From: Candidatus Latescibacterota bacterium
Lineage (GTDB): Bacteria; Latescibacterota; UBA2968; UBA8231
DNA: 64,000 nt
Direction: 5' to 3'
Assembly: GCA_965206595.1 (NCBI GenBank)
Contig: OZ242214.1
Coordinates: forward strand, 2,336,001-2,400,000
A program made the position numbers and the translations under genes. This document shows, one piece after another, positions 1 through 64,000 of this stretch; position 1 is the stretch's first letter; each line of letters opens with the position of its first letter. The notes under the pieces are model-generated. The model was not told the DNA's origin and ran no database searches. It saw nothing but the letters and a program-made list of their open reading frames with translations.

Positions 1-59
1 ACGGCGTAGATTCGGAAACCATCGAACAGGCAATGGCCGACCTGAAGCAGCCTGCCTGA
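1..59 (+). CDS. 3' end of an upstream gene (partial)
   Basis: Open frame GVDSETIEQAMADLKQPA* ending TGA 57-59; product cannot be identified. Confidence 0.35.
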   Translation, partial: GVDSETIEQAMADLKQPA

Positions 60-155
60 CGGATTGCCAGACCCAGGCCGGATAACCGCAGCCCCAGGCG
101 TCCTACGGGGTTCCTGAAGGTTCCAAGTGGGGGGAGCTGGACTCCGTCATCAGGG

Positions 156-1895
156 TTACCGTTGCCTTCCGCGGCCCTTGCCGGCACCCTTGCCCCGGGC
201 GGCTTTCCGCCGGCCGGCTTCTTTCCCGGCCGCCGCGGATTTCCCCGGGCTTGCCGACTCCGGGGCAGCCAGCTCGAAATTGATGCGGCGCCTCTCGAGA
301 TCCACCTCGGCCAGGCACACCGTCAGGCGGTCGCCGAGGGTATAGGCTGCCCGGGTGCGGCGGCCGACCAGGGCCAGCGCCTCCTCCCATACCTCGAAGT
401 AGTCGCCGCTGCCCTCGCCGAGAGAGCGGACCGGCACCAGGCCTTCGGCGAACAGCCCCTCGGGACGGACGAACAGTCCCGCGGCATGAACGCCGGTCAC
501 CCGCGCCGGCATCACCTCCCCCAGACGCCTGCGGGCGACGAGGCAGGCCGCGGCATGGACGATCTCCCGCTCGGCCTTGATTGCCCGCCGCTCGGACTCC
601 GAAGAGCTCTCCGCCGCGGCTTCGAGCCGGCGCAGGTTGGGCTTCTTCAGCCAGTGATTCCAGAGCGCGCGGTGGACGAGCAGGTCGGGGTAGCGGCGAA
701 TCGGCGAGGTGAAGTGGGCGTAGGCTTCCGAGGCCAGTCCGAAGTGGGGGTCGACCTCGGCCGAGTAGAAGGCCTGGCTCAGGGAGCGCAGCAGCAGCAT
801 CTGCCCGCTCTCGGACTGGCGCGACTGCTTGAGCCTGCCGAGAAGCCCGGCAACCGCTTTCGGGCTGTTCTCCTTGCCGGTCCTCACCGGATGCCCGAAT
901 CGCTTTGCCCAGGCGGCCATCAGCTGCCACTTCTCCCGGGGCGGCGGCGGATGCACGCGGTAGAGGCCCTCGAGTCCGCGGTCGAGCAGGTGCTCGGCGA
1001 CCGATTCGTTGGCGGCGACCATCAGGTCCTCGATGACCTGGTGAGCCGGGAGCGGGTTGCGGGCAACGACATTGACGGGATTGCCCCCCTTGTCGAACAG
1101 GACCTCCGGCTCCGGGATCTCGAGATCGAGGGAGCCTTTCTCGAAGCGCCTGCGGCGCAGCAGCCGCGAGGCCTCGATACAATCCTGGACAACTGCCGCT
1201 ACCTGTCCGGGAAGGGCGTCCGGGGCCCCGTCGATCTGCGCCTGTACCTGGGTGTAGGTGAGGCGGGCGGCGCTGCGAATCAGGGAGGGGTAGATCTCGA
1301 TGCTGCCGCGCCCGCCGTCGCCGTCGACCACCATCTCGCAGGTCACGGTCAGCCGCGATTCCCCGGGAAGCAGCGAGCACAGCCCGTTCGACAGCCTTTC
1401 CGGCAGCATCGGCAGAACGCGCCCAAGAAGGTAGACGCTGGTGCCGCGAAGCAGCGCCTCGCGGTCGAGGGGGCTGCGCGCCTTCACATACCAGGCGACG
1501 TCGGCAATCGACACCCATACCCGGTAGGCGTCTCCCTGCTTCTCGGCCGACACGGCATCGTCGAAGTCCCGGGCGTCCTCCCCGTCGATGGTGACGTGGG
1601 TGCGCGGGCGCAGGTCGCGGCGTCTTCCCCGGGCCAGCGCTTTTTCCGGGTCGACCTCGGGGAATGCGCCGGCCTGTGCCAGCGCTTCCTCCGGGAAGGG
1701 GCCGGGCAGCCCGAGGCCGTCGATGGCTTCGCGGAGATAGGCGGCGTCGGAGGCAGGTTTCGCCGAGGCCTGCCTGCGACCGGTTGACCGCATTTCCCGT
1801 TTGCCCGGGGTCCTGGCGGGTTTGCTGACCTTCTTGCGGCGCGGCACACTGCGCCGCGGGGTTTTGCCACCTTTTCCTTTCCGGGATCCGGCCAT
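156..1895 (-). CDS. rnr: RNase R/RNase II-family exoribonuclease (RNB + S1, basic tails)
   Basis: Catalytic TIDGEDARDFDDA, HFTSPIRRYPDL, C-terminal S1 and K/R-rich tail; ATG 1895 chosen as start. Confidence 0.88.
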   Translation of the reverse strand: MAGSRKGKGGKTPRRSVPRRKKVSKPARTPGKREMRSTGRRQASAKPASDAAYLREAIDGLGLPGPFPEEALAQAGAFPEVDPEKALARGRRRDLRPRTHVTIDGEDARDFDDAVSAEKQGDAYRVWVSIADVAWYVKARSPLDREALLRGTSVYLLGRVLPMLPERLSNGLCSLLPGESRLTVTCEMVVDGDGGRGSIEIYPSLIRSAARLTYTQVQAQIDGAPDALPGQVAAVVQDCIEASRLLRRRRFEKGSLDLEIPEPEVLFDKGGNPVNVVARNPLPAHQVIEDLMVAANESVAEHLLDRGLEGLYRVHPPPPREKWQLMAAWAKRFGHPVRTGKENSPKAVAGLLGRLKQSRQSESGQMLLLRSLSQAFYSAEVDPHFGLASEAYAHFTSPIRRYPDLLVHRALWNHWLKKPNLRRLEAAAESSSESERRAIKAEREIVHAAACLVARRRLGEVMPARVTGVHAAGLFVRPEGLFAEGLVPVRSLGEGSGDYFEVWEEALALVGRRTRAAYTLGDRLTVCLAEVDLERRRINFELAAPESASPGKSAAAGKEAGRRKAARGKGAGKGRGRQR

Positions 1896-2140
1896 GTGCT
1901 CAATCAGGAATGTGCCTGAGGGCGGTCGCTGCCGGCACACTCAGTGGCCACCGGTTTGCAATGACGCACAGAGGCCGGGGGCGAGCGAAGGGGCAGCGAT
2001 CTCAGCTTTGGATGTTGGAAGATGACATGTGATCGAGTTGTCTGCACATGGCGGGAGTCAGGAGATCCAAGCAGTCCAAAACTACGAGCCAAGACCCTTG
2101 CTCGTCCCTGCATCGAATCGTTTCTTCACCCTTCGAGCTC

Positions 2141-2253
2141 GGGAGAGAGCCCCCAAGTCCGCGAAAGGGCCAAGCCCATCTCCCTTTGTCCAGGTTTGTT
2201 CGACCCCCTTTTGCCTGCTCGACGCGGACGCCAGGCGCATGAAAGGGGTATCG
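2141..2253 (+). promoter_or_regulatory. Putative structured 5' leader RNA (two hairpins with complementary loops, SD sequestered)
   Basis: GGGAGA 2141-46/TCTCCC 2179-84; CCCCTTT 2205-11/AAAGGGG 2242-48; GCCTG 2213-17/CAGGC 2232-36; loop sequences GTCCGCG 2157-63 and CGCGGAC 2223-29 are exact complements. Confidence 0.55.
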
Positions 2254-2254
2254 T

Positions 2255-3010
2255 ATGTCCTCTCAATCTTTCCTCCCCCCGCGTCCCAATCTCGAACAGC
2301 TCAAGAACCAGGCCAAGAGCCTCCGAAAAGCGCACAAAGCCGGAGACGCAGGGACCATTCCGCGGCTGCGGCGCGGTATCTCCCACCTTGCCGAGGCCTC
2401 CGACTCGGAGATCCTGGACGCCAGATTCTCCCTGCTCGACGCCCAGCTCGTGATCGCACGGGAGCAGGGATACAGAAACTGGCAGGAGCTTGAAGCGGCA
2501 ATTCAAGAGGCGACGAGACCCCGTGCAGGGGAAGCGTCCATAACCCTGGCCATCGGAGATATCCGCAAGTACAGCAATCCACTTGACGATGGTCGAGAGT
2601 TCGAGGGGTACCTCGTCCTGCTGGAAGAGGAAGACGGCGAGCGGCTGCTGCCGATCATCATCGATGAAGAGGCAACCGTGTCTCTTGTCAAAGGTCTCAG
2701 GGGGATCCGCTTCCCTCGTCCCCTTTCCCACGACCTCACAACCGCCCTGATGCAGAGTATGCAGGCAAAGCCGGTCGAGCTGCGTATATCGGATTATCGA
2801 GAGTGGGTGTTCTACGCCACGCTGCTCGTCGAAAACGACGATGGTTCCCAGGAAATCGACTGCCGTCCGAGCGACGGCATGTGCATCGCGGTTCGCGGAG
2901 GGGCACCCGTCGTCATCAGCGAGCAGCTGATGGACAGGATAGGAAAAAAGAAACAAGAGCCCCTGGACGGAAGCGGGATAGACGCCCTCGCAGCCAAACT
3001 GGGCGGCTGA
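2255..3010 (+). CDS. Fusion of an N-terminal 'LPxRPNLEQLKxQAK...AQLVIARExG' helical domain and a bifunctional nuclease (DUF151/BFN) domain
   Basis: BFN motifs LLPIII, RPLSHDL, VFYATL, IDCRPSD; N-terminal ~85 aa resemble the module often found ahead of bacterial ankyrin proteins. Confidence 0.8.
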   Translation: MSSQSFLPPRPNLEQLKNQAKSLRKAHKAGDAGTIPRLRRGISHLAEASDSEILDARFSLLDAQLVIAREQGYRNWQELEAAIQEATRPRAGEASITLAIGDIRKYSNPLDDGREFEGYLVLLEEEDGERLLPIIIDEEATVSLVKGLRGIRFPRPLSHDLTTALMQSMQAKPVELRISDYREWVFYATLLVENDDGSQEIDCRPSDGMCIAVRGGAPVVISEQLMDRIGKKKQEPLDGSGIDALAAKLGG

Positions 3011-3065
3011 ACCAGGCCCCTGCCCGCCGAACAGGGGCGGCTCTCCGACGGGTGAACCCGCGCCC

Positions 3066-3095
3066 TTGACATTGTTCGTGAGCAAAAGGTACTCT
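3066..3095 (+). promoter_or_regulatory. sigma70-type promoter for the ABC-F leader
   Basis: TTGACA 3066-71, 18-nt spacer, TACTCT 3090-95. Confidence 0.55.
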
Positions 3096-3105
3096 CGGCG
3101 GCAGA

Positions 3106-3240
3106 ATGAAAGACGCGATCAGGCACTACTTGAACGAGGCAGACCGAATTGCCTTCGAGACAAGCCGGTCCGCAGCGTATTACCGGCCCCGAGGGGGATA
3201 TCCATGCCCGGTTCGGAATAGGGATCGTCTGCCGCCGTAA
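3106..3240 (+). CDS. Putative 44-aa leader peptide (MKDAIRHYLNEADRIAFETSRSAAYYRPRGGYPCPVRNRDRLPP*)
   Basis: ATG 10 nt after the -10 box; ends CCG CCG TAA 32 nt before a terminator; not in the ORF track. Confidence 0.45.
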   Translation: MKDAIRHYLNEADRIAFETSRSAAYYRPRGGYPCPVRNRDRLPP

Positions 3241-3272
3241 AATTTTCAGCAACTGACGTACTAATCGAATTC

Positions 3273-3310
3273 AGGCCGTGGGGGAACTCCTCCGCGGCCT
3301 TTTTCATTTT
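3273..3310 (+). terminator. Intrinsic terminator/attenuator upstream of the ABC-F start
   Basis: Stem AGGCCGTGGGGG/CCTCCGCGGCCT followed by TTTTCATTTT; 18 nt before ATG 3329. Confidence 0.7.
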
Positions 3311-3328
3311 GGATCGGATGACGAAAAC

Positions 3329-4987
3329 ATGACAGTCCTAGATGTAAACAATGTCTGCAAGCGCTTCGATATCGAGCTGTTGCTGGATGGGGTGAGCTTC
3401 AAGCTGAACCGGGGTGAGAAGGTCGGTCTGATCGGGGGGAACGGGTGCGGGAAGACGACGCTGCTGAAGATGATCGCCGGCATCGAAGATCCTTCTTCCG
3501 GAGTCATCACCAGACCGGGGGGAAGCCGTGTCGGGTACCTGGCGCAGGAGCCGGCGTACGACGGGCGAACGGTGCGCGAGGAGCTGCTCGAGGCCTTCTC
3601 CGAGATTTCCGGGACATCGCGGCAGCTGAAGTTGCTGGAACGGCGCCTGGAATCCGCACCGGCCGACGAGGATGCCGTGCTGGCGGAATACAGCCGCGTC
3701 TCTACCCGGTTGGAGCAGCTCGGGGGCTACAACTTCGAGCACAAGGTCGTACCTCCTCGATCGCGTCGTCGGTCGCGTCCTCGAAATCGAGAACGGGAGG
3801 GTTGCCGAATACAAGGGGAACTACTCGGCCTACCGCGTGGAAAAGCTCAGGGAATCGCTCAAACAGAAGGCGGCCTTCGACGACCAGCAGAAGGAAATCC
3901 GCCGGCTCGAGGCGATGATAAAGAGATTCGCCCTGTGGGCGAAGATGACGGAAGACATCCGGCACGCCAGGCAGGCGCGGAGCCGGCAGAAAATGCTCGG
4001 TCGCATGGAAAGGATCGGACGGCCGAACATCGAGGGGGAAAGGATTCAACCCCACCTCGGGGCAGCGGAGCGGGCGGGGAACATCGCCCTGGAGCTGCGG
4101 GGGTATTCGAGGGCGTTTGGTGAAAAGGTGCTGTTCGATGCGGTCGACCTGCACCTGTCGTCGGGCGAACGGGTCGGGCTGCTCGGTCCCAACGGTTCGG
4201 GGAAATCGACGATTTTCCGCGACATCGTCGAATGCGGGTCCTGGGAAAATCCCGTCATCCGGATCGGACCGCGGATCGAGGTAGGGTACTACTCTCAGGA
4301 GCACGAAACCCTGAACCCCTCCAATTCGCTGGTCGAGGAGATCAGGGAGGCGGCGCCGATGACGGAGGACCAGGCCTTTCACGTCCTGCTGAAATTCCTG
4401 TTCCGCCGCGAGGATATTCATCGCCCTGTCTCGACCCTCAGCGGCGGCGAAAAGAGCCGCATCCAGCTGGCCAGGCTGAAAGTGTCGGACGTCAACCTCC
4501 TGCTGCTCGACGAGCCGACCAATCACCTCGACATCTACTCGCGCGAGCAGGTGGAGGAGGCCCTCGAGGAGTTCGACGGCACCATCCTGGCGATTTCGCA
4601 CGACCGCTATTTCCTCGACCGCATCGTCGACCGCATCGTGGAAGTGCGGAATCCGACGCTGGTGGAATACGCGGGAAGCTTCTCGGACTTCTGGGCGAAA
4701 AGGAGAAGGAGTCCGGAGGCGCCGCGGCAAAAGGTCCGCAGAGGAAAGGTTTCCGGGGCGGGAAAGAAGGTGGCGCCCCGGACGGAAACCCGGCCATCGA
4801 GTGCCCCGCCACTGAAATCGAGCAGAAGATCGACAGCCTCGAGACGCACAGACTCGAGCTGGAAGAGGAGATCGTCCAGGCGTACCAGAACCGCAACTAC
4901 GACAGGGGAGAAAAACTGAGCCGGGACTTGCAGCGCCTGGAAAAGGAGACCGAGCGGCTCTACTCCGAGTGGGAAGCGGCTTCCTGA
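3329..4987 (+). pseudogene. ABC-F family ribosome-associated ATPase with C-terminal coiled-coil domain; internal deletion and frameshifts
   Basis: Walker A GGNGCGKT; at ~3749 jumps from ...NFEHKV to YLLDRVV in another frame, so the NBD1 signature and Walker B are missing; NBD2 intact (GPNGSGKS, LSGGE, LLLLDEPTNHLD); C-terminal domain (...ERLYSEWEAAS*) in another frame after ~4780. Confidence 0.8.
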
Positions 4988-5287
4988 GTCGACCTGTCGG
5001 GCTGGCTCCGCCCGGCCAGTCCGCCCCCCCGTCGTCACCGGGGATCTCTCCGGTTCCTTCGCCGCAGCGCGCGAACCAGCTGGCCAATCCCCGGGGCCGG
5101 CTGGCTCCTCGCCAGCTCGTCGAGCGACGCTTCGGGCGGACAGGAACGACAGCGGCGCCAGAGGCACGGCGCAGTTGGACGAGATGGAGCAGCAGCGCCG
5201 CTAGCTGTCGAGAGTTCCATGACCCTGGTGATCCAAGGCCGCTGAGGATTCGCTGGATCTGCGAGGGACCGATAGGGCTTTCCCGCG

Positions 5288-6482
5288 CTAATCGTAGGAC
5301 TGGGTCTTGCCCCCGGTCAGCTCGCGGTCGTGGCTGGGGCGGAGCAGCTCCGCCAGTACCGGGGGAAGCTCCCGGCGCCGGGCCTTGGCCGGGCCCATAC
5401 CGGGGGCACCTCCCAGGGGGGCTGGGCGCGCCCGTCCGCCCACGGCTTGCGGTAGCAGAAGAGGGAGCAGAGGCGGGACTCTCTGCCGACGGCCTTGGGC
5501 GCAACCCCGTGGGCGGCGTGCGAAAGGCAGCAGACCACCGAGCCGGCAGGCAGCGCGAGATGCTCCATCTCGAGGGGCCTTCCAGTGACCGGATGGGTGC
5601 GGCCCTCGAGCCAGCCGCGCGCCATCTCTTCATCCGTCGCGGCGTTGCATCCGGCCGGGTCGCGGAACAGGTGGCTGCCGCGGATGATCTTGAGGCCGCC
5701 GTCGCTGTCCGCCTCGAAGCCGTTGAGATAGCAGAGGGTGAGCAGGAAGTTCGGCTGGCGGTCGTACTCCTCCGGCAGGACCGTGCCGCGGTCGCAATCG
5801 GCGCCGATCCGGTGACTGTGCCAGTGGCCGCCCGGGTACCCTCCCGGCCGCGAGAGCAGCTGGTTGTGGTCGAAAGTAGACGGTGCCGGCGCCGAGGCAG
5901 AGGCGCTGCAGGGCGAGCATCTCCGGGTGCGTGAGGACGTCGGCGAGGAAGGGCAGATGGCCGGAGGGGAAGTACTCGGCGAAGACCGAGTGCAGCCTCA
6001 GGGTGCGGACCCCGGCGGCGTCCGTCTTCTGCGGCACCTTCTGGCTGCCCCCGAGGGCCTTCTCCAGGTCCGCGGCGGCGACGGTCTCCTCCGGGGGCCG
6101 GCGGGCCGAGTCCGCGCCAGTCGATCGCGGACCAGTCGGCCCGGAGCAGGCTGTCGTTGAGGTGCTGGCCCCGTTCCAGCGCCGCCAGCCACCGCTTGCG
6201 GGCATGCGGTCTGATCACTCCCTCGAAGACAGCGTAGCCGTCCCTGAGGAAGCGGTCACGGTCGAATTGCTCCTCGACCGCGGCGAGGTCGAGCAGATCG
6301 TCCCGGGCCGCCTCCATGTCGTTCCAGTCGCCAGCCGACCATTCGACCGGTGAGTGGCCGTTGTCGAGGAAGTCAGGACGGGTCGCCCGGGCGAGGCTGG
6401 ACGGCTCGTCGAGGACGCGAGCCGCGTCCGGGTCGGTCACCCCGGAAAGGAGGGGGTTTTTCGGCATGGTATCGGTGGACAT
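5288..6482 (-). pseudogene. PhyH-family Fe(II)/2OG dioxygenase with three frameshifts (possibly sequencing errors)
   Basis: FLRDGYAVFEGV, WHSH, LCYLNGF..DGGLKIIRGSH, SHAAHG spread over successive frames with shifts near 6100, 5872 and 5390; stop TAG 5288. Confidence 0.7.
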
Positions 6483-6515
6483 GATGGCTTCCTGCTCCGC
6501 GCGCCCTTCGGCTCC

Positions 6516-7364
6516 TCAGCCGAGCCCGCGGAAGAAGAAGCTTTCCGCCGTCCCCCAGAGGATCGCCTCCTTCTCGGCCTGGCTGAGAAAGCTCGCGTGG
6601 TCGCGGATCAGGGCCACCGCCGCGGGGTAATCGGTCACCGGATCCTGCATGGTGATCGGGCCCCCGCTGTCGCTTTCCCACATGCAGCGCTCGGCGCCGT
6701 AGGCCTCGACGACGCGCTGTATCAGGGGGAGCACGTCGAAGTAGGGGGCGCGCCGCGAGCACAGCGCCTGCAGCGGTCCGATCTTGACCATCACCTTGCC
6801 GTGCCTGGCGAAGCGGAGCAGGGCCTCGAGATCCTCCTCGCTGTAGTCCGCCTCCCTGATGCCGACGTGGCAGACGTGGTCGAGGATCACCGGGGTCTCC
6901 GGGTAGCGGGTGCAGAGGCGGTCCAGGGCGGGCAGCCGGTCGACGCCCATGTTGAAGCTGAGGGCGAGCCCGTGGTCGGCGCCGGTGGAGAACAGCTTCT
7001 CGTATGCCGGGTGGTCGAGCTCGGAGGGGGGCTCGCGAAAGGCATGGCATCCCTTCTTCGAGAGCTCGAGCATGGTTCTGTCCGGTGCGGGGTCTTCGAG
7101 GTCGACAATCCCGGTGCCGGCGAAGGTCTCCGGGTCGGCTGCGATCAGGTCGAGGATGTAGCTGTGGTCGGTTTTGTACCAGATCATCTGGACGAGGTTG
7201 ATGCGCACGTCGCCGACGGCGCGGCTGTATCTGAAGTACTCTTCCGGTGTGAAGGTGGGGAGCCAGAGGTCCTCCTCCTTCACCCCGGGGGCCAGCGGGT
7301 AGCGGGCGAAGTCGTCGGTCCAGACGTGGATGTGGGCATCGACAATTCTGTGCGGTGGTGTCAT
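6516..7364 (-). CDS. Amidohydrolase_2 family protein (sugar-lactonase-like)
   Basis: VDAHIHVW, ILDHVC, RCMWESD. Confidence 0.85.
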   Translation of the reverse strand: MTPPHRIVDAHIHVWTDDFARYPLAPGVKEEDLWLPTFTPEEYFRYSRAVGDVRINLVQMIWYKTDHSYILDLIAADPETFAGTGIVDLEDPAPDRTMLELSKKGCHAFREPPSELDHPAYEKLFSTGADHGLALSFNMGVDRLPALDRLCTRYPETPVILDHVCHVGIREADYSEEDLEALLRFARHGKVMVKIGPLQALCSRRAPYFDVLPLIQRVVEAYGAERCMWESDSGGPITMQDPVTDYPAAVALIRDHASFLSQAEKEAILWGTAESFFFRGLG

Positions 7365-7428
7365 CGGATTTCTCCCGGCAGGTGCATGGCTGACCCGGAA
7401 ATATCGTCCGGCGATCGGGGCGCCGGCA

Positions 7429-8430
7429 CTATTCGATTTTCAGGAACTCCCCGCCCCGGCGCGCCGACTCCTCCGCCAGGATGGTCGCCCTGGAGACCGC
7501 CAGGACGTCCTCCGTGGAGATGAAGTTCTCCTCCCCCCTCGCGAACGCGGAGACCATGCTTTCGACGAAGTTGCCGTGGGATGTGAGCGAGAAGTCCGGT
7601 TCGTAGGCACCCTTGCCGTCGGCGACGACGAGCAGTCCGTCGCCCGCGTAGGCGCGCAGGTGGGCGGAGCCGCGGGTGCCCATGATGATGAAGCGGGTGT
7701 CGCCGAAGGAAGGGGAGTCCTCGGGGGTGAGCCAGTCGGCGGTAATCACGGCGCCGGCTCCCGAGCTGAGCTGGTAGGAGGCCTGGACGTGGTCCATCTC
7801 GAAGCGGCGGGGGGGCCGGTGTTTTCCGCTCCTCGTCCCGTAAGCGTGCACGCCGACGCACTCGGCTCCGGTCAGCCATCGCACCTGGTCGACGCCGTGG
7901 CAGGCGACGTCGCTGAAGGTGCCGACGTAGCGCCGCGGATCGAAGTAGAAGTCGGGCGCGGAGGCGTACAGCCGGTGCGGGTGCGTCGAGATGAGGCTGA
8001 CGATCTCGCCGAGCTCCCCGGCCAGCACCGCCTCGCGGAGGGCGATGAAAGGCGGGTGGCTCCGCGACGTGTAGTTCATGGTGAGGCGGATGCCGCCGGC
8101 CTCGACGGCGCGGCGGATGCGGCTCCACTCCTCCAGGGTGCGGCAGAGCGGCTTGTCGAGATACAGGTGGACCCCGGCCGCGGCGCAGGATTGGATCGCC
8201 GGCACCTTCTCGTGATGGGCGAGCCCCTCCAGGACGATGTCCGGAGCGGCTTCGGAGAGCATCTCTTCCAGCGAGCCGTAGCGAGGGATCGGCGACTCCC
8301 GGGTGTACTGCTCGTAGAGGGTGTCTTCCGCCTCGACCAGGCCGACGATCTCGGCATTGGCGGCGTCGCGCGCCGAGCGCACCATGCCGCCGATGTGACC
8401 GTAGTGCACGCCGGCGATTCCCAACCTCAT
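7429..8430 (-). CDS. Gfo/Idh/MocA oxidoreductase
   Basis: N-terminal Rossmann MRLGIAG, YLDKP, DVACHGVD. Confidence 0.85.
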   Translation of the reverse strand: MRLGIAGVHYGHIGGMVRSARDAANAEIVGLVEAEDTLYEQYTRESPIPRYGSLEEMLSEAAPDIVLEGLAHHEKVPAIQSCAAAGVHLYLDKPLCRTLEEWSRIRRAVEAGGIRLTMNYTSRSHPPFIALREAVLAGELGEIVSLISTHPHRLYASAPDFYFDPRRYVGTFSDVACHGVDQVRWLTGAECVGVHAYGTRSGKHRPPRRFEMDHVQASYQLSSGAGAVITADWLTPEDSPSFGDTRFIIMGTRGSAHLRAYAGDGLLVVADGKGAYEPDFSLTSHGNFVESMVSAFARGEENFISTEDVLAVSRATILAEESARRGGEFLKIE

Positions 8431-8599
8431 GCTCGCATCTCCCAGTGTGAACGGGGCCCGGCCGGATGCTGCCGGTTTTCCGATTCGCTGTTGAACCAGG
8501 GCCGCCTGCGCTCCTGAGGGGCGAGCCCCCGGGAGTTGATGACCTGTCCGGGGACCCCAATCTTTACGGGCGGACCAACACCTGCCAAGGAAAGAAACA

Positions 8600-9484
8600 A
8601 TGGACGATCTGACCAAACGACTGCTTGGACGCACCGGCTTCGAGGTCTCGCAGCTCGGCTTCGGGGCCGGGGAGCGCGGCCTGCCGGACTCGGCCGACTA
8701 CGATGACCAGGCCGGCGCCGTACTGAACGCCGCCCTCGACGCCGGGATCAACCTCGTCGACACCGCTCCGGACTACGGCGCCAGCGAGGACCGCATCGGC
8801 AGGTACGTCGGCCACCGCCGCGACGAGTTCTTCCTCGCCACCAAGTGCGGCTGCAACATCGACCTCGGAGGAAACCGGATGGAGCCGGGACACCTGTGGA
8901 CCGCCGACCGCCTGCATGCCAACATCGACCAGAGCCTGCGCCGCCTGAGGACGGACCGCGTCGATCTGCTGCAGATGCACAACCCCACCGTGGAAGAGGT
9001 CGAAAAAGGCGGGCTGGCCGAAGCCCTCGAGGAGATCCGCCGGGGGGGAAAGACCCGCTTCATCGGGGTCTCTTCCACGGCGCCGCATTTGGCGGCGTTC
9101 GCAGCGACGGGGGTCTTCGACACCTTCCAGATCCCGTATTCCGCTCTGGAACGCCGGCACGAGCAGATGATTGAGGACGCCGCCGATGCCGGGGCCGGCA
9201 TTCTCATCCGCGGCGGCATCGGCCTCGGGCACCGGGCCCATGAGGATCGCCAGACAATATGGGAGAGCGCCGGCCTCGAGGAGCTCGCCGGCGGGATGGG
9301 CCGCCACGCATTCGTCCTGCGCTTCACCCTGACGCACCCGGCGTGTCACTCGACGATCGTCGGCACGACCAGCCTCGACCACATGAAGGCCAACGTCGCC
9401 GCGGCCCTGGCAGGCCCCCTGCCCGCGGCCCTCTACTCCGAGGCAAAGGCTCGCCTGTCGAGCATCGGAGAGATCCCGGAGTAA
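8600..9484 (+). CDS. Aldo/keto reductase
   Basis: LGRTGFEVSQLGFG, DTAPDYG, LATKCG, SLRRLRTDRVDLLQMH. Confidence 0.92.
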   Translation: MDDLTKRLLGRTGFEVSQLGFGAGERGLPDSADYDDQAGAVLNAALDAGINLVDTAPDYGASEDRIGRYVGHRRDEFFLATKCGCNIDLGGNRMEPGHLWTADRLHANIDQSLRRLRTDRVDLLQMHNPTVEEVEKGGLAEALEEIRRGGKTRFIGVSSTAPHLAAFAATGVFDTFQIPYSALERRHEQMIEDAADAGAGILIRGGIGLGHRAHEDRQTIWESAGLEELAGGMGRHAFVLRFTLTHPACHSTIVGTTSLDHMKANVAAALAGPLPAALYSEAKARLSSIGEIPE

Positions 9485-9571
9485 TCGGGGGCCCGGAGGA
9501 CGACAGCGGTCCGGGACGAAGGGCTGCGATGGATCAGCGGGTCTTTGGGAAGGTGGTGTGCTGAGGGCCGG

Positions 9572-9904
9572 CTACTCAAACTTCAGCGAGGCCTTGATCC
9601 TTCCCCAGGTACTGCCCTCGACTGCGGTGCCTTCCGGCTCGATTGGAAGCAGGACCCCGTCGTGAAGGCCATCCCCTCGAAGGAGCGCCCCGCCTCTACC
9701 CACTCCCTCCAGCTGCCAGACCTTCGAATCGCGATGGACTTGGGGCGGGTCATAGTCCCTTACCTCAACTGAAAAGCCGATGACCCGTCCCGCTGTCAGA
9801 TCGCTGACCACGTTATCCTCGCTGCTATCCCACCCATTCCCCCACCAGTCGAACGGGGTGACGTACAGCTCTATGGCGCTGATGAACGGCGCTTCGCCGG
9901 CCAC
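9572..9904 (-). pseudogene. C-terminal fragment of a secreted CBM9-like protein with a 'TAVEGSTWGRIKAS' terminal motif
   Basis: IELYVTPFD...LTAGRVIGFSVEVRDYD...DGVLL...TAVEGSTWGRIKASLKFE*; no signal peptide or N-terminal part. Confidence 0.55.
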
Positions 9905-10226
9905 ACTTCCGCTCCCTTCGCCATAGGGAGGAAATAGCGTCCATGCGTCCCCTCTCCCAAAGATCGGCCCGCTATCCAGGATCGGTCCGCTGGCGGAAAT
10001 GGCAATCGCATTGTAATGCTGGGTTTGGCCGAAAGATTCCGCCCAATCCTCTGATGAGCAGTCTCTTGAATAACATCCCTCACCTCCGCTGTGATCTCCG
10101 TCGATGGTCAGCTCTATGCAATCATTATTGATTCTCTCGTAAAAACCCCTCTCTCACAGCCCCGATAATCAGGGATTCTTGGTATATTGGGGTATTCCAA
10201 TCCGTCACACACTTCCTCTCTAGTGG

Positions 10227-11943
10227 ATGGGGCTGATGTTTCGTAAGAAGGATTCGCAACGCACCCTGTTCGAGAGTCGCAACCTGGTGCCTCCGGCCAA
10301 GCAGCGGCGCCTGCAGGCGAGCTGGGCCGAGACCTTTCGCGCGCACGCCTTGCCGCTGATCGACGAAGAACAGTTCGCGCCCTTGTATTGCGACGACAAC
10401 GGTCGTCCCAACCAGCCGGTGGCGACGGTCTTGGGCGTGCTTCTGCTCAAGGAGATGTTTGCGCTGACCGACGTCGAGGCGCTGGAGCAGCTGGAGTTCA
10501 GCCTGTTGTGGCAGCACGCCCTGGAGCTGACCCCGGACGAGGCCCACCTGGCGCAGAAGACGAGGACTAACAACGTCCTGACGCTGCACAACTTCCGCGC
10601 TGGCTTGCTGACCCATGACCGCGGCCGGCAGGCCTTCGAGGCGACTACGGATGGCATTCTCCAAGCGCTGGGTACGAAGGTCACCCGGCAACGTCTGGAC
10701 TCCACCCATGTGCTCAGCAACATCGCGGTGTTGTCGCGTCTGGGGCTGTTGTGTGAGACCCTCCGTCACTTTCTGAAGACCCTGGCCGCGGAGCATCCGC
10801 GCCTGTACGGGCGGGTGCCGAAGCGCCTGCGCGAGCGCTACCTGAAGGAGGACGGCAGCGCCACGGCCTACCAGGACGCGCCCTCCGGCACGGGCAAGAG
10901 GCGGTTGCCGGTGTGCGCCCGCGACCTCTACCGTCTCCATCAGCTGTGTGCGGGCACCGCGGCCGAGGGCCTGGCATCCTACGCGCTGCTGCAGCGCCTG
11001 CTGTGGGAGCAGTGTGAGGTGATCGCGGACAAGCAGCGCCCCTCGACCGAGGACGACGACGCCGGCGAAGGCGGCGTGCCGGTGGCGCTGAAGGCGCCGG
11101 AGCACGTCGGCAGCGACTCGCTGCAAAGCCCTCATGATGCCGAGGCCACCTACAACGCCCGCAAGGGCAAAGGGTATGAGGTGCAGATCGCCGAGACCTG
11201 CGTCGAGGCCGACGACGACCAGGCCGACGACGACCAGACTGACACCGTGAACAGGATCACCCACGTAGCGGTGACCGCTGCCTGCGCCAGTGACGAGCAC
11301 TTTGACGATGCCGGTGCTGGAGGCCCTCGAAGATCGCGGGCAGCGACCCGACGAGCTGGTCGCCGACACCGCCTTCGGCTCGGGCGACCATGCCATCCAC
11401 GCCGAACGCCTCGGCACCGAGTTGGTCAGCCCGGTCAAAGGCCCCCAGGTCGACGTCGAGGAGCGGCCCGATACGGTGACCGAGGCCGACTTCCTCGTCG
11501 AGGCCCGTCTCCGGGATCCGGCCATCTGCCCGGCCGGATACCTGGCCCGCGAGCAGACGCCGTGTGAGAAGAAGTCCCGTCACGTGGCCCTGACCTTCGA
11601 GCGCGAGGCCTGTGAGACCTGCGCCCTGCTTTCCGTCTGTCCGGTGAAACGGGACAGGACCCGGGACGGCTACGCCGTGACCGTGGACCTGAAAGCCGTC
11701 AACCTCGAACGTCGCCGACGCGCCATCGCCAGCGGCGCCTTCCGGGAGCGCTATCGCATTCGCGCCGGCATCGAGGCCACGGTCTCGGAACTGAAACGAA
11801 GACACGGGCTGGGCGCCCTGCGCGTGCGCGGGCGTTGGCGCGTGGAGTTGGCCGTCTACCTCAAAGCCCTGGCCTGCAATATCAAGAGAATGGTGCGGGC
11901 GCTTACGCCCAAACCCGAAGCCATAGTTCCGGCGATGGGCTGA
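10227..11943 (+). pseudogene. IS1182-like DDE transposase, frameshift near 11300
   Basis: N-terminal GRPNQP..LLLKEMF, LDSTH, ADTAFG, YRIRAGIEATVSELKR; split over two frames. Confidence 0.8.
10559..10583. repeat. 17-bp mini inverted-repeat insert flanked by GACG duplication, inside the transposase
   Basis: GACG-AGGACtaacaacGTCCT-GACG; adds 21 bp in frame. Confidence 0.6.
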
Positions 11944-12130
11944 AAAAGGGAACGGAGGTCCCTTTCGGTGCCGGAAAAAGGCCTTATAAGCCCGATTCGA
12001 GGCCATCGGACGATAGAGCGCTGAAGCTGCTTGAATAGCGCCGCATTCTCGATTCTTTTCATGTTGGTGAAACTTAAGTTTCAAGGAAAACCCCTGTCTG
12101 TGAAAACGGGGTTGTTACGAGGGAGTCAAG

Positions 12131-12571
12131 GTTGATGTTGATTCTGTCATGACAGCGCATCAGTTCAACCCGGTTTTCAGGAATGCTGTTGAATTCCTGT
12201 TCCCGACTGCTCAAGACCTACAGGTAGGCGTTGTGATCGGTGCACCATTGATGAAAGGTTGGCTTGCCGTTCCCCAAAACGCATGGCGGGAGAGTCCTCC
12301 CGATTGGATGGACGAGATTTTCAAGGCGTCCTATTTCAGGTTCCTTGATATTCATGCGGACGCTGATATTCCCATGGCAGAACTCTGTATCCGCTGGATG
12401 CTTTCCGAGCAAAAGCAACAGTCCATCGTTGTTGGTTTCAGTAATCTCCAAGAAGTCGAATTCAATATGTCTGCTGCGCTTCGTGGAGTACTCCCGGACG
12501 ACCTCAACGCTGCGATAGAGGAGGTTGGGATTGTTCATCCTCTCATCTATCAAGGGCGGACACGGATCTGA
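12131..12571 (+). pseudogene. Aldo/keto reductase C-terminal fragment truncated by the IS
   Basis: VGVVIGAPLMKGWL, AELCIRWML, IVVGFSNLQEV; starts at the IS end; lower GC. Confidence 0.65.
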
Positions 12572-12608
12572 AGCCACGAATAGAACAAGGAGATTCGCAC
12601 AATGTGGC

Positions 12609-12868
12609 AGGCTCTCACTACCAACCACGATGGCCACCGGCTGGCGGTAATCGGCATCGGTGTATTCGCACTCGGCATCCGGATGCGCGGCAACGATGCG
12701 AATGTCCCGTACGCCAAGCCAGGCGCGAATCTCCGGTGCCGTGGCAACCGACACTGGGACACTGAACACGGTTCCCACGCTGGCACGGACCACGTTCGGG
12801 TTGGACACGTCGGTCGCGGGATCCGCGATCAGGACGCCGCTCGCCCCGGCGGCATCCGCGCTGCACAA
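12609..12868 (-). pseudogene. TrmH/SpoU RNA methyltransferase internal fragment
   Basis: SADAAG...NPNVVRASVG...AIVVGSE; both ends missing. Confidence 0.75.
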
Positions 12869-12872
12869 CGTT

Positions 12873-13254
12873 CCGCCCGACCATTATCGGCCGGACCGCT
12901 ACAACTCCGTGGATCCATTCGGCGGGCGGCGGAGGCCCACAGACTCCGTTCTACCAGCCCCTGGTTGGACCTTATGTGTCCTCGGTGGGCATCGGTGGCT
13001 ACAACCATGGCACCGAAGCCCGACCCATCGGTGAGCTTTACATCGAAATGGCCAAGGAGTTCGACATACCCAGGCGCATCGAGATCAAGAGCCAGATTGT
13101 CGACTACTTGCACTACGAGGCCCTGGTGATCGGGACGCTCGCGGTCCCCAACAACATCACCTACAACCCGAACTCCTTCGCCGCGTGGCCGATGCCGCGG
13201 AGCGTGGGAGAAAGGCCCTGGCAGTATCCCGAGTACATCCAGCTGCACAAGTGA
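12873..13254 (+). pseudogene. C-terminal fragment of a probable family-5 ABC substrate-binding protein
   Basis: ELYIEMAKEFDIPRRIEIKSQIVDYLHYEALVIG-type C-terminus followed by a terminator. Confidence 0.45.
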
Positions 13255-13291
13255 CCATGTGACGGTCGCTCGAACCAGTTCGAGGCATAAG

Positions 13292-13351
13292 AACTCCCCC
13301 CTCGCGGGAAGGCTGCAACGGGCCTCCTCTCACGAGGGGGGAGTTTTTTTT
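13292..13351 (+). terminator. Intrinsic terminator
   Basis: AACTCCCCCCTCG...CGAGGGGGGAGTT hairpin ending in T8. Confidence 0.75.
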
Positions 13352-13395
13352 GGCTAATGAGGCGCAGGCCCGTAACCCTGGCTGGGTTGCTTAAA

Positions 13396-13498
13396 CTATT
13401 CGTCGGCGATGCGGAACGAGTAGAGTTCCGCATTCCTCATCCAGAAGCGCAACTTAACGCACCACGGGACCTCGTTCATCTCTGACCGGCTCTCCCAG
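13396..13498 (-). pseudogene. C-terminal fragment of a beta-propeller/glycosidase-like protein, cut by IS5
   Basis: VKLRFWMRNAELYSFRI* resembles the LRFxxRxAxLYSF terminus of such proteins. Confidence 0.45.
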
Positions 13499-14352
13499 GA
13501 ACCTATCTCAAAATAGGCAAACTTAAACTTGTTTTCGAAATGACAGTGATGTACCATTGGTGTATGGTCAATCTGACCGACATGCAATGGCAACGAATCC
13601 GCCATCACTTTCCTGAAGAACTTCGTCCCAAGAGGCATCCGGGTCGCAAACCGGTTTGCACCCGTGATGTTTTTGAAGCCGTCCTTTGGATTCTAAACAC
13701 CGGGGCTCAATGGCATATGTTGCCGCAGTGCTATCCGAACTACAAAACCGTGCATCGCCGTTTTCAAAACGGGTGTCGTCAAGGGGTGGTGCGCGAAGTT
13801 CTCATGGACCTGGCCCAGACCCTTCACGAGCAAGGGGGCCTGGACGAATCGGAGGCTTTCATCGACGGCATGTTCTCGGCGGCCAAGGGTGGAGGTGCCG
13901 ATATCGGCCACACCAAGCGAGGTAAGGGGGTGCGGGTCATGGGGATCGTGGACGGCAATGGGCTTCCCTTGTCGGTGAGCACGCATGCAGCGAACCATCA
14001 TGAAGTGACGCTGGTTCAGTTGACCTTTGACTTTTACCTGATCGAAGACCAACCTGACAACTTGATCGGTGACAAAGCGTACGACAGCGATTCGTTGGAT
14101 GAAGAACGTAAGAAAGACGGGATCGAGATGATCGCCCCGCATCGCCAGAATCGGACCAAGAAAAAGACTCAGGACGGACGGCGATTGCGGCGTTATGTGC
14201 GGCCTTGGATGGTTGAGAGATTCTTTGCTTGGCTTCAATGGCAGCGTCGAGTGATCACTCGCTGGGAATTGTATCCGGAGAATTTTCTTGGCTTCGTCCA
14301 ACTTGCATCCATTTTGATTTTACTTAAACAATCTCAATTTTGAGATAGGTTC
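13499..14352 (+). mobile_element. IS5-family insertion sequence
   Basis: Perfect 16-bp TIR GAACCTATCTCAAAAT at 13499-13514 and 14337-14352; no target duplication seen. Confidence 0.92.
13564..14343 (+). CDS. IS5-family transposase
   Basis: LTDMQW, LNTGAQW, FIDG, IGDKAYDS, WMVERFFAWL. Confidence 0.92.
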   Translation: MVNLTDMQWQRIRHHFPEELRPKRHPGRKPVCTRDVFEAVLWILNTGAQWHMLPQCYPNYKTVHRRFQNGCRQGVVREVLMDLAQTLHEQGGLDESEAFIDGMFSAAKGGGADIGHTKRGKGVRVMGIVDGNGLPLSVSTHAANHHEVTLVQLTFDFYLIEDQPDNLIGDKAYDSDSLDEERKKDGIEMIAPHRQNRTKKKTQDGRRLRRYVRPWMVERFFAWLQWQRRVITRWELYPENFLGFVQLASILILLKQSQF

Positions 14353-14562
14353 GGTGGTCTTTTTCTGTGGTATAGGCCAAGTCGAACGAACTGAGCTTGG
14401 GCCATCTGGACTATCTCCTTTTGTTTCTTATCCTGAATCCGTGAACGCTTCTATAGGAAATGTTATTGTGGCATGGATTAGTTATCCTAATTGCACACCT
14501 TTGCATTCGCAAGCATTTTGGGTACTCTGGCCAAATTTCCACTATAAAGATAACCGGATTAT

Positions 14563-14664
14563 GCTTTTTAGAACGCTGAATGAGCGGTCGTCCAGGATGG
14601 CGGGAAACCGCAGGTCCTGCCGGAAGTTCTCGAAGAATAGCCCCTCACGGAGGCCGCAGGCGGA
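14563..14664 (-). pseudogene. Ppx/GppA phosphatase internal fragment
   Basis: SACGLREGLFFENFRQDLRFPAILDDRSFSVL contains the SxxGLREG motif; ~34 codons only. Confidence 0.55.
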
Positions 14665-14680
14665 TTCTCGTGAACAGAAC

Positions 14681-16477
14681 CTACCAGCCGAAAGCGTAGC
14701 CGATGCTCCCCTTCGCCGAAGCGGCCCCTGAAATCACCCCGGATTTCCCGTCGCGGCGGATCGCCAGCACCTTGCCGTTCGACCAGCCGGGACGCGGCGA
14801 CACGCGGTGCCCGCGCCGCTCCAGCTCTTCCAGCACCGCGGCCGGAATCCTCTCCTCCGCGGCCACTTCTCCGGGAAACGCGGCGCGCGGGTAGAAGGAG
14901 GAGGGGAAGTGCAGGGAGTGCACGCTCGGGGCGTCGAGGGCCTCCTGCAGGTTCATCCCGAAGTCGACGTGGTTGAGGAAGAACTGCAGGGTCCACTGGT
15001 CCTGCGAGTCGCCGCCCGGGGTCCCGAAGACCATCAGGGGGTCGCCGTCCCGCATCACCAGGGTCGGGGTCAGGGTCGCCCGCGGCCGTTTGTGAGGCGC
15101 CAAAGCGTTGGGTCGCTCCGGATTGAGGTAGAACATCTGGCCGCGGGTGCCCAGCGGAAATCCCAGCCCCTCGATCACCGGCGAGGTCCCCAGCCAGCCG
15201 CCGCTCGGGGTCGCCGCCACCATGTTCCCCTCGGCGTCGACGGCGTCGAGGTGGGTGGTGTCCCCGAGGTGGGCGTGGCCCAGCCCGAGGTCCTTGACCT
15301 CGCGCGCCGCCACCTCGAGGGCGCGGCGGTTGTCCTCGGCCACGTCGCCAAGGGCGTATTCCGGAACCCCGCCGCCCGCCGCTCCCGGCCGCATCTCCAG
15401 GGACGCGGTTTCCCCGATCAGCTCCCGGCGTTGCACCGCGTACTCCTTCGACAGCAGGGTGTCGAACGGCACCTCGTCGTGCAGCGGGTCCCCGTACCAG
15501 GCCTCGCGGTCGGCGAAGGCAAGCTTCGAGCACTCTATCACCAGGTGCAGGTAGTCGGCGGAGTTGTGCTCCATCCCGGCCAGGTCGAACCCCTCGAGCA
15601 GGGTGAGCTGCTGCAGGAAGACCGGCCCCTGGGTCCAGGAGGAGCACTTGTGGACGTCGAGGCCGCGGTAGTCGACGCCGACCGGCTCGTCCAGCCGCGG
15701 CTCCCAGGCGGCCATGTCGTCGAGGGTCAGGAGGCCGGCGTGCTCGCTGCCGCTGGCGTCGGCTATCGGGTTCTCGATGAAGGAGACGATGGTCTCGGCG
15801 ATCTCGCCGCGGTAGAACAGGTCGGCCGTGGCCTCGATGCCTGCCACCCGGCCCTTCGCGCTCCCCTCCCGGTCGGCGCGGCTCATCTTCTTGAGGACCT
15901 CGGCCCAGTCCGGATTCCGCAGCAGCTCACCGGCTGCCGGCGGCGACCCTCCGGGCAGGTACACGCGGCCCGTGGTCGGGTACTGGTCGCGGTACTTGGC
16001 GGCGTTGTTGCGCAGCGACGCGGCCAGGTCCGGGTACACGGGGAAGCCGTTCTCCGCCAGGTCGATGGCCGGCTCGAGGATCTGCGCGAACCCGAGCCTG
16101 CCGAAGCGGGCAACGGCGAGCGCCCAGGAGCCGACCACCGCGGGCACGCAGGCCGGCAGGTACCCGTCCCCGGGCACCAGGTCGATGCCCTGCTCCCGGC
16201 ACCAGTCGATGGTGAACGCCTGCGGCGACCAGCCCATGCCGCTGAGCTCGAACACCCGCTTCTCCTCCGCCGAGTAGATCAGCGTCGGCACCTCGCCCCC
16301 GATGCCGTTGCTCTGCGGCTCCAGCAGGTTGAGGCAGAAGCACATCGCCGCGGCCGCGTCGATGGCGTTGCCCCCCTGCTCCATGATGCGGAAACCCGCT
16401 GCCGTGGCCAGGTAGTGACCGGAGGTGACCACACCCCTCTTCCCCATCACTACCGGACGTGTGGTGAAAGCTGCCAT
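14681..16477 (-). CDS. ggt: Gamma-glutamyltransferase family protein
   Basis: GGNAIDAA, catalytic DTTH, RPRATLTP, GTPGGDSQ. Confidence 0.92.
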   Translation of the reverse strand: MAAFTTRPVVMGKRGVVTSGHYLATAAGFRIMEQGGNAIDAAAAMCFCLNLLEPQSNGIGGEVPTLIYSAEEKRVFELSGMGWSPQAFTIDWCREQGIDLVPGDGYLPACVPAVVGSWALAVARFGRLGFAQILEPAIDLAENGFPVYPDLAASLRNNAAKYRDQYPTTGRVYLPGGSPPAAGELLRNPDWAEVLKKMSRADREGSAKGRVAGIEATADLFYRGEIAETIVSFIENPIADASGSEHAGLLTLDDMAAWEPRLDEPVGVDYRGLDVHKCSSWTQGPVFLQQLTLLEGFDLAGMEHNSADYLHLVIECSKLAFADREAWYGDPLHDEVPFDTLLSKEYAVQRRELIGETASLEMRPGAAGGGVPEYALGDVAEDNRRALEVAAREVKDLGLGHAHLGDTTHLDAVDAEGNMVAATPSGGWLGTSPVIEGLGFPLGTRGQMFYLNPERPNALAPHKRPRATLTPTLVMRDGDPLMVFGTPGGDSQDQWTLQFFLNHVDFGMNLQEALDAPSVHSLHFPSSFYPRAAFPGEVAAEERIPAAVLEELERRGHRVSPRPGWSNGKVLAIRRDGKSGVISGAASAKGSIGYAFGW

Positions 16478-16759
16478 TTGCGTCTCCTGTGTTCTTTTTT
16501 CGTTCGATTGACCGGTTGATTACAGCGCTCCGACTCCGTCGCTACCGCGCAACCGGGTGTACTGCGTTTTCCGGGCAAGTCCCGGCGTGCGGTGCCAGGC
16601 AAGTCAGCCGGATGATCTCCGTTTGACCGCATCAGCCGTCAGGTGCGGCGGCGTTGGGGGCGAAGTTGGAGCGGTGCCTCCCGGGCTCCGACCCATTTCC
16701 AGTGAACCTCTCCCTGCGAGACTACCATTCCTCTTCTTGCGCCATATCCCGAAAGTGGA

Positions 16760-17761
16760 TCAGGGCCCCCGGCGAAAGGCGGTGTCATCGGGCGTCTCCT
16801 CCTCCCGGGCATGCAGTCCATCGAAGGCTCCCAGGACCCCGCGGCCGTTGCGCACCGTGTTGGTTGCCAGCTCGACGGCCGCGACGACCGCATCGACGAG
16901 GCTCTCGCCGCGGCTCAGTCCGTGAACAAGGCGGCCGTTCAGGGTGTCCCCCGCCCCGACCGAGTTCGTCCCGTAAACCGGAACTGCCGGCACCGTTCCG
17001 GATTCACCGGCGCGGCTGGCGAACAAGGCCCCGCGGCTTCCCCTCTTGACGACCACCCACTGCGGCCCGGTCTCCAGGGCCGCGTCGGCCAGCTCTTCCG
17101 GGGTATCCGCCGGAAGCCAGTGGCTCAGCTCCTCTTCGGTGGCGACGAGGCCGTCGATCAGCGCCCACAGGCCAATCATCTGCTCCGGAGACACCCTCCC
17201 CGCGAACCAGGGACTCGGATCGAACACTACCCTGCCACCGCGCCCCCTCGCGCCTGAGAACAGCTCCTGCAGGCTGTCGACGTCCCCACCCTCGACGCCG
17301 CCGTACCCCGACGCCAGCAGCCAGTCCGGCGCTTCGCCGCCGGAACGCAGCCACTCGACCTTCTCCCCCGGGTAATAGGCGGAGCGCCTGCGGCCCGCGG
17401 CGTCGAGCTGCACGACGTGGACCGCAGGCGCCTCCGGGGGCGGGTCCGCGGTAACGAGGCTGACGCCCGCTCCGCTGAGCCAGGACGCGGCCAGGGATCC
17501 GGGCCCGTCGCCGCCGATGTTGCTGTTGAGGCTGACGCTGTTTCCGAGGCGCCCGAGCACCCAGGCCGGCGCCGCGCCGCAGCCGCCGAGGGTGATCTCG
17601 ATGGGATCGTCGAGCAGCAGGGTGTTCGCGCCCCAAGTGTCGGCCGCTTCCGCGGGCAGCCCCGCCGGGGAGCGGACCAGCACGTCGAGGGCGCTGTTGC
17701 CGGCGACGTGAACCCGGGCCCGCAACCGCTCCTCCTGCCCGGGTAACCGCTGCTCAGCCAC
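16760..17761 (-). CDS. PfkB-family carbohydrate kinase
   Basis: VVFDP, VVKRGSRG, NSVGAGD. Confidence 0.85.
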   Translation of the reverse strand: MAEQRLPGQEERLRARVHVAGNSALDVLVRSPAGLPAEAADTWGANTLLLDDPIEITLGGCGAAPAWVLGRLGNSVSLNSNIGGDGPGSLAASWLSGAGVSLVTADPPPEAPAVHVVQLDAAGRRRSAYYPGEKVEWLRSGGEAPDWLLASGYGGVEGGDVDSLQELFSGARGRGGRVVFDPSPWFAGRVSPEQMIGLWALIDGLVATEEELSHWLPADTPEELADAALETGPQWVVVKRGSRGALFASRAGESGTVPAVPVYGTNSVGAGDTLNGRLVHGLSRGESLVDAVVAAVELATNTVRNGRGVLGAFDGLHAREEETPDDTAFRRGP

Positions 17762-18281
17762 CGCCCTCCGCCCGCCGGGCAGCGGGAAATTCCAGCTGCC
17801 CCTGCAAGAGGGACTCCGCCGCTGAATCGCTGGCGGTCACCCGGTCCCCGACGCGAATCAGCCCTCCCTTGACCACCGGGCCGAAGACGCCGCCCCGCAT
17901 GCGGACCGAGAGCATCTTCCGCAGTCCGGCGCGGGCTTCGTTCATGCGGTCGCACGGAGTGGTCTCCCCACGGATCAGCAGCTCCGCCTCGCCGACGCGC
18001 AGGCGCCGTCCAATGGTGCCGGCGAGGTCCCCGCCGATCAGCAGGTTGGCGCGCCGCGTCTCCGCAGGCAGCTCTCCGGCGAACGGGGCCGTCGCCTCCT
18101 GCCAGGACTGCTGCGACAGCATCGTTACCGCCCGGTGGGGGTTGCGGGGATGGTCGCCTGCCAGCCCCCGGCCGACCACGGCCTCGACTTCGGACAGGGC
18201 GGTGGCCGGCGCCCGCTGTTCCGGAAAGACGAAGATCGCCAGCACTTCCCCTACCAGCCCTTCGGGATGCCCATCCGCCAT
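17754..18281 (-). CDS. MOSC domain protein
   Basis: RRANLLI, TTPCDRM, RGGVFG..VKGGLIRVGD. Confidence 0.88.
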   Translation of the reverse strand: MADGHPEGLVGEVLAIFVFPEQRAPATALSEVEAVVGRGLAGDHPRNPHRAVTMLSQQSWQEATAPFAGELPAETRRANLLIGGDLAGTIGRRLRVGEAELLIRGETTPCDRMNEARAGLRKMLSVRMRGGVFGPVVKGGLIRVGDRVTASDSAAESLLQGQLEFPAARRAEGGG

Positions 18282-18291
18282 CGAGGCACTC

Positions 18292-19929
18292 CTATTTCTC
18301 CGGGCAGTCCAGCTCGCGGCTCAGGAGGCGGGCGTTGATACTGTAGTCGACGGGGATTTCGACGACGTGGACGCCGGGGTGGTAGAGACCGTGGCGCAGC
18401 ACCGGCTCCAGGTCCTGCGTCTTCTTAATGCGGTGCCCGTGCGCCCCGTAGCTCTCCGCATAGCGGACGAAATCCGGGTTTCCGTAGTCGAGCCCGAAAT
18501 CCGGCAGCCCCATGTCCTGCTGCTTCCACTTGATCATGCCGTAGCCGTCGTCCTTGAGGACGACGACGACGAGGTTCAGGCCGAGGCGGACCGCGGTCTC
18601 CAGCTCCTGGGAGTTCATCATGAAGCCGCCGTCCCCGCAGACCGCCATCACCTTCTCGTCAGGGTTGCAGATCTTGGCCGCCATCGCCGAGGGCAGGCCG
18701 GCCCCCATGGCCGCCAGCGAGTTGTCGAGGAGCACGGTGTTGGGGGCGTGCGCCTGGTAGTTGAGGGCGAACCAGATCTTGTACACGCCGTTGTCGAGGG
18801 CGAGGATACCGGTGTCGGGCATCACCGCGCGCACCGCCGAGACCAGCCGCGGCGGCAGCACCGGGAAGGAATCGTCGTGCTCGCCCTCCCGCAGCCGCAC
18901 CTCGGCGTACTTCCTGACCTTGGCGAAGTAATCGAAATCCCAGGTATCCTGCCGCTGCAGCCGCTGCATGATCTGCCACAGGCTGTTGCCGATGTCGCCG
19001 ATCACCTCGTGGCCGGGGAAATAGACCGGATCGAAGGAGGCGGAGGAAAAGTTGATGTGGATGACCTCGAAGCCTCCGTGCTGCATGAAGAACGGGGGCT
19101 TCTCGACGACGTCGTGGCCGGCGTTGATGATCAGGTCGGCGTGCTCGATGGCGCAGTGCAGGTAGTCGTTGGCCGACAGCGCGGCGTTGCCGAGATAGAG
19201 GGGGTGGCGCTCGTCGACCACCCCCTTTCCCATCTGGGTGCTGAAGAACGGCATGCCGGTCTTGTCGATGAACTGCGACAGCATGCGGGAGGTGCGCTTG
19301 CGGTTGGAGCCGGCGCCGGTGACCAGCAGCGGGCGCTTGGCCGCGGCGATCATCTCGGCCGCCCGGGCGACCGCCTTTTCCTCGGCGATCGGCCGCCGCG
19401 GCCGGTCCTTGGGAAACAGCGGCACGTCGACCTCCTCGGCGGCGATGTCTTCGGGCAGCTCGAGATGAACGGCGCCGGGGCGTTCTTCCTCGGCGACCCG
19501 GAAGGCCTTGCGCACCGTGGAGGGTATCAGGGCGCCGCTGACGATCTGCCGGGTGAACTTGGTCAGGGGCCGCATCATCTCGACGACGTCGACGATCTGG
19601 AACTGGCCCTGCTTGCTCGACTTTATCGGCTTCTGGCCGGTGATCATCATCATCGGCATCGCCCCGAGCTGGGCGTAGGCCGCGGCGGTGACGAAGTTGG
19701 TCGCCCCCGGCCCCAGGGTCGACAGGCAGACCCCGGTCTTGCCGGTCAGCCTGCCGCGGGTCGCCGCCATGAAGCCGGCCCCCTGCTCGTGGCGCGTCAG
19801 GATGAGCCGGATGCTGCTGGATTTCCGCAGGGAATCGAGCAGATCGAGATTCTCCTCCCCCGGGATGCCGAACACGAACTGGACGCCCTCGGCCTCGAGG
19901 GCCTTTACGAACAGGTCGGAAGCTTTCAT
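18292..19929 (-). CDS. Acetolactate synthase large subunit (TPP enzyme)
   Basis: FGIPGEEN, RHEQGA, TLGPGATN, GDGGFMMN. Confidence 0.92.
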   Translation of the reverse strand: MKASDLFVKALEAEGVQFVFGIPGEENLDLLDSLRKSSSIRLILTRHEQGAGFMAATRGRLTGKTGVCLSTLGPGATNFVTAAAYAQLGAMPMMMITGQKPIKSSKQGQFQIVDVVEMMRPLTKFTRQIVSGALIPSTVRKAFRVAEEERPGAVHLELPEDIAAEEVDVPLFPKDRPRRPIAEEKAVARAAEMIAAAKRPLLVTGAGSNRKRTSRMLSQFIDKTGMPFFSTQMGKGVVDERHPLYLGNAALSANDYLHCAIEHADLIINAGHDVVEKPPFFMQHGGFEVIHINFSSASFDPVYFPGHEVIGDIGNSLWQIMQRLQRQDTWDFDYFAKVRKYAEVRLREGEHDDSFPVLPPRLVSAVRAVMPDTGILALDNGVYKIWFALNYQAHAPNTVLLDNSLAAMGAGLPSAMAAKICNPDEKVMAVCGDGGFMMNSQELETAVRLGLNLVVVVLKDDGYGMIKWKQQDMGLPDFGLDYGNPDFVRYAESYGAHGHRIKKTQDLEPVLRHGLYHPGVHVVEIPVDYSINARLLSRELDCPEK

Positions 19930-19947
19930 CGCTGTTTTCCTTCTCCT

Positions 19948-21003
19948 TCAGGTGCGGCGCTCGATCTCGACTCCGAGCCTTTCCGCGCAGGCGGCGATCT
20001 GCCGCCAGGTCTCCTCATCCACCGCGATCTCCTCGCCGCGGCGGGCGTTCTGCCGGCGCTCGACCTCCCCCGGGATCAGCACCTCCTCGAAGCCGGCCAT
20101 CGGCGGCGTCGATTTCAGGTAGCGGACGAAATCGTCGACTTCGGCGGCGAAGTCCCCGAAAGGGAGGAACTGGCGCACGTCCAAGGCCAGCAGGAAGCAG
20201 CCGTTGCCGAGGCGCGCCCGCGCATGCCCGGTGGTTCCGGCACCGCTGAGGGCCCCTCCGAGCAGGTCGACGATCACCCCGAGCCCGTACCCCTTGTGGC
20301 CCGCGGCCCCCCCGAAGGGAAGGATGGTTCCGCGCGGCTCGGAGTAGAGGTCCGCCGGGTCGTTGGTCGGCTTTCCGTTGCCGTCGAGCATCCACCCGTC
20401 GGGTACCGGCTCGCCTGCGTTGAGCTTGACCCTGACCTTGCCCTCGGCGACCGCGCTGGTGGTCATGTCGAGCACGATCGGGGCCTGTGGATCACCGGTG
20501 GGGATCCCGACCGCCAGCGGATTGGTCGCCAGGCGGCCCTCGGCGCCCCCCCACGGGGCGATGATGGCTCCCCGGCCATGGGCGTTTGCCACAAGCAGCC
20601 CGATCTGCTGCTGCCGCGCCATCTCCTCGACATAGGCCCCGAGGCGGCCGATGTGGTAGCTGCGGCGGACGGTCACCGCGGCCAGCCCGTACTGGCGCGC
20701 TTTCGCCACCGCCAGCTCGACGGCGCGGCCGGCGACTACCTGGCCGAACCCCCAGTTGCCGTCGAGGGTTGCCGAGGCCGGGGTTTCCTCCAGGATCTCG
20801 ACATCCGCCCCGGGCACCACCTCCCCGTCCTCGATTGCTTTCAGGTACTGCGGCACCCGGATGACGCCGTGGGAATCGTGGCCGAGCCGGTTCGCCTCGA
20901 CCAGGCGGCCGGCGACGGCGGCGGCCTCCGGAGCGGGGACCTGCGCGGCGCGGAACAGGCTCCGGCAGATCTCGGTGAGGTGATCCGGGTGAAGGAGCGG
21001 CAT
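19948..21003 (-). CDS. Ldh_2 family (malate/L-lactate/sulfolactate) dehydrogenase
   Basis: GHDSHG, HIGRLG, TNPLA, GHKGYGL. Confidence 0.92.
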   Translation of the reverse strand: MPLLHPDHLTEICRSLFRAAQVPAPEAAAVAGRLVEANRLGHDSHGVIRVPQYLKAIEDGEVVPGADVEILEETPASATLDGNWGFGQVVAGRAVELAVAKARQYGLAAVTVRRSYHIGRLGAYVEEMARQQQIGLLVANAHGRGAIIAPWGGAEGRLATNPLAVGIPTGDPQAPIVLDMTTSAVAEGKVRVKLNAGEPVPDGWMLDGNGKPTNDPADLYSEPRGTILPFGGAAGHKGYGLGVIVDLLGGALSGAGTTGHARARLGNGCFLLALDVRQFLPFGDFAAEVDDFVRYLKSTPPMAGFEEVLIPGEVERRQNARRGEEIAVDEETWRQIAACAERLGVEIERRT

Positions 21004-21308
21004 TGGGCAGGTCGGTCGTGGGCAGACTCGGTCCCCCGGGGATTCCGAGGGGATGTAACTGTCTGTAAAAATATTACTTAAGGAAGGTGAAACAGGGGGG
21101 CTTCCGGGTCAACATCGGCGACGCGACGAACCCGGGGGCGGGACTGGCCGGCCCTGGTTGCTGGCCGCAGATCGGGGGGCCCTCGGGTCAACCTCGGCAA
21201 CGTGGTGGATCTGGGGGGCGGACCCGCCGGCCGTGGCTGGGCCTGAGATCCGGGCGGAAGCGCAGTCCGCGACAGCCCCGGGCGTCGGTCCTGCCCCGGG
21301 ATCCGGTT

Positions 21309-22877
21309 CTACCAGATGAACAGCGTCTTGAGAAACCGGTCCGCCTGCCGCTCGTCGAGGCGGGCCTTTTTTCGCGCCTTCTTCACCAGGTCCTTGGTGG
21401 TGCTGATCTTCTCTTCGCGATACAGCTCGCGTCCCTCCGCGAGGATCTCCCCGAGCAGGCGCGCCGCAGCGGCCGGCTCGATCCCGGAAGCGGCCGCGGC
21501 GGCGTCCACCGCCGGGCGCAGCCGGCCGTCCGGCTTCTCGATCTCCTGCTGCGCCCGCGCCGTCAGCTGTCGCAGGAACCTCCTCACCTTGGCACGCTCG
21601 GTGCCGATGGTCCGCGCCGGATCGATGACGAACATGTCGATGCGGCCGGCGATGTCATGCTGAACCAGCCTCGACAGGGCGCGCAGTATCTGGGTGACCA
21701 CGGTGTCGGCGTCCGCGGCCGACATCCCTTCGGCGCGCTCGACCTCCCCTACCCACGGGGGAATCTCGGTCCCGGGAGGACGCGCCAGGATGTCGCGGTT
21801 TCTCGTCCCGAGGCGGCGCAGCGACTCCACTGTTACCGGGGGACCCGATGGCTGCGCTCCCGCCTCCGAAGGTTCCTCCCCGTCCTGCATGGCTGCCGCC
21901 CCGGCAGCCTTCCGCAGCCGGGCGCGCGTCGCCTTTGCCTTGGCTTCGGCCTCCCGGGCGGTTTCGGCGGCTGCTTCAGCTGCCGCGGCCACGCTGTCCC
22001 GGCGCGCTTGCAGGCGGGCGATGCCGTTGCCGACCCGGGCAGACACCAGGTCGGATGCCGGCTCGGCCACCGGGCGTTCCAGCGGGGACTCCGGCTCCTT
22101 CGGCGGAGGCGGGGGAGGTTCCAGGCCGGGTGGCTCGCCGTTCAGGACAATCTGGTGGCGCCACCAGATCCACTTCGAGGCCCCCTTGCCGGAGGCGTCG
22201 ACGGCGATCTTCGCGTGCAGGGATTTCCCCGGACGGTCGCTGTCGGTCACCAGGAACATGGCGTCCAGCACCATCTCCGGGAACGGGTGGAGGTCCAGCC
22301 AGGACCACGGAAGCGCCAGCTCGTAGGTGTAGAGGCCAGGCCTGGCCTGGGAAGCGGCCTTTACCGGGATCCCGGCTGCAGGCTCGGTCCGCTGCCTTCC
22401 CCCCCAGGCGAAGGCTTCGCCGTCCCCCGGCAGGGGCGAAACCCAGATGTTCATCCCGGTGTCCTCTCCGGGGCCGCGCACGAAGACCTTGAGGTGATCG
22501 TAGTAGAACATGGCGTTCTTCTCCCTGCCGCCCGCGCGCACCTTGCGCATTTCGGGGGGAACGCGGGCAGCGTCGAGGGAATCGTCGGTGACGGCGACGG
22601 CGACGTAGAGGTTGGCGGCGTCCCAGCTGGTGCAGACGTCTGCCTCCTGCTCCGGCCAGCCGGTGAATACCCCGCGTTGACCGACGCGCTCCCCTGCAGG
22701 ATCCAGCGCGATGCAGTCGGTCGGGCCCCATTCGTTGAGATCGCCGTCGACGGCGATGCTCCAGTCGACGGTGGCGACGACCCGTGCCGCGTCCTTGTCA
22801 GCGGCGAGGGCCGGTTCCTCGGCGCCCCGGACCAGCGCCGGAAGGAGGAAGAGAAAGAGCGGGAGGGCCCCGCGCAC
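21309..22877 (-). CDS. Secreted protein with a CBM9-like domain and helical C-terminus
   Basis: GTG overlaps the upstream stop; signal peptide; VDGDLNEW, WDAANLYVAVAVTDD, YTYELALPW. Confidence 0.65.
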   Translation of the reverse strand: MRGALPLFLFLLPALVRGAEEPALAADKDAARVVATVDWSIAVDGDLNEWGPTDCIALDPAGERVGQRGVFTGWPEQEADVCTSWDAANLYVAVAVTDDSLDAARVPPEMRKVRAGGREKNAMFYYDHLKVFVRGPGEDTGMNIWVSPLPGDGEAFAWGGRQRTEPAAGIPVKAASQARPGLYTYELALPWSWLDLHPFPEMVLDAMFLVTDSDRPGKSLHAKIAVDASGKGASKWIWWRHQIVLNGEPPGLEPPPPPPKEPESPLERPVAEPASDLVSARVGNGIARLQARRDSVAAAAEAAAETAREAEAKAKATRARLRKAAGAAAMQDGEEPSEAGAQPSGPPVTVESLRRLGTRNRDILARPPGTEIPPWVGEVERAEGMSAADADTVVTQILRALSRLVQHDIAGRIDMFVIDPARTIGTERAKVRRFLRQLTARAQQEIEKPDGRLRPAVDAAAAASGIEPAAAARLLGEILAEGRELYREEKISTTKDLVKKARKKARLDERQADRFLKTLFIW

Positions 22878-23410
22878 TAGCCGGCGCGGCCTTCCCGCAT
22901 CCGCGACACCGCCCATTCCGCCTCGGCGTCCTCGACGGCGACGGTGTGAACTCCCCTGGCGAACTGCGACTGCAGGTAAGCGTATTGTGTCTGCATCGCC
23001 GCGTCCGGGTACTCCCACCCGTGCAGGAAATGCACCCCCTGGACGCCGGCCTGCAGCAGCTCCTTGGTGCACCCGAAGCAGGGGCGCATCGTCGAGTAGA
23101 TGACCGCCCCTTCCGTGGCGATGCCGAATCTCGCCGCGGCGAGAAGGGCATTCTGCTCGGCGTGGACGCAGATGCACAGGTCGTAGCGGCTGCCCGACTT
23201 GTAGCGCTCGCGGTCGGCGCAGCGCTCGCAGCCCCCGTCGGTGCAGTTGGTCATGCTCGCCGGGGTGCCGTTGTACCCCGTCGAAACGATGCGGTCGTCG
23301 AGCACGAGAATCGCCCCGACGCGGTTGCCGAAGCAGTCGGCTCGGGAGCGCACCGACATGGCGATCCCCATGTAGTACTGGTCCCACGCAGGACGTGAGT
23401 TGGGCTGCAT
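22877..23410 (-). CDS. dCMP deaminase family protein
   Basis: RPAWDQYYM, GYNG, HAEQNA, PCFGC. Confidence 0.92.
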   Translation of the reverse strand: MQPNSRPAWDQYYMGIAMSVRSRADCFGNRVGAILVLDDRIVSTGYNGTPASMTNCTDGGCERCADRERYKSGSRYDLCICVHAEQNALLAAARFGIATEGAVIYSTMRPCFGCTKELLQAGVQGVHFLHGWEYPDAAMQTQYAYLQSQFARGVHTVAVEDAEAEWAVSRMREGRAG

Positions 23411-23656
23411 CCACCGGCCTTTCGATGCTGGTTCGTCCACCGTACCTTGAGGCCGCCCTGAGCAGCCGATGAAATAGTCACCCGGGCTGCCAGAGGCCGT
23501 TTTGAAGATATGCGGTTGCCGGCGGGCGGCCTACCCGGCTCCCGGCAGGGCGGGGCGCGAGCCCGGAGGATTGAGCCGCGGTTTTTCCTCAGGATGCAGC
23601 GGCGGCCGAATTCACCCGGAATCAAGCGCGCAGGCAACCAGGATTGGAGATCTGAA

Positions 23657-24637
23657 ATGAACCTTCCCCCCACCGACGGGATCACCGTCGATGCGGAGGC
23701 CCTGCAAACGCTGGTCGCCGGCATCTTCGGCGCCGTGCCGGTCCCGGAAGAGCACGCCGAGTTGATCGCACGCCTTCTCGTCGACACCGACCTGCGCGGC
23801 GTGGTCAGCCACGGCGTCCTCCAGGTCGAGCGCTACGCGCGCGGTTTTCAGAAGCGCACCATCAACCCCCTCCCGGAGATCGAGGTGTTGCGCGACGGGC
23901 AGGCCACCGCGGCCCTGTCAGGGGACGGCGGCCTCGGCATCGTCGTCGCCGCCGAGGCGATGGGCATGGCGATCGAAAAGGCCCGCGCCTGCGGAGTCGG
24001 GGTGGTCACCACGACCTGCCACGACCACATAGGCAGCGCCGGCAAATACGTGCGCATGGCCCTGCGCGAGCACCTCGTCGGCATCGCCTTCTCCGGGCGC
24101 AGCTGCGCTCCTTCCTACCCGGCGGAGGCGACTCCGCAGGGGTCGATACAGGGCAGCCCCCCGCTCGCCTTCGGGACGCCTTCCGATGCCGGCCACCCCG
24201 ATTTCCTCCTCGACTTCTCCAGCGGCATCGGCTGGGACGAGGAGGTGTTTGCCAGGTACCCCGAGCTCTACTTCCGCGGCGTCGGGCTGTCCCACGTGGC
24301 CAACATCCTCAGCGGCACCCTCGGGGGCCAGATGCTGCCCCGCTTCGACCGCCGCAATCTCGAGTTCACCGGAGCGAACCAGTCGGGGTTCTTCACCGCC
24401 ATCGACGTGGCCCGCTTCGTCCCGGTGGAGGCGTTCGAGCAGGACGTGGGGCAGTTGATGGGCGCGGTTTCACAGATGACGCCGTTTCCCGGGTACGACC
24501 GCGCCGATCTACCGGGAGGTCCGGAATGGAGGAGGGAACAGGCCTACTCGGTGGAGGGGGTCCCGATCTCCCGGGAAGCCGCGGACTCCCTGGAAACCCT
24601 GGCCGGGGAGTTCGGCCTGGCAGTGCCCTGGAACTAG
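23657..24637 (+). CDS. Divergent Ldh_2 family oxidoreductase
   Basis: DLRGVVSHG, HIGSAG, LPGGPE; central segment shorter than in the 19948 paralogue. Confidence 0.85.
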   Translation: MNLPPTDGITVDAEALQTLVAGIFGAVPVPEEHAELIARLLVDTDLRGVVSHGVLQVERYARGFQKRTINPLPEIEVLRDGQATAALSGDGGLGIVVAAEAMGMAIEKARACGVGVVTTTCHDHIGSAGKYVRMALREHLVGIAFSGRSCAPSYPAEATPQGSIQGSPPLAFGTPSDAGHPDFLLDFSSGIGWDEEVFARYPELYFRGVGLSHVANILSGTLGGQMLPRFDRRNLEFTGANQSGFFTAIDVARFVPVEAFEQDVGQLMGAVSQMTPFPGYDRADLPGGPEWRREQAYSVEGVPISREAADSLETLAGEFGLAVPWN

Positions 24638-24707
24638 AGCGGAGGGCGCCCCGGCGCCCTGATCCTGCGATCTGTGGGTAAGGACACCAGCGCGAAGGAG
24701 GAAACCT

Positions 24708-24842
24708 TTGAGCGGCAAAGAGAGATGGATCATGGCGGCCTTCGTCGGCGTCGGCGCCTTCTACCTGTTCGAATGGAATGCCCTGTACCTGTACGCGGTG
24801 GCGGCCCTGATCTACGCCTTCACGCGCTCCAGGGGACGCTGA
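24708..24842 (+). CDS. 44-aa small membrane protein
   Basis: SD AAGGAGG then TTG; MSGKERWIMAAFVGVGAFYLFEWNALYLYAVAALIYAFTRSRGR*; host-like codon use. Confidence 0.65.
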   Translation: MSGKERWIMAAFVGVGAFYLFEWNALYLYAVAALIYAFTRSRGR

Positions 24843-25024
24843 TTCCCGGGGGCGGTTGCGGCTGAACCTGGCCCCTTCGCATGGATGAGGAATCGGTTGG
24901 GTTCAGCCGCTTCCTCCCGCGGTTTTAACCTCGAACCTGTCCCGGACCCTGGTTTCGCACCCGGACCTCGAGCGGAGGGCTTTCAGCTGCCCTCGCCGCC
25001 TTTCTCCATCTTTCCCCCACTTCG

Positions 25025-25795
25025 CTACTGGTACGACTCGGACCGGTCCCCGCCGTTGACGTTGAAGTTCTGGCCGGTCACGTAGCTCGCCCCGTCCGAA
25101 CAGAGAAACAGAACCACCTCGGCGACCTCGTCGGCGCTGCCTGCCCGGCCCAGCGGAATCGAGCGCAGGAACTGCTCCCTCACCTCGGGGTCCCGCCTCG
25201 CCAGGGCGCCCCGCCCCATGCCGGCGTCGATCATGCCGGGCGAGATCGAGTTGACGCGGATGCCGTTTAGAGCCTCCTCCTTGGAGAGCACCTTCGTCAG
25301 GGCGACGAGGCCGGCCTTCGAGGTGCCGTAGGCGGCGCTTCCCCCGGGGAGAGTGTTGATGACGTTGGAGGAGATGTTGACGATGCAGCCCCCGCCCCGG
25401 GTCCGCATTTCCAGAATTCCCGCGCGGCACATGTAGAAGGCGCTATTGAGGTTGGCATCCATAGTCTGATGCCATTGATCAAGTGAGATGTCGACCGCTT
25501 TCTCGCCGCCGACGGCGAGCCCGGCGTTGTTGACGAGAATCTGCATTCCCCCCATGGCTGCACCCGCCTCCTCCACGAGGCGGGTGCAGGCGTCCGGATC
25601 GACCAGGTCGGCCTGAAACAGCCCCGCTTCGCTACCGGCCGCGGTCAGGCTCCCGGCGAGCTGTCTCGCCGGCTCCTCCCGGGTGTTGTAATGGACCGCT
25701 ATCCCGGCTCCGGCGCGGGCGAGTACGCGGCAGATCGAGCTGCCGATGCCGCCGGAGGCCCCGGTGACGAGGGCGGTCTTTCCATCGAGTCTCAT
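25025..25795 (-). CDS. SDR family oxidoreductase (FabG-like)
   Basis: TGASGGIG, NNAG, YGTSK. Confidence 0.92.
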   Translation of the reverse strand: MRLDGKTALVTGASGGIGSSICRVLARAGAGIAVHYNTREEPARQLAGSLTAAGSEAGLFQADLVDPDACTRLVEEAGAAMGGMQILVNNAGLAVGGEKAVDISLDQWHQTMDANLNSAFYMCRAGILEMRTRGGGCIVNISSNVINTLPGGSAAYGTSKAGLVALTKVLSKEEALNGIRVNSISPGMIDAGMGRGALARRDPEVREQFLRSIPLGRAGSADEVAEVVLFLCSDGASYVTGQNFNVNGGDRSESYQ

Positions 25796-25884
25796 GCGAT
25801 TACCGGCTCCTTCCGATAGCGCGGTGGCTGTCCGGTGGCGAAGCGCCGCGGGGGGGAATGCGGAATAGGAAGTCGATCTGCCGG

Positions 25885-25956
25885 GCGGCAGGTCGCGCTG
25901 CCGATGCCTCCCGACGCCCCGGTGACGGGGGCGGTTTTTTCATCGAGCCCCATGCG
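25885..25956 (-). repeat. Diverged duplicate of the SDR 5' end (copy of 25727-25798)
   Basis: MGLDEKTAPVTGASGGIGSATCR vs MRLDGKTALVTGASGGIGSSICR; 72 bp, colinear. Confidence 0.8.
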
Positions 25957-26047
25957 GTTGCCTTCCGATGCGGTTGTTCGTGTCTTGTGGTGAACTTCCG
26001 CAGGGGAGGACGCCGAATCAAACTCCCCCCTGCCGGGAAGCGACCGC

Positions 26048-27244
26048 ATGAAAACCGCCGCCGTTCTCCTTGTCCGGAGCGCCATCGCCGCGCTCGGCAT
26101 CCTGCTGCTGGTCCTGCTGATACCGGCCGCCCGCGACGCCTGCTGGGGACTGCTCTTCCTCGGCGACTTCGTCGCCGGCGAGCGGACGACCCTTTTCGAC
26201 CTTCTCACCCCTGAACCGAAGGTCAGCAGCAGCGAGTTGGCCGCAGGAGGCGACCTGCGCATCCCCTTCGATTTCTACGGCCCGCGGCCGGCCGCGGAGC
26301 TGGTCGCCGACGGCGAGCGCCTGCCGGGGTTCCTGTTTACCCAGGGCCTCGTCCACGAGGGGTACCGCGACCCCAGGGTGATCGCCATGGCCCGTCGGCT
26401 GGCCCGCGCCGGGTTCGCGGTGATGGTCCCCGACCTGCTGCAGATGAAGCACTACCGGCTGGGGTTCGAGGACATCGATGCGGTCGCCGCCTGCCTGGAT
26501 TTCCTGCTCGAATCCACCCTCGTCGACGGCGATCGGGTCGGCGTGATCGCCCCGAGCTTCAGCGCCGGTCCGATGCTGATGGCCCTTGGCCGGCCGAATC
26601 TGCGCGACAAGGTCCGCTTCGGCCTGATCTTCGGGAGCTACTACGACATGCGGCGCACCCTGCGCTTCGTCCTGACCGGCTCCTACGATGCCCCGGGACT
26701 TCCCGCGGTGCGCGCCGCCCCGGGCAGCCGGCGCAATCGCTGGCGGCTCCTGCGCGGCAACCTCGACCTCGTGCCCGGCTCCCCGAGCCGCGCCGACTTC
26801 GCCGCCTTCGTTGCCGCGCGGGCGCGCTCCCCCTCGCACGACGACCCGGAGCTGCGCGCCACCTTCTCGGCGGAAGAACGCCTCATGCTCGAGTTCACCG
26901 CCAACACCGACCCGGCCCGCTTCGACTCGCTGTTCCCGCGGTTGCCGCGGGCTTTCCGCAGCTGGATCGACACCTTCTCCCTGCACCATCACACCGCCGG
27001 AGTAAGGACGAAGCTGCTGATCGCCCACAGCAGCGCCGACAAGGTCATCCCCTACCCGGAAAGCCTGGCGCTGGCCGCGGACCTGCCGAACGCGCCCCCG
27101 CCCGACGTATCGATCCTCGATCTCTTCACCCACGTCGACCTGAAGATCGACAGGACGTCCCTGCACACCCTCGTTGTCGACGTCATTCCGGGTCTGTTCG
27201 AGATCTGGGGCATCGGGCGCGCACTCATGAGCCAGCGCAGGTAG
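26048..27244 (+). CDS. Membrane-anchored alpha/beta-hydrolase-fold protein
   Basis: N-terminal TM segment; LARAGFAVMVPDL, RVGVIAPSFSAG, AHSSADKVIP. Confidence 0.65.
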   Translation: MKTAAVLLVRSAIAALGILLLVLLIPAARDACWGLLFLGDFVAGERTTLFDLLTPEPKVSSSELAAGGDLRIPFDFYGPRPAAELVADGERLPGFLFTQGLVHEGYRDPRVIAMARRLARAGFAVMVPDLLQMKHYRLGFEDIDAVAACLDFLLESTLVDGDRVGVIAPSFSAGPMLMALGRPNLRDKVRFGLIFGSYYDMRRTLRFVLTGSYDAPGLPAVRAAPGSRRNRWRLLRGNLDLVPGSPSRADFAAFVAARARSPSHDDPELRATFSAEERLMLEFTANTDPARFDSLFPRLPRAFRSWIDTFSLHHHTAGVRTKLLIAHSSADKVIPYPESLALAADLPNAPPPDVSILDLFTHVDLKIDRTSLHTLVVDVIPGLFEIWGIGRALMSQRR

Positions 27245-27255
27245 GAGATTCGGAT

Positions 27256-28536
27256 ATGGTTATGCGACAAAGAGATAGACGAAGTGATCGGACCGAACCA
27301 GGGATTCCGGGAGCGCGCGCTACAGATCGGGGACCGGCCCGTTGCGGCAGGCCGGACAAGGCCAATCATCCGGATCCGTCCAGGTTCCCCCACTGTTCCC
27401 GGACCGGCCGCGCCCTGCTCCCCGGGCTCTTCTGCGCGCTCGCTGCGGTGCTGCTGCGGCCGGCCCCGGGCGGGGCCTCGGCCGTCCACGAAAGCACGGG
27501 CTGGCGGCCGACCGCGGTGCCGCTGTGGAACTACAGCACCGACGACGGGACCGGGTACGGGCTGCGCGCCAATCTCTACGAGTACGACGGCCGCACCGTT
27601 CCCTACCGCCGCAAGTACTCGGCGCAGCTTTTCTTCACGAGCAAGGGGAAGTGGGTGCACCGGCTGCTGATGGACACCCCGAGATTCCGCGGCGGCGGCG
27701 ACCGCCTCGAGCTGGAGTTCGTGTTCGAGAAGGAGGAGTTCGCCAACTACTACGGCGGCCTTTCGAGGGCGGAGACCCGCGGCCTGGGCGGCGACCAGAA
27801 AACCTTCTCCCAGGCCTTCCCCGAGCTCAAGCTGAGGTGGATCCGGAAACTGGGGTCGCCGCGCGAGTCCACCCCGTGGAGGCTGCGGCTCGGAAGCCGC
27901 CTGACCTGGTACCGGATCACCCCGAACGCCGGCGCCGGCAACATCCTGCATGAGCAGAACCCGCTCGGCGCCGACGGCGGCCCCCTCGCCCAGATCGACG
28001 CCTCGCTGCGCTACGACACCCGGGACAACTACAACGACAGCTCCGCCGGCCTGCTCGAGGAGTTCCTCGTCGAGTACACCATCGGCGCCGGGGGGGACTA
28101 CAACGGCCTCAGGGCCCACCTCGAGCACCGCCACTTCGCCTCCCCCGTTTCCGGCATCGTCGCCGCTCACCGGCTCGCCTGCGACTGGACCGCCGGGGAC
28201 CTGCCGTTCTTCGAGGAGCTCGAGCTGGGGGGCAGCAACACGGTCCGCGGCCTCCCCCAAGCCCGCGACCGCGGCGGCGCGCGGGTGCTCCTCAACGGGG
28301 AGCTGCGCTGGCGCGGCCTGCGCCTGTCCGCGGCGGAGAACATCTACCTCGGGGCGCTGCTGTTCGCCGACGCCGGCCAGATCTTCGGCCGCGGCGAGCT
28401 GCCTGCCCGCGACCAGTGGCGCCGCGGGGCCGGCCTGGGGCTGCGCTTCCACTGGCAGAGCACGATCATCCGCGCCGACTACGGCTCCTCGGGAGGCGGC
28501 ACCGGCACCTACATCACCTTCTCGCAGGTCTTCTGA
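27256..28536 (+). CDS. BamA/TamA (Omp85) family outer-membrane barrel protein
   Basis: YDTRD, LGGSNTVRG, FADAG, terminal Phe; true start may lie downstream. Confidence 0.82.
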   Translation: MVMRQRDRRSDRTEPGIPGARATDRGPARCGRPDKANHPDPSRFPHCSRTGRALLPGLFCALAAVLLRPAPGGASAVHESTGWRPTAVPLWNYSTDDGTGYGLRANLYEYDGRTVPYRRKYSAQLFFTSKGKWVHRLLMDTPRFRGGGDRLELEFVFEKEEFANYYGGLSRAETRGLGGDQKTFSQAFPELKLRWIRKLGSPRESTPWRLRLGSRLTWYRITPNAGAGNILHEQNPLGADGGPLAQIDASLRYDTRDNYNDSSAGLLEEFLVEYTIGAGGDYNGLRAHLEHRHFASPVSGIVAAHRLACDWTAGDLPFFEELELGGSNTVRGLPQARDRGGARVLLNGELRWRGLRLSAAENIYLGALLFADAGQIFGRGELPARDQWRRGAGLGLRFHWQSTIIRADYGSSGGGTGTYITFSQVF

Positions 28537-28537
28537 C

Positions 28538-29845
28538 ATGAGCGCAGCCGCAGCCAGCGAGCGCGAGTACCGCAGGCAGGTCAACGCCTGGTGCCTCTAC
28601 GACTGGGGCAACTCCGCCTTCGCCACCACCATCATGGCCGGGGTCTTCCCCCTCTTCTACCGGTCGATGGCGACCAGCGCCGGCCTCGGCGAGGCGGACG
28701 CCACCGCGGCCTGGGCGTACACCACCTCCATAGCCCTGCTCATAGTCGCCGTCATCGGGCCTCCCCTCGGGTCGTTCTGCGACCAGGTCGAAAGCAAGAA
28801 GCGCTTCCTCGCCTTCTTCGCCGGCCTCGGGGTCTGCGCCTCCGCCCTCTTCGTCTTCCTCGGCGACGACAGCTACCTGACCGGGTCCCTCCTCTTCATC
28901 GCCGGCAACATCGGTTTCGCCGCCGGCAACATCTTCTACGAGTCGCTGCTGCCGCACGTGGCGCGCCCCGGGGACCTCGACCGCGTCTCGACCCGCGGCT
29001 ACGCCATGGGGTACGTCGGCGGCGGCATCCTGCTGATCTTCAACCTGCTCTGGGTCATGCACCCCGGCTGGTTCCTGCTTCCCGGAACCGGGTTCGCGCT
29101 GCGCCTGACCTTCTTCAGCGTCGCCGTCTGGTGGGCGGTCTTCACCGTTCCCCTGATGCGCCGCGTCGAGGAGCCGCGGCGGCCCCGGACCGAGGCAAGG
29201 CAAGGGAACGTGGTGGGGGCCGCGTTAGCGCGCTTGGCGAGCACCTTCCGCCAGGTGCGCCGCCACCGCCAGCTGCTGCTGTTTCTCGCCGCCTTCTGGC
29301 TCTACAACGACGGCATCGGCACCATCATCAAGATGGCGATCGCCTACGGGGACGAGGTCGGCATCGGCCGCAACGAGCTGATTTCGGCCCTGGTCCTGAC
29401 GCAGTTGATCGGCATCCCCTGCACCTTCCTGTTCGGCAGGCTGGCGCGGGTCCTGGGGAGCAAGCGCTCGATCCTCGCCGGTCTGGGGGTGTACGGGCTG
29501 ATCTCGGTGGCGGGCTATTTCATGCAGACCGCCCTCCACTTCTACATCCTGGCGGGGCTGGTCGGCATGGTTCAGGGAGGCACGCAGGCGCTGAGCCGCT
29601 CACTCTACGCCTCCATGATACCGCGGGCGAGGTCGGCGGAATTCTTCGGCTTCTACAGCACCAGCTCCCGTTTCGCCGGCATCTTCGGCCCGCTGGTTTT
29701 CGGGGTGGTCAGCCAGTTGACCGGCGGCAGCCGTCTCGGCATCGTTTCGCTCGTCTTCTTCTTCGTCGTCGGCGGGGCCCTGCTGCTTTTCGTCGACGAG
29801 CGGGAAGGGGCTCGCGCCGCCCGGCAGGAAGAAGGGCCGGCCTGA
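28538..29845 (+). CDS. MFS transporter (UMF1/Atg22-like)
   Basis: AWCLYDWGNSAF, FYESLLP, GGTQALSRSLY, EFFGFY. Confidence 0.92.
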   Translation: MSAAAASEREYRRQVNAWCLYDWGNSAFATTIMAGVFPLFYRSMATSAGLGEADATAAWAYTTSIALLIVAVIGPPLGSFCDQVESKKRFLAFFAGLGVCASALFVFLGDDSYLTGSLLFIAGNIGFAAGNIFYESLLPHVARPGDLDRVSTRGYAMGYVGGGILLIFNLLWVMHPGWFLLPGTGFALRLTFFSVAVWWAVFTVPLMRRVEEPRRPRTEARQGNVVGAALARLASTFRQVRRHRQLLLFLAAFWLYNDGIGTIIKMAIAYGDEVGIGRNELISALVLTQLIGIPCTFLFGRLARVLGSKRSILAGLGVYGLISVAGYFMQTALHFYILAGLVGMVQGGTQALSRSLYASMIPRARSAEFFGFYSTSSRFAGIFGPLVFGVVSQLTGGSRLGIVSLVFFFVVGGALLLFVDEREGARAARQEEGPA

Positions 29846-30253
29846 GAGAACGGCCGGGTCCGTTAGCCGGGAGGACCTGGCGGTTCGGAGGCGCGCACCC
29901 GGGATGGGCTCGCAGCAGGCCCGGAGCCCCGGCGCAAGGGGCCGGCGCGCCGCGCCTCGCCTGCGTCCGCCCGATCACCCCTAGCCCCCAGGGCCGCGCA
30001 GTACGCCCAGCGGACATCGGAGGAAAGAGTCTCTCATGCACTAGGTCGGCAGCGACAGGCAACTTCGGGAATCAGGCCGTGGTGCCAGAGCGCGGTTTCC
30101 AGGCTGATATGCGACGGGGAATGAAACCATTCCCCGTTGGCAGCCTGAAGCTCTTGTTCCGGAGTTCAGATCAGAATGACGGTTCGGCCTGGAGAGGCTC
30201 GGGTGTCCACCCAGCCTTGGGGACAAACGCGTTTTCAGCCGGAAGACGGCTTC

Positions 30254-31597
30254 TCAGGAGACCGCTTCCAGGGCCTTCACCAGGGCGCCTTCCGTCAGAT
30301 CGACCAGCTCGTCGATCTCGCCGCGGCTGCAGGTCAACGCCGGGCCGACCGCGAACCAGGTGGGGTCGACCCGCAGGATGACGCCGCTGTCGAGCGCCGT
30401 TTTCTTCAGCGCCCGTCCGAGCTCGGGAAACGGTTCCATGCCCGCCGTGTCCCTGACCAGCTCGACTCCGCGAAAGAGGCCGCGGCCGCGCACCTCCCTC
30501 ACGATCCCGTACTTCCCCAACCCCTCCAACCTGGCAGCGAGGTAGTCGCCGACCTCGCGGGCGTTGCGGTCCCAGCTCCGGGCGACGATCTCGTCGATGA
30601 CGGCGATCCCGGCGGCGCATCCCAGCGGGTGCCCTGCGTAGGTGTGGCCGTGGGCGAAGTTCGACCCCTCCCCGGCGTCGAAGGCCTCTCCCATCCCTTC
30701 GCGGGCCATCATCGCCCCGAGCGGGATCGTCCCTCCGGACAGGCCCTTGCCGCCGCAGATGATGTCGGGGGTCACCCCGAAGGTCTGGGCCGCGAACATC
30801 GAGCCGGTGCGCCCGAAGCCGGTGATGATCTCGTCGAAGATCAGCAGCACCTCGTGGCGGTCGCAGATGTCGCGAACGATGCGGAAGTACTCGTCTGTCG
30901 GGGTGATGATGCCGCCGGTGTTGGTGATCGGCTCCATGATTATTCCCGCCACCGTGGCCGGGTCCTCGGCGACGATGACGTCCTCGAACAGGCGCGCGCT
31001 GAAGCGGTTGCACTCCTCCCAGTCGCAGAAGCGGTCGCGGAAGTGGGTCGGCGGGAAGACCTTGAGAAAACCGGCCGGCTCGGGATCGAAGGGGGTCTTG
31101 CGCGCCCCGGTGCCGCTGGCCGCCATCGCGCCGGTGGTGCCGCCGTGGTAGCCCTGGTAGCGGCTGATGAACTTGTACTTTCCGGGGCGCCCGGTCTGCT
31201 TGAAGTACTGCCGCGTGAACTTGATCGCCGCCTCGATCGACTCGGAGCCGCCGCTGAAGGATTTGACGAAGTTGAGGTCGCCGGGGGTGACGCTGCCGAC
31301 CTTTTCGACGAAGTCGAGGGTCACGTCGGAGGTGCCGTGCATCGGCGGGGCGAAGCAGAGGCGGTCCATCTGCCGGCGGATCGCCCCGTGCACCGCGGGA
31401 TGACCGTGCCCGAGCAGCACCGAGTAGACGCCGCTGATGCCGTCGAAATAGCGCCTGCCGTCGACGTCCCAGTAGTAGCAGCCCTCGGCGCGCTCGACGA
31501 TCAGCGGGTTCTTCAGGAAGTCGGCAGTCGCCTGGTAGTCGAGGAAGGTGTTGGCGAGGAGCTTCCTGTGGCGCTCGCTGACCTTCTTCATTCCCAT
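30254..31597 (-). CDS. Class-III PLP aminotransferase
   Basis: GGSESIE, YHG, LIFDEIITGFGRTG, GKGLSGG, HGHTY. Confidence 0.92.
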   Translation of the reverse strand: MGMKKVSERHRKLLANTFLDYQATADFLKNPLIVERAEGCYYWDVDGRRYFDGISGVYSVLLGHGHPAVHGAIRRQMDRLCFAPPMHGTSDVTLDFVEKVGSVTPGDLNFVKSFSGGSESIEAAIKFTRQYFKQTGRPGKYKFISRYQGYHGGTTGAMAASGTGARKTPFDPEPAGFLKVFPPTHFRDRFCDWEECNRFSARLFEDVIVAEDPATVAGIIMEPITNTGGIITPTDEYFRIVRDICDRHEVLLIFDEIITGFGRTGSMFAAQTFGVTPDIICGGKGLSGGTIPLGAMMAREGMGEAFDAGEGSNFAHGHTYAGHPLGCAAGIAVIDEIVARSWDRNAREVGDYLAARLEGLGKYGIVREVRGRGLFRGVELVRDTAGMEPFPELGRALKKTALDSGVILRVDPTWFAVGPALTCSRGEIDELVDLTEGALVKALEAVS

Positions 31598-31601
31598 CGC
31601 C

Positions 31602-32780
31602 TCACTCCCCGTTTTCGCTGCAGAAGTTCACTGCGGTAAGGGCGTACACCCGGGCCAGGCGCTCCAGCTCGGCGACCGGCACCTGCTCGTTCAGGGTGTG
31701 CGCCCCGGTGGCCGCGGGCCCGTGGGTGAGGGCGGGGATGCCCCCTTTGGAAACGAAGGTGTTGCCGTCGTCGACGAACGGCTTGGCCCCCACCGGCAGC
31801 TCGGCGCCGGTGACGTCGCGGTGGGCTTGTTGAAACGCGGTCACCAGCGGGTTGTCGAGGTCGATCTCGAAAGCGTCGCCGGGAAACACCTCCTGCGACC
31901 GGATCGCGGCCCCGCTGTCCTGGGCGACATCGTCCAGAAGCTGCTGATACTCGTCGCGGGCCCTGTCGGCGTGTCCCGGGGTAACCCAGCGCCGCGTCCC
32001 CTTCACCTCGCAGGAGAGCGGCGACTGGTTGTATATCTCGCCGCCCTGCAGGAAACCGACGAAGAAGCTGTCGCAGCCGGTGTACCTGTGCGTGATCTCG
32101 CCAAGGCGCTCGTTCTCGCGGTGGAAGCGGGTCACCAGCTCGGCGCCGGCGGCGACGACGTCCGGCAGCCCCTGCGGCCGCAGCACCTCGTGCACCGGCT
32201 CCCCGTCCCGGGTGATCGAGATCTCGAAGATGAACATGCCACGTCCGGCCACCGGGAGGAAGTCGGCGAGGTACTCCGGCAGCATGACCCCGTCCCCGAG
32301 GTAGCCGGCGGCGATCAGGGCCTTCATCTGCCTGCCGTCCCCCCAGGGCCCCTCGTGCTGGTCGTGGGCGGTCAGCAGCATCCCCCCCGACTGCGGGGCT
32401 CCGCATTCCCGCAGCACCCGCATCGCCTCCACGGCCGCGGCGATGCCCCCTTTCATGTCGGAGCAGCCGGAGCCGTAGAGCACGCCGTCCTCGAGACGCG
32501 GGGGCACGAAAGGCAGGTGCACGGTGTCGAGGTGGCCGTCCACCTGCAGGACGCGCCCGCCCTCTCCGAAACCCAGGCGCGCCACCACCGCCGGGGACTC
32601 CGGCCAGTCGCAGACCGGGCGCTCGACGTCGAAACCGTCGGCCCGCAGCAGCTCGTCCAGGCGGCCGGCGACGTCCGCGGCGCTCAAGGTCGGGCTGGGA
32701 ACCTCGATGAGGGCCGTGGCCGTCTCCAGCAGGCGGTCGCCGTTCACCGCGGCCTTGATCTTTTCTCGCAATTCATTCAC
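31602..32780 (-). CDS. M20 family metallopeptidase/deacylase (ArgE/DapE-like)
   Basis: GHLDTV, GSGCSDMKGG, AHTLNE. Confidence 0.88.
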   Translation of the reverse strand: MNELREKIKAAVNGDRLLETATALIEVPSPTLSAADVAGRLDELLRADGFDVERPVCDWPESPAVVARLGFGEGGRVLQVDGHLDTVHLPFVPPRLEDGVLYGSGCSDMKGGIAAAVEAMRVLRECGAPQSGGMLLTAHDQHEGPWGDGRQMKALIAAGYLGDGVMLPEYLADFLPVAGRGMFIFEISITRDGEPVHEVLRPQGLPDVVAAGAELVTRFHRENERLGEITHRYTGCDSFFVGFLQGGEIYNQSPLSCEVKGTRRWVTPGHADRARDEYQQLLDDVAQDSGAAIRSQEVFPGDAFEIDLDNPLVTAFQQAHRDVTGAELPVGAKPFVDDGNTFVSKGGIPALTHGPAATGAHTLNEQVPVAELERLARVYALTAVNFCSENGE

Positions 32781-32913
32781 AGGTCGGTCCGTGGCTATTC
32801 GAGGTTGGGATGGTCGTGTGTGCAGCATCCAGGTTCCGCAAAACTTTTTGGGAGAAACCAAGCCCGGACCTTCGACCTTCTCTTGCTTTCGCTTTTCCCA
32901 ATAGAATAGAGAG

Positions 32914-33000
32914 ATTGAAGAATTCCTGGGCGATTTCCCCAGCGTCGAGCGCTGGCAGATCGAATGGTACCTCGATCTCTGGTTGGAAGGGTCGGAATAA
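32914..33000 (+). pseudogene. C-terminal remnant of a DUF433-like antitoxin
   Basis: IEEFLGDFPSVERWQIEWYLDL*; in-frame stop just upstream and no start codon. Confidence 0.5.
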
Positions 33001-33006
33001 CCCCGG

Positions 33007-34047
33007 TCATCCCGCGCGCACGTCGAGCAGCAGCTTGACCCCTTCCTGGCGCTCGAACAGGGAGAACGCCTCGCGCCATTCGGTCAGGGGAAGCCGGTGG
33101 GAGATCAGCGCTTCCGTGTCCACCCTGCCCCTGCGCATCAGCTCGAGGGCGCGGCTCCAGGAGGTGGGCTGCTGGCCGAACGACCCGGTGAAGCGCAGCT
33201 CCTTGACCGCCACCGCCTCGAGATCGATCTCGACCGGAGCGCCGAACAGGCCGACCTGGGTGTACTTCCCCTGCTTGCGCACCAGCTTCAGGGCCAGGGC
33301 GGCGCCGGACGGATGCCCCGAGCACTCGAGAACGACATCGGCGCCGTACCCCCCCGAGAGCCCGGCGACGACCTCCTCGGCCTCTTCTTCTTCCACCACG
33401 ACGGCGCGCTCCGCCCCCAGCCGCAGCGCCAGGTCGAGCCGCTTGCGGTCCCGCCGCCGGCCGAAAATCACCGCCCTACCTCCTTCGGCGAGCGCCACCT
33501 GCAGGCAGAGCAGGCCGATGCTGCCCGGCCCGACCACGGCGACGAGGTCGCCTGCCGACACCCGGGTGAGCTCGATGACCGCATGCACGGCACAGGCCAG
33601 GGGCTCGCTCAGGGCCGCGGCGCGAAAGCCGACGTTTGCCGGCAGCTCGCGGATGCAGCGCTCGGGCGCCACACACAGGGGCGCGAACGAGCCGTCGTGC
33701 CAGTACCCCATCGACTCGCGGCGCAGACAGAGATTGATCGCGCCGCGGCGGCAGTAGCGGCAGTCCCCGCAGATGCGCACGCTCGGCAGGGCGGTGACGC
33801 GCATCCCCGGGGCGACCGACCCCACCCCTTCTCCGACCGCGGCCACCACCCCGCTGAACTCGTGGCCGACGACGACGGGCACGCGGATCGGGATCGCTAT
33901 CGCGTCCTCGTACACGTGCAGGTCGGAGCCGCAGATGCCCGCGGCCTCGACCTCGACCAGCACTTCCCCGGGCCCCGGGACCGGTTCGGCCACCTCGCGA
34001 ACCTCCATGTTTCCCGGTCCGCGCGCGTATTTGACGAGTCCTTTCAC
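33007..34047 (-). CDS. Zinc-dependent alcohol dehydrogenase (sorbitol/threonine-DH-like)
   Basis: GICGSDLH, GHEFSG, CGDCRYC...C, GPGSIG. Confidence 0.92.
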   Translation of the reverse strand: MKGLVKYARGPGNMEVREVAEPVPGPGEVLVEVEAAGICGSDLHVYEDAIAIPIRVPVVVGHEFSGVVAAVGEGVGSVAPGMRVTALPSVRICGDCRYCRRGAINLCLRRESMGYWHDGSFAPLCVAPERCIRELPANVGFRAAALSEPLACAVHAVIELTRVSAGDLVAVVGPGSIGLLCLQVALAEGGRAVIFGRRRDRKRLDLALRLGAERAVVVEEEEAEEVVAGLSGGYGADVVLECSGHPSGAALALKLVRKQGKYTQVGLFGAPVEIDLEAVAVKELRFTGSFGQQPTSWSRALELMRRGRVDTEALISHRLPLTEWREAFSLFERQEGVKLLLDVRAG

Positions 34048-34141
34048 GCCGTTTAGTCTCTCCAACCCGCTTTGGCAGGATACCCTTGCCTCTCAAGAAG
34101 TAGCCCATTCCCACAGCTCCGGCAACCGGGAGTCACCACCC

Positions 34142-35224
34142 ATGAGCGACAGCAGATACAAGGCCGCCATCATCGGCTGCGGCCGCCTCGGGCAGCATTA
34201 CGGCTGGTGCTATCACACCTTCCCCGACACCGAGATCGTCGCCATCGCCGAGCACAACCCGGAGCGCCGGCGGCGCGTCGGCGAGGTGTTCGGGGTCGAC
34301 GCCCTCTTCCCCGACGCCGACAGCCTGCTGAAGGAGATCGTCCCCGACGTCGTCTCGGTGGTGACGCCTACCAAGTACATGAAGGATGCGGTCATCGCCT
34401 GCGCCGAAGCCGGCGTCAAGGGGGTCACCACGGACAAGCCGATAGCGGCGCGGCTGTCCGACGCCGACGAGATGATCGCCGCCTGCGAATCGCGCGGGGT
34501 CGTGTACGGAGGGGGCAACCTGCAGCGGGCCATGTACGAAGTGCAGGAGGCGAGCCGCCGGTTTCTCCGCAGCGGCGAGCTCGGGGAGCTTCTCGGCGCC
34601 TCGGTGCATTCCTTCGGAGGCGAGATCTCCGGGGGCGGCTGCCAGCACATCTGCGTGCTCACCCTGTTCGCCGACGCCCTCGTCGAGGAGGTGACCGCCT
34701 GGGTTTCCCCGCCGGAGGCGCTCGCCCGGGAAGACGACGGGCTGGTCGTCAACGGGCGCTTCCGCCTCTCCTCCGGTCTCGAATGCCAGGTCTTCGGCCA
34801 GACCACTCCCTCGAGGGGGGTCGACGTCTTGACCGAGGAGGGCCTGGTGCGCTGGGACTGGAACCGACCGGAGGTGTACCAGGGGTTCGAGGCCGGGGGC
34901 GAGCGCCGCAGGCTCGAGTTCGAGTACGAGAAGCACGACTGGCCCCAGTTCTACTACATGGCCAGCTCCCTGCGTTCCTTCCTGGCGACCGTGGCCGGCG
35001 AGGGGGAGCTCTACATCTCCGGCGACAACCTGCGCCACGCCCTCGAGGTCGCCATCGCCTGCAAGCAGTCGGCCCTGTTGGGGAACGTCCCGGTATCGCT
35101 GCCGCTCGAGGACCGCTCCCTGGAGCTGAAGCCGCGGACCTACCGCTGGCTGGGCGGGGATGCCGAGGGCAGACCGCAGGCAGTGTCGGAGATCCTCACC
35201 GAAGCCCCGGACCAACGCCGGTGA
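34142..35224 (+). CDS. Gfo/Idh/MocA oxidoreductase
   Basis: IIGCGRLG, DKPIA. Confidence 0.85.
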   Translation: MSDSRYKAAIIGCGRLGQHYGWCYHTFPDTEIVAIAEHNPERRRRVGEVFGVDALFPDADSLLKEIVPDVVSVVTPTKYMKDAVIACAEAGVKGVTTDKPIAARLSDADEMIAACESRGVVYGGGNLQRAMYEVQEASRRFLRSGELGELLGASVHSFGGEISGGGCQHICVLTLFADALVEEVTAWVSPPEALAREDDGLVVNGRFRLSSGLECQVFGQTTPSRGVDVLTEEGLVRWDWNRPEVYQGFEAGGERRRLEFEYEKHDWPQFYYMASSLRSFLATVAGEGELYISGDNLRHALEVAIACKQSALLGNVPVSLPLEDRSLELKPRTYRWLGGDAEGRPQAVSEILTEAPDQRR

Positions 35225-36939
35225 GAAGCGACCTCGACATCGCCCGGGCGACGACCCCCAAGCACATAACCGGCATCGCCGCGGACCTCGGCCTGTCCCC
35301 TGACGACCTCGACCTGTACGGCCGCTACAAGGCCAAGATCCACCTCGACGTCCTGGGGCGGCGGGAGCGCCGGGAGGGAGCGAAGTACGTCGTCGTCACG
35401 GCGATGACCCCGACGACGCACGGCGAGGGCAAGACCACGGCAACCGTCGGTCTCAGCCAGGCGCTGAACGCCCTCGGGGAACGCTCGATCGCCACCATCC
35501 GGCAGCCCTCGATGGGACCGACCTTCGGCATCAAGGGCGGAGCCGCGGGAGGCGGCCACGCGCAGGTGATCCCGATGGAGGAGCTCAACCTGCACCTGAC
35601 CGGCGACATCCACGCCGTCACCTCCGCGCACAGCCTGCTCGCCGCCGCGGTCGACGCCCGCCTCTACCACGAGGAGCGCCTCGACGACAGGCGGTTGCGG
35701 CGGCGCGGCTTGAAGCGGCTCGACATCGATCCGGAAGCCGTCACCTGGAAGCGGGTCGTCGACATGGGGGACCGCGCCCTGCGCGACATCGTCGTCAGCG
35801 ACGGCGGCGAGGGGGTGCGCCGCAACAGCGGCTACGACATCAGCGCCGCCTCCGAGGTGATGGCGATCCTGGCGCTGGCTTCCGGGCTCGGGGACCTGCG
35901 GCGGCGGCTGGGACGCATCGTCGTCGGCTTCGACCGGACCGGCAGGCCGGTGACCGCCGAAGACCTCGGGGCCGCCGGCGCCATGGCGGTCCTGCTCAAG
36001 GACGCGATGATGCCCAACCTGCTGCAGACGCTGGAGAACAGCCCGGTGCTCGTCCACGCCGGTCCGTTCGCCAACATCGCCCACGGCAACAGCTCCATCG
36101 TCGCCGACGAGATCGCCCTGCGCCTTCTGGGAACAGGGTATCTCGTCACCGAAAGCGGCTTCGGCGCCGACTGCGGTTTCGAGAAGTTCTGCCACGTCAA
36201 GTGCCGCTACTCCGGCCTCGACCCGGACTGCGCCGTCATCGTCGCCACCGTGCGCGCCATCAAGTCGCACGGCGGGGCTCCTGCCAAGGCCCGTAACCCT
36301 GGGGAAGCCCAGGAGAGGGAATGGCTGGAGCAAGGGCTCGGCAACCTCGCTGCCAACATCGGCATCGTGCGCCGGTTCGGGGTCCCCGCGGTCGTCGCCG
36401 TCAACCGCTTCAGCGGCGACACCGACGCCGAGGTCGACCGCGTCATCGCGGCGGCCCTCGCCCACGGGGCCGAAGCAGCGTGTTCCTGCGAGGTCTGGGA
36501 TCGCGGGGGCGCCGGGGGCGCCGACCTCGCCCGTGCGGTGATCGATTGCTGCGCGTCCGGATCGAGCTTCCGGCCCCTCTACGGGGAGGAGACGCCGCTG
36601 CGCGAGAAGATGGAAACCGTGGCCACCCAGGTGTACGGAGCGTCCGGAATCGCCCTTGCCCCGGAAGCGGAGAAGAGCATCGAGCGCTACGAGCAGCTCG
36701 GTTTCGGAGCCCTTCCCGTCAACATGGCCAAAACCCACCTTTCGCTTTCCCACAACCCGGAGCTGAGGGGGGTCCCCTCCGGCTTCGAGCTTCCGGTTAG
36801 GGACGTCGCGCTCTCCGCGGGCGCCGGTTTCCTCGTCCCCCTGTGCGGGGAGATCCGCCGCATGCCGGGGCTGCCTTCGCGGCCTGCCTTCATGAACCTC
36901 GACCTCGACGAAGAGGGACAGGTGGTCGGGCTGGCGTGA
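35221..36939 (+). CDS. fhs: Formate--tetrahydrofolate ligase
   Basis: YGRYKAK, GEGKTT, IKGGAAGGG, HAGPFANIAHG, MPGL. Confidence 0.95.
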   Translation: MRSDLDIARATTPKHITGIAADLGLSPDDLDLYGRYKAKIHLDVLGRRERREGAKYVVVTAMTPTTHGEGKTTATVGLSQALNALGERSIATIRQPSMGPTFGIKGGAAGGGHAQVIPMEELNLHLTGDIHAVTSAHSLLAAAVDARLYHEERLDDRRLRRRGLKRLDIDPEAVTWKRVVDMGDRALRDIVVSDGGEGVRRNSGYDISAASEVMAILALASGLGDLRRRLGRIVVGFDRTGRPVTAEDLGAAGAMAVLLKDAMMPNLLQTLENSPVLVHAGPFANIAHGNSSIVADEIALRLLGTGYLVTESGFGADCGFEKFCHVKCRYSGLDPDCAVIVATVRAIKSHGGAPAKARNPGEAQEREWLEQGLGNLAANIGIVRRFGVPAVVAVNRFSGDTDAEVDRVIAAALAHGAEAACSCEVWDRGGAGGADLARAVIDCCASGSSFRPLYGEETPLREKMETVATQVYGASGIALAPEAEKSIERYEQLGFGALPVNMAKTHLSLSHNPELRGVPSGFELPVRDVALSAGAGFLVPLCGEIRRMPGLPSRPAFMNLDLDEEGQVVGLA

Positions 36940-37445
36940 CCCCGGAACAGCGATACCTCTTCGACATCCAGGAATTCCTCCACCTCGAGAAAGCCCTCCC
37001 CGGTTCCGAGTTGGAGGCCGCGCAACAAGGGCGGGTACAGCAACGGTTTTTCCTTCGACCCGGCATTCGAGCGCCTCGCCCTGCACCGGTCGATCTGGCC
37101 CCTGGTCGTCGAGCTCACCGCTGGCAAGCCGCGGCTGGCGAGCGGCACCCTGCGGGTCAACACGCACGAGGACGACCGCTTCGGCCCCCTGCACAGCGCC
37201 CGCGAAAGCTGGGGAGACGTCGAGACACCCCGTTACTTCACCCGCGACGGCAGGATCTACTGCGACTTCACCGTCGCCTTCTTCTACCTGAGCGACGTGC
37301 ATCCGGGAGACGGGGGTCTGGTGCTGATACCCGGCTCGCAGAGGAAGTCACCTCGTGGCTGCTGCCCGAGGTCCGGGAGCTGGTCGAGTTTCAGCCCCGC
37401 AACAAGGTCAAGAAGATCGTCGAGAGCGACCGGCCACTGGGTTGA
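36936..37445 (+). pseudogene. PhyH-family dioxygenase with internal deletions
   Basis: MTPEQRYLFDIQ..., then another frame with FYLSDVHPGDGGLVLIPGS, then an abrupt jump to the C-terminus; distal His region absent. Confidence 0.7.
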
Positions 37446-37698
37446 TGGTGCCGGAGACCTGGCAGCCCCCGGTGGGTGCCTTGTCCTCGACCGTCATGAC
37501 GCACCAACAGATCAACTATGGCAACGGGCTGTCAGACAGCCCCGGGAATGGATCCGAGAAAGAGGGTGGGAAGGGGCCCGGAATCTGCGCTGAGCTTCAG
37601 GGATTCCGGGGTACAGCGGTGGGATGCACAGGTGGGGCTGCGGGCGGACGCGACGCCCGGAAACAGGAGCCAGCGCCCGCCCGTGAGACCGGTTCCCG

Positions 37699-38214
37699 TC
37701 AGGAATTCTCCGCGGCCGCCAACAGCTCGGCGACCTCGTACACCACTCCATCCACGGACACCGTTCCCCCGTACTCCTGGTTCGCCAAATCGATGGTCAT
37801 GTCGACACCGATGTCCACCGGTGTTTCATAGGCTTCGCCGCTTCCCACGAGGTCCCCCTTGAGGGTGGGCGGCTCTGCCGTTCCGTCGAAGGTCAACTCG
37901 CCGTCGAGGACGAGCTCTCCGTCCTGCGAAAACTCCTCCAGCGTCATCTTGTTGTCCGCGACCGTTATCGTTCCTCCCGCCTCCCCTTCGATGGTGCCGC
38001 CCCCCAGGGCCAGTTTCAGGAACGCCTCCTGCATAACCGGCTGGAGCGTTCCGAACAGCTCCATTGCCTGCGCCTGGGCGACTTCGGGGTCCCCGTTACC
38101 GTTTTCCGGCTCCGTCGGACCGGTCTCCTCCTCGTCGCCGCACGCCAGGAACAGGGGCAGAATTCCGATCAGCATCCAGGTATGGCGGCGGCGGTTCGCA
38201 AGCCGTAGTCTCAT
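37699..38214 (-). CDS. Acidic lipoprotein of unknown function
   Basis: SD AAGGAGG; basic N-region, hydrophobic core, lipobox FLAC. Confidence 0.75.
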   Translation of the reverse strand: MRLRLANRRRHTWMLIGILPLFLACGDEEETGPTEPENGNGDPEVAQAQAMELFGTLQPVMQEAFLKLALGGGTIEGEAGGTITVADNKMTLEEFSQDGELVLDGELTFDGTAEPPTLKGDLVGSGEAYETPVDIGVDMTIDLANQEYGGTVSVDGVVYEVAELLAAAENS

Positions 38215-38347
38215 GAGATCCTCCTTTGTCAGTGCGAAATTATCGCGGTTCGGTGGTGGAATATCCGCCACCATAATAGCGCATAAACCGACCGATGCGA
38301 GCCCTGCGATCCATACCCGCCCTGCCGCGGCAGGGCGACCCCGAATA

Positions 38348-39181
38348 ATGAACCCTTTCCGCATCGACGCCCCTTCCGTCGATCACCTCGCCGGTTTCGA
38401 CGAAGAGGGATTCATCTCCTTCGAGGACGCGATGAGGGACGGGTTTCGCGACGCCCTCATCGATGAGGTCCTCGCCCGCGGTCCGGTGAGGGAATTCCTT
38501 TCCGGCGCCGATCGCGACCGGCTCGCCGACCCGACCCGCTATTTCGAGCGACCCTGGAACGACCGCGGACCGTTCTCGGACGCCCTGATCGACGCGCCCC
38601 TGATCACCGCCCTGCTCGAGAGAACCGTCGGCCGGGACTACCACTTCTGCCACTCGGCGATGAACCTCGCCCTGCCCGGAGCCGGGCGGCAGCCGCTCCA
38701 CCAGGACCACCACCACTGGAAGCACGACAACCCGGTCAACCTCGCCGAACGGGGCCGCTACTACATCCAGGTTCTCTACTACCCCAACGGCTTCACGCGT
38801 AGCGACCGCAGCCTCTGCGTCGTTCCCGGCAGCCACCGCATCGACCCCACGCCCGAGGTAACCCCCGAGCGCCTGCTCTCCGGTGAGCTCGACGAGGAAG
38901 CGGGCTGCAGGCTCGAGCTCGTGCAGCTCGAGCTGCCCCCGGGCAGCTTCGTGTGCCTCAACGCCCGCATGTTCCACGGGGTCGATCCCAAGCCGCCGGC
39001 ATCCCCGCAGCCGTACCGCATCTTCCTGATCGACATCTTCAAGCAGGCCGGGCCGCCCCACCGCTTCACGCAGGAGATCCCCCAAGAGTGGATGGCCCGG
39101 GCGAACCCGCACCGCCGTCGCCTGTTCGCACGCGAGCCCTACACCGAGGGCTGCTGGCTGCGGCAGGAGCGCGCGTGGTAG
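38348..39181 (+). CDS. PhyH-family dioxygenase
   Basis: FDEEGF, LHQD, VVPGSH, MFHG. Confidence 0.88.
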   Translation: MNPFRIDAPSVDHLAGFDEEGFISFEDAMRDGFRDALIDEVLARGPVREFLSGADRDRLADPTRYFERPWNDRGPFSDALIDAPLITALLERTVGRDYHFCHSAMNLALPGAGRQPLHQDHHHWKHDNPVNLAERGRYYIQVLYYPNGFTRSDRSLCVVPGSHRIDPTPEVTPERLLSGELDEEAGCRLELVQLELPPGSFVCLNARMFHGVDPKPPASPQPYRIFLIDIFKQAGPPHRFTQEIPQEWMARANPHRRRLFAREPYTEGCWLRQERAW

Positions 39182-40097
39182 CGATCACCGTGGTCGGCAG
39201 CTTCGTCGTCGGCATCACCGTCAGGGTGCCGCGCATGCCGGTGCCCGGGGAAGGGCTGATCGGCGATCTCTTCGACCTGGGGCCCGGCGGCAAGGGGACC
39301 AACCAGGCGGTCGGGGCCGCCCGCCTCGGCGCCGGCGTCAGCCTCGTCGCCTGCACCGGCGACGACCTGTTCGCCCCGGTCGCCGACGAGCTCTTCGAGC
39401 AGGAGGGGATCTCCCGCGAGCACATCCACCGCATCCCGGGCGTCAACACCGCGGTCGGCATGGTTACCGTCCTGCCCTCGGGGGAGAACGCCATCGTCGG
39501 GCATCTCGGGGCCAACATGGAAATGCGTCCCGAACACGTCGAGGCGGCCGCGGACCTGATCGCCGCCAGCGACATCGTCATGACCCAGTTCGAGGTGCCC
39601 CCCGAGGCGGTCGAGCGGGCCATGGAGCTGGGCGGCAGGCACGGGGCCCTGACCCTGCTCAACCCGGCGCCGGCGCGGGCGGTCGAGCCGCGGCAGCTCC
39701 GAAACGTCGACTTGATGACCCCTAACGAGACCGAGACCCGCATCCTGCTGGGGCTGGCCCCGGACGATCCCACGCCGACCGAAGAGCTGGCGCGCCGGCT
39801 CCTCGATCTCGGGGTCGGGCGCATCGTCGTCACCCGGGGGAAGCGCGGCTCCCTGATCGTCACGGCCGGGGGAATCGTCGAAATCCCGGCGCCGCGGATC
39901 GACGCGGTCGACGCCACCGGGGCGGGCGACAGCTTCAACGCCGCCCTGGCCACCGGCCTGGGAGAGGGGCTGCCGCTGCCCGATGCGGTGGCGCAGGCCA
40001 ACTGCGCCGGGGCCTTCTGCGCCACCGCATCGGGGTCGTCGACGGCCTCCCGACCCGCGCCGAGCTCGAGGGGTTCATCGCCGCGAACCCGGCCTGA
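39175..40097 (+). CDS. rbsK: Ribokinase (frameshift near 40028, likely a sequencing error)
   Basis: GGKGTNQA, NPAP, PNETE, DATGAGDSF; C-terminus IGVVDGLPTRAEL..* in the shifted frame. Confidence 0.8.
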
Positions 40098-40108
40098 CAG
40101 GAGAAGAG

Positions 40109-41392
40109 ATGGGTATCGAATACCAGTACGCCGGCCTGAGAAACCCCCGGTCCCCCGGGCTTCCGGTCGAGGCCTGCAGCGCCCGCCTGCACCGGTTCGC
40201 CTGTGCCGAGTCCCGCCTGATGTTCCTAGAAGCGGCCCACATCATCAGTACCCCTGAGCGGGACGTGAAGGCCCTGCTGTCCCGCTGCCAGTACGAGGAC
40301 GGCCAACACGCCGACCGCCTCCGCCACAGGCTCACCGAGCTGCGGGCTTCCCGGAGGCGGGCGTTCGCGGAGCCGGACCCCGACCTCGAGGTCCTCTTCG
40401 ACGAGGCAATGCACTCGCGCGGAACCCCGGAACTGCTGGCCGCCCTCACTCTGGTCGTCAAGCCGGCCATGGTCGAGGCGTACCGCCGCTACGAGCGGGA
40501 GACCAACGGGCTCGCCGACTACGCCAGCCTGCGCGCCCTGCGGGAGATCGTCGCCGAGGAGGAGGAGGGGCTCGCCCTGCTGCGAGCCGCGTACGCCGAC
40601 GCCGTCGGGTCATCCTCCCGGGCGCGGAGCCAGGCCGATGAATGGTCCGCCCATCTCGGTCAGCTTCTCGAGGCAGCCGGTGGGATCGACGGCAGCGGCA
40701 AGAAGCGGCCTGATGCGCTACGCACCAGCCGCGGCCGCTCCCCCTACCGGATTCCGCGGCGCAAGGCCTGGGACGACACCTTCCCGAAGGTGTGGGACAT
40801 CGAGCACGTCGGCGGCGAGGAGGTGCCGCCGCGACTCGCCCAGATGATCTGCACCCGCCTCGGGGAGCTCACTATAGCCGAAGCGCTCTCGTTCGTGCTC
40901 TGCGAGACCGGGGAGCAGCCTTGGCAGTTCTACATCGACGTCTCGCGCCACATGTGGGACGAGATGCGCCACTCCCTGTTCGGCGAGGCCGCCATCGAGG
41001 ACCTGCTCGGGGACCGCGCCGCCCTGCCGCTGCGGGAGTGGGAGACGGAGTACCTCTACCAGCTCGAGCCGCTGCCCCTCTACGCCATGCTCTGCGACGT
41101 CGAGTCCGGCCTCATGAAATACCCGCCCGGCAAGCGCTTCGAGTACGAGTTCTGCCGCGACCGGTCACGCCACCCGCTGATGACGACGTTGCAGGACTTC
41201 GACTGGGCCGACGAGGTGCTGCACGTCAACATCGCTCGCCGCCGGCTCAAGGCCTGGTACCCGGGCTCCCAGCAGGAGCTGGCCGCCCTGGCCGCGGACG
41301 GCATCGAGGCCCGCACCCGCGCCCGCGACAAGCATCCGCCGGCGCCCCTGCCCGACATCGAAACCGCCCTGGCCAAAAGGAGACAGCCATGA
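40109..41392 (+). CDS. Two-domain ferritin-like (DUF455-like) putative diiron protein
   Basis: EDGQH in the N-half; WDEMRH and ADEVLH in the C-half. Confidence 0.65.
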   Translation: MGIEYQYAGLRNPRSPGLPVEACSARLHRFACAESRLMFLEAAHIISTPERDVKALLSRCQYEDGQHADRLRHRLTELRASRRRAFAEPDPDLEVLFDEAMHSRGTPELLAALTLVVKPAMVEAYRRYERETNGLADYASLRALREIVAEEEEGLALLRAAYADAVGSSSRARSQADEWSAHLGQLLEAAGGIDGSGKKRPDALRTSRGRSPYRIPRRKAWDDTFPKVWDIEHVGGEEVPPRLAQMICTRLGELTIAEALSFVLCETGEQPWQFYIDVSRHMWDEMRHSLFGEAAIEDLLGDRAALPLREWETEYLYQLEPLPLYAMLCDVESGLMKYPPGKRFEYEFCRDRSRHPLMTTLQDFDWADEVLHVNIARRRLKAWYPGSQQELAALAADGIEARTRARDKHPPAPLPDIETALAKRRQP

Positions 41393-42204
41393 TCGCGACG
41401 ACGATCGCAGTCAGCGAAGATCAGGTGGCGTTCTTCCGCGAGCACGGCTACCTCGTGCTCGAGGCGATCACGACGCCGGAGGAGGTGGCGGAGCTGCGCG
41501 CCATCTGCGACCGGCTGTTCGCCGAGCAGGCCGGCAGGAAGGAAGGGAACCAGTACGACCTCGCCGGCACCGACGAGGAGGACCTGCCCGCCCGCCTGCC
41601 GCAGATCGTCAACCCCGTCAACTACGACCCCGGGCTCCGGGACACCCTGTTCCGCGCCAACGCCGCCGCGGTCGGCAGGGGCCTGCTCGGGGAGGATGCC
41701 GGGTTCCAGGGAGAGCACGCCATCGTCAAGCCGCCCGGGATCGGCGGCCCCGCCCCGTGGCACCAGGACGAGGCGTACTGGAAGGAGGAGCTGGAGTACG
41801 ACAGTCTCAGCGTCTGGCTCGCCCTGCAGGACACGACGGTGGAAAACGGCTGCATGCAGTTCATACCCGGCAGCCACGAGCTGGAGGTCCTCCCCCACCA
41901 CACCATCGGCCGCGACCCGAGGATCCACGGCCTCGAGGTGGACGAGGTCGATCCCTCCGCCGCGGTCCCCTGCCCGGTTCCGGCCGGCGGGGCGACCATC
42001 CACCACTGCCGCACCCTGCATTTCTCCGGCCCCAACCGCACCGGCGATACGCGGCGGGCCTACATCCACACCTGGGCCGCCCCGTACAGGAAGCGGGAGG
42101 CGCCGCGCGACTTCTACTGGCAGCGGAGCCGCAGGACCGCCCGCGATGAGCGGCGCCGCCAGACGGGAACCGTATCGGTCTCTTCAGGGCGGGTCACGGA
42201 CTGA
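41389..42204 (+). CDS. PhyH-family dioxygenase
   Basis: FFREHGY, WHQD, NGCMQFIPGSH, TLH. Confidence 0.92.
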   Translation: MIATTIAVSEDQVAFFREHGYLVLEAITTPEEVAELRAICDRLFAEQAGRKEGNQYDLAGTDEEDLPARLPQIVNPVNYDPGLRDTLFRANAAAVGRGLLGEDAGFQGEHAIVKPPGIGGPAPWHQDEAYWKEELEYDSLSVWLALQDTTVENGCMQFIPGSHELEVLPHHTIGRDPRIHGLEVDEVDPSAAVPCPVPAGGATIHHCRTLHFSGPNRTGDTRRAYIHTWAAPYRKREAPRDFYWQRSRRTARDERRRQTGTVSVSSGRVTD

Positions 42205-42217
42205 AGGGGCCGCGCCC

Positions 42218-43033
42218 TCAGTTGGCGCGGAAGGCGATCTCCTCCCGTTCCTTCCCGGCCCCCGGCGCGGCCATGAAACCCCAGCGCTCGAGCTGCTCGA
42301 GCCAGCCGGCGCGCTTCCCGCTGTTGCCGGGATTCGACGCCCAGTGCGGGTTGACGAACGGCTTCGGGGCCAGGGCCTCAAGGCAGTTCCCGGCCCGCCA
42401 GCGCATCCCCTTCTCCTCTTCCGGGGTTTCCGGGCTCTTGTAGTAGACGACCGTGCACATGCGCCGGCCCGCGGCGCCGCCGCAGCTGGCGTGCCACAGG
42501 CGCACGTCGAACCCGACCAGGTCCCCCGGCTGCGACGCGCAGACGTGGCTGGGCACCTCGCGGATCTCCGCCTCGCGGGTGTTGGCGTTGTCGACCGCGG
42601 TCCAGAACGGGTTCCGGTGGGAACCGGGGATCACCCGCAGGGCTCCCGACTCGGGCCCGACCGCATCGAGGTAGTAGGCGAACTTGATGCCGTAGCAGTC
42701 CTTCTCGACGTCGATGTAGTGGTCCGGGTGCCAGCGCGAGTCGCCGACGTAGCGGTTGGCGTCGCTGGTGATCGGGAAGCAGTCCCCGTAGAGCTGCTCG
42801 GCGATCCCGTACAGCCGCGGGTTCTCGGGGAGGCCGGCGAAGAATGGGGTCTCCTCCCCGGTCAGTATGGCGGAGTGCCGCTTGCTGCCGTCGAACGGGT
42901 CGTCGGCGTACAGGGCGTCGAGGGCGGTCTCGAACTCGTTGCTTGCCGTCTCCAGCTCGGCCGGCGAGAAGAACTGCCGCAGTACGATGAAACCGAAGGT
43001 CTCGAAGTGCCGGTGCTGTTCCTGGGTGAGCAT
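42218..43033 (-). CDS. PhyH-family dioxygenase
   Basis: FETFGF, WHPD, GALRVIPGSH, LWHAS. Confidence 0.92.
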   Translation of the reverse strand: MLTQEQHRHFETFGFIVLRQFFSPAELETASNEFETALDALYADDPFDGSKRHSAILTGEETPFFAGLPENPRLYGIAEQLYGDCFPITSDANRYVGDSRWHPDHYIDVEKDCYGIKFAYYLDAVGPESGALRVIPGSHRNPFWTAVDNANTREAEIREVPSHVCASQPGDLVGFDVRLWHASCGGAAGRRMCTVVYYKSPETPEEEKGMRWRAGNCLEALAPKPFVNPHWASNPGNSGKRAGWLEQLERWGFMAAPGAGKEREEIAFRAN

Positions 43034-43301
43034 CTCCCTGCTCCTTTCGACGCTGGTAATTCCTGACGTTCCTTGTATGCCGGGGGGGGAAAAGGAAACG
43101 GCTCGGGCGCGGAAAGTCACTGAGGAGAAGCCATCCGACTGCGGAAGCCCCCGGAGGGGCCTGAAGGCCTGACAGTTCCCGGTAGTCCCTTGTGCAACAG
43201 AGTCCGATTCAGGCAACGGCGGCTGCTTGTCGCGGCCTGCTCCCCTGCCCACTATTGGCCGCCGTGCCAACTCGACGAGAGCCGTAGAAAGGGGGAGAAC
43301 C

Positions 43302-44765
43302 GTGACCAGCATCCGCGAGCAGTTCGCCGGCGACCGCCACCGACCGGTCTACCACTTCGTCCCTCCCAGAAACTGGACCAACGACCCGACCGGCACCTTC
43401 CAGGCCGACGGGCTGTTCCACCTCTTCTACCAGTACCGTGACGCCCCCTCCCCCGAGGGCCCGGGCGGCTGGGGCACCTGGTGCCATGCCGCGACCGAGG
43501 ATTTCATCCACTGGATCGACTACCCGGTGGCGCTCGAACACGAGGAGGGAGGGCCCGACCACGTCGGCTGCTGGAGCGGCGGCGCCTTCGAGCGCGACGG
43601 CTCCCACACCCTGATCTACTGGGGCAATCCGGGCGGCATCTGCCTGGCCACCAGCGACGACGGGTACCGCACCTGGGGCAAGCACCCGCGCAACCCCGTG
43701 ATCGAGCTGCCGGAGGAGCCGGTAGAGTGGAGGCTCCACGACCCCTGCGCCTGGCGGGATGGGGAGTGGTTCTACATGGCCAGCGGCTCCCAGATCGGCA
43801 AGCCGCGCGCCATCGGCACCTCGCGGGACGCCGGTTTCCTGTTCCGCTCGCGCGACGCCGTCGACTGGGAGTACGCCGGCCTGCTCTACGAACCGGGCGG
43901 GGAGAGCGACCTCGCCGTGCCCAGCTTCTTCCCGTTCGGCGACGAGCACATGCTGCTGTTCGCCAGCCACAGCCGCGGGGCACAGTACTACCTCGGCCCC
44001 TACGCGAACGGCCGCTTCGAGCGCCGGGTGCACGGCCGCTTCAACTACACCAGCTGGGAGCCGGGGCAGGCCATGCACGTCTGCGGCGACTCGATCGCCC
44101 CCAGCTCCTGGCTGGCCCCGGACGGGCGCCGCATCGCCATCGCCTGGATCGCCGAGGGCCGCACTCCCGAGGCGATGGCGAAGGCAGGCTGGGCGGGCAT
44201 CATGTCGCTTCCGTGGGAGATGAGGCCGGGTCCGGACGGCACCGTGCGCGTGGCGCCGGTGCAGGAGCTGGAGGGGTTGAGGGGGATGCACCGCAGCCTG
44301 GAGGGAGCCTTCGCCGACGACGGCGAGCAGATCCTTCCCGGGATCGCCGGGGACACCATCGAGCTGAGGGCGGAGATCGATCCGGGCAGCGCCGAGCAGG
44401 TCGGTCTCAAGCTGCGCTGCGATCTCGACGGCCAGGAGGAGACGGTGGTGACCTGGGACCGCGGTTCGTCGCGGATAGAACTGGACGTTTCCCGTTCGAG
44501 CACCGACCCCGGGTTCGTCGGCCGCGACCCGCAGGTCGCCGGCCTCGACCACGACCCGGAGCAGCCGCTGCTGCTGCGGATCTTCCTCGACCGCTCGGTG
44601 GTCGAGGTCTTCGCCGGGGACCGCGTGCTGCTGACCAAGCGGATCTACCCGCAGCGGGCCGACAGCATCGGCACCCGCTTCTTCGCCCGGGGGGGGAGGG
44701 CGAGCCTGCGGACGCTCTACTCCTGGCAGCTCAGGCCCTGCCGCTACTCCAGCCTCGAAACTTAG
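43302..44765 (+). CDS. Glycoside hydrolase family 32-like protein (acid/base motif altered)
   Basis: RPVYHF, WTNDP, WSG, HDP, DRSVVEVF; DLAVPSFF where WECPDFF is expected. Confidence 0.85.
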   Translation: MTSIREQFAGDRHRPVYHFVPPRNWTNDPTGTFQADGLFHLFYQYRDAPSPEGPGGWGTWCHAATEDFIHWIDYPVALEHEEGGPDHVGCWSGGAFERDGSHTLIYWGNPGGICLATSDDGYRTWGKHPRNPVIELPEEPVEWRLHDPCAWRDGEWFYMASGSQIGKPRAIGTSRDAGFLFRSRDAVDWEYAGLLYEPGGESDLAVPSFFPFGDEHMLLFASHSRGAQYYLGPYANGRFERRVHGRFNYTSWEPGQAMHVCGDSIAPSSWLAPDGRRIAIAWIAEGRTPEAMAKAGWAGIMSLPWEMRPGPDGTVRVAPVQELEGLRGMHRSLEGAFADDGEQILPGIAGDTIELRAEIDPGSAEQVGLKLRCDLDGQEETVVTWDRGSSRIELDVSRSSTDPGFVGRDPQVAGLDHDPEQPLLLRIFLDRSVVEVFAGDRVLLTKRIYPQRADSIGTRFFARGGRASLRTLYSWQLRPCRYSSLET

Positions 44766-44833
44766 CCTGCCTCTCCCGCCCGCAGAACCGGCTCGGCCAG
44801 GTCCATGCGGGGGATGGCGCCGGTAGCGGCGGT

Positions 44834-45667
44834 TCAGTAGACGGGGAACCCCAGGACCTTGCGCTGCTCCAAGGTCAGGGCGGCCAGCTCGCCGCTGTCG
44901 AGCGCCTTGACCTCGGAGTAGTCTGGCGGCGCCGGCATGATCCCGACCAGCCGCTTCGCCTCGTCCGACATGCTCGCTACCGCTTCCGGGGGCAGCAGGC
45001 GCACGCTGTCCGTCTTCCCCTTCAGCCACGGCCGCAGGTAGTAGGCGATCATCGACCAGCGCGGCCGATCGCTGCGGTTGATCCCGCCCTGGTGCCACAG
45101 GGCCGCGTCCCAGACGATGGCGGAACCGGACGGCGCTTCGATCCGCACGGTTTCCCCCGCATCGAGATCGGGGTCGGGGACCTCGCAGGACCGATGTGAC
45201 CCCGGCCACAGCCGCGTGCTGCCGTTCTCCGGAGTGAAGTCGACCAGGCACCAGACGACGTTCAGGGCCATCGGAAAGTGGGTGCCGCCGGCGAACGGCA
45301 GGACCGTGTACTCCTCGCGGTCGACGTGCACCTGGAACCCCTTGGCCGCGTCCCGCCGGCCTGTCGGCATGGGGACGCGGATGTTGCCGTCGTAGAGCAT
45401 CGCCTGCTCCCCGAGGACGGCGCGCACGATCCGCATCACCGGGGGGTTGAGGTAGAACTCGTGGAAGTGAGGGTGCTTGCCGACGATGGCGTGGGCGTTG
45501 CGCAGGTTGTCGGTCTGCGTTCCCGTGGTGCGCGCGACCTCCTCCTCCGCGTCGAGCAGCTCGGTCACGGCCTGGCGCGTCGCCTCGACCTCCGGTCCGG
45601 AAAGGGCATCGCTGACGATGGTGTACCCCTTCCCCGCCAGTTCCTCCAAACTCGCTTCCAGGTTCAC
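44834..45667 (-). CDS. PhyH-family dioxygenase
   Basis: VHVD, DFTPENGST..PGSH, LWH.GG.NRS. Confidence 0.92.
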   Translation of the reverse strand: MNLEASLEELAGKGYTIVSDALSGPEVEATRQAVTELLDAEEEVARTTGTQTDNLRNAHAIVGKHPHFHEFYLNPPVMRIVRAVLGEQAMLYDGNIRVPMPTGRRDAAKGFQVHVDREEYTVLPFAGGTHFPMALNVVWCLVDFTPENGSTRLWPGSHRSCEVPDPDLDAGETVRIEAPSGSAIVWDAALWHQGGINRSDRPRWSMIAYYLRPWLKGKTDSVRLLPPEAVASMSDEAKRLVGIMPAPPDYSEVKALDSGELAALTLEQRKVLGFPVY

Positions 45668-46632
45668 GGGGCTCCTCCCAGCTCCCGCGCCAGCTCGCGG
45701 GCGCGCTCCAGAGTGGTGCTCCGCTCCTCCAGCATGCGCCGGCGAATCTCGCCGATCAGCTCCGGTTCCGCCCGGGTCGTGACCCAGAGCGCCCGGCCTG
45801 AGAGTACCTCGTCGATCTGCTGCGCCGTGCGCCGCACTTCGGGCCCGGGGGTGTGCGCCAGCCAGCTGGCGCTGTCCTCGGCGGGCTGATAGCGGAAGTC
45901 GCAGGAGAGCCGGATCCGGTCGGAGCGGTTGGGCAGACCGCGATGGGCGGTGCGGCAGTGGAAGAGGACGGCGCTGCCGGGAACGAAGTCCCCCGTCGCC
46001 CAGGACAGCTCAGAGGGATCGAGGCCGTACCCGGCTTCCCGGCCCTGCTGTCCGGAGGAGGAGGCGACGGTGCCGGCGCTCTGCAGCAGCCCGAGCCGGT
46101 GCGATCCCGGGGCGATCGCGAGCCCTCCAACCGCAGCGTCGATCTCCATCAGCGAGATCCAGCAGGTGTAGAAGCGGCCGGCCCGGTACCCCAGCTTCGG
46201 GTCGCCGTCTTGGTGGGCGCCGACCCCCTGGGCAGCTTCGGCTTCCGGGTCGGGGTAAACCAGGCGGATCAGCTGCTGCTCCCAGACCTGGACCGGCCCC
46301 GCGCACACCGCCTCGAGGAGGGCGACGACTTCCGGGGATGTGGCCAGCTCGCGGAACGACTCGAGGCGGACGATGCGGCCGTACACGGCCATGTACTCCG
46401 CTTCCGTCGGCTGCGGTCCCCCGCTCCACACCGGGTCGGGGGCGCCGTCCTCCTCGATGATGAACCGCTCCCGCAGGATGGCCATGATGTCCCGCTTGAC
46501 CGCGGTGGCCCGGTCCGCGTCGACCAACCGTGGAAAGAACAGGTAGCCGTCGCTCTCCATGCGCTCGCGCAGCCGCGCGGCATCGCGCAGAAGCTCCGTC
46601 GAATCGACCATCTTGGCAGGATCACCGGGCAT
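45664..46632 (-). CDS. PhyH-family dioxygenase
   Basis: DGYLFF, AHQD, GGLAIAPGSH, TAHRGLPN...RLSCDFRY. Confidence 0.9.
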   Translation of the reverse strand: MPGDPAKMVDSTELLRDAARLRERMESDGYLFFPRLVDADRATAVKRDIMAILRERFIIEEDGAPDPVWSGGPQPTEAEYMAVYGRIVRLESFRELATSPEVVALLEAVCAGPVQVWEQQLIRLVYPDPEAEAAQGVGAHQDGDPKLGYRAGRFYTCWISLMEIDAAVGGLAIAPGSHRLGLLQSAGTVASSSGQQGREAGYGLDPSELSWATGDFVPGSAVLFHCRTAHRGLPNRSDRIRLSCDFRYQPAEDSASWLAHTPGPEVRRTAQQIDEVLSGRALWVTTRAEPELIGEIRRRMLEERSTTLERARELARELGGAP

Positions 46633-46653
46633 CGGTCGCGGCCTCCGCAAAGC

Positions 46654-47607
46654 TCAGTTGCGCCAGCCGCCCGCCTCGTAGAACTCGCGCGACTGGTCGA
46701 CGGTGCGCTCCGTTTCCTTGAGGAACCCGAGCAGGCCCCTGAGAACCTCGGCCAGGTCGGGACGCCCCCCATCACCTGCCGAAGCTCCTTCCGGCAGGTA
46801 GGGATTTCCCGGGGCGCTCTGCAGGATCGCCTGGGTGGTCTTGGGCATGTAGGTGCACAGGTATCCCTCGTAGCCGATCCCCTTGAGGATGCGGAAGATC
46901 TCCCGGTAGTCGGCGTGGCCGGTCCCGTGCTGGCAGTGGTTGGTCTCGTTGAGGTGGAAGTGCCGGATGCGCGAGCCGGCGTAGCGCAGCGCGTCGGGGA
47001 TCGAGCCCTCCTCGACGTTCATGTGATAGACGTCGGGCTGCACCCCGAGATCGAGCCCCAGCTCGTCGACGTAGTTGACCGCCTCGTAGATCGTCGTCAG
47101 CACCCCGGGGAGGCCCTCGTAGGTGTTCAGCGGCTCCAGCAGGATGGTGATGCCGCGGCCCGCGGCGTGCTCGCAGACCGCGCGGATCGACTGCCGGAAG
47201 TTGTCGCGCAGCCTCTCCACCGGCTCCAGGGGAAACGGCAGCTGCGGGACCGCGGGCTGGGCCGCGCACAGCTGGGTGAAGCTCGCCCCGGCATCCACCG
47301 CCAGGTCTACAGTGTCCCGTGCGTACTGCACGGCGCGGCCCCTGATCTCCGGGTCGGAGCTGGCGAGGTTGCGCTCCTCGCCGGCGTGGTAGTAGCCCCA
47401 GGCCGCCAGGACCTCCGGGACGACGAGGCCGGCCTCCTCCACCCGCCGGCGCCAGGCGCGGCCGTCCATCTTCTCCGGGTTGCCCGGCAGGTCGACGCCG
47501 TCGTACCCGGCCTCCGCGGCGGCCTGCAGAACCACATCCGGTTCCTCGAGGAGGTTGTACCCGACCCAGGGAAGGGTGTCGCACTGCAAGCTGTATTTGA
47601 AAGCCAT
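46654..47607 (-). CDS. Sugar phosphate isomerase/epimerase (ketose 3-epimerase-like TIM barrel)
   Basis: EPLNTYE, DVYHM, HFHLNE. Confidence 0.85.
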   Translation of the reverse strand: MAFKYSLQCDTLPWVGYNLLEEPDVVLQAAAEAGYDGVDLPGNPEKMDGRAWRRRVEEAGLVVPEVLAAWGYYHAGEERNLASSDPEIRGRAVQYARDTVDLAVDAGASFTQLCAAQPAVPQLPFPLEPVERLRDNFRQSIRAVCEHAAGRGITILLEPLNTYEGLPGVLTTIYEAVNYVDELGLDLGVQPDVYHMNVEEGSIPDALRYAGSRIRHFHLNETNHCQHGTGHADYREIFRILKGIGYEGYLCTYMPKTTQAILQSAPGNPYLPEGASAGDGGRPDLAEVLRGLLGFLKETERTVDQSREFYEAGGWRN

Positions 47608-47735
47608 GTCGTCAGGAATCTCCTTTGGTTTTGGAGCGGTCGTCGATCAAACGGCTGGAGCCGCTTCCGCGCGACCGCCGCTGCGGGCACGCGGCAAAAG
47701 CTCCCGGGTTGGAAGAAAAACCTGAGTTCGTGATG

Positions 47736-47947
47736 AAATAAGACAAAATGGGACAGAATAAGACAGAACATTCATAACTGATTGATTTCTCATTGTTTAT
47801 ATCGTCATCCAAAAACCCGGGAAGCCGGAATAGGACAGAATAAGACAGAATAAGACATGTGAGGCATAACTGATTGATTTTACTTTGCTTATATCGTTCT
47901 CAAAGAATCCGGTTCCGGAATGGGACGGAATAAGACAGAATGAGCCG
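47736..47947. repeat. AT-rich ~91-bp tandem unit: three triads of decamer GAATAAGACA alternating with two IHF-consensus sites
   Basis: Decamers at 47736/46/56, 47828/38/48, 47918/28/38; CATAACTGATTGATTT at 47773 and 47865 (reverse complement contains AATCAAtcagTTA). Confidence 0.85.
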
Positions 47948-47966
47948 AATCCATGGCGGAAAGGGA

Positions 47967-49406
47967 CTATTGGCGCTTCCACCGCGCACCTCGGCCATGG
48001 CCCTCACACATCGCCAGGCCGAGTGTCCGCAAGATCCGCAAGTCGTCGCGCACCTGCCGCTCGGTAGGTGAATTCTCCAGTTGGGGGATGATCTCGCGCA
48101 AAGCGTATCCGGTGCGCGCTCCCGCAAGCAGGGACAGAATGGCCCTCTGGCGTTCGGTCACCTCCCGTTCGACACGCCTCGGCACGTAGGACTCCGGCCT
48201 GAACCGAACGGTGACGCATCCGCCGGCGTCCTCGATCTCCGGCGCCGGCAGTCCGGCGTTCGTCGTCAGTTCCCGCATCTTGATCGTCCCCCGCCCCCAC
48301 TGCTCGATGATTCCGCAACGGTAGAAGGCTTGCGCGATAAGGGGATTCCAGGGCAGGGACTCATGAGGCTCGAACAACGATTCCGCGGTGAGCCCGAAGT
48401 GCAGGGTTCCCGACGAGGTCACTTCGAGGCGGTCGTCGTAAATCGCCGCGGCAACCGACCCTCCTCCAATCGAGTAGTCCCGGTGACAGATGGCGTTCGC
48501 AAGGGCCTCCCGCAACGCTTCGGGAGGATAGAGCGGATCGTCCACCCGTTCGAACAGGCCCGGCTCGATACGTCCTGCTATGGGCAGATTCTCACGGAAG
48601 AAACGCTCCGCCCTGTTCAGCAGTTCGAAGGCATTGCCGTGAAACTGCCGGTTGTCCAGAAACTCGGTACGGTCCGTACCGCGGAACTTCGCCACCCGCA
48701 GCATGCACTGCGTGTACTCCCTCTCAACACGGTCCGGCCGGCCGAACAGTACGACCGCCGCTCGCAACAGGCGGTCTCCACGGATCAGGCCGAACCCACG
48801 CAGCAGCGCCGCCGGATCACGGGTTCCAGGATCGCCCGCGCGCCCGCGCCGGATCGCTTCCTCGAGGGTTCGAACGATCTCGTCGCGGTCGAGATCGTCG
48901 ACTCCCCATCCCGGGGCAGGTTCGTTCTCCCAACGTCGTTCTCCGTGCAGGCGTTCGAGGAGGACCTGGTTGTACTGGTCCCGCGACATGGCCTGATTGG
49001 TGTTGGCCACCCTGCGCCAAGCCCTCCCACGGTGACTGTACGGCTGGTTCTGTCCTTTCGAGACGGTAACCACCACGACCTCCCTTCCACCGCGCACGGT
49101 CACGCGCTCGACGGAAGGGGAGGCCGGGGGTTCGATGTTTTGCAGCTCTGCTGCCACCTCCTCAAGTGTATTGTCGCTGACAAACTGACCGATTACCCGG
49201 CCATCCGGTTGCACGCCGAACAGGACCGTGCCGCCGCGATTGTTCAGCATGGCGCATGCAGTTCTCACCCCGGTACGCAACTCGCCGGTACTGCGCTTCA
49301 GTTCCAGCGTCTCCGATTCGCCGTCAGCGGAGGGAGCTCGCCGATCAGGGAGGAGGAGGAATTCAAGTTGAAGCGCTCTTCTCCGTCGCTTCCAGCGTAT
49401 GGACAA
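47967..49406 (-). CDS. Schlafen/AlbA_2 - HATPase_c_4 - wHTH protein
   Basis: GESETLELK, AMLNNRGGTVLFGV, ALREALANAICHRDY, IEQWGRG, C-terminal wHTH; start uncertain. Confidence 0.85.
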   Translation of the reverse strand: MSIRWKRRRRALQLEFLLLPDRRAPSADGESETLELKRSTGELRTGVRTACAMLNNRGGTVLFGVQPDGRVIGQFVSDNTLEEVAAELQNIEPPASPSVERVTVRGGREVVVVTVSKGQNQPYSHRGRAWRRVANTNQAMSRDQYNQVLLERLHGERRWENEPAPGWGVDDLDRDEIVRTLEEAIRRGRAGDPGTRDPAALLRGFGLIRGDRLLRAAVVLFGRPDRVEREYTQCMLRVAKFRGTDRTEFLDNRQFHGNAFELLNRAERFFRENLPIAGRIEPGLFERVDDPLYPPEALREALANAICHRDYSIGGGSVAAAIYDDRLEVTSSGTLHFGLTAESLFEPHESLPWNPLIAQAFYRCGIIEQWGRGTIKMRELTTNAGLPAPEIEDAGGCVTVRFRPESYVPRRVEREVTERQRAILSLLAGARTGYALREIIPQLENSPTERQVRDDLRILRTLGLAMCEGHGRGARWKRQ

Positions 49407-49776
49407 CCTCTCGGGCCGCGTCCTCGGGGCTGTCCATAAAGATGTAGCGCATTGCCCTGAGCGGACCTGGAAGATCGCCGGCCTTCAATTCCTTGGCCAC
49501 GATGGGGATTACCTTCTTGCCCATGCCCAGGGAGGCACCCAGCTCAAAGTTGAACCAGGACGAATTAATGCTCCCCGGGCTGACGACGAGTACTATGTAT
49601 TCGCTGCTCCGCAGACCATTCTCAACCTTGTCTGCCCACGGCTCGCCCACAGCGACTTCTCGTTCAAAACACCAGACATTCTCTTGTCCGGCACTGAGTA
49701 GCTGATCGACGAAGCTGCGGACCCAATCGCTGTCGGAATGGATATGCGATATGAAGACTCGTGGCGATTCGCTCAT
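49363..49776 (-). CDS. Stand-alone TIR domain protein
   Basis: VFISH, VLVVSPGSINSSWFNFELGA (catalytic-position Glu), VIPI. Confidence 0.88.
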   Translation of the reverse strand: MSESPRVFISHIHSDSDWVRSFVDQLLSAGQENVWCFEREVAVGEPWADKVENGLRSSEYIVLVVSPGSINSSWFNFELGASLGMGKKVIPIVAKELKAGDLPGPLRAMRYIFMDSPEDAAREVVHTLEATEKSAST

Positions 49777-49841
49777 TGTTCCACCACCTTTTGTGCGGGT
49801 GCCTGGCTGACGAACACAAAATCTGGACTGGACTCCGACAT
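49773..49841 (-). pseudogene. 22-aa mini-ORF resembling a TIR N-terminus, ATGA-coupled to the TIR gene
   Basis: SD AGGAG; MSESSPDFVFVSQAPAQKVVEQ* vs TIR MSESPRVFISH. Confidence 0.45.
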
Positions 49842-49914
49842 CTCTCTCCTACTCGGGTAGAAACAGGTCTATGGTACAGGAGCACCGGGGGGGAGTTCAA
49901 GTTAGACCTGACGC

Positions 49915-50079
49915 ATGGCAATCAAGACTACCGTTCGTCTGACCGCGGCGGTCGAGCATTATTTCGCCGACCTTCAGAGGGGCAGCGCCAAGGGGAAGCG
50001 CTCCTGCTCCCTGCCGCAGGCCAACCAGCTGTTCCGGCCCGAAGGCGAGATGACCCCGAGCATGAGGCATCCAGGATGA
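49915..50079 (+). pseudogene. 54-aa remnant paralogous to the N-terminus of the 50805 R-M enzyme, ATGA-coupled to the PIN gene
   Basis: MAIKTTVRLTAAVEHYFADLQRGSAKGKRS vs MATTTARLTAAVEHYLTDLQRIRASGSATGERS. Confidence 0.8.
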
Positions 50080-50569
50080 ACCCCATCGCATACATCGAAA
50101 CATCGGTCCTGAGCTATCTCACTTCGCGGCCTTCCCGGACGTCATGGTCACGGCGTATCAGCAAGTGACCCGCGAGTGGTGGCGTGACGCTCGGGACAAG
50201 TTTCAGCTGATGGCGTCAGAGCTTGTTGTCGCCGAGGCCAGCGCCGGCGATGAAACCGTTGCCCGTGCCCGTCTGGCCGCGCTCGAAGCGGTCACCCTTC
50301 TCGATGCGACCGAGGATGCGGCCAACCTCACAGAGAAGTTGCTCCATCTGGGGGCGGTGCCCCGCACGGCGGCGGAAGATGCCGCTCACATTGCCATCGC
50401 GGTTACGAACGGCGCCCACTACCTTGTAACGTGGAACTTCCGGCACATCGCAAATGCCGCCATGCGCTCTCGGATCGAACGGGTGTGTCGTCAGTCCGGT
50501 TACGAGCCTCCGATCATCTGCACGCCCAACGAACTGATGGAACCCGACCATGAAACCGCCGCAGTCTGA
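50076..50569 (+). CDS. PIN-domain (VapC-like) toxin; 1-nt frameshift near 50137 (likely an error)
   Basis: YIETSVLSYL, DAAHIAIA, LVTWNFRHIAN, ICTPNEL. Confidence 0.85.
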
Positions 50570-50744
50570 CCCCGTCATCGCCGAAGTCCGGGCAGTACGA
50601 GAGCAACACGCGGCCCGGTTTGACTACGACGTCAGGGCGATCTTCAGAGACATCCGAGCCAGACAAGAGGCTTCCGGCCGCAAGTACGTCCGCTATCCTT
50701 CCCGCCGCACAGTTCCCGAGTCCCAAGTTCAGACGACGGGTTGA
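50550..50744 (+). CDS. Small PIN-associated putative antitoxin
   Basis: DPVIAEVRAVREQHAARFDYD; overlaps the PIN stop. Confidence 0.7.
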   Translation: MKPPQSDPVIAEVRAVREQHAARFDYDVRAIFRDIRARQEASGRKYVRYPSRRTVPESQVQTTG

Positions 50745-50804
50745 CGCGGCCTCGGCCGCTGGCAACAACAGCGGAATCGCGGCCATTCTGAGAGATCCTC
50801 CATC

Positions 50805-53800
50805 ATGGCCACCACGACGGCCCGCCTGACGGCAGCGGTCGAGCACTACCTCACCGACCTGCAGCGGATCCGCGCCTCGGGCAGCGCCACGGGGGAGCGC
50901 TCCAGCTACGGGCCGCTGGCCAACCTGCTCAACGCCGCCGGCGCCGCCCTCAAGCCCAAGGTGTTCTGTGTCGGCGAGCTGGCCGACCAGGGGGCAGGCC
51001 ACCCTGACTTCGGGCTCTATTCGTCGCGGCAGGTGCAGAAGGGGCAGCCGCGGGCCGGGCAGGTGCCGGAGCGAGGCGTGGTCGAGGTGAAGTCCGCGGA
51101 CGACGACGCCTGGCTGACCGCGGAGGGCGACCAGGTCAGCCGCTACTGGAACCGCTATGGACTCGTTCTGGTGACCAATACACGCGACTTCGTCCTGGTG
51201 GGCGAGGACGCGGAGGGACGCCCGGCCAAACTCGAAACCTTGCGGCTGGCTGCAAGCGCCGGGGAATTCGAGCAACGCCTGGAGACGCCACGCACCTTCG
51301 CTCGCGAGGTCGGCGCGGGCCTGGGCGAGTATCTGGGCCGGGCGCTGGCGCACCGTGCGGCCCTGTCCGAGCCGAGAGACCTGGCCTGGCTCCTGGCCTC
51401 GTACGCCCGCGACGGGCTGGCGCGGGTCGGAGCCGCGGGCGACACCCCGCTTCTGAAGACGGTGCGCTCCGCCTTGGAGGAGGCTCTTGGTGTCCGCTTC
51501 GAAGGCGCGCGCGGCGAGGCGTTCTTCCGCTCGACCCTGGTGCAGACCCTGTTCTACGGCCTCTTCTCCGCCTGGGTACTGTGGGCCCGGCAGGCCAGGC
51601 AGACCGAGCGCTTCGACTGGCGCACCGCGGTCTGGCATCTGCGCGCGCCGGTGCTGCGGGCCCTCTTCCACCAGCTCTCGGGCCCTGGCCGCCTGCGGCG
51701 GCTGGATCTGGTGGAGGTGCTGGACTGGACCGCGGCGGCCCTCGACCGGGTGGACCGGCCCGCCTTCTTCTCCCGCTTCAACGAGGGCGAGGCGGTGCCC
51801 TACTTCTACGAGCCCTTCCTCCAAGCCTTCGATCCCGATCTGCGCAAGCAGCTCGGCGTCTGGTACACCCCGGCCGAAGTGGTGCGCTACATGGTCGCCC
51901 GCGTCGACAAGGCGTTGCGCGACGACCTCGGCATCGCCGACGGGCTGGCCGCCGACAACGTCTACGTCCTCGACCCGTGCTGCGGCACCGGGGCTTATCT
52001 GGCCGAAGTGCTCCGCCGCATCGCCGCCAACCTCGAAGGACGCGGCCTCGGCGCCCTCGCCGGCGCGCGGGTGAAGCAGGCGGCCCTGGATCGGGTCTTC
52101 GGCTTCGAGATCATGCCCGCTCCTTTCGTGGTAGCCCATTTGCAGGTGGGCCTCACCATGCAGGACCTGGACGCAACCCTGGACGACGAAACCGAGCGCG
52201 CCCAGGTCTTCCTCACCAACGCCCTCACCGGCTGGGAGCCGAAGAGCGACAAGCCCCTGCCCTTCCCGGAGCTGGAGGAAGAACGGGACCGCGCCGAGCG
52301 GGTGAAGCGGGACACGCCGATTCTCGTGATCCTCGGCAACCCGCCCTACAATGGATTTGCGGGTATGGCAGTGGACGAGGAACGGGAGCTTTCGCAAGCC
52401 TACCGCACGACGAGGCGCGTGCGCCGGCCCGAGGGCCAGGGGCTGAACGATCTCTACGTGCGATTCTTCCGCATGGCGGAACGGCGCATCGCCGAGAGGA
52501 CGGGCCAGGGAGTGGTCTGCTTCATCTCCAACTACTCCTGGCTTGACGGGCTCTCCTTCACCGGCATGCGGGAGCGCTACCTCGAAGCCTTCGACGCGAT
52601 CCGCATCGATTGCCTGAACGGCGACAAGTACAAGACCGGCAAGGTGGCGCCCGACGGTTCGCCGGACCCGAGCATCTTTTCCACCGAAGGCGATCCAGTA
52701 GGTATCCAACTGGGAACAGCGATTACGACGCTGGTACGCAAAGCGGACCATGCCCCGGTCACCGAGATCGGCTTCCGCCATCTGTGGGGACAGGCCAAGC
52801 CCGCGGAACTGACGGCGACCGCGGAGACGGAACCGGACATGCTCTATGACCCCATCGAGCCGGTCTTGCCGCTCGGCTTGCCGTTCGCACAAACGGCAGT
52901 GAGCAAGGATTGGTTCGAGTGCCCGGCACTGCCCGAACTGTTTCCGGTTTCCTTTCCGGGAGTACAAACCAAACGGGACTCGTTCCTGATCGATGTTGAT
53001 CTCGACAGGCTCAAGACGCGGCTTGCCGACTACTTCGATGCGGCTCTGAGCCATGTAGAAATCGCACGACGCTATCCAGCCGCAATGAAGAGTTCATCGG
53101 GATTCGTAGTACGGGGCGCTAGGGCGGTCCGCGATGCACTGCTCGCTCGTGGCGGCCCGATTGATGCAGGGTTCGTCCGACATGCCTATCGGCCGTTCGA
53201 CAATCGCTGGCTCTATTGGGAAGCAGGTCACGGCTTGCTCGGGCGTCCGGTCCCCGACTACCGACCACATGTGTTTGCGGGAAACATGTGGTTGGTTACC
53301 CAGCAGAAGCCACGGCGCGAATGGTCTGCAGCTCAGGCCATCACGAATATGGGTTGCCTTGACCTTATGGACCGTGGCGCGACTTGCATTCCGGCCTATC
53401 TCCTCGAGGACGGCCTCCAAATCAGCGGCCAGGAAATACATTCCCGCCCTAATTTACCAAGTGCAGCACAACGCTATCTCCAACGTCTGGGTGCCAACGT
53501 GGAGGATCTGTTCCATCACGTCCTCGCCACACTTCACGATCCCGCCTACCGTGAGGCCAACGCCGGGGCGCTCCGCATGGAATGGCCGCGCATCCCGCTG
53601 CCGGGCTGGCCGGACGGCGATACCGCCGGCGCTGCTGAGTGGCTCGCTGCATCGGCGGCCAGAGGCCGCGAACTTGCCCGGCTCCTCGACCCCGATACCC
53701 CGGTACCCGGCGTCACCCATGGTGAGTTGCGCCCGGAGACCGCCGCCATCGCCGTCCCCGCAACCACCTCAGGCGGCAACATGACCGGCGACGATTTTTG

Positions 53801-54152
53801 CCTCACCACAGGGTGGGGCCACTTCGGAACAGGAGACGCCGTAATGCCGGGACAAGGCCGCGTCGTCGAGCGCGAGTACACCCCGGAGGAACGCTCCGCA
53901 TTCGGTGATTCAATAACCACACTCGGCCCCGACACGCTGGACGTCTATCTGAACGATCGCGCTTTCTGGCGCAACGTCCCGGTCGCCATCTGGCAGTACA
54001 AACTCGGCGGCTACCAGGTCCTCAAGAAGTGGCTGTCCTACCGGGAACGCGATGTCCTCGGGAGGTCCCTGACACCGGAGGAAGTGCTGTACTTTGCGGA
54101 GACCGCGAGGAGGATAGGGGTGGTGTTGCAGATTACAGTCAAGCCCATCTGA
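50805..54152 (+). CDS. Single-chain restriction-modification enzyme (nuclease + N6-MTase + type ISP-like C-terminal TRD, no helicase)
   Basis: HPDFG...VEVK, WYTP, LDPCCGTG, GNPPY, YKLGGYQVLKKWLSYR. Confidence 0.88.
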   Translation: MATTTARLTAAVEHYLTDLQRIRASGSATGERSSYGPLANLLNAAGAALKPKVFCVGELADQGAGHPDFGLYSSRQVQKGQPRAGQVPERGVVEVKSADDDAWLTAEGDQVSRYWNRYGLVLVTNTRDFVLVGEDAEGRPAKLETLRLAASAGEFEQRLETPRTFAREVGAGLGEYLGRALAHRAALSEPRDLAWLLASYARDGLARVGAAGDTPLLKTVRSALEEALGVRFEGARGEAFFRSTLVQTLFYGLFSAWVLWARQARQTERFDWRTAVWHLRAPVLRALFHQLSGPGRLRRLDLVEVLDWTAAALDRVDRPAFFSRFNEGEAVPYFYEPFLQAFDPDLRKQLGVWYTPAEVVRYMVARVDKALRDDLGIADGLAADNVYVLDPCCGTGAYLAEVLRRIAANLEGRGLGALAGARVKQAALDRVFGFEIMPAPFVVAHLQVGLTMQDLDATLDDETERAQVFLTNALTGWEPKSDKPLPFPELEEERDRAERVKRDTPILVILGNPPYNGFAGMAVDEERELSQAYRTTRRVRRPEGQGLNDLYVRFFRMAERRIAERTGQGVVCFISNYSWLDGLSFTGMRERYLEAFDAIRIDCLNGDKYKTGKVAPDGSPDPSIFSTEGDPVGIQLGTAITTLVRKADHAPVTEIGFRHLWGQAKPAELTATAETEPDMLYDPIEPVLPLGLPFAQTAVSKDWFECPALPELFPVSFPGVQTKRDSFLIDVDLDRLKTRLADYFDAALSHVEIARRYPAAMKSSSGFVVRGARAVRDALLARGGPIDAGFVRHAYRPFDNRWLYWEAGHGLLGRPVPDYRPHVFAGNMWLVTQQKPRREWSAAQAITNMGCLDLMDRGATCIPAYLLEDGLQISGQEIHSRPNLPSAAQRYLQRLGANVEDLFHHVLATLHDPAYREANAGALRMEWPRIPLPGWPDGDTAGAAEWLAASAARGRELARLLDPDTPVPGVTHGELRPETAAIAVPATTSGGNMTGDDFCLTTGWGHFGTGDAVMPGQGRVVEREYTPEERSAFGDSITTLGPDTLDVYLNDRAFWRNVPVAIWQYKLGGYQVLKKWLSYRERDVLGRSLTPEEVLYFAETARRIGVVLQITVKPI

Positions 54153-54275
54153 TTTCGGAACTCAGCGCAGGCGCGACCATTCGGGAAACAGTAGGGTACC
54201 AGAAGGTGCAATCAGGTCTGTAGGCCTGATTCGTTTTGAACAGACCCCGCGTCAACCTGAACGAAGGATGAAATC

Positions 54276-54482
54276 ATGAGACAAGCCGTCGTTTTCCCCG
54301 GCGAAGATGGTTGCTGGGTTGCAGAGTGTCCCAGCCTGCCCGGCTGCATCAGTCAGGGAAGAACAAGGCAGCAAGCCATTGCCAACATCAAGGAAGCAAT
54401 TGAAGGATATATCGCGTCTTTCGAGGAAAACGGATTGACCGTTCCTGAAGAACAGTTCGAGGCGATGGTGGTAGCGGTATGA
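54276..54482 (+). CDS. hicB: HicB family antitoxin
   Basis: WVAECPSLPGCISQGRT...NIKEAI. Confidence 0.92.
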   Translation: MRQAVVFPGEDGCWVAECPSLPGCISQGRTRQQAIANIKEAIEGYIASFEENGLTVPEEQFEAMVVAV

Positions 54483-54541
54483 GTGGTCTGCCGAGGATTT
54501 CGGAGACAACATGCGCCAAAGCGCGCGGCAAGGTTGGATGA
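54479..54541 (+). pseudogene. HicA toxin N-terminal remnant
   Basis: ATGA overlap with hicB; MSGLPRISETTCAKARGKVG* stops before the GSH motif. Confidence 0.6.
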
Positions 54542-56985
54542 ATTCCCCCTCCCCGACAACGGACTATTCCATTCCTGTGTCCCCCCCACCCCACTTTCGC
54601 TTCCTGGTTCTCCTCCTCGGCTTCGCCTGCGGCGCCGGAGCGCAAGGAGCCCCCAAGCACACCCTCAGCGGCTACGTCGAGGACGCCGCCAGCGGCGAGA
54701 AGCTGATCGGGGCGGTCCTGCACGAGCCCGACCTGCAGCAGGGCACGACGACCAACCGCTTCGGCTTCTTCAGCCTGACCCTGCCGGCCGGTTCGCTCCG
54801 GGTGGTGGTCTCCCACATCGGCTATCGCAGCGACACCCTCGCCACCGACCTCGGCCGCGACCTGCAGCTCAACATCGCCCTCGAGCCGACGCCCCTGGAA
54901 ATGGAGGCGGTGGAGACCAAAGCCGAGCGGCTCGACCCGATCCAGGAGCAGACGCGGATGAGCGTCGTGCAGGTGCCGATCCGGCAGATCGAGAGCGCCC
55001 CCGCCCTCATGGGGGAGGTCGACGTGCTCAAGACCCTGCAGCTGCTGCCCGGGGTGCAGTCGGGGACCGAGGGGATGAGCGGCCTGTACGTGCGCGGCGG
55101 CAGCCCGGACCAGAACCTGATCCTGCTCGACGACGCCCCGGTCTACAACGCCTCCCACCTGTTCGGCTTCTTCTCCGTCTTCAACGCCAACGCCATCAAG
55201 AACGTGCAGCTGACCAAGGCCGGTTTCCCGGCCCGCTACGGCGGCCGCCTCTCGTCGGTGCTGGAGATCGACATGAAGGACGGCAACATGAAGGAGTTCG
55301 AGGCGGAAGGCTCGGTCGGGCTGATCGCCTCCCAGGTGACCCTGCAGGGGCCGCTGAGCAAGGACCGAACCTCCTTCATTATCTCGGGGCGGCGCACCTA
55401 CATCGACATGCTGGTCCGCCCCTTCCTGCCCGGCGACGAGAAGGGGGGCTACCACTTCTACGACCTCAACGCCAAGCTCAACCACATCTTCTCCCCGAGC
55501 AGCCGCGTCTACCTGAGCCTGTACAGCGGCGACGACCGCTTCTGGAGCGATGTCAGCGATGAGTACGGCGCCGGAGACTACCGCGAGGAAGACAGCATCG
55601 AGGCGAACTTCGGCTGGGGGAACGTCACCTCCACCCTGCGCTGGAACTACCTGGTCAGCAACCGGCTCTTCGCCAACCTCACGGCGATCTTCAGCCGCTA
55701 CCAGTTCTCGACCAACGTCGACCAGCGCTCCATTGAGGTCATCGACGGGGAACGGGAGAGCGAGACCCTCAGGCTGCGCTACCTGTCCGGCATCCGCGAC
55801 TGGGGACTGAAGCTCGACCTCGACTACATCCCCGATCCGGCCCATTACATCCGCTTCGGGGGCAGCGGCACCCTGCACACCTATCGCCCCGGCGCGGCGC
55901 AGATCAAGTACAACCCCCTCGACGGCACCCCCGAGGACACGACCCTGACCGCCCGGGTCACCGACGCCCTGGAGTACAGCCTGTACGCCGAGGACGACGT
56001 GCGTCTCACGAGCCGCCTGAAAGCCAACCTCGGTCTGCACACCTCCGGCTTCCTCGTCGACGACGAGCTCTACACCTCCCTGCAGCCCCGGGTTTCGATG
56101 CGCTACCTGCTGACTTCGGACTGGGCTCTGAAAACCTCCTATGCGCAGATGCGCCAGTACATCCACCTGCTCTCCAACAGCTCCGTGGGCCTGCCGACCG
56201 ACCTGTGGCTGCCGGCCACCGGGCGGGTGCGCCCCCAGAGGTCGCGGCAGGTGGGGCTCGGTCTGGCGCGGCAGCTCGAGGAGCAGTACGAGCTCAGCAT
56301 CGAGGGGTACTACAAGACCATGACCGAGCTGATCGAGTACCGGGAAGGGGCGAGCTTTCTCGTCGGCTTCGGCGAGAGCGACGACTGGCAGGACAAGGTG
56401 GAGACCGGGCGGGGCTGGTCGTACGGGGCGGAGTTTTTCCTGCAGAAGAAGCGCGGCCGCACCACCGGCTGGGCGGGCTACACCCTTTCCTGGACGCGGC
56501 GGCGTTTCGAGGAGCTGAACGAAGGGCGCACTTTTCCCTACCGCTACGACCGCCGGCACGACGTCGCCGTCGTCCTCTCCCGGCAGCTGAGGGGGTCGCT
56601 CAGCTTCTCCCTGACCTGGGTGTACGGAACCGGCAATGCCGCCACCCTGCCGGTCGCGCGGTATTTCAGCGACCACGACGGGCTCGGGTCCCTCCGGTTA
56701 CACAGGCTCTCCTACCTGCCGTATGAGACCGTGGTCTACGGAGACCGCAACGGCTACCGCATGGCGGCCTTCCACCACCTCGACTTCTCCTTCAACTTCC
56801 GCCCGGCCGACAGCGACCGGCACGGGTTCAGCCTCGGGGTGTACAACGCCTACAACCGCAAGAACCCGTTTTTCATCTACTTCGAGGACCGCTACAACAG
56901 CACTACCCGCGGCAGACAGTTCCGCGCCAAGCAGGTGAGCCTCTTTCCCCTTCTTCCCTGGATCAACTACCGGTTCAAGTTTTGA
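54538..56985 (+). CDS. TonB-dependent receptor with carboxypeptidase-regulatory-like N-domain
   Basis: LSGYVED..GEKLIGA, LQLLPGV, VRGGSPDQN, YGGRLSSV, terminal Phe. Confidence 0.92.
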   Translation: MNSPSPTTDYSIPVSPPPHFRFLVLLLGFACGAGAQGAPKHTLSGYVEDAASGEKLIGAVLHEPDLQQGTTTNRFGFFSLTLPAGSLRVVVSHIGYRSDTLATDLGRDLQLNIALEPTPLEMEAVETKAERLDPIQEQTRMSVVQVPIRQIESAPALMGEVDVLKTLQLLPGVQSGTEGMSGLYVRGGSPDQNLILLDDAPVYNASHLFGFFSVFNANAIKNVQLTKAGFPARYGGRLSSVLEIDMKDGNMKEFEAEGSVGLIASQVTLQGPLSKDRTSFIISGRRTYIDMLVRPFLPGDEKGGYHFYDLNAKLNHIFSPSSRVYLSLYSGDDRFWSDVSDEYGAGDYREEDSIEANFGWGNVTSTLRWNYLVSNRLFANLTAIFSRYQFSTNVDQRSIEVIDGERESETLRLRYLSGIRDWGLKLDLDYIPDPAHYIRFGGSGTLHTYRPGAAQIKYNPLDGTPEDTTLTARVTDALEYSLYAEDDVRLTSRLKANLGLHTSGFLVDDELYTSLQPRVSMRYLLTSDWALKTSYAQMRQYIHLLSNSSVGLPTDLWLPATGRVRPQRSRQVGLGLARQLEEQYELSIEGYYKTMTELIEYREGASFLVGFGESDDWQDKVETGRGWSYGAEFFLQKKRGRTTGWAGYTLSWTRRRFEELNEGRTFPYRYDRRHDVAVVLSRQLRGSLSFSLTWVYGTGNAATLPVARYFSDHDGLGSLRLHRLSYLPYETVVYGDRNGYRMAAFHHLDFSFNFRPADSDRHGFSLGVYNAYNRKNPFFIYFEDRYNSTTRGRQFRAKQVSLFPLLPWINYRFKF

Positions 56986-57002
56986 ATTCCACGGCCCGCG
57001 CG

Positions 57003-57908
57003 ATGAAAGCCGCCCTGCGCCTCCTTCCGCTCCTGATCGCCCTGTCGGCCTGCACGCAGGTGATCGAGCCCGACCTGCCGGAGCATCCCCCGCGGCTGGT
57101 GGTGCATGCCTTCTTCACCTCCGACGGCGTCTGGACCGCCCATGTCGGCAGCTCTTCCTGGATTCTCCAGCCGGTGCCTGCCCCGGACAGGCGGGCGGTA
57201 GCCGATGCGAAGGTGGAGCTGCTGGCGGGAGACCGGGTCGTCGGCGAGCTGGAGTTCAACGACGCGGCGCAGGTGTACGTTTTTGGAGACAGCACCCTGC
57301 AAGCGGGAGAAACCTACTCCCTGCAGGTATCGGCCCCCGGCTTCGCGCCGATCCGGGCCACCGACGCCGTACCGAGGCCCGTGCAGACCTCCATTCTTTC
57401 GTATCGGACCTCCTCCCGCCCCGGCTCCGAAACCACCCGCGATTACTCGATCAAGCTGGAGATTCAGGATCCCCCCGGCGAGGCGAACTACTACCAGATC
57501 AGCATGTATCGCATTTACACGGGAAGGGGTGCGAGCAGATCCGAAGTGTATCTCTCGACCAAGGACCCCTCGATCATGGCGGACAACAACGTCGACGGGT
57601 CGCCGCTCGAAGGGGGGGGATTCGAAGGGGATGCGCCGTACTTCAGGGACACCCTTTTCGACGGCAAGACCCACGAAATCGAGCTGTCCAGGGACTTGGA
57701 TGGCGACCCGGACCCGTCGGGGACGTATCTCCAGGTTCTGTACATCAGCGAGGCGTATTACGAGTATCTCAAGAGCGCCAGGCTCCACGATTTCACCCGG
57801 GACAACCCGTTTGCCGAGCCGTTGAACGTGTACGGCAACGTCGAGAACGGGTACGGCATCTTCGCCGGGTACAGCTCGCAGACCTTCGAGCTCACCCTCG
57901 AGGAGTGA
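57003..57908 (+). CDS. DUF4249-like lipoprotein
   Basis: Lipobox LSAC; QDPPGEANYY, EP..VYGNVENGYGIF; follows the TBDR. Confidence 0.82.
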   Translation: MKAALRLLPLLIALSACTQVIEPDLPEHPPRLVVHAFFTSDGVWTAHVGSSSWILQPVPAPDRRAVADAKVELLAGDRVVGELEFNDAAQVYVFGDSTLQAGETYSLQVSAPGFAPIRATDAVPRPVQTSILSYRTSSRPGSETTRDYSIKLEIQDPPGEANYYQISMYRIYTGRGASRSEVYLSTKDPSIMADNNVDGSPLEGGGFEGDAPYFRDTLFDGKTHEIELSRDLDGDPDPSGTYLQVLYISEAYYEYLKSARLHDFTRDNPFAEPLNVYGNVENGYGIFAGYSSQTFELTLEE

Positions 57909-57947
57909 AGGCGGCGGCCTGCGGGTTAACCGTTACGGAAGGGAAAG

Positions 57948-58940
57948 ATGAAAGTCGCACTGGCAAGGAAGGAGATTCAGAAAACCCCGGGCTGGGTGCC
58001 GCCCGAGCTCGAGGCGGCCGGTTTCGATCTCGTAGAGCGCGTCTGCTCCGGGCCGCAGGAGGTGGTCGAGATCGCCGCGGACGCCGACATCCTCTGGGAC
58101 ATGGGGGGCGTCAGGGCGATCACCGCGGAGATCCTGCCGGAGCTGCGCCGCTGCGGCGCCATCATCCGCGGCGGCAGCGGCACCGACAACATCCCGGTCG
58201 CCGAGGCGACGGCGCGCGGCATCATCGTCGCCAACACCCCGGACGCCACCGCGGTCCCGGTGGCCGAGCACACCGTCGGCCTGATCCTGTCGATGACGCG
58301 CAGGATCCCGGCGCACGAGGGCGCGGTTCGCCGCGGCGCCTGGGACCCGCTGAACCCCCTTCCGGAGCTGCTTGACGGCAAGACCGTGGGCCTCGTCGGA
58401 TTCGGCCGCATCGCCCGCGCCGTGGCGGCGCGGCTGCAGGCGTTCGGCACCCGGCTGCTGGCCTGCGACCCGCTGGTCGACCCGGCCCTGATGGCGGAGC
58501 ACCGGGTCGAAGGGATGAGCCTGGAGGAGATGCTGCCGGCATCCGACATCGTCTCGGTGCACACCCCCCTGCTGCCGGCCACCCGGCACCTGATCGGCCG
58601 GCGGGAGCTCGGACTGATGAAACCGACCGCGATCCTGATCAACACCTCGCGCGGCGGAGTGGTCGACTCCGAGGCGCTCGCCGAAGCGCTCGAAAACGGG
58701 GGAATTGCCGCCGCGGGCCTGGACGTCCTCGAGCAGGAGCCGCCGCAGGACGACCCGCTGATCGGCCTGCCGAACACGCTGGTCACCCCGCACAGCGCCG
58801 GCTATCACCCGGCGCAGCTGGACCGGTTCTGCCGGCTGGCGGTCGCTTCCATCATCGACATATCGCAGAAGCGGTGGCCGGTCTCGTACGTCAACCCCGG
58901 GGTCGAGCCGCGCTGGGAGATGGAGCCGGAGCCGAGGTGA
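57948..58940 (+). CDS. D-isomer-specific 2-hydroxyacid dehydrogenase
   Basis: GFGRIA, INTSRG, LDVLEQEP, TPHSA. Confidence 0.92.
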   Translation: MKVALARKEIQKTPGWVPPELEAAGFDLVERVCSGPQEVVEIAADADILWDMGGVRAITAEILPELRRCGAIIRGGSGTDNIPVAEATARGIIVANTPDATAVPVAEHTVGLILSMTRRIPAHEGAVRRGAWDPLNPLPELLDGKTVGLVGFGRIARAVAARLQAFGTRLLACDPLVDPALMAEHRVEGMSLEEMLPASDIVSVHTPLLPATRHLIGRRELGLMKPTAILINTSRGGVVDSEALAEALENGGIAAAGLDVLEQEPPQDDPLIGLPNTLVTPHSAGYHPAQLDRFCRLAVASIIDISQKRWPVSYVNPGVEPRWEMEPEPR

Positions 58941-59074
58941 ACCTCGCGCTGTTCCCCGGCGAGCACCGGTTCCTCGACGATTACCGCATCGAGGAGCTCA
59001 CCGCGGCAAGACGGGTGCTCGTGAAGGACAACCCGCCGAGCAAGGTCCGCGAGTCGCCATCCGGCGCCCTCTGA
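58937..59074 (+). pseudogene. N-terminal stub of a truncated gene
   Basis: GTGA overlap; MNLALFPGEHRFLDDYRIEELTAARRVL resembles the FLDDxxIE start of beta-propeller proteins, then stops. Confidence 0.45.
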
Positions 59075-59127
59075 CGAAGCGAGACGGCCACCGCCGCCCT
59101 ATCGGCAGGAGATGGTCTCGGCTCGTT

Positions 59128-60426
59128 TCAGAAGCGGATGGTAAACCGGGTAGGTCCGGACGGCGGGCTCTCGAGGGAGAAGGCGAAACCGTGCCGGCCC
59201 AGGATCTCCTGGACCAGGGTCAGGCCGAGGCCCTGCCGGTTCTCCCTGGTGCTGAAGAACGGGGTGAACAGATTGCCCGCCGCTTCGGGGTCGATTCCCG
59301 GCCCGGTATCCTCGACCACGGCGAAAGGCCGGTCCCCGGTCTGCCCGAGGCGGACCGTTATCCTGCCCTTCTCGCCGATCGCCTCCACCGCATTCTTCAG
59401 GATATTGACGAACACCTGCTCCATCTGGCTCTCGTCCATCGGCACCGGGTCGAGGTCAGCCTGAACATCCCACTCCCACTCGATTCCGAGGCGCTCGCAC
59501 TCGGCCCGCATCAGCAGGGCGATGCCGCGCACAAGGGCCTCCAGGTCGACCGGCTGCGGGCGCGGCGCCGGCAGCTGCACCACCTCGGCGAAGCTGCGCA
59601 TGAAAGCGCTGAGACGGTCGATGCGGCCGCTGGCCACCTGCAGGGCGTTCTCGAAATCGCCGCGGTCGGCTTCCCGCAGCTGACCCTTGTAGTTGAGGCA
59701 GGAGTTGAGGAGGGAATTGACCGCCCCCGTTGAATTGTTGACCTCGTGTGCGAGCAGGCGGATGACCTTCTCGTAGGCCGCCTTCTCGGAGAGGCGCAGC
59801 TCCTCGGTCAGCTCCTCCATCAGGATGAAGGCGCGCGGGAACCCCTTGTCGAGGAACTGCAACTTGCGGCAGCGCACCCGCTGGCCCGACAGGGACAGCA
59901 CCTGCGACTCGCCGACCGACAGCTCCTGCAGGGAGCGGGCGAACGCCGTTCCCAGCTCTTCCAGGCACCGGCCGCGCGCCTCGCTTTCGGCCACCCCCAG
60001 CAGGCGGGCGGCGCTGGGATTGGCCAGGGCGACCTTGCCGTCGAAGTCGAGGGTCAGGATCCCCGACGGCGAGGCCGCCAGGATCTTCTCCAGGAAGAAA
60101 TGCTGTTCCTGCAGCCGCGTGCGCTCTTCCCGCAGCTGGTCGATCATGCGGTTGTACACGCCCACCAGCCCGTCCATCTCCGGCTGGCCCACCTCGATGA
60201 ACTTGCTGGTGAAGTCGCGCTCGCCGATGAGCTCGGCGCCGGTGTGGATCAGGTCGAACGGCACCCGGAACCGCCGGATCAGGCGCGCGCCAACCAGGAG
60301 GGACGCCAGGAGGAGCAGGTCGAACCCCAGCAGGTACTGCCAACCTTCTATCAACAGATGTCCGGCCACCGCGCATACAAGGTGAATGCAGACGAGGTAG
60401 CCGACGAGCTTGAAGCGCAGACTCAA
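59128..60426 (-). CDS. NtrY-like PAS sensor histidine kinase
   Basis: TM segments, PAS, LAHEVNN, NILKNA, DTGPG, LFTPFFST, GLGL; TTG start inside the repeat. Confidence 0.9.
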   Translation of the reverse strand: MSLRFKLVGYLVCIHLVCAVAGHLLIEGWQYLLGFDLLLLASLLVGARLIRRFRVPFDLIHTGAELIGERDFTSKFIEVGQPEMDGLVGVYNRMIDQLREERTRLQEQHFFLEKILAASPSGILTLDFDGKVALANPSAARLLGVAESEARGRCLEELGTAFARSLQELSVGESQVLSLSGQRVRCRKLQFLDKGFPRAFILMEELTEELRLSEKAAYEKVIRLLAHEVNNSTGAVNSLLNSCLNYKGQLREADRGDFENALQVASGRIDRLSAFMRSFAEVVQLPAPRPQPVDLEALVRGIALLMRAECERLGIEWEWDVQADLDPVPMDESQMEQVFVNILKNAVEAIGEKGRITVRLGQTGDRPFAVVEDTGPGIDPEAAGNLFTPFFSTRENRQGLGLTLVQEILGRHGFAFSLESPPSGPTRFTIRF

Positions 60427-60506
60427 GGGGTGAGCCCATGTTTCTCGAAGCGGCGGTAGAGCGCCGCCCGGCTCAGGCCCAGGGCCTGGGCAACCCTGCT
60501 GATGTT
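60406..60506. repeat. 101-bp direct repeat copy A (regulator 3' end + kinase start)
   Basis: 95/101 identical to 63703-63803. Confidence 0.9.
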
Positions 60507-60557
60507 GGAGGGCTCGAAAAAAGAGAGACAGGCGCTTCGGGGAGCCAATTACGAATT

Positions 60558-60977
60558 TTAAATTTTGTCTTTGTTGAGCAGGACCAGGACAAAGGGATTG
60601 GCAATTGTAGTTTTCCCGAAACGCTTTAGAAGTTGAGCCTCGTTGCGTTTGTCGAGATCCTCCCTTTGGATCACGCGCTGGACAGCCGGTTGACTTAGGC
60701 CAGGTATGCGAACAGCGAAAAACGGCCACAATGCTTCAGATTCGTAGTGCTTGTCGAGATCCGGAAAGTCGGTGAGCGGAGGAACACCCTTCTGACTTCG
60801 GAAGTCATCGGTGTATTCGAAATGCCACTTCCCGTCCTGGAGTGATAGAAGCCCAACTTCCAGATCGCGGTATTGCAACCGGAAGTCGGCGGTCTCCTGT
60901 TCCGGAGTCAGAAGCTGCTCGCGGCCGTCTTGCCGCGACAGAATCTTCTTCAGGGTAGAAATAGAGATCATGGGCAT
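60558..60977 (-). CDS. HipA N-terminal-domain (HipS-like) protein
   Basis: VGLLSLQDGKWHFEY...FPDLDKHYESEALWPFFAVRIP. Confidence 0.82.
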   Translation of the reverse strand: MPMISISTLKKILSRQDGREQLLTPEQETADFRLQYRDLEVGLLSLQDGKWHFEYTDDFRSQKGVPPLTDFPDLDKHYESEALWPFFAVRIPGLSQPAVQRVIQREDLDKRNEAQLLKRFGKTTIANPFVLVLLNKDKI

Positions 60978-61879
60978 CCTCAGTCAGGTAATCAGATATC
61001 AATATCAGCTTGAACCGATGTTTGAAATCGATACAATCGCCGTTCCATGCATTCCACAATCATCTCCCGGCGCAAGGGGCTCATTAGTGGCTGGAACTCA
61101 CTGTCAAGCATTTCTTTGAACTGTCGTAGGAATTGAGGTCGGTATAGACCTGAGAGCACTGCACGGAGATCGGGATAGGAATGGTGGATTTTCTGAATGA
61201 GGGAAAAATGATCGGGGTCGTCTTCTCCATTCCAGCCAGTTTTTGGTTTCGAGTTTTTGACATACCGCTCGAAGAAGGCATGCAACCGTTGCGGATCAGG
61301 ATTCTGTTTTACAGCTTGAAGTTTCGACTCTGAATCGTTCCAGAAAAGTGCACGTGCGCTGTCGTAAATGGGAGCAAAAAAAGACTCATGGCGTGCGTGG
61401 GTGTGAACCACGACTCCCCAATTGTAATGATGCCGATCATTATTCCCTACGATGGCATCGAAAGCGAGCATTCGAGTGTACGCCCCAAGAATGGAACTCG
61501 CCTGACCGGGAAACTGAACTTTAATAGCTTCCTCGATGAACTGGAAAGTAAACAAATCCCGGGTTGCTCCAGCCCGCTCTACTTCTTCTACAAAATCCTT
61601 GTCTTCCAGGTAGCCTGCAAATATCTCAGCCTCGTGAACAAGGCTTTGATTGGGTCCGAGGAAATACCGGCTTAGGAATCGGACCTGACCATGCGCTGAA
61701 ACGAGCAAAGACGCGGCCATTTTCAGACCGAGCAGTTGCCCCACCCTCGTAAGCAAATGCTCCGTAACAGACTCGTTAGGGTACCATTTATGCCCAACCT
61801 TGGCAATATACGCGGGCCATTTTCGAGGATTGGACCGCTTGGCTTTTCCATAGGTGTAGACGCGTATGAAGTTCTTTGG

Positions 61880-63500
61880 GTAACCGTTCAGTCCCCCCTG
61901 CAGTAGTTTGAGCATATAAAGAAATACCTAAGCGGGTTTTCGGGTTCGTCGGTATTTTCGGGATCGGTTGTGTGTTGCAGATTTCCCTGGATACGGCGAC
62001 CCCATGAAGAGACCTCCTGAGAGTACGATTTCCGAAGGCGACCTGCGCCAGCGCATTGTCCAGCTTGAGCAGATCGTGGAACAACAGACGGCGCGCATCG
62101 GGGAGCTGGAGCGGGAATTGGCCCGCCGCAAGGGGCGCTCCCGCCGCGGTGCCCGGGCCGCCTCGTCGCAATCGGGCGCTTCCTCCTCGCCGCGCACCGA
62201 CACCTCCCGACGCCGATCCTCGGGGCGCTCGCCGGGCGGACAGCCCGGGCACGAAGGACCCGGCCGCTCGTGGGTATCGGTGGAGCAGGTGGACGAACGG
62301 ATCCCGGTCAAGCCGAGTACGTGCCACGGATGCGGGCACCCGTTGACGGGAGACGATCCTCATCCGCAGCGTCACCAGGAAGTCGTCCTCCCGCCGCTGC
62401 GGGCCGAGGTCATCGAGTATCAGTTGCACACCCTGCGCTGCGGTCACTGCGACCGCCTGACCGCAGCCGGTTTGGCCCGAGGGCGTGTCGCGCCACACCT
62501 TCGGTCCCAGCGTGCAAGCCTGGGTCGGCCTGCTGGCCGGGGCCTACCGGCTGAGCAAGCGCAACATCCGGGCGTTGTTGTCCGACGCCTTCGGCCTCGA
62601 GGTGTCGCTGGGTACGGTCAGCCGACTGGAACGGGAGGTGGCCGCGGCCCTGGCGGCTCCGGTCGAGGAGGCGCGCGCCTTCGTTCGCCGACAGGGCCTC
62701 GTCAACGTCGACGAGACCGGCTGGCGCCAGCGCCGCGCCAAGGCCTGGTTGTGGACCGCGGTGACGGCCGGCGTCACCGTGTTCGCCATTCGCCCAAGCC
62801 GGGGACGGGACGGGGTCGATGAGGTGCTGGGTGCGGACAACCGGGCGGTGGTCGGCTCCGATCGCTATTCGGCCTACGCGCATCTGCCGCTACGACGCCG
62901 GCACGTGTGCTGGGCTCATCTGCGGCGCGCCTTCGAGGAGTTCGTGGCCCGGGGCGGAGAGGCCGGGCGCGTCGGTCAACACCTGTTGGACCGCAGCGAG
63001 CAGCTGTTTACCTGGTGGCATCAAGTCCGCGACGGCACCCTGTCCCGCGCCCGCTTCCAGGACTATATCGACGATTTGTGTCTGCGCTTTCGTTTTCATT
63101 TGTGCTATGGTCAGCAGTTCGCCGACGCCAAGACGGCGGCCACCTGCGCCAATCTCCTCGACCTCGGGCCGGCCCTGTGGACCTGCGCACGCCGGCCCGG
63201 CGTCGAGCCGACCAACAACGAAGCCGAACGAGCCCTTCGCCATGGCGTGTTGTGGCGTCACACCAGCTTCGGTACCCACAGTGCCGAAGGCAGCCGTTTC
63301 GTAGAGCGCCTGCTCACGGTACGCGATACCCTGCGCCAGCAGCAGCGCAACGTCCTCGACTATCTCAGGATGGCCTGTGACGCGGCCGTGTCTCAGCAGC
63401 CGGCGCCCTCGCTGCTGCCTTCAACCCACTCCGCCATTCGCTAATATTCTGCTACCATTCCGCCCCCGGCCCCAACCTGCCAGGGGAACTGAACGGTTAC
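61880..63500 (+). mobile_element. IS66-family element (single-ORF, ISBst12-type)
   Basis: TIRs GTAACCGTTCAGT...; 8-bp TSD TTCTTTGG at 61872-79 and 63501-08. Confidence 0.95.
62004..63444 (+). pseudogene. IS66 transposase, frameshift near 62475
   Basis: GGQPGHEG, CxxC, VDETGW, SDRYSAY, CWAHLRR, TNNEAERALR. Confidence 0.88.
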
Positions 63501-63702
63501 TTCTTTGGAGCCTCGCCGGCAATGGTTTGGTCCACTATGGTGTAATACCCCTTGCGAAGAGGAGGCAACACGCCTTGGCTGCTGATCTCGAATCCAGACC
63601 AATTGATCACTTGCTCCTGCGACAGCTGTTGCTCCAATAGCCCAGAGCGGTATGGCACAGTGGTTTCGAATCTCCCATCAAAATCAAGTAACTTCGACAA
63701 AT

Positions 63703-63803
63703 GAGCTTGGTACGCAGACTCAAGGGGTGAGCCCGTGTTTCTCGAAGCGGCGGTAGAGCGCCGCCCGGCTCAGGCCCAGGGCCTGGGCCACCCGGCTGAT
63801 GTT
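63703..63803. repeat. 101-bp direct repeat copy B
   Basis: Partner of 60406-60506, offset 3297 bp. Confidence 0.9.
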
Positions 63804-64000
63804 CCCCTTGTAGTGCTCCATGCAGCGGACGATCATCGAGCGCTCCAGCTCGTCGAGGGTCATGGTTCCCGGGGCCGGCAGGCCGGCCTGCCCACCCTGC
63901 CCTTCCACGGGCTGCATCGCCAGGGCGGCTTCGAAATCGCCGGTCCCGAGGACCTGGCCGGAGCTCATCAGGGCGGTCCGCTCCACCAGCTGCTTGAGCT
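63720..64000 (-). CDS. sigma54-dependent (NtrC-family) response regulator, 3' end (partial)
   Basis: TLDELERSMI...GNISRVAQALGLSRAALYRR Fis-type HTH; upstream of the kinase gene. Confidence 0.85.
   Translation of the reverse strand, partial: LKQLVERTALMSSGQVLGTGDFEAALAMQPVEGQGGQAGLPAPGTMTLDELERSMIVRCMEHYKGNISRVAQALGLSRAALYRRFEKHGLTP

Follow-up and report, generated by a model that had tools for sequence, protein, structure and literature searches.

The gene at 2255-3010 on the plus strand of the window, the 64,000-nucleotide stretch of DNA analysed here, encodes a 251-aa product that joins an N-terminal helical domain to a bifunctional nuclease domain, the latter scoring 97.7 bits where the Pfam gathering threshold is 27. 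An earlier note on this DNA had drawn two hairpins directly upstream, joined loop to loop and burying the Shine-Dalgarno (SD) sequence, and had read them as a cis-regulatory RNA. A string check of the window sequence locates all of the proposed hairpin strings at 2141-2255, with the loop complement, the SD and the ATG at 2255 each at the place originally given. Comparison across genomes indicates that the ~125 nt ahead of this ATG are a member of a structured leader RNA family without a match in Rfam 15. The features of the locus are as follows.

2098-2126, plus strand: candidate promoter, a weak match (TTGCTC 2098-2103, 17-nt spacer, TTTCTT 2121-2126)
2137-2150, plus strand: P0 hairpin; GCTC 2137-2140 pairs with GAGC 2147-2150, and the loop GGGAGA is the source of the PKa 5′ strand
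2141-2146 and 2179-2184, plus strand: GGGAGA and TCTCCC, outer strands of hairpin 1 as first proposed
2143-2146, plus strand: PKa 5′ strand GAGA, partner 2179-2182; extendable in the window to 2141/2184 (GGGAGA/TCTCCC)
2149-2152 and 2167-2170, plus strand: GCCC and GGGC, inner strands of hairpin 1 as first proposed
2157-2163 and 2223-2229, plus strand: loop string GTCCGCG and its exact complement CGCGGAC
2157-2162, plus strand: PKb 5′ strand GUCCGC, the 'kissing' sequence, supported by covariation
2167-2177, plus strand: mini-hairpin GGGC-CAA-GCCC (GGGC 2167-2170 with GCCC 2174-2177)
2179-2182, plus strand: PKa 3′ strand UCUC, inside a conserved CCA-YCU segment
2185-2203, plus strand: variable linker joining the 5′ sub-domain to the 3′ one; alignments A3, A4 and A6 show conservation of neither its length nor its sequence
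2205-2211, plus strand: P4 5′ strand CCCCUUU, a pyrimidine-rich anti-SD that pairs with 2242-2248; the helix is also in the minimum free energy (MFE) fold of the window
2213-2236, plus strand: P3 hairpin (GCCUG 2213-2217 with CAGGC 2232-2236); its loop is the PKb 3′ strand GCGGAC 2224-2229
2242-2248, plus strand: SD region AAAGGGG, the P4 3′ strand, ending 6 nt ahead of ATG 2255
2255-2518, plus strand: start codon and N-terminal helical domain, residues 1-88 (alignment, HMM classification and AlphaFold2 model)
2255-3010, plus strand: downstream coding sequence, 251-aa product
2615-2947, plus strand: BFN_dom (PF02577, bifunctional nuclease domain), residues 121-231 of the product (E = 4.6e-28)

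Strict sigma-70 scans found no promoter in the window itself. The candidate promoter aligns with TTGAAA-17-TATCTT in the G016 orthologue, and the position of the pair predicts a transcription start at about 2131-2136. Among copies from other phyla, a TTGnnn-16..18-TAnnnT site ending 5-9 nt before the first helix is present in 17 of 47, and the same pattern occurs 1, 0, 0 and 0 times in four control windows (shuffle mean 0.26). By this consensus argument, a transcription start downstream of the hairpins is not indicated. The one RNA run (X1, share 0.04) gave a single 159-nt contig, which lies within the coding sequence at 2392-2550. X2, X5 and X6 are contigs across the entire stretch, and neither they nor the RNA run reveal a 5′ end, a 3′ end or expression of the leader.

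Taken by itself, the window sequence gives hairpin features that are not beyond chance. The window copy folds with an MFE of -37.8 kcal/mol against -37.8 +/- 3.46 for shuffles (z = 0.00), 103 of 200 shuffles folding as well or better; the minus strand at the same locus gives z = -0.35, and 11 inverted-repeat pairs of at least 7 nt fall within 1900-2300. The first impression that several helices at a start codon look non-random therefore fails on the single sequence but is for the most part borne out across genomes, where the aligned copies argue that the hairpin features are real. Chance complementarity without function would suit the z score of zero and the 11 repeats in 401 nt; every comparative result below refutes it, leaving it a negligible probability.

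Occurrence of the leader across genomes

Covariance-model searches found the leader in 49 of 76 genomes of the window's family (model R1) and in 71 of 132 genomes of its class (model R2), with no more than 16 copies per genome in either search; three strong copies lie in the window's own genome. At least 49 full-length matches are present in named genomes of other phyla, namely Acidobacteriota, Actinomycetota, Gemmatimonadota, Verrucomicrobiota, Chloroflexota and Proteobacteria; Streptomyces and Methylosinus are among the carriers. Loci in these phyla came from a 17-base pattern scan of genome contigs, which among the matches listed comprises 80 loci, 26 of them without a model match and taken as chance pattern matches. 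A model trained on the other-phyla copies alone (R3) recovers 101 of 101 class copies. Every copy inspected places the start codon 124-136 nt past the equivalent of window position 2130, and in the G016 orthologue the leader is 82% identical versus 53% for the protein, with leader flanks that cannot be aligned.

The earlier note could assign no Rfam family to the element, and covariance-model searches agree. The Rfam 15 set (4227 models, including ZTP, guanidine-II, SAM-II, preQ1, c-di-GMP and ribozymes) gave no plus-strand match overlapping 2137-2257 when window positions 1500-3200 were searched at E <= 10, and 15 diverse leader copies searched at E <= 1 returned just two unrelated tRNAs and one noise match. 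Literature word searches produced no match for the leader motif, and the main texts of PMC5737381, PMC11109978 and PMC8632094 contain no description of it. The leader family is apparently uncatalogued.

Fold and covariation

Alignment A6 has 92.6% of its cells paired; shuffles reach 83.9 +/- 0.3%, and sliding the partner lowers the figure to 41-59%. Both-side changes occur at 27 of 32 pairs; none of 500 shuffles reaches any of these measures, a significance that the shuffle controls overstate since the aligned rows are mutually related. The two pseudoknot helices, PKa and PKb, are part of none of the covariance models, so the alignment was not fitted to either.

The SD-burying hairpin 2 of the earlier drawing is supported (96-99% paired), with P4 96.4% and P3 98.8% paired in A6 and compensatory changes in both stems. 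For the loop-loop helix PKb, the 6-bp core (GUCCGC/GCGGAC) is 98.5% paired, with both-side changes at five of six pairs: the consensus stands in 67 rows, and a further 16 hold one of seven alternatives that are likewise complementary throughout, while a single wobble occurs in 9 rows and a single mismatch in 7. As a duplex it comes to -9.6 kcal/mol with 6 bp and to -12.0 kcal/mol with the 7 bp originally proposed; the seventh pair (G2163) is present in the window copy but unpaired in 51 of 95 scored rows, leaving the core as the part that stands. In hairpin 1, the GGGAGA/TCTCCC stem survives as the inner four pairs of PKa, which covary and are 90.3% paired in A6; most family members leave its outer two pairs open. 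Pair by pair, the types in A3 are AU 60, GC 25 and CG 4; GC 96; GC 88 and AU 5; and GC 34, AU 25 and CG 9. The inner GCCC/GGGC stem is unsupported, and the P0 hairpin and a mini-hairpin are supported in its place. The mini-hairpin is 98.8-99.3% paired, with 22-32 both-side changes at its two inner pairs. P0 has 77.5% of cells paired and both-side changes at five of five pairs in A6, and 60.3% of cells paired in the unguided alignment A4; in a permutation test it scores 4.39 of 5 pairs, where the null is 3.97 +/- 0.043 (maximum 4.11 in 1000 permutations). On 16 copies, MAFFT with RNAalifold recovered neither P0 nor either pseudoknot, and the GGG/CCC stem that it offered is doubtful.

Ahead of homologous N-domain genes, then, the conservation and covariation on which the earlier proposal hinged are strong, in the class and other-phyla genomes counted above and in both hairpin-2 stems and the loop-loop helix. 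The leader has the covariation-supported conserved structure of an aptamer-like RNA, and its SD is paired within P4, as in a riboswitch-type expression platform; no T-run terminator lies on the plus strand. A hairpin loop is complementary to a distant unpaired segment and compensatory change keeps the two complementary, as in a loop-loop ('kissing') contact. With two conserved pseudoknot helices, the leader is not a simple SD-masking hairpin of the RNA-thermometer kind.

P4 is rich in U.G pairs in A6, and these become C.A on the opposite strand, which identifies the sense RNA as the folding strand. Frequent U.G pairing that works on the sense strand only speaks against a signal at the DNA level, in which an operator or promoter architecture of inverted repeats would replace RNA structure. 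GTCCGC/GCGGAC does form an inverted repeat and the element adjoins a promoter-like site, but it is complementarity that is kept and not sequence, orientation and start-codon distance are fixed, and the half-sites stand ~60 nt apart at variable spacing. We regard a DNA-level signal as very improbable. The sequence comparison thus upholds the cis-regulatory RNA reading, with regulation itself the inferred part.

The N-terminal domain and its association with the leader

N-domain ORFs downstream of leaders were classified by HMM. The N-domain is an 85-aa helical domain with the motif LPxxPxLxxLKKQAK ... DAQxVIAREYGFxSW, modelled by AlphaFold2 as five helices (pLDDT 83.2); it is mildly basic (median pI 9.4), with K or R at two positions in 98% of sequences. 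Pfam gives a sub-threshold match to PF20066 alone (19.8 bits versus a cut-off of 23.7), NCBIfam gives noise and PADLOC gives nothing for the domain. The best match in a PDB profile search is a designed protein (E = 0.011), Foldseek with the model returned no match at E <= 0.001, the best VIA-align Z score is 4.0, and matches in the ESM Atlas are 'hypothetical protein' clusters only (0.80-0.81). A likeness of the C-terminal half to the SAP/HeH motif drew no support from any search.

Leader and domain are closely associated. Of the 101 class copies, 80 lie ahead of an intact N-domain ORF, and another 12 are followed by the domain in a shifted or broken frame; among the matches listed from other phyla, 46 of 49 copies precede an N-domain ORF. 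Counted by genome, 67 of the 132 class genomes contain both leader and domain, 4 the leader only, 8 the domain only and 53 neither, so that 12 are discordant. Seen from the domain, a hand tally of the 34 N-domain matches listed finds an adjacent leader at 27, a leader one gene upstream at 2, a partial leader at 1 and none at 4. The window's genome has the leader at three of its four N-domain loci; at the fourth, an IS630-like transposase gene directly upstream cuts the locus short. One paralogue in this genome, on the minus strand of contig C1 at about 5347371, is a 108-aa protein made up of the N-domain alone. Some leaders precede genes without the domain, among them an ORF of 337 aa in genus g14 and 96-aa genes encoding FliG_C only; three of four such FliG_C cases have tandem N-domains in the next gene.

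The modules fused behind the domain are diverse. In 89 ORFs the C-terminal partner is Ank (19), FliG_C (18), FliM (7), Clp_N (5), sigma-54 AAA+ (4), BFN (3), APH (2) or FliG_N (1), with 30 lacking a family, and a single genome may hold up to 18 N-domain paralogues. The N-domain is the sole element common to the putatively leader-controlled genes, which indicate no single metabolite or pathway. The earlier suggestion of a portable module of RNA and binding domain is therefore supported as an association, while RNA binding by the domain is putative.

Models of leader function

These comparisons point to a leader whose 5′ end would coincide with the transcription start or lie shortly past it and whose 3′ end is at the start codon. 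Covariation shows its fold. In the 5′ sub-domain, the P0 loop pairs with the segment past the mini-hairpin to form the H-type pseudoknot PKa. A variable linker leads to the 3′ sub-domain, with P3 nested in P4 and P4 formed by the pyrimidine-rich strand and the SD. The 6-bp helix PKb docks the P3 loop GCGGAC onto the single-stranded GUCCGC of the 5′ sub-domain. We infer that the docked fold holds the ribosome-binding site shut, by which the leader would set downstream translation, and that a trans factor shifts the equilibrium of this fold. The 85-aa N-domain, whose coding sequence follows the leader immediately in nearly all copies, is the likeliest such factor, and its feedback control would accompany the domain regardless of the C-terminal module attached.

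In our preferred reading, the element at 2137-2257 belongs to a widespread and uncatalogued family of 5′ leader RNAs, 135-150 nt long, that sequester the SD and respond to the N-domain protein; taken as a whole, this falls slightly short of an even chance. Its parts differ in strength. The presence of a real structured cis-acting RNA is close to certain, action through SD sequestration is likely, and the N-domain protein as effector is a tentative assignment, just under even. The leader is probably a new gene-control element.

Autoregulatory leaders bound by their own product include E. coli rpsO/S15, the L20 pseudoknot operators and the thrS operator. As in those systems, a pseudoknotted 5′ leader lies over the ribosome-binding region directly ahead of the gene for a candidate binder, and RNA and protein gene are co-inherited. 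Unlike those systems, the partner here is an uncharacterised 85-aa domain found on many unrelated C-terminal modules, and its binding is putative. Against the N-domain as effector stand the Foldseek, VIA and PDB profile searches, which revealed no recognisable RNA-binding fold or homologue, together with the leader-only and domain-only genomes and the 4 of 34 listed N-domain genes that have no leader. A bolder version of the preferred reading, which we hold possible yet clearly below even, makes leader and N-domain a self-contained autoregulatory cassette mobile between genomes; the domain would represent a novel fold for RNA binding, specific for its own and paralogue leaders, and the fused effector modules (nuclease, ankyrin, FliG/FliM-like, AAA+, Clp_N and kinase) would inherit the feedback in at least seven bacterial phyla.

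The main rival is an orphan small-molecule or ion riboswitch, in which a metabolite or second messenger at the double-pseudoknot junction stabilises or releases the PKb-docked, SD-sequestered state and the N-domain proteins form the regulon. The leader is built like an aptamer, its two sub-domains connected by a variable linker and bridged by a pseudoknot, with strong conservation of unpaired nucleotides; two pseudoknots in one complex fold, together with unpaired bases that do not vary, are what is seen in metabolite aptamers; many copies per genome, cross-phylum spread and leaders whose first gene lacks an N-domain also fit. The ZTP riboswitch (pfl motif, RF01750) has two sub-domains, a variable linker, a long-range pseudoknot and a 3′ expression platform. 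The leader shares this layout, including an expression platform in its 3′ part, but has no covariance-model match to it and differs in conserved nucleotides and gene context. Guanidine-II (mini-ykkC) consists of two small hairpins whose ACGR tetraloops kiss through 2 bp; the leader likewise has two hairpin elements with loop-loop pairing, the second near the SD, but forms a 6-bp intramolecular helix in a much larger fold without an Rfam match. SAM-II and preQ1-II are H-type pseudoknot riboswitches that sequester the SD. Occlusion of the ribosome-binding site by a pseudoknot is what we propose here as well, but the leader is larger, has two pseudoknots, places the SD in the separate helix P4 and matches neither model. 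No Rfam riboswitch model matches, no result suggests a ligand, and the controlled genes share one domain in place of a metabolic or transport theme. We consider a riboswitch unlikely, though less so than the remaining alternatives.

One of these is a ligand-independent element (an RNA thermometer, a structure tuning mRNA stability or translation, or a target of an sRNA or global RNA-binding protein) that was co-inherited with the N-domain as the gene family expanded. Leader and domain would co-duplicate anyway, and a leader inherited with the first domain behind it would yield the same association. In fourU and ROSE RNA thermometers a U-rich strand masks the SD through weak U.G pairs, and P4 of the leader likewise sets a U-rich strand against the SD with many U.G pairs. 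Thermometers, however, lack and do not need the conserved tertiary contacts of a double pseudoknot and the invariant unpaired bases found here, and compensatory change maintains the structure in at least seven phyla, with protein identity down to 30-47%. For a CsrA-type binder, the required P0-loop GGA is by eye not conserved, many copies having GGGGCGCC there, without GGA. A ligand-independent element is accordingly an improbable account.

If the leader is undescribed, as the searches suggest, it would be a large cross-phylum class of structured leaders with a double-pseudoknot fold and hundreds of natural variants, and would offer a first way into the function of an uncharacterised protein domain that is very common in bacteria. 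The tight coupling of RNA and domain yields the testable hypothesis that translation is shut off when the domain binds the leader. Were a small molecule sensed instead, the leader would be a new orphan riboswitch, and its regulon of FliG/FliM-like, AAA+, ankyrin, Clp_N and nuclease fusions would hint at an unexplored signalling pathway. The short sequence AAGUCCG bears a possible likeness to the P4 sequence of RNase P; in the window's genome, the leader models matched no other locus, and no second cellular RNA as a candidate for mimicry by the leader was found.

A conserved double-pseudoknot leader

The gene at 2255-3010 encodes a 251-aa protein with an N-terminal helical part (the N-domain) and a BFN nuclease domain (PF02577, E = 4.6e-28), and only two of 40 relatives, G001 (88% identity) and G016 (53%), carry full-length orthologues. 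In G016 the ~125 nt before the ATG are almost unchanged (82% identity), whereas the upstream flank is unalignable, and BLAST recovered leader copies at 71-91% identity in other genera, ahead of different genes. Every string that the earlier note had named is present: for hairpin 1, GGGAGA (2141-2146) with TCTCCC (2179-2184), GCCC (2149-2152) with GGGC (2167-2170), and GTCCGCG (2157-2163); for hairpin 2, CCCCTTT (2205-2211) with AAAGGGG (2242-2248), GCCTG (2213-2217) with CAGGC (2232-2236), and CGCGGAC (2223-2229), followed by ATG at 2255. The impression that this arrangement was non-random in itself did not survive: on its own the window copy folds no better than chance (2141-2257, minimum free energy -37.8 versus -37.8 +/- 3.46 in 200 dinucleotide shuffles; z = 0.00; 103 shuffles at least as stable), the opposite strand gives z = -0.35, and 11 inverted-repeat pairs of at least 7 nt lie within 1900-2300.

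Comparison across the family shows a conserved double-pseudoknot fold, in which the SD is held in helix P4 and the hairpin within P4 is docked to the 5′ sub-domain. Base pairs were counted on three alignments with rows from related genomes and paralogues; the percentages listed refer to A6, 102 rows aligned by R3, a covariance model built from the other-phyla set only.

Features of the leader region (window positions)
2098-2126: candidate promoter of the window copy, a weak match (TTGCTC-17-TTTCTT) that aligns with TTGAAA-17-TATCTT in G016
2137-2140 / 2147-2150: P0, 77.5% paired, both-sided changes at 5/5 pairs
2143-2146 / 2179-2182: pseudoknot helix PKa, 90.3% paired, one pair being AU in 57, GC in 26 and CG in 3 rows
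2157-2162 / 2224-2229: pseudoknot helix PKb (loop-loop), 98.5% paired
2167-2170 / 2174-2177: mini-hairpin, 98.8% paired
2205-2211 / 2242-2248: P4 (anti-SD with SD), 96.4% paired, many U.G pairs
2213-2217 / 2232-2236: P3, 98.8% paired

In A6, 92.6% of 3209 cells are paired, against 83.9 +/- 0.3% in shuffles and 41-59% with the partner slid, both-sided changes occur at 27 of 32 pairs, and 0 of 500 shuffles attain any of five measures, although these controls overstate significance because the rows are kin. PKa and PKb are absent from all models, so their alignment columns were not fitted to these helices. Chance, as an account of the fold, ranks below both regulation by the N-domain protein and a small-molecule riboswitch. 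So does a DNA operator; the U.G pairs of P4 would become C.A on the complement, which identifies the sense RNA as the folding strand. In A4, an unguided alignment, P0 pairing is only 60.3%; a permutation test that needs no alignment scored 4.39 of its 5 pairs, versus a null of 3.97 +/- 0.043 (maximum 4.11 in 1000 permutations).

PKb has the consensus GUCCGC/GCGGAC in 67 rows and seven alternative, fully complementary versions in 16 (for example GUUCGC/GCGAAC, GCUCGC/GCGAGC and GCCUCC/GGAGGC), with one wobble in 9 rows and one mismatch in 7. Substitutions in A6 comprise UA to CG (5 rows), CG to UA (8 and 3 rows) and GC to AU (2 and 1 rows); A4 is uninformative on PKb covariation because the search pattern demanded a PKb strand, which is hence invariant there. 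Neighbouring genes are degraded at 4 of 7 PKb-mismatch copies versus 17 of 94 others (Fisher p = 0.033, for rows that are not independent); in alignment A3, mismatch rows L108, L143, L170 and L190 stand ahead of frameshifted or truncated genes.

The burial of the SD by hairpin 2, proposed from the window copy, thus holds across the family through P4 and P3. The proposed 7-bp loop-loop pair is retained as a covarying 6-bp core, but its seventh pair is unpaired in 51 of 95 rows; likewise, the inner four pairs of GGGAGA/TCTCCC persist as PKa, whereas the outer two are mostly unpaired. The inner stem GCCC/GGGC is incompatible with both P0 and the mini-hairpin.

In all inspected copies the start codon lies at a fixed distance behind the leader, with the SD within the P4 3′ strand. 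A TTGnnn-16..18-TAnnnT site occurs in 17 of 47 other-phyla copies and stops 25-29 nt short of the initial G of GUCCGC, which places its end 5-9 nt before P0, compared with 1, 0, 0 and 0 sites in control intervals farther upstream and a mean of 0.26 (maximum 3) in shuffles. Because these consensus matches end just upstream of P0, the leader probably begins at the mRNA 5′ end; a transcription start downstream of the hairpins is not indicated.

Spread of the leader family

R1, a covariance model from 16 copies, matches 49 of 76 genomes of the window's family (at most 16 copies per genome), and R2, from 102 aligned matches, has hits in 71 of the 132 class genomes (subgroups f1 48/75, f2 4/31, f3 1/3, f4 17/22). 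The window's own genome holds three strong copies (E = 2.3e-27, 2.4e-14 and 6.5e-14, approximate values from briefly calibrated models). A 17-base pattern scan, at one genome per species, returned at least 120 stretches; among the matches listed, R2 at E <= 0.01 matches 54 of 80 pattern loci, 49 over the whole model, and the remaining 26 are in keeping with chance hits to such a pattern. Carriers among the matches listed include Acidobacteriota (Bryobacteraceae, Vicinamibacterales, Terriglobia, Blastocatellia, Thermoanaerobaculia), Actinomycetota (Streptomyces, Nocardiopsis, Pseudonocardia, Solirubrobacterales), Gemmatimonadota, Verrucomicrobiota, Pirellulaceae, Alphaproteobacteria, Burkholderia and Candidatus Limnocylindrales. 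R3 finds all 101 class copies and one partial, so both sets form one family. Upstream of leaders L231 (86-159) and L276 (102-175), from unrelated Opitutaceae and Acidobacteriota genomes, a tRNA gene lies ~250-340 nt away.

The earlier note could not assign the element to an Rfam family, and no Rfam 15 family matches the window copy; 15 diverse copies likewise matched none at E <= 1. Word searches of the literature and term look-ups in the main texts of motif surveys returned no description of the leader.

The N-domain and candidate effectors

The N-domain (~85 aa; LPxxPxLxxLKKQAKxLL ... DAQxVxAREYGFxSW) has a median pI of 9.4, invariant Q64 and W76 in 95 aligned sequences, and five helices in an AlphaFold2 model (pLDDT 83.2). 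Pfam, NCBIfam and PADLOC offer no model for it beyond sub-threshold matches to the first part of PF20066; a PDB search found no relative by sequence, structure comparisons gave no clear fold match, and annotated records name its genes hypothetical protein. At 2276-2324 (the LPPRPNLEQLK codons), short contig pieces from sequencing runs X2, X5 and X6 match this stretch alone and then diverge, so N-domain genes, paralogous or foreign, are similar here at the DNA level.

With ORFs classified by an HMM of the domain, an intact N-domain ORF opens at the aligned start behind 80 of 101 class copies, and at 12 more the frame of the domain is offset or broken; the other nine lack the domain (one 337-aa ORF, two genes with FliG_C alone, six degraded loci). 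Conservation and covariation upstream of N-domain genes, the check proposed earlier, are present across the class and other phyla. The idea of a portable RNA and domain module stands as an association (46 of 49 other-phyla copies precede the domain), with RNA binding putative. Hand tallies give both elements in 67 class genomes, the leader only in 4, the domain only in 8 and neither in 53 (132 genomes), and, among 34 N-domain matches listed, a leader adjacent at 27, one gene upstream at 2, partial at 1 and none at 4. Copy numbers of leader and domain run parallel (16/18, 12/12, 11/11, 10/10). Of the four N-domain loci in the window's genome, three have leaders; the fourth, outside the window (contig C1, ~1408600-1409200 (+)), has lost its first codons and leader, and an IS630-like transposase gene ends immediately upstream.

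Where the first gene lacks the domain, an N-domain gene is mostly still within the same unit: a tandem pair of N-domains is in the gene after the small FliG_C-only gene in 3 of 4 cases, and behind the 337-aa gene lies an N-domain gene that carries a separate leader. The modules fused behind the domain are unrelated to each other (89 ORFs: Ank 19, FliG_C 18, FliM 7, Clp_N 5, sigma-54-type AAA+ 4, BFN 3, APH 2, FliG_N 1, no family 30).

The docked state would block translation initiation, and some factor would shift the balance between docked and undocked forms. We prefer the N-domain protein as the putative effector because nothing but the domain is shared by the controlled units across all phyla. 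A small-molecule riboswitch is the serious rival, since the fold resembles an aptamer and RNA binding by the N-domain is putative only; a thermometer or tuning element ranks below both. In its proposed mode of action the leader comes closest to autoregulatory protein-binding leaders or to pseudoknot riboswitches. Its two sub-domains recall the layout of ZTP riboswitches and PKb the loop-loop contact of guanidine-II; it belongs to none of the Rfam families tested for membership.

Neighbouring and fused genes

At L104, L150 and L167 (G006:C111, G088:C86, G021:C61), a FliG_C/MgtE_N-like gene of 64-96 aa lies between the leader and a tandem N-domain gene, suggesting a conserved two-gene unit. At L102, L111, L156 and L158 the N-domain is fused to a ~340-aa sigma-54-type AAA+ module, occupying the position of the CARF sensor domain in RtcR-type regulators; PADLOC RtcR/PspF models match the AAA+ part only. 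Leader copy L337 (57.1 bits) accompanies a 555-aa N-domain 'hypothetical protein' on the mobilizable MOBP plasmid pMSC49b of Methylosinus sp. C49 (15757-17424), adjoining a CDC48-family AAA ATPase gene.

In the window, an RNase gene adjoins the nuclease-fusion gene: the product of the neighbour divergent from the leader (159-1895 (-)) is an exoribonuclease of the RNase II/R type, whose RNB domain matches PF00773 (E = 8.4e-101) and whose N-terminus is rich in Lys and Arg. Farther on, an ABC-F-type ATPase is apparently divided between overlapping frames, 3278-4120 (+) with ABC_tran and 3672-4916 (+) with ABC_tran_Xtn and ABC_tran, which suggests a frameshift or assembly error near 3700.
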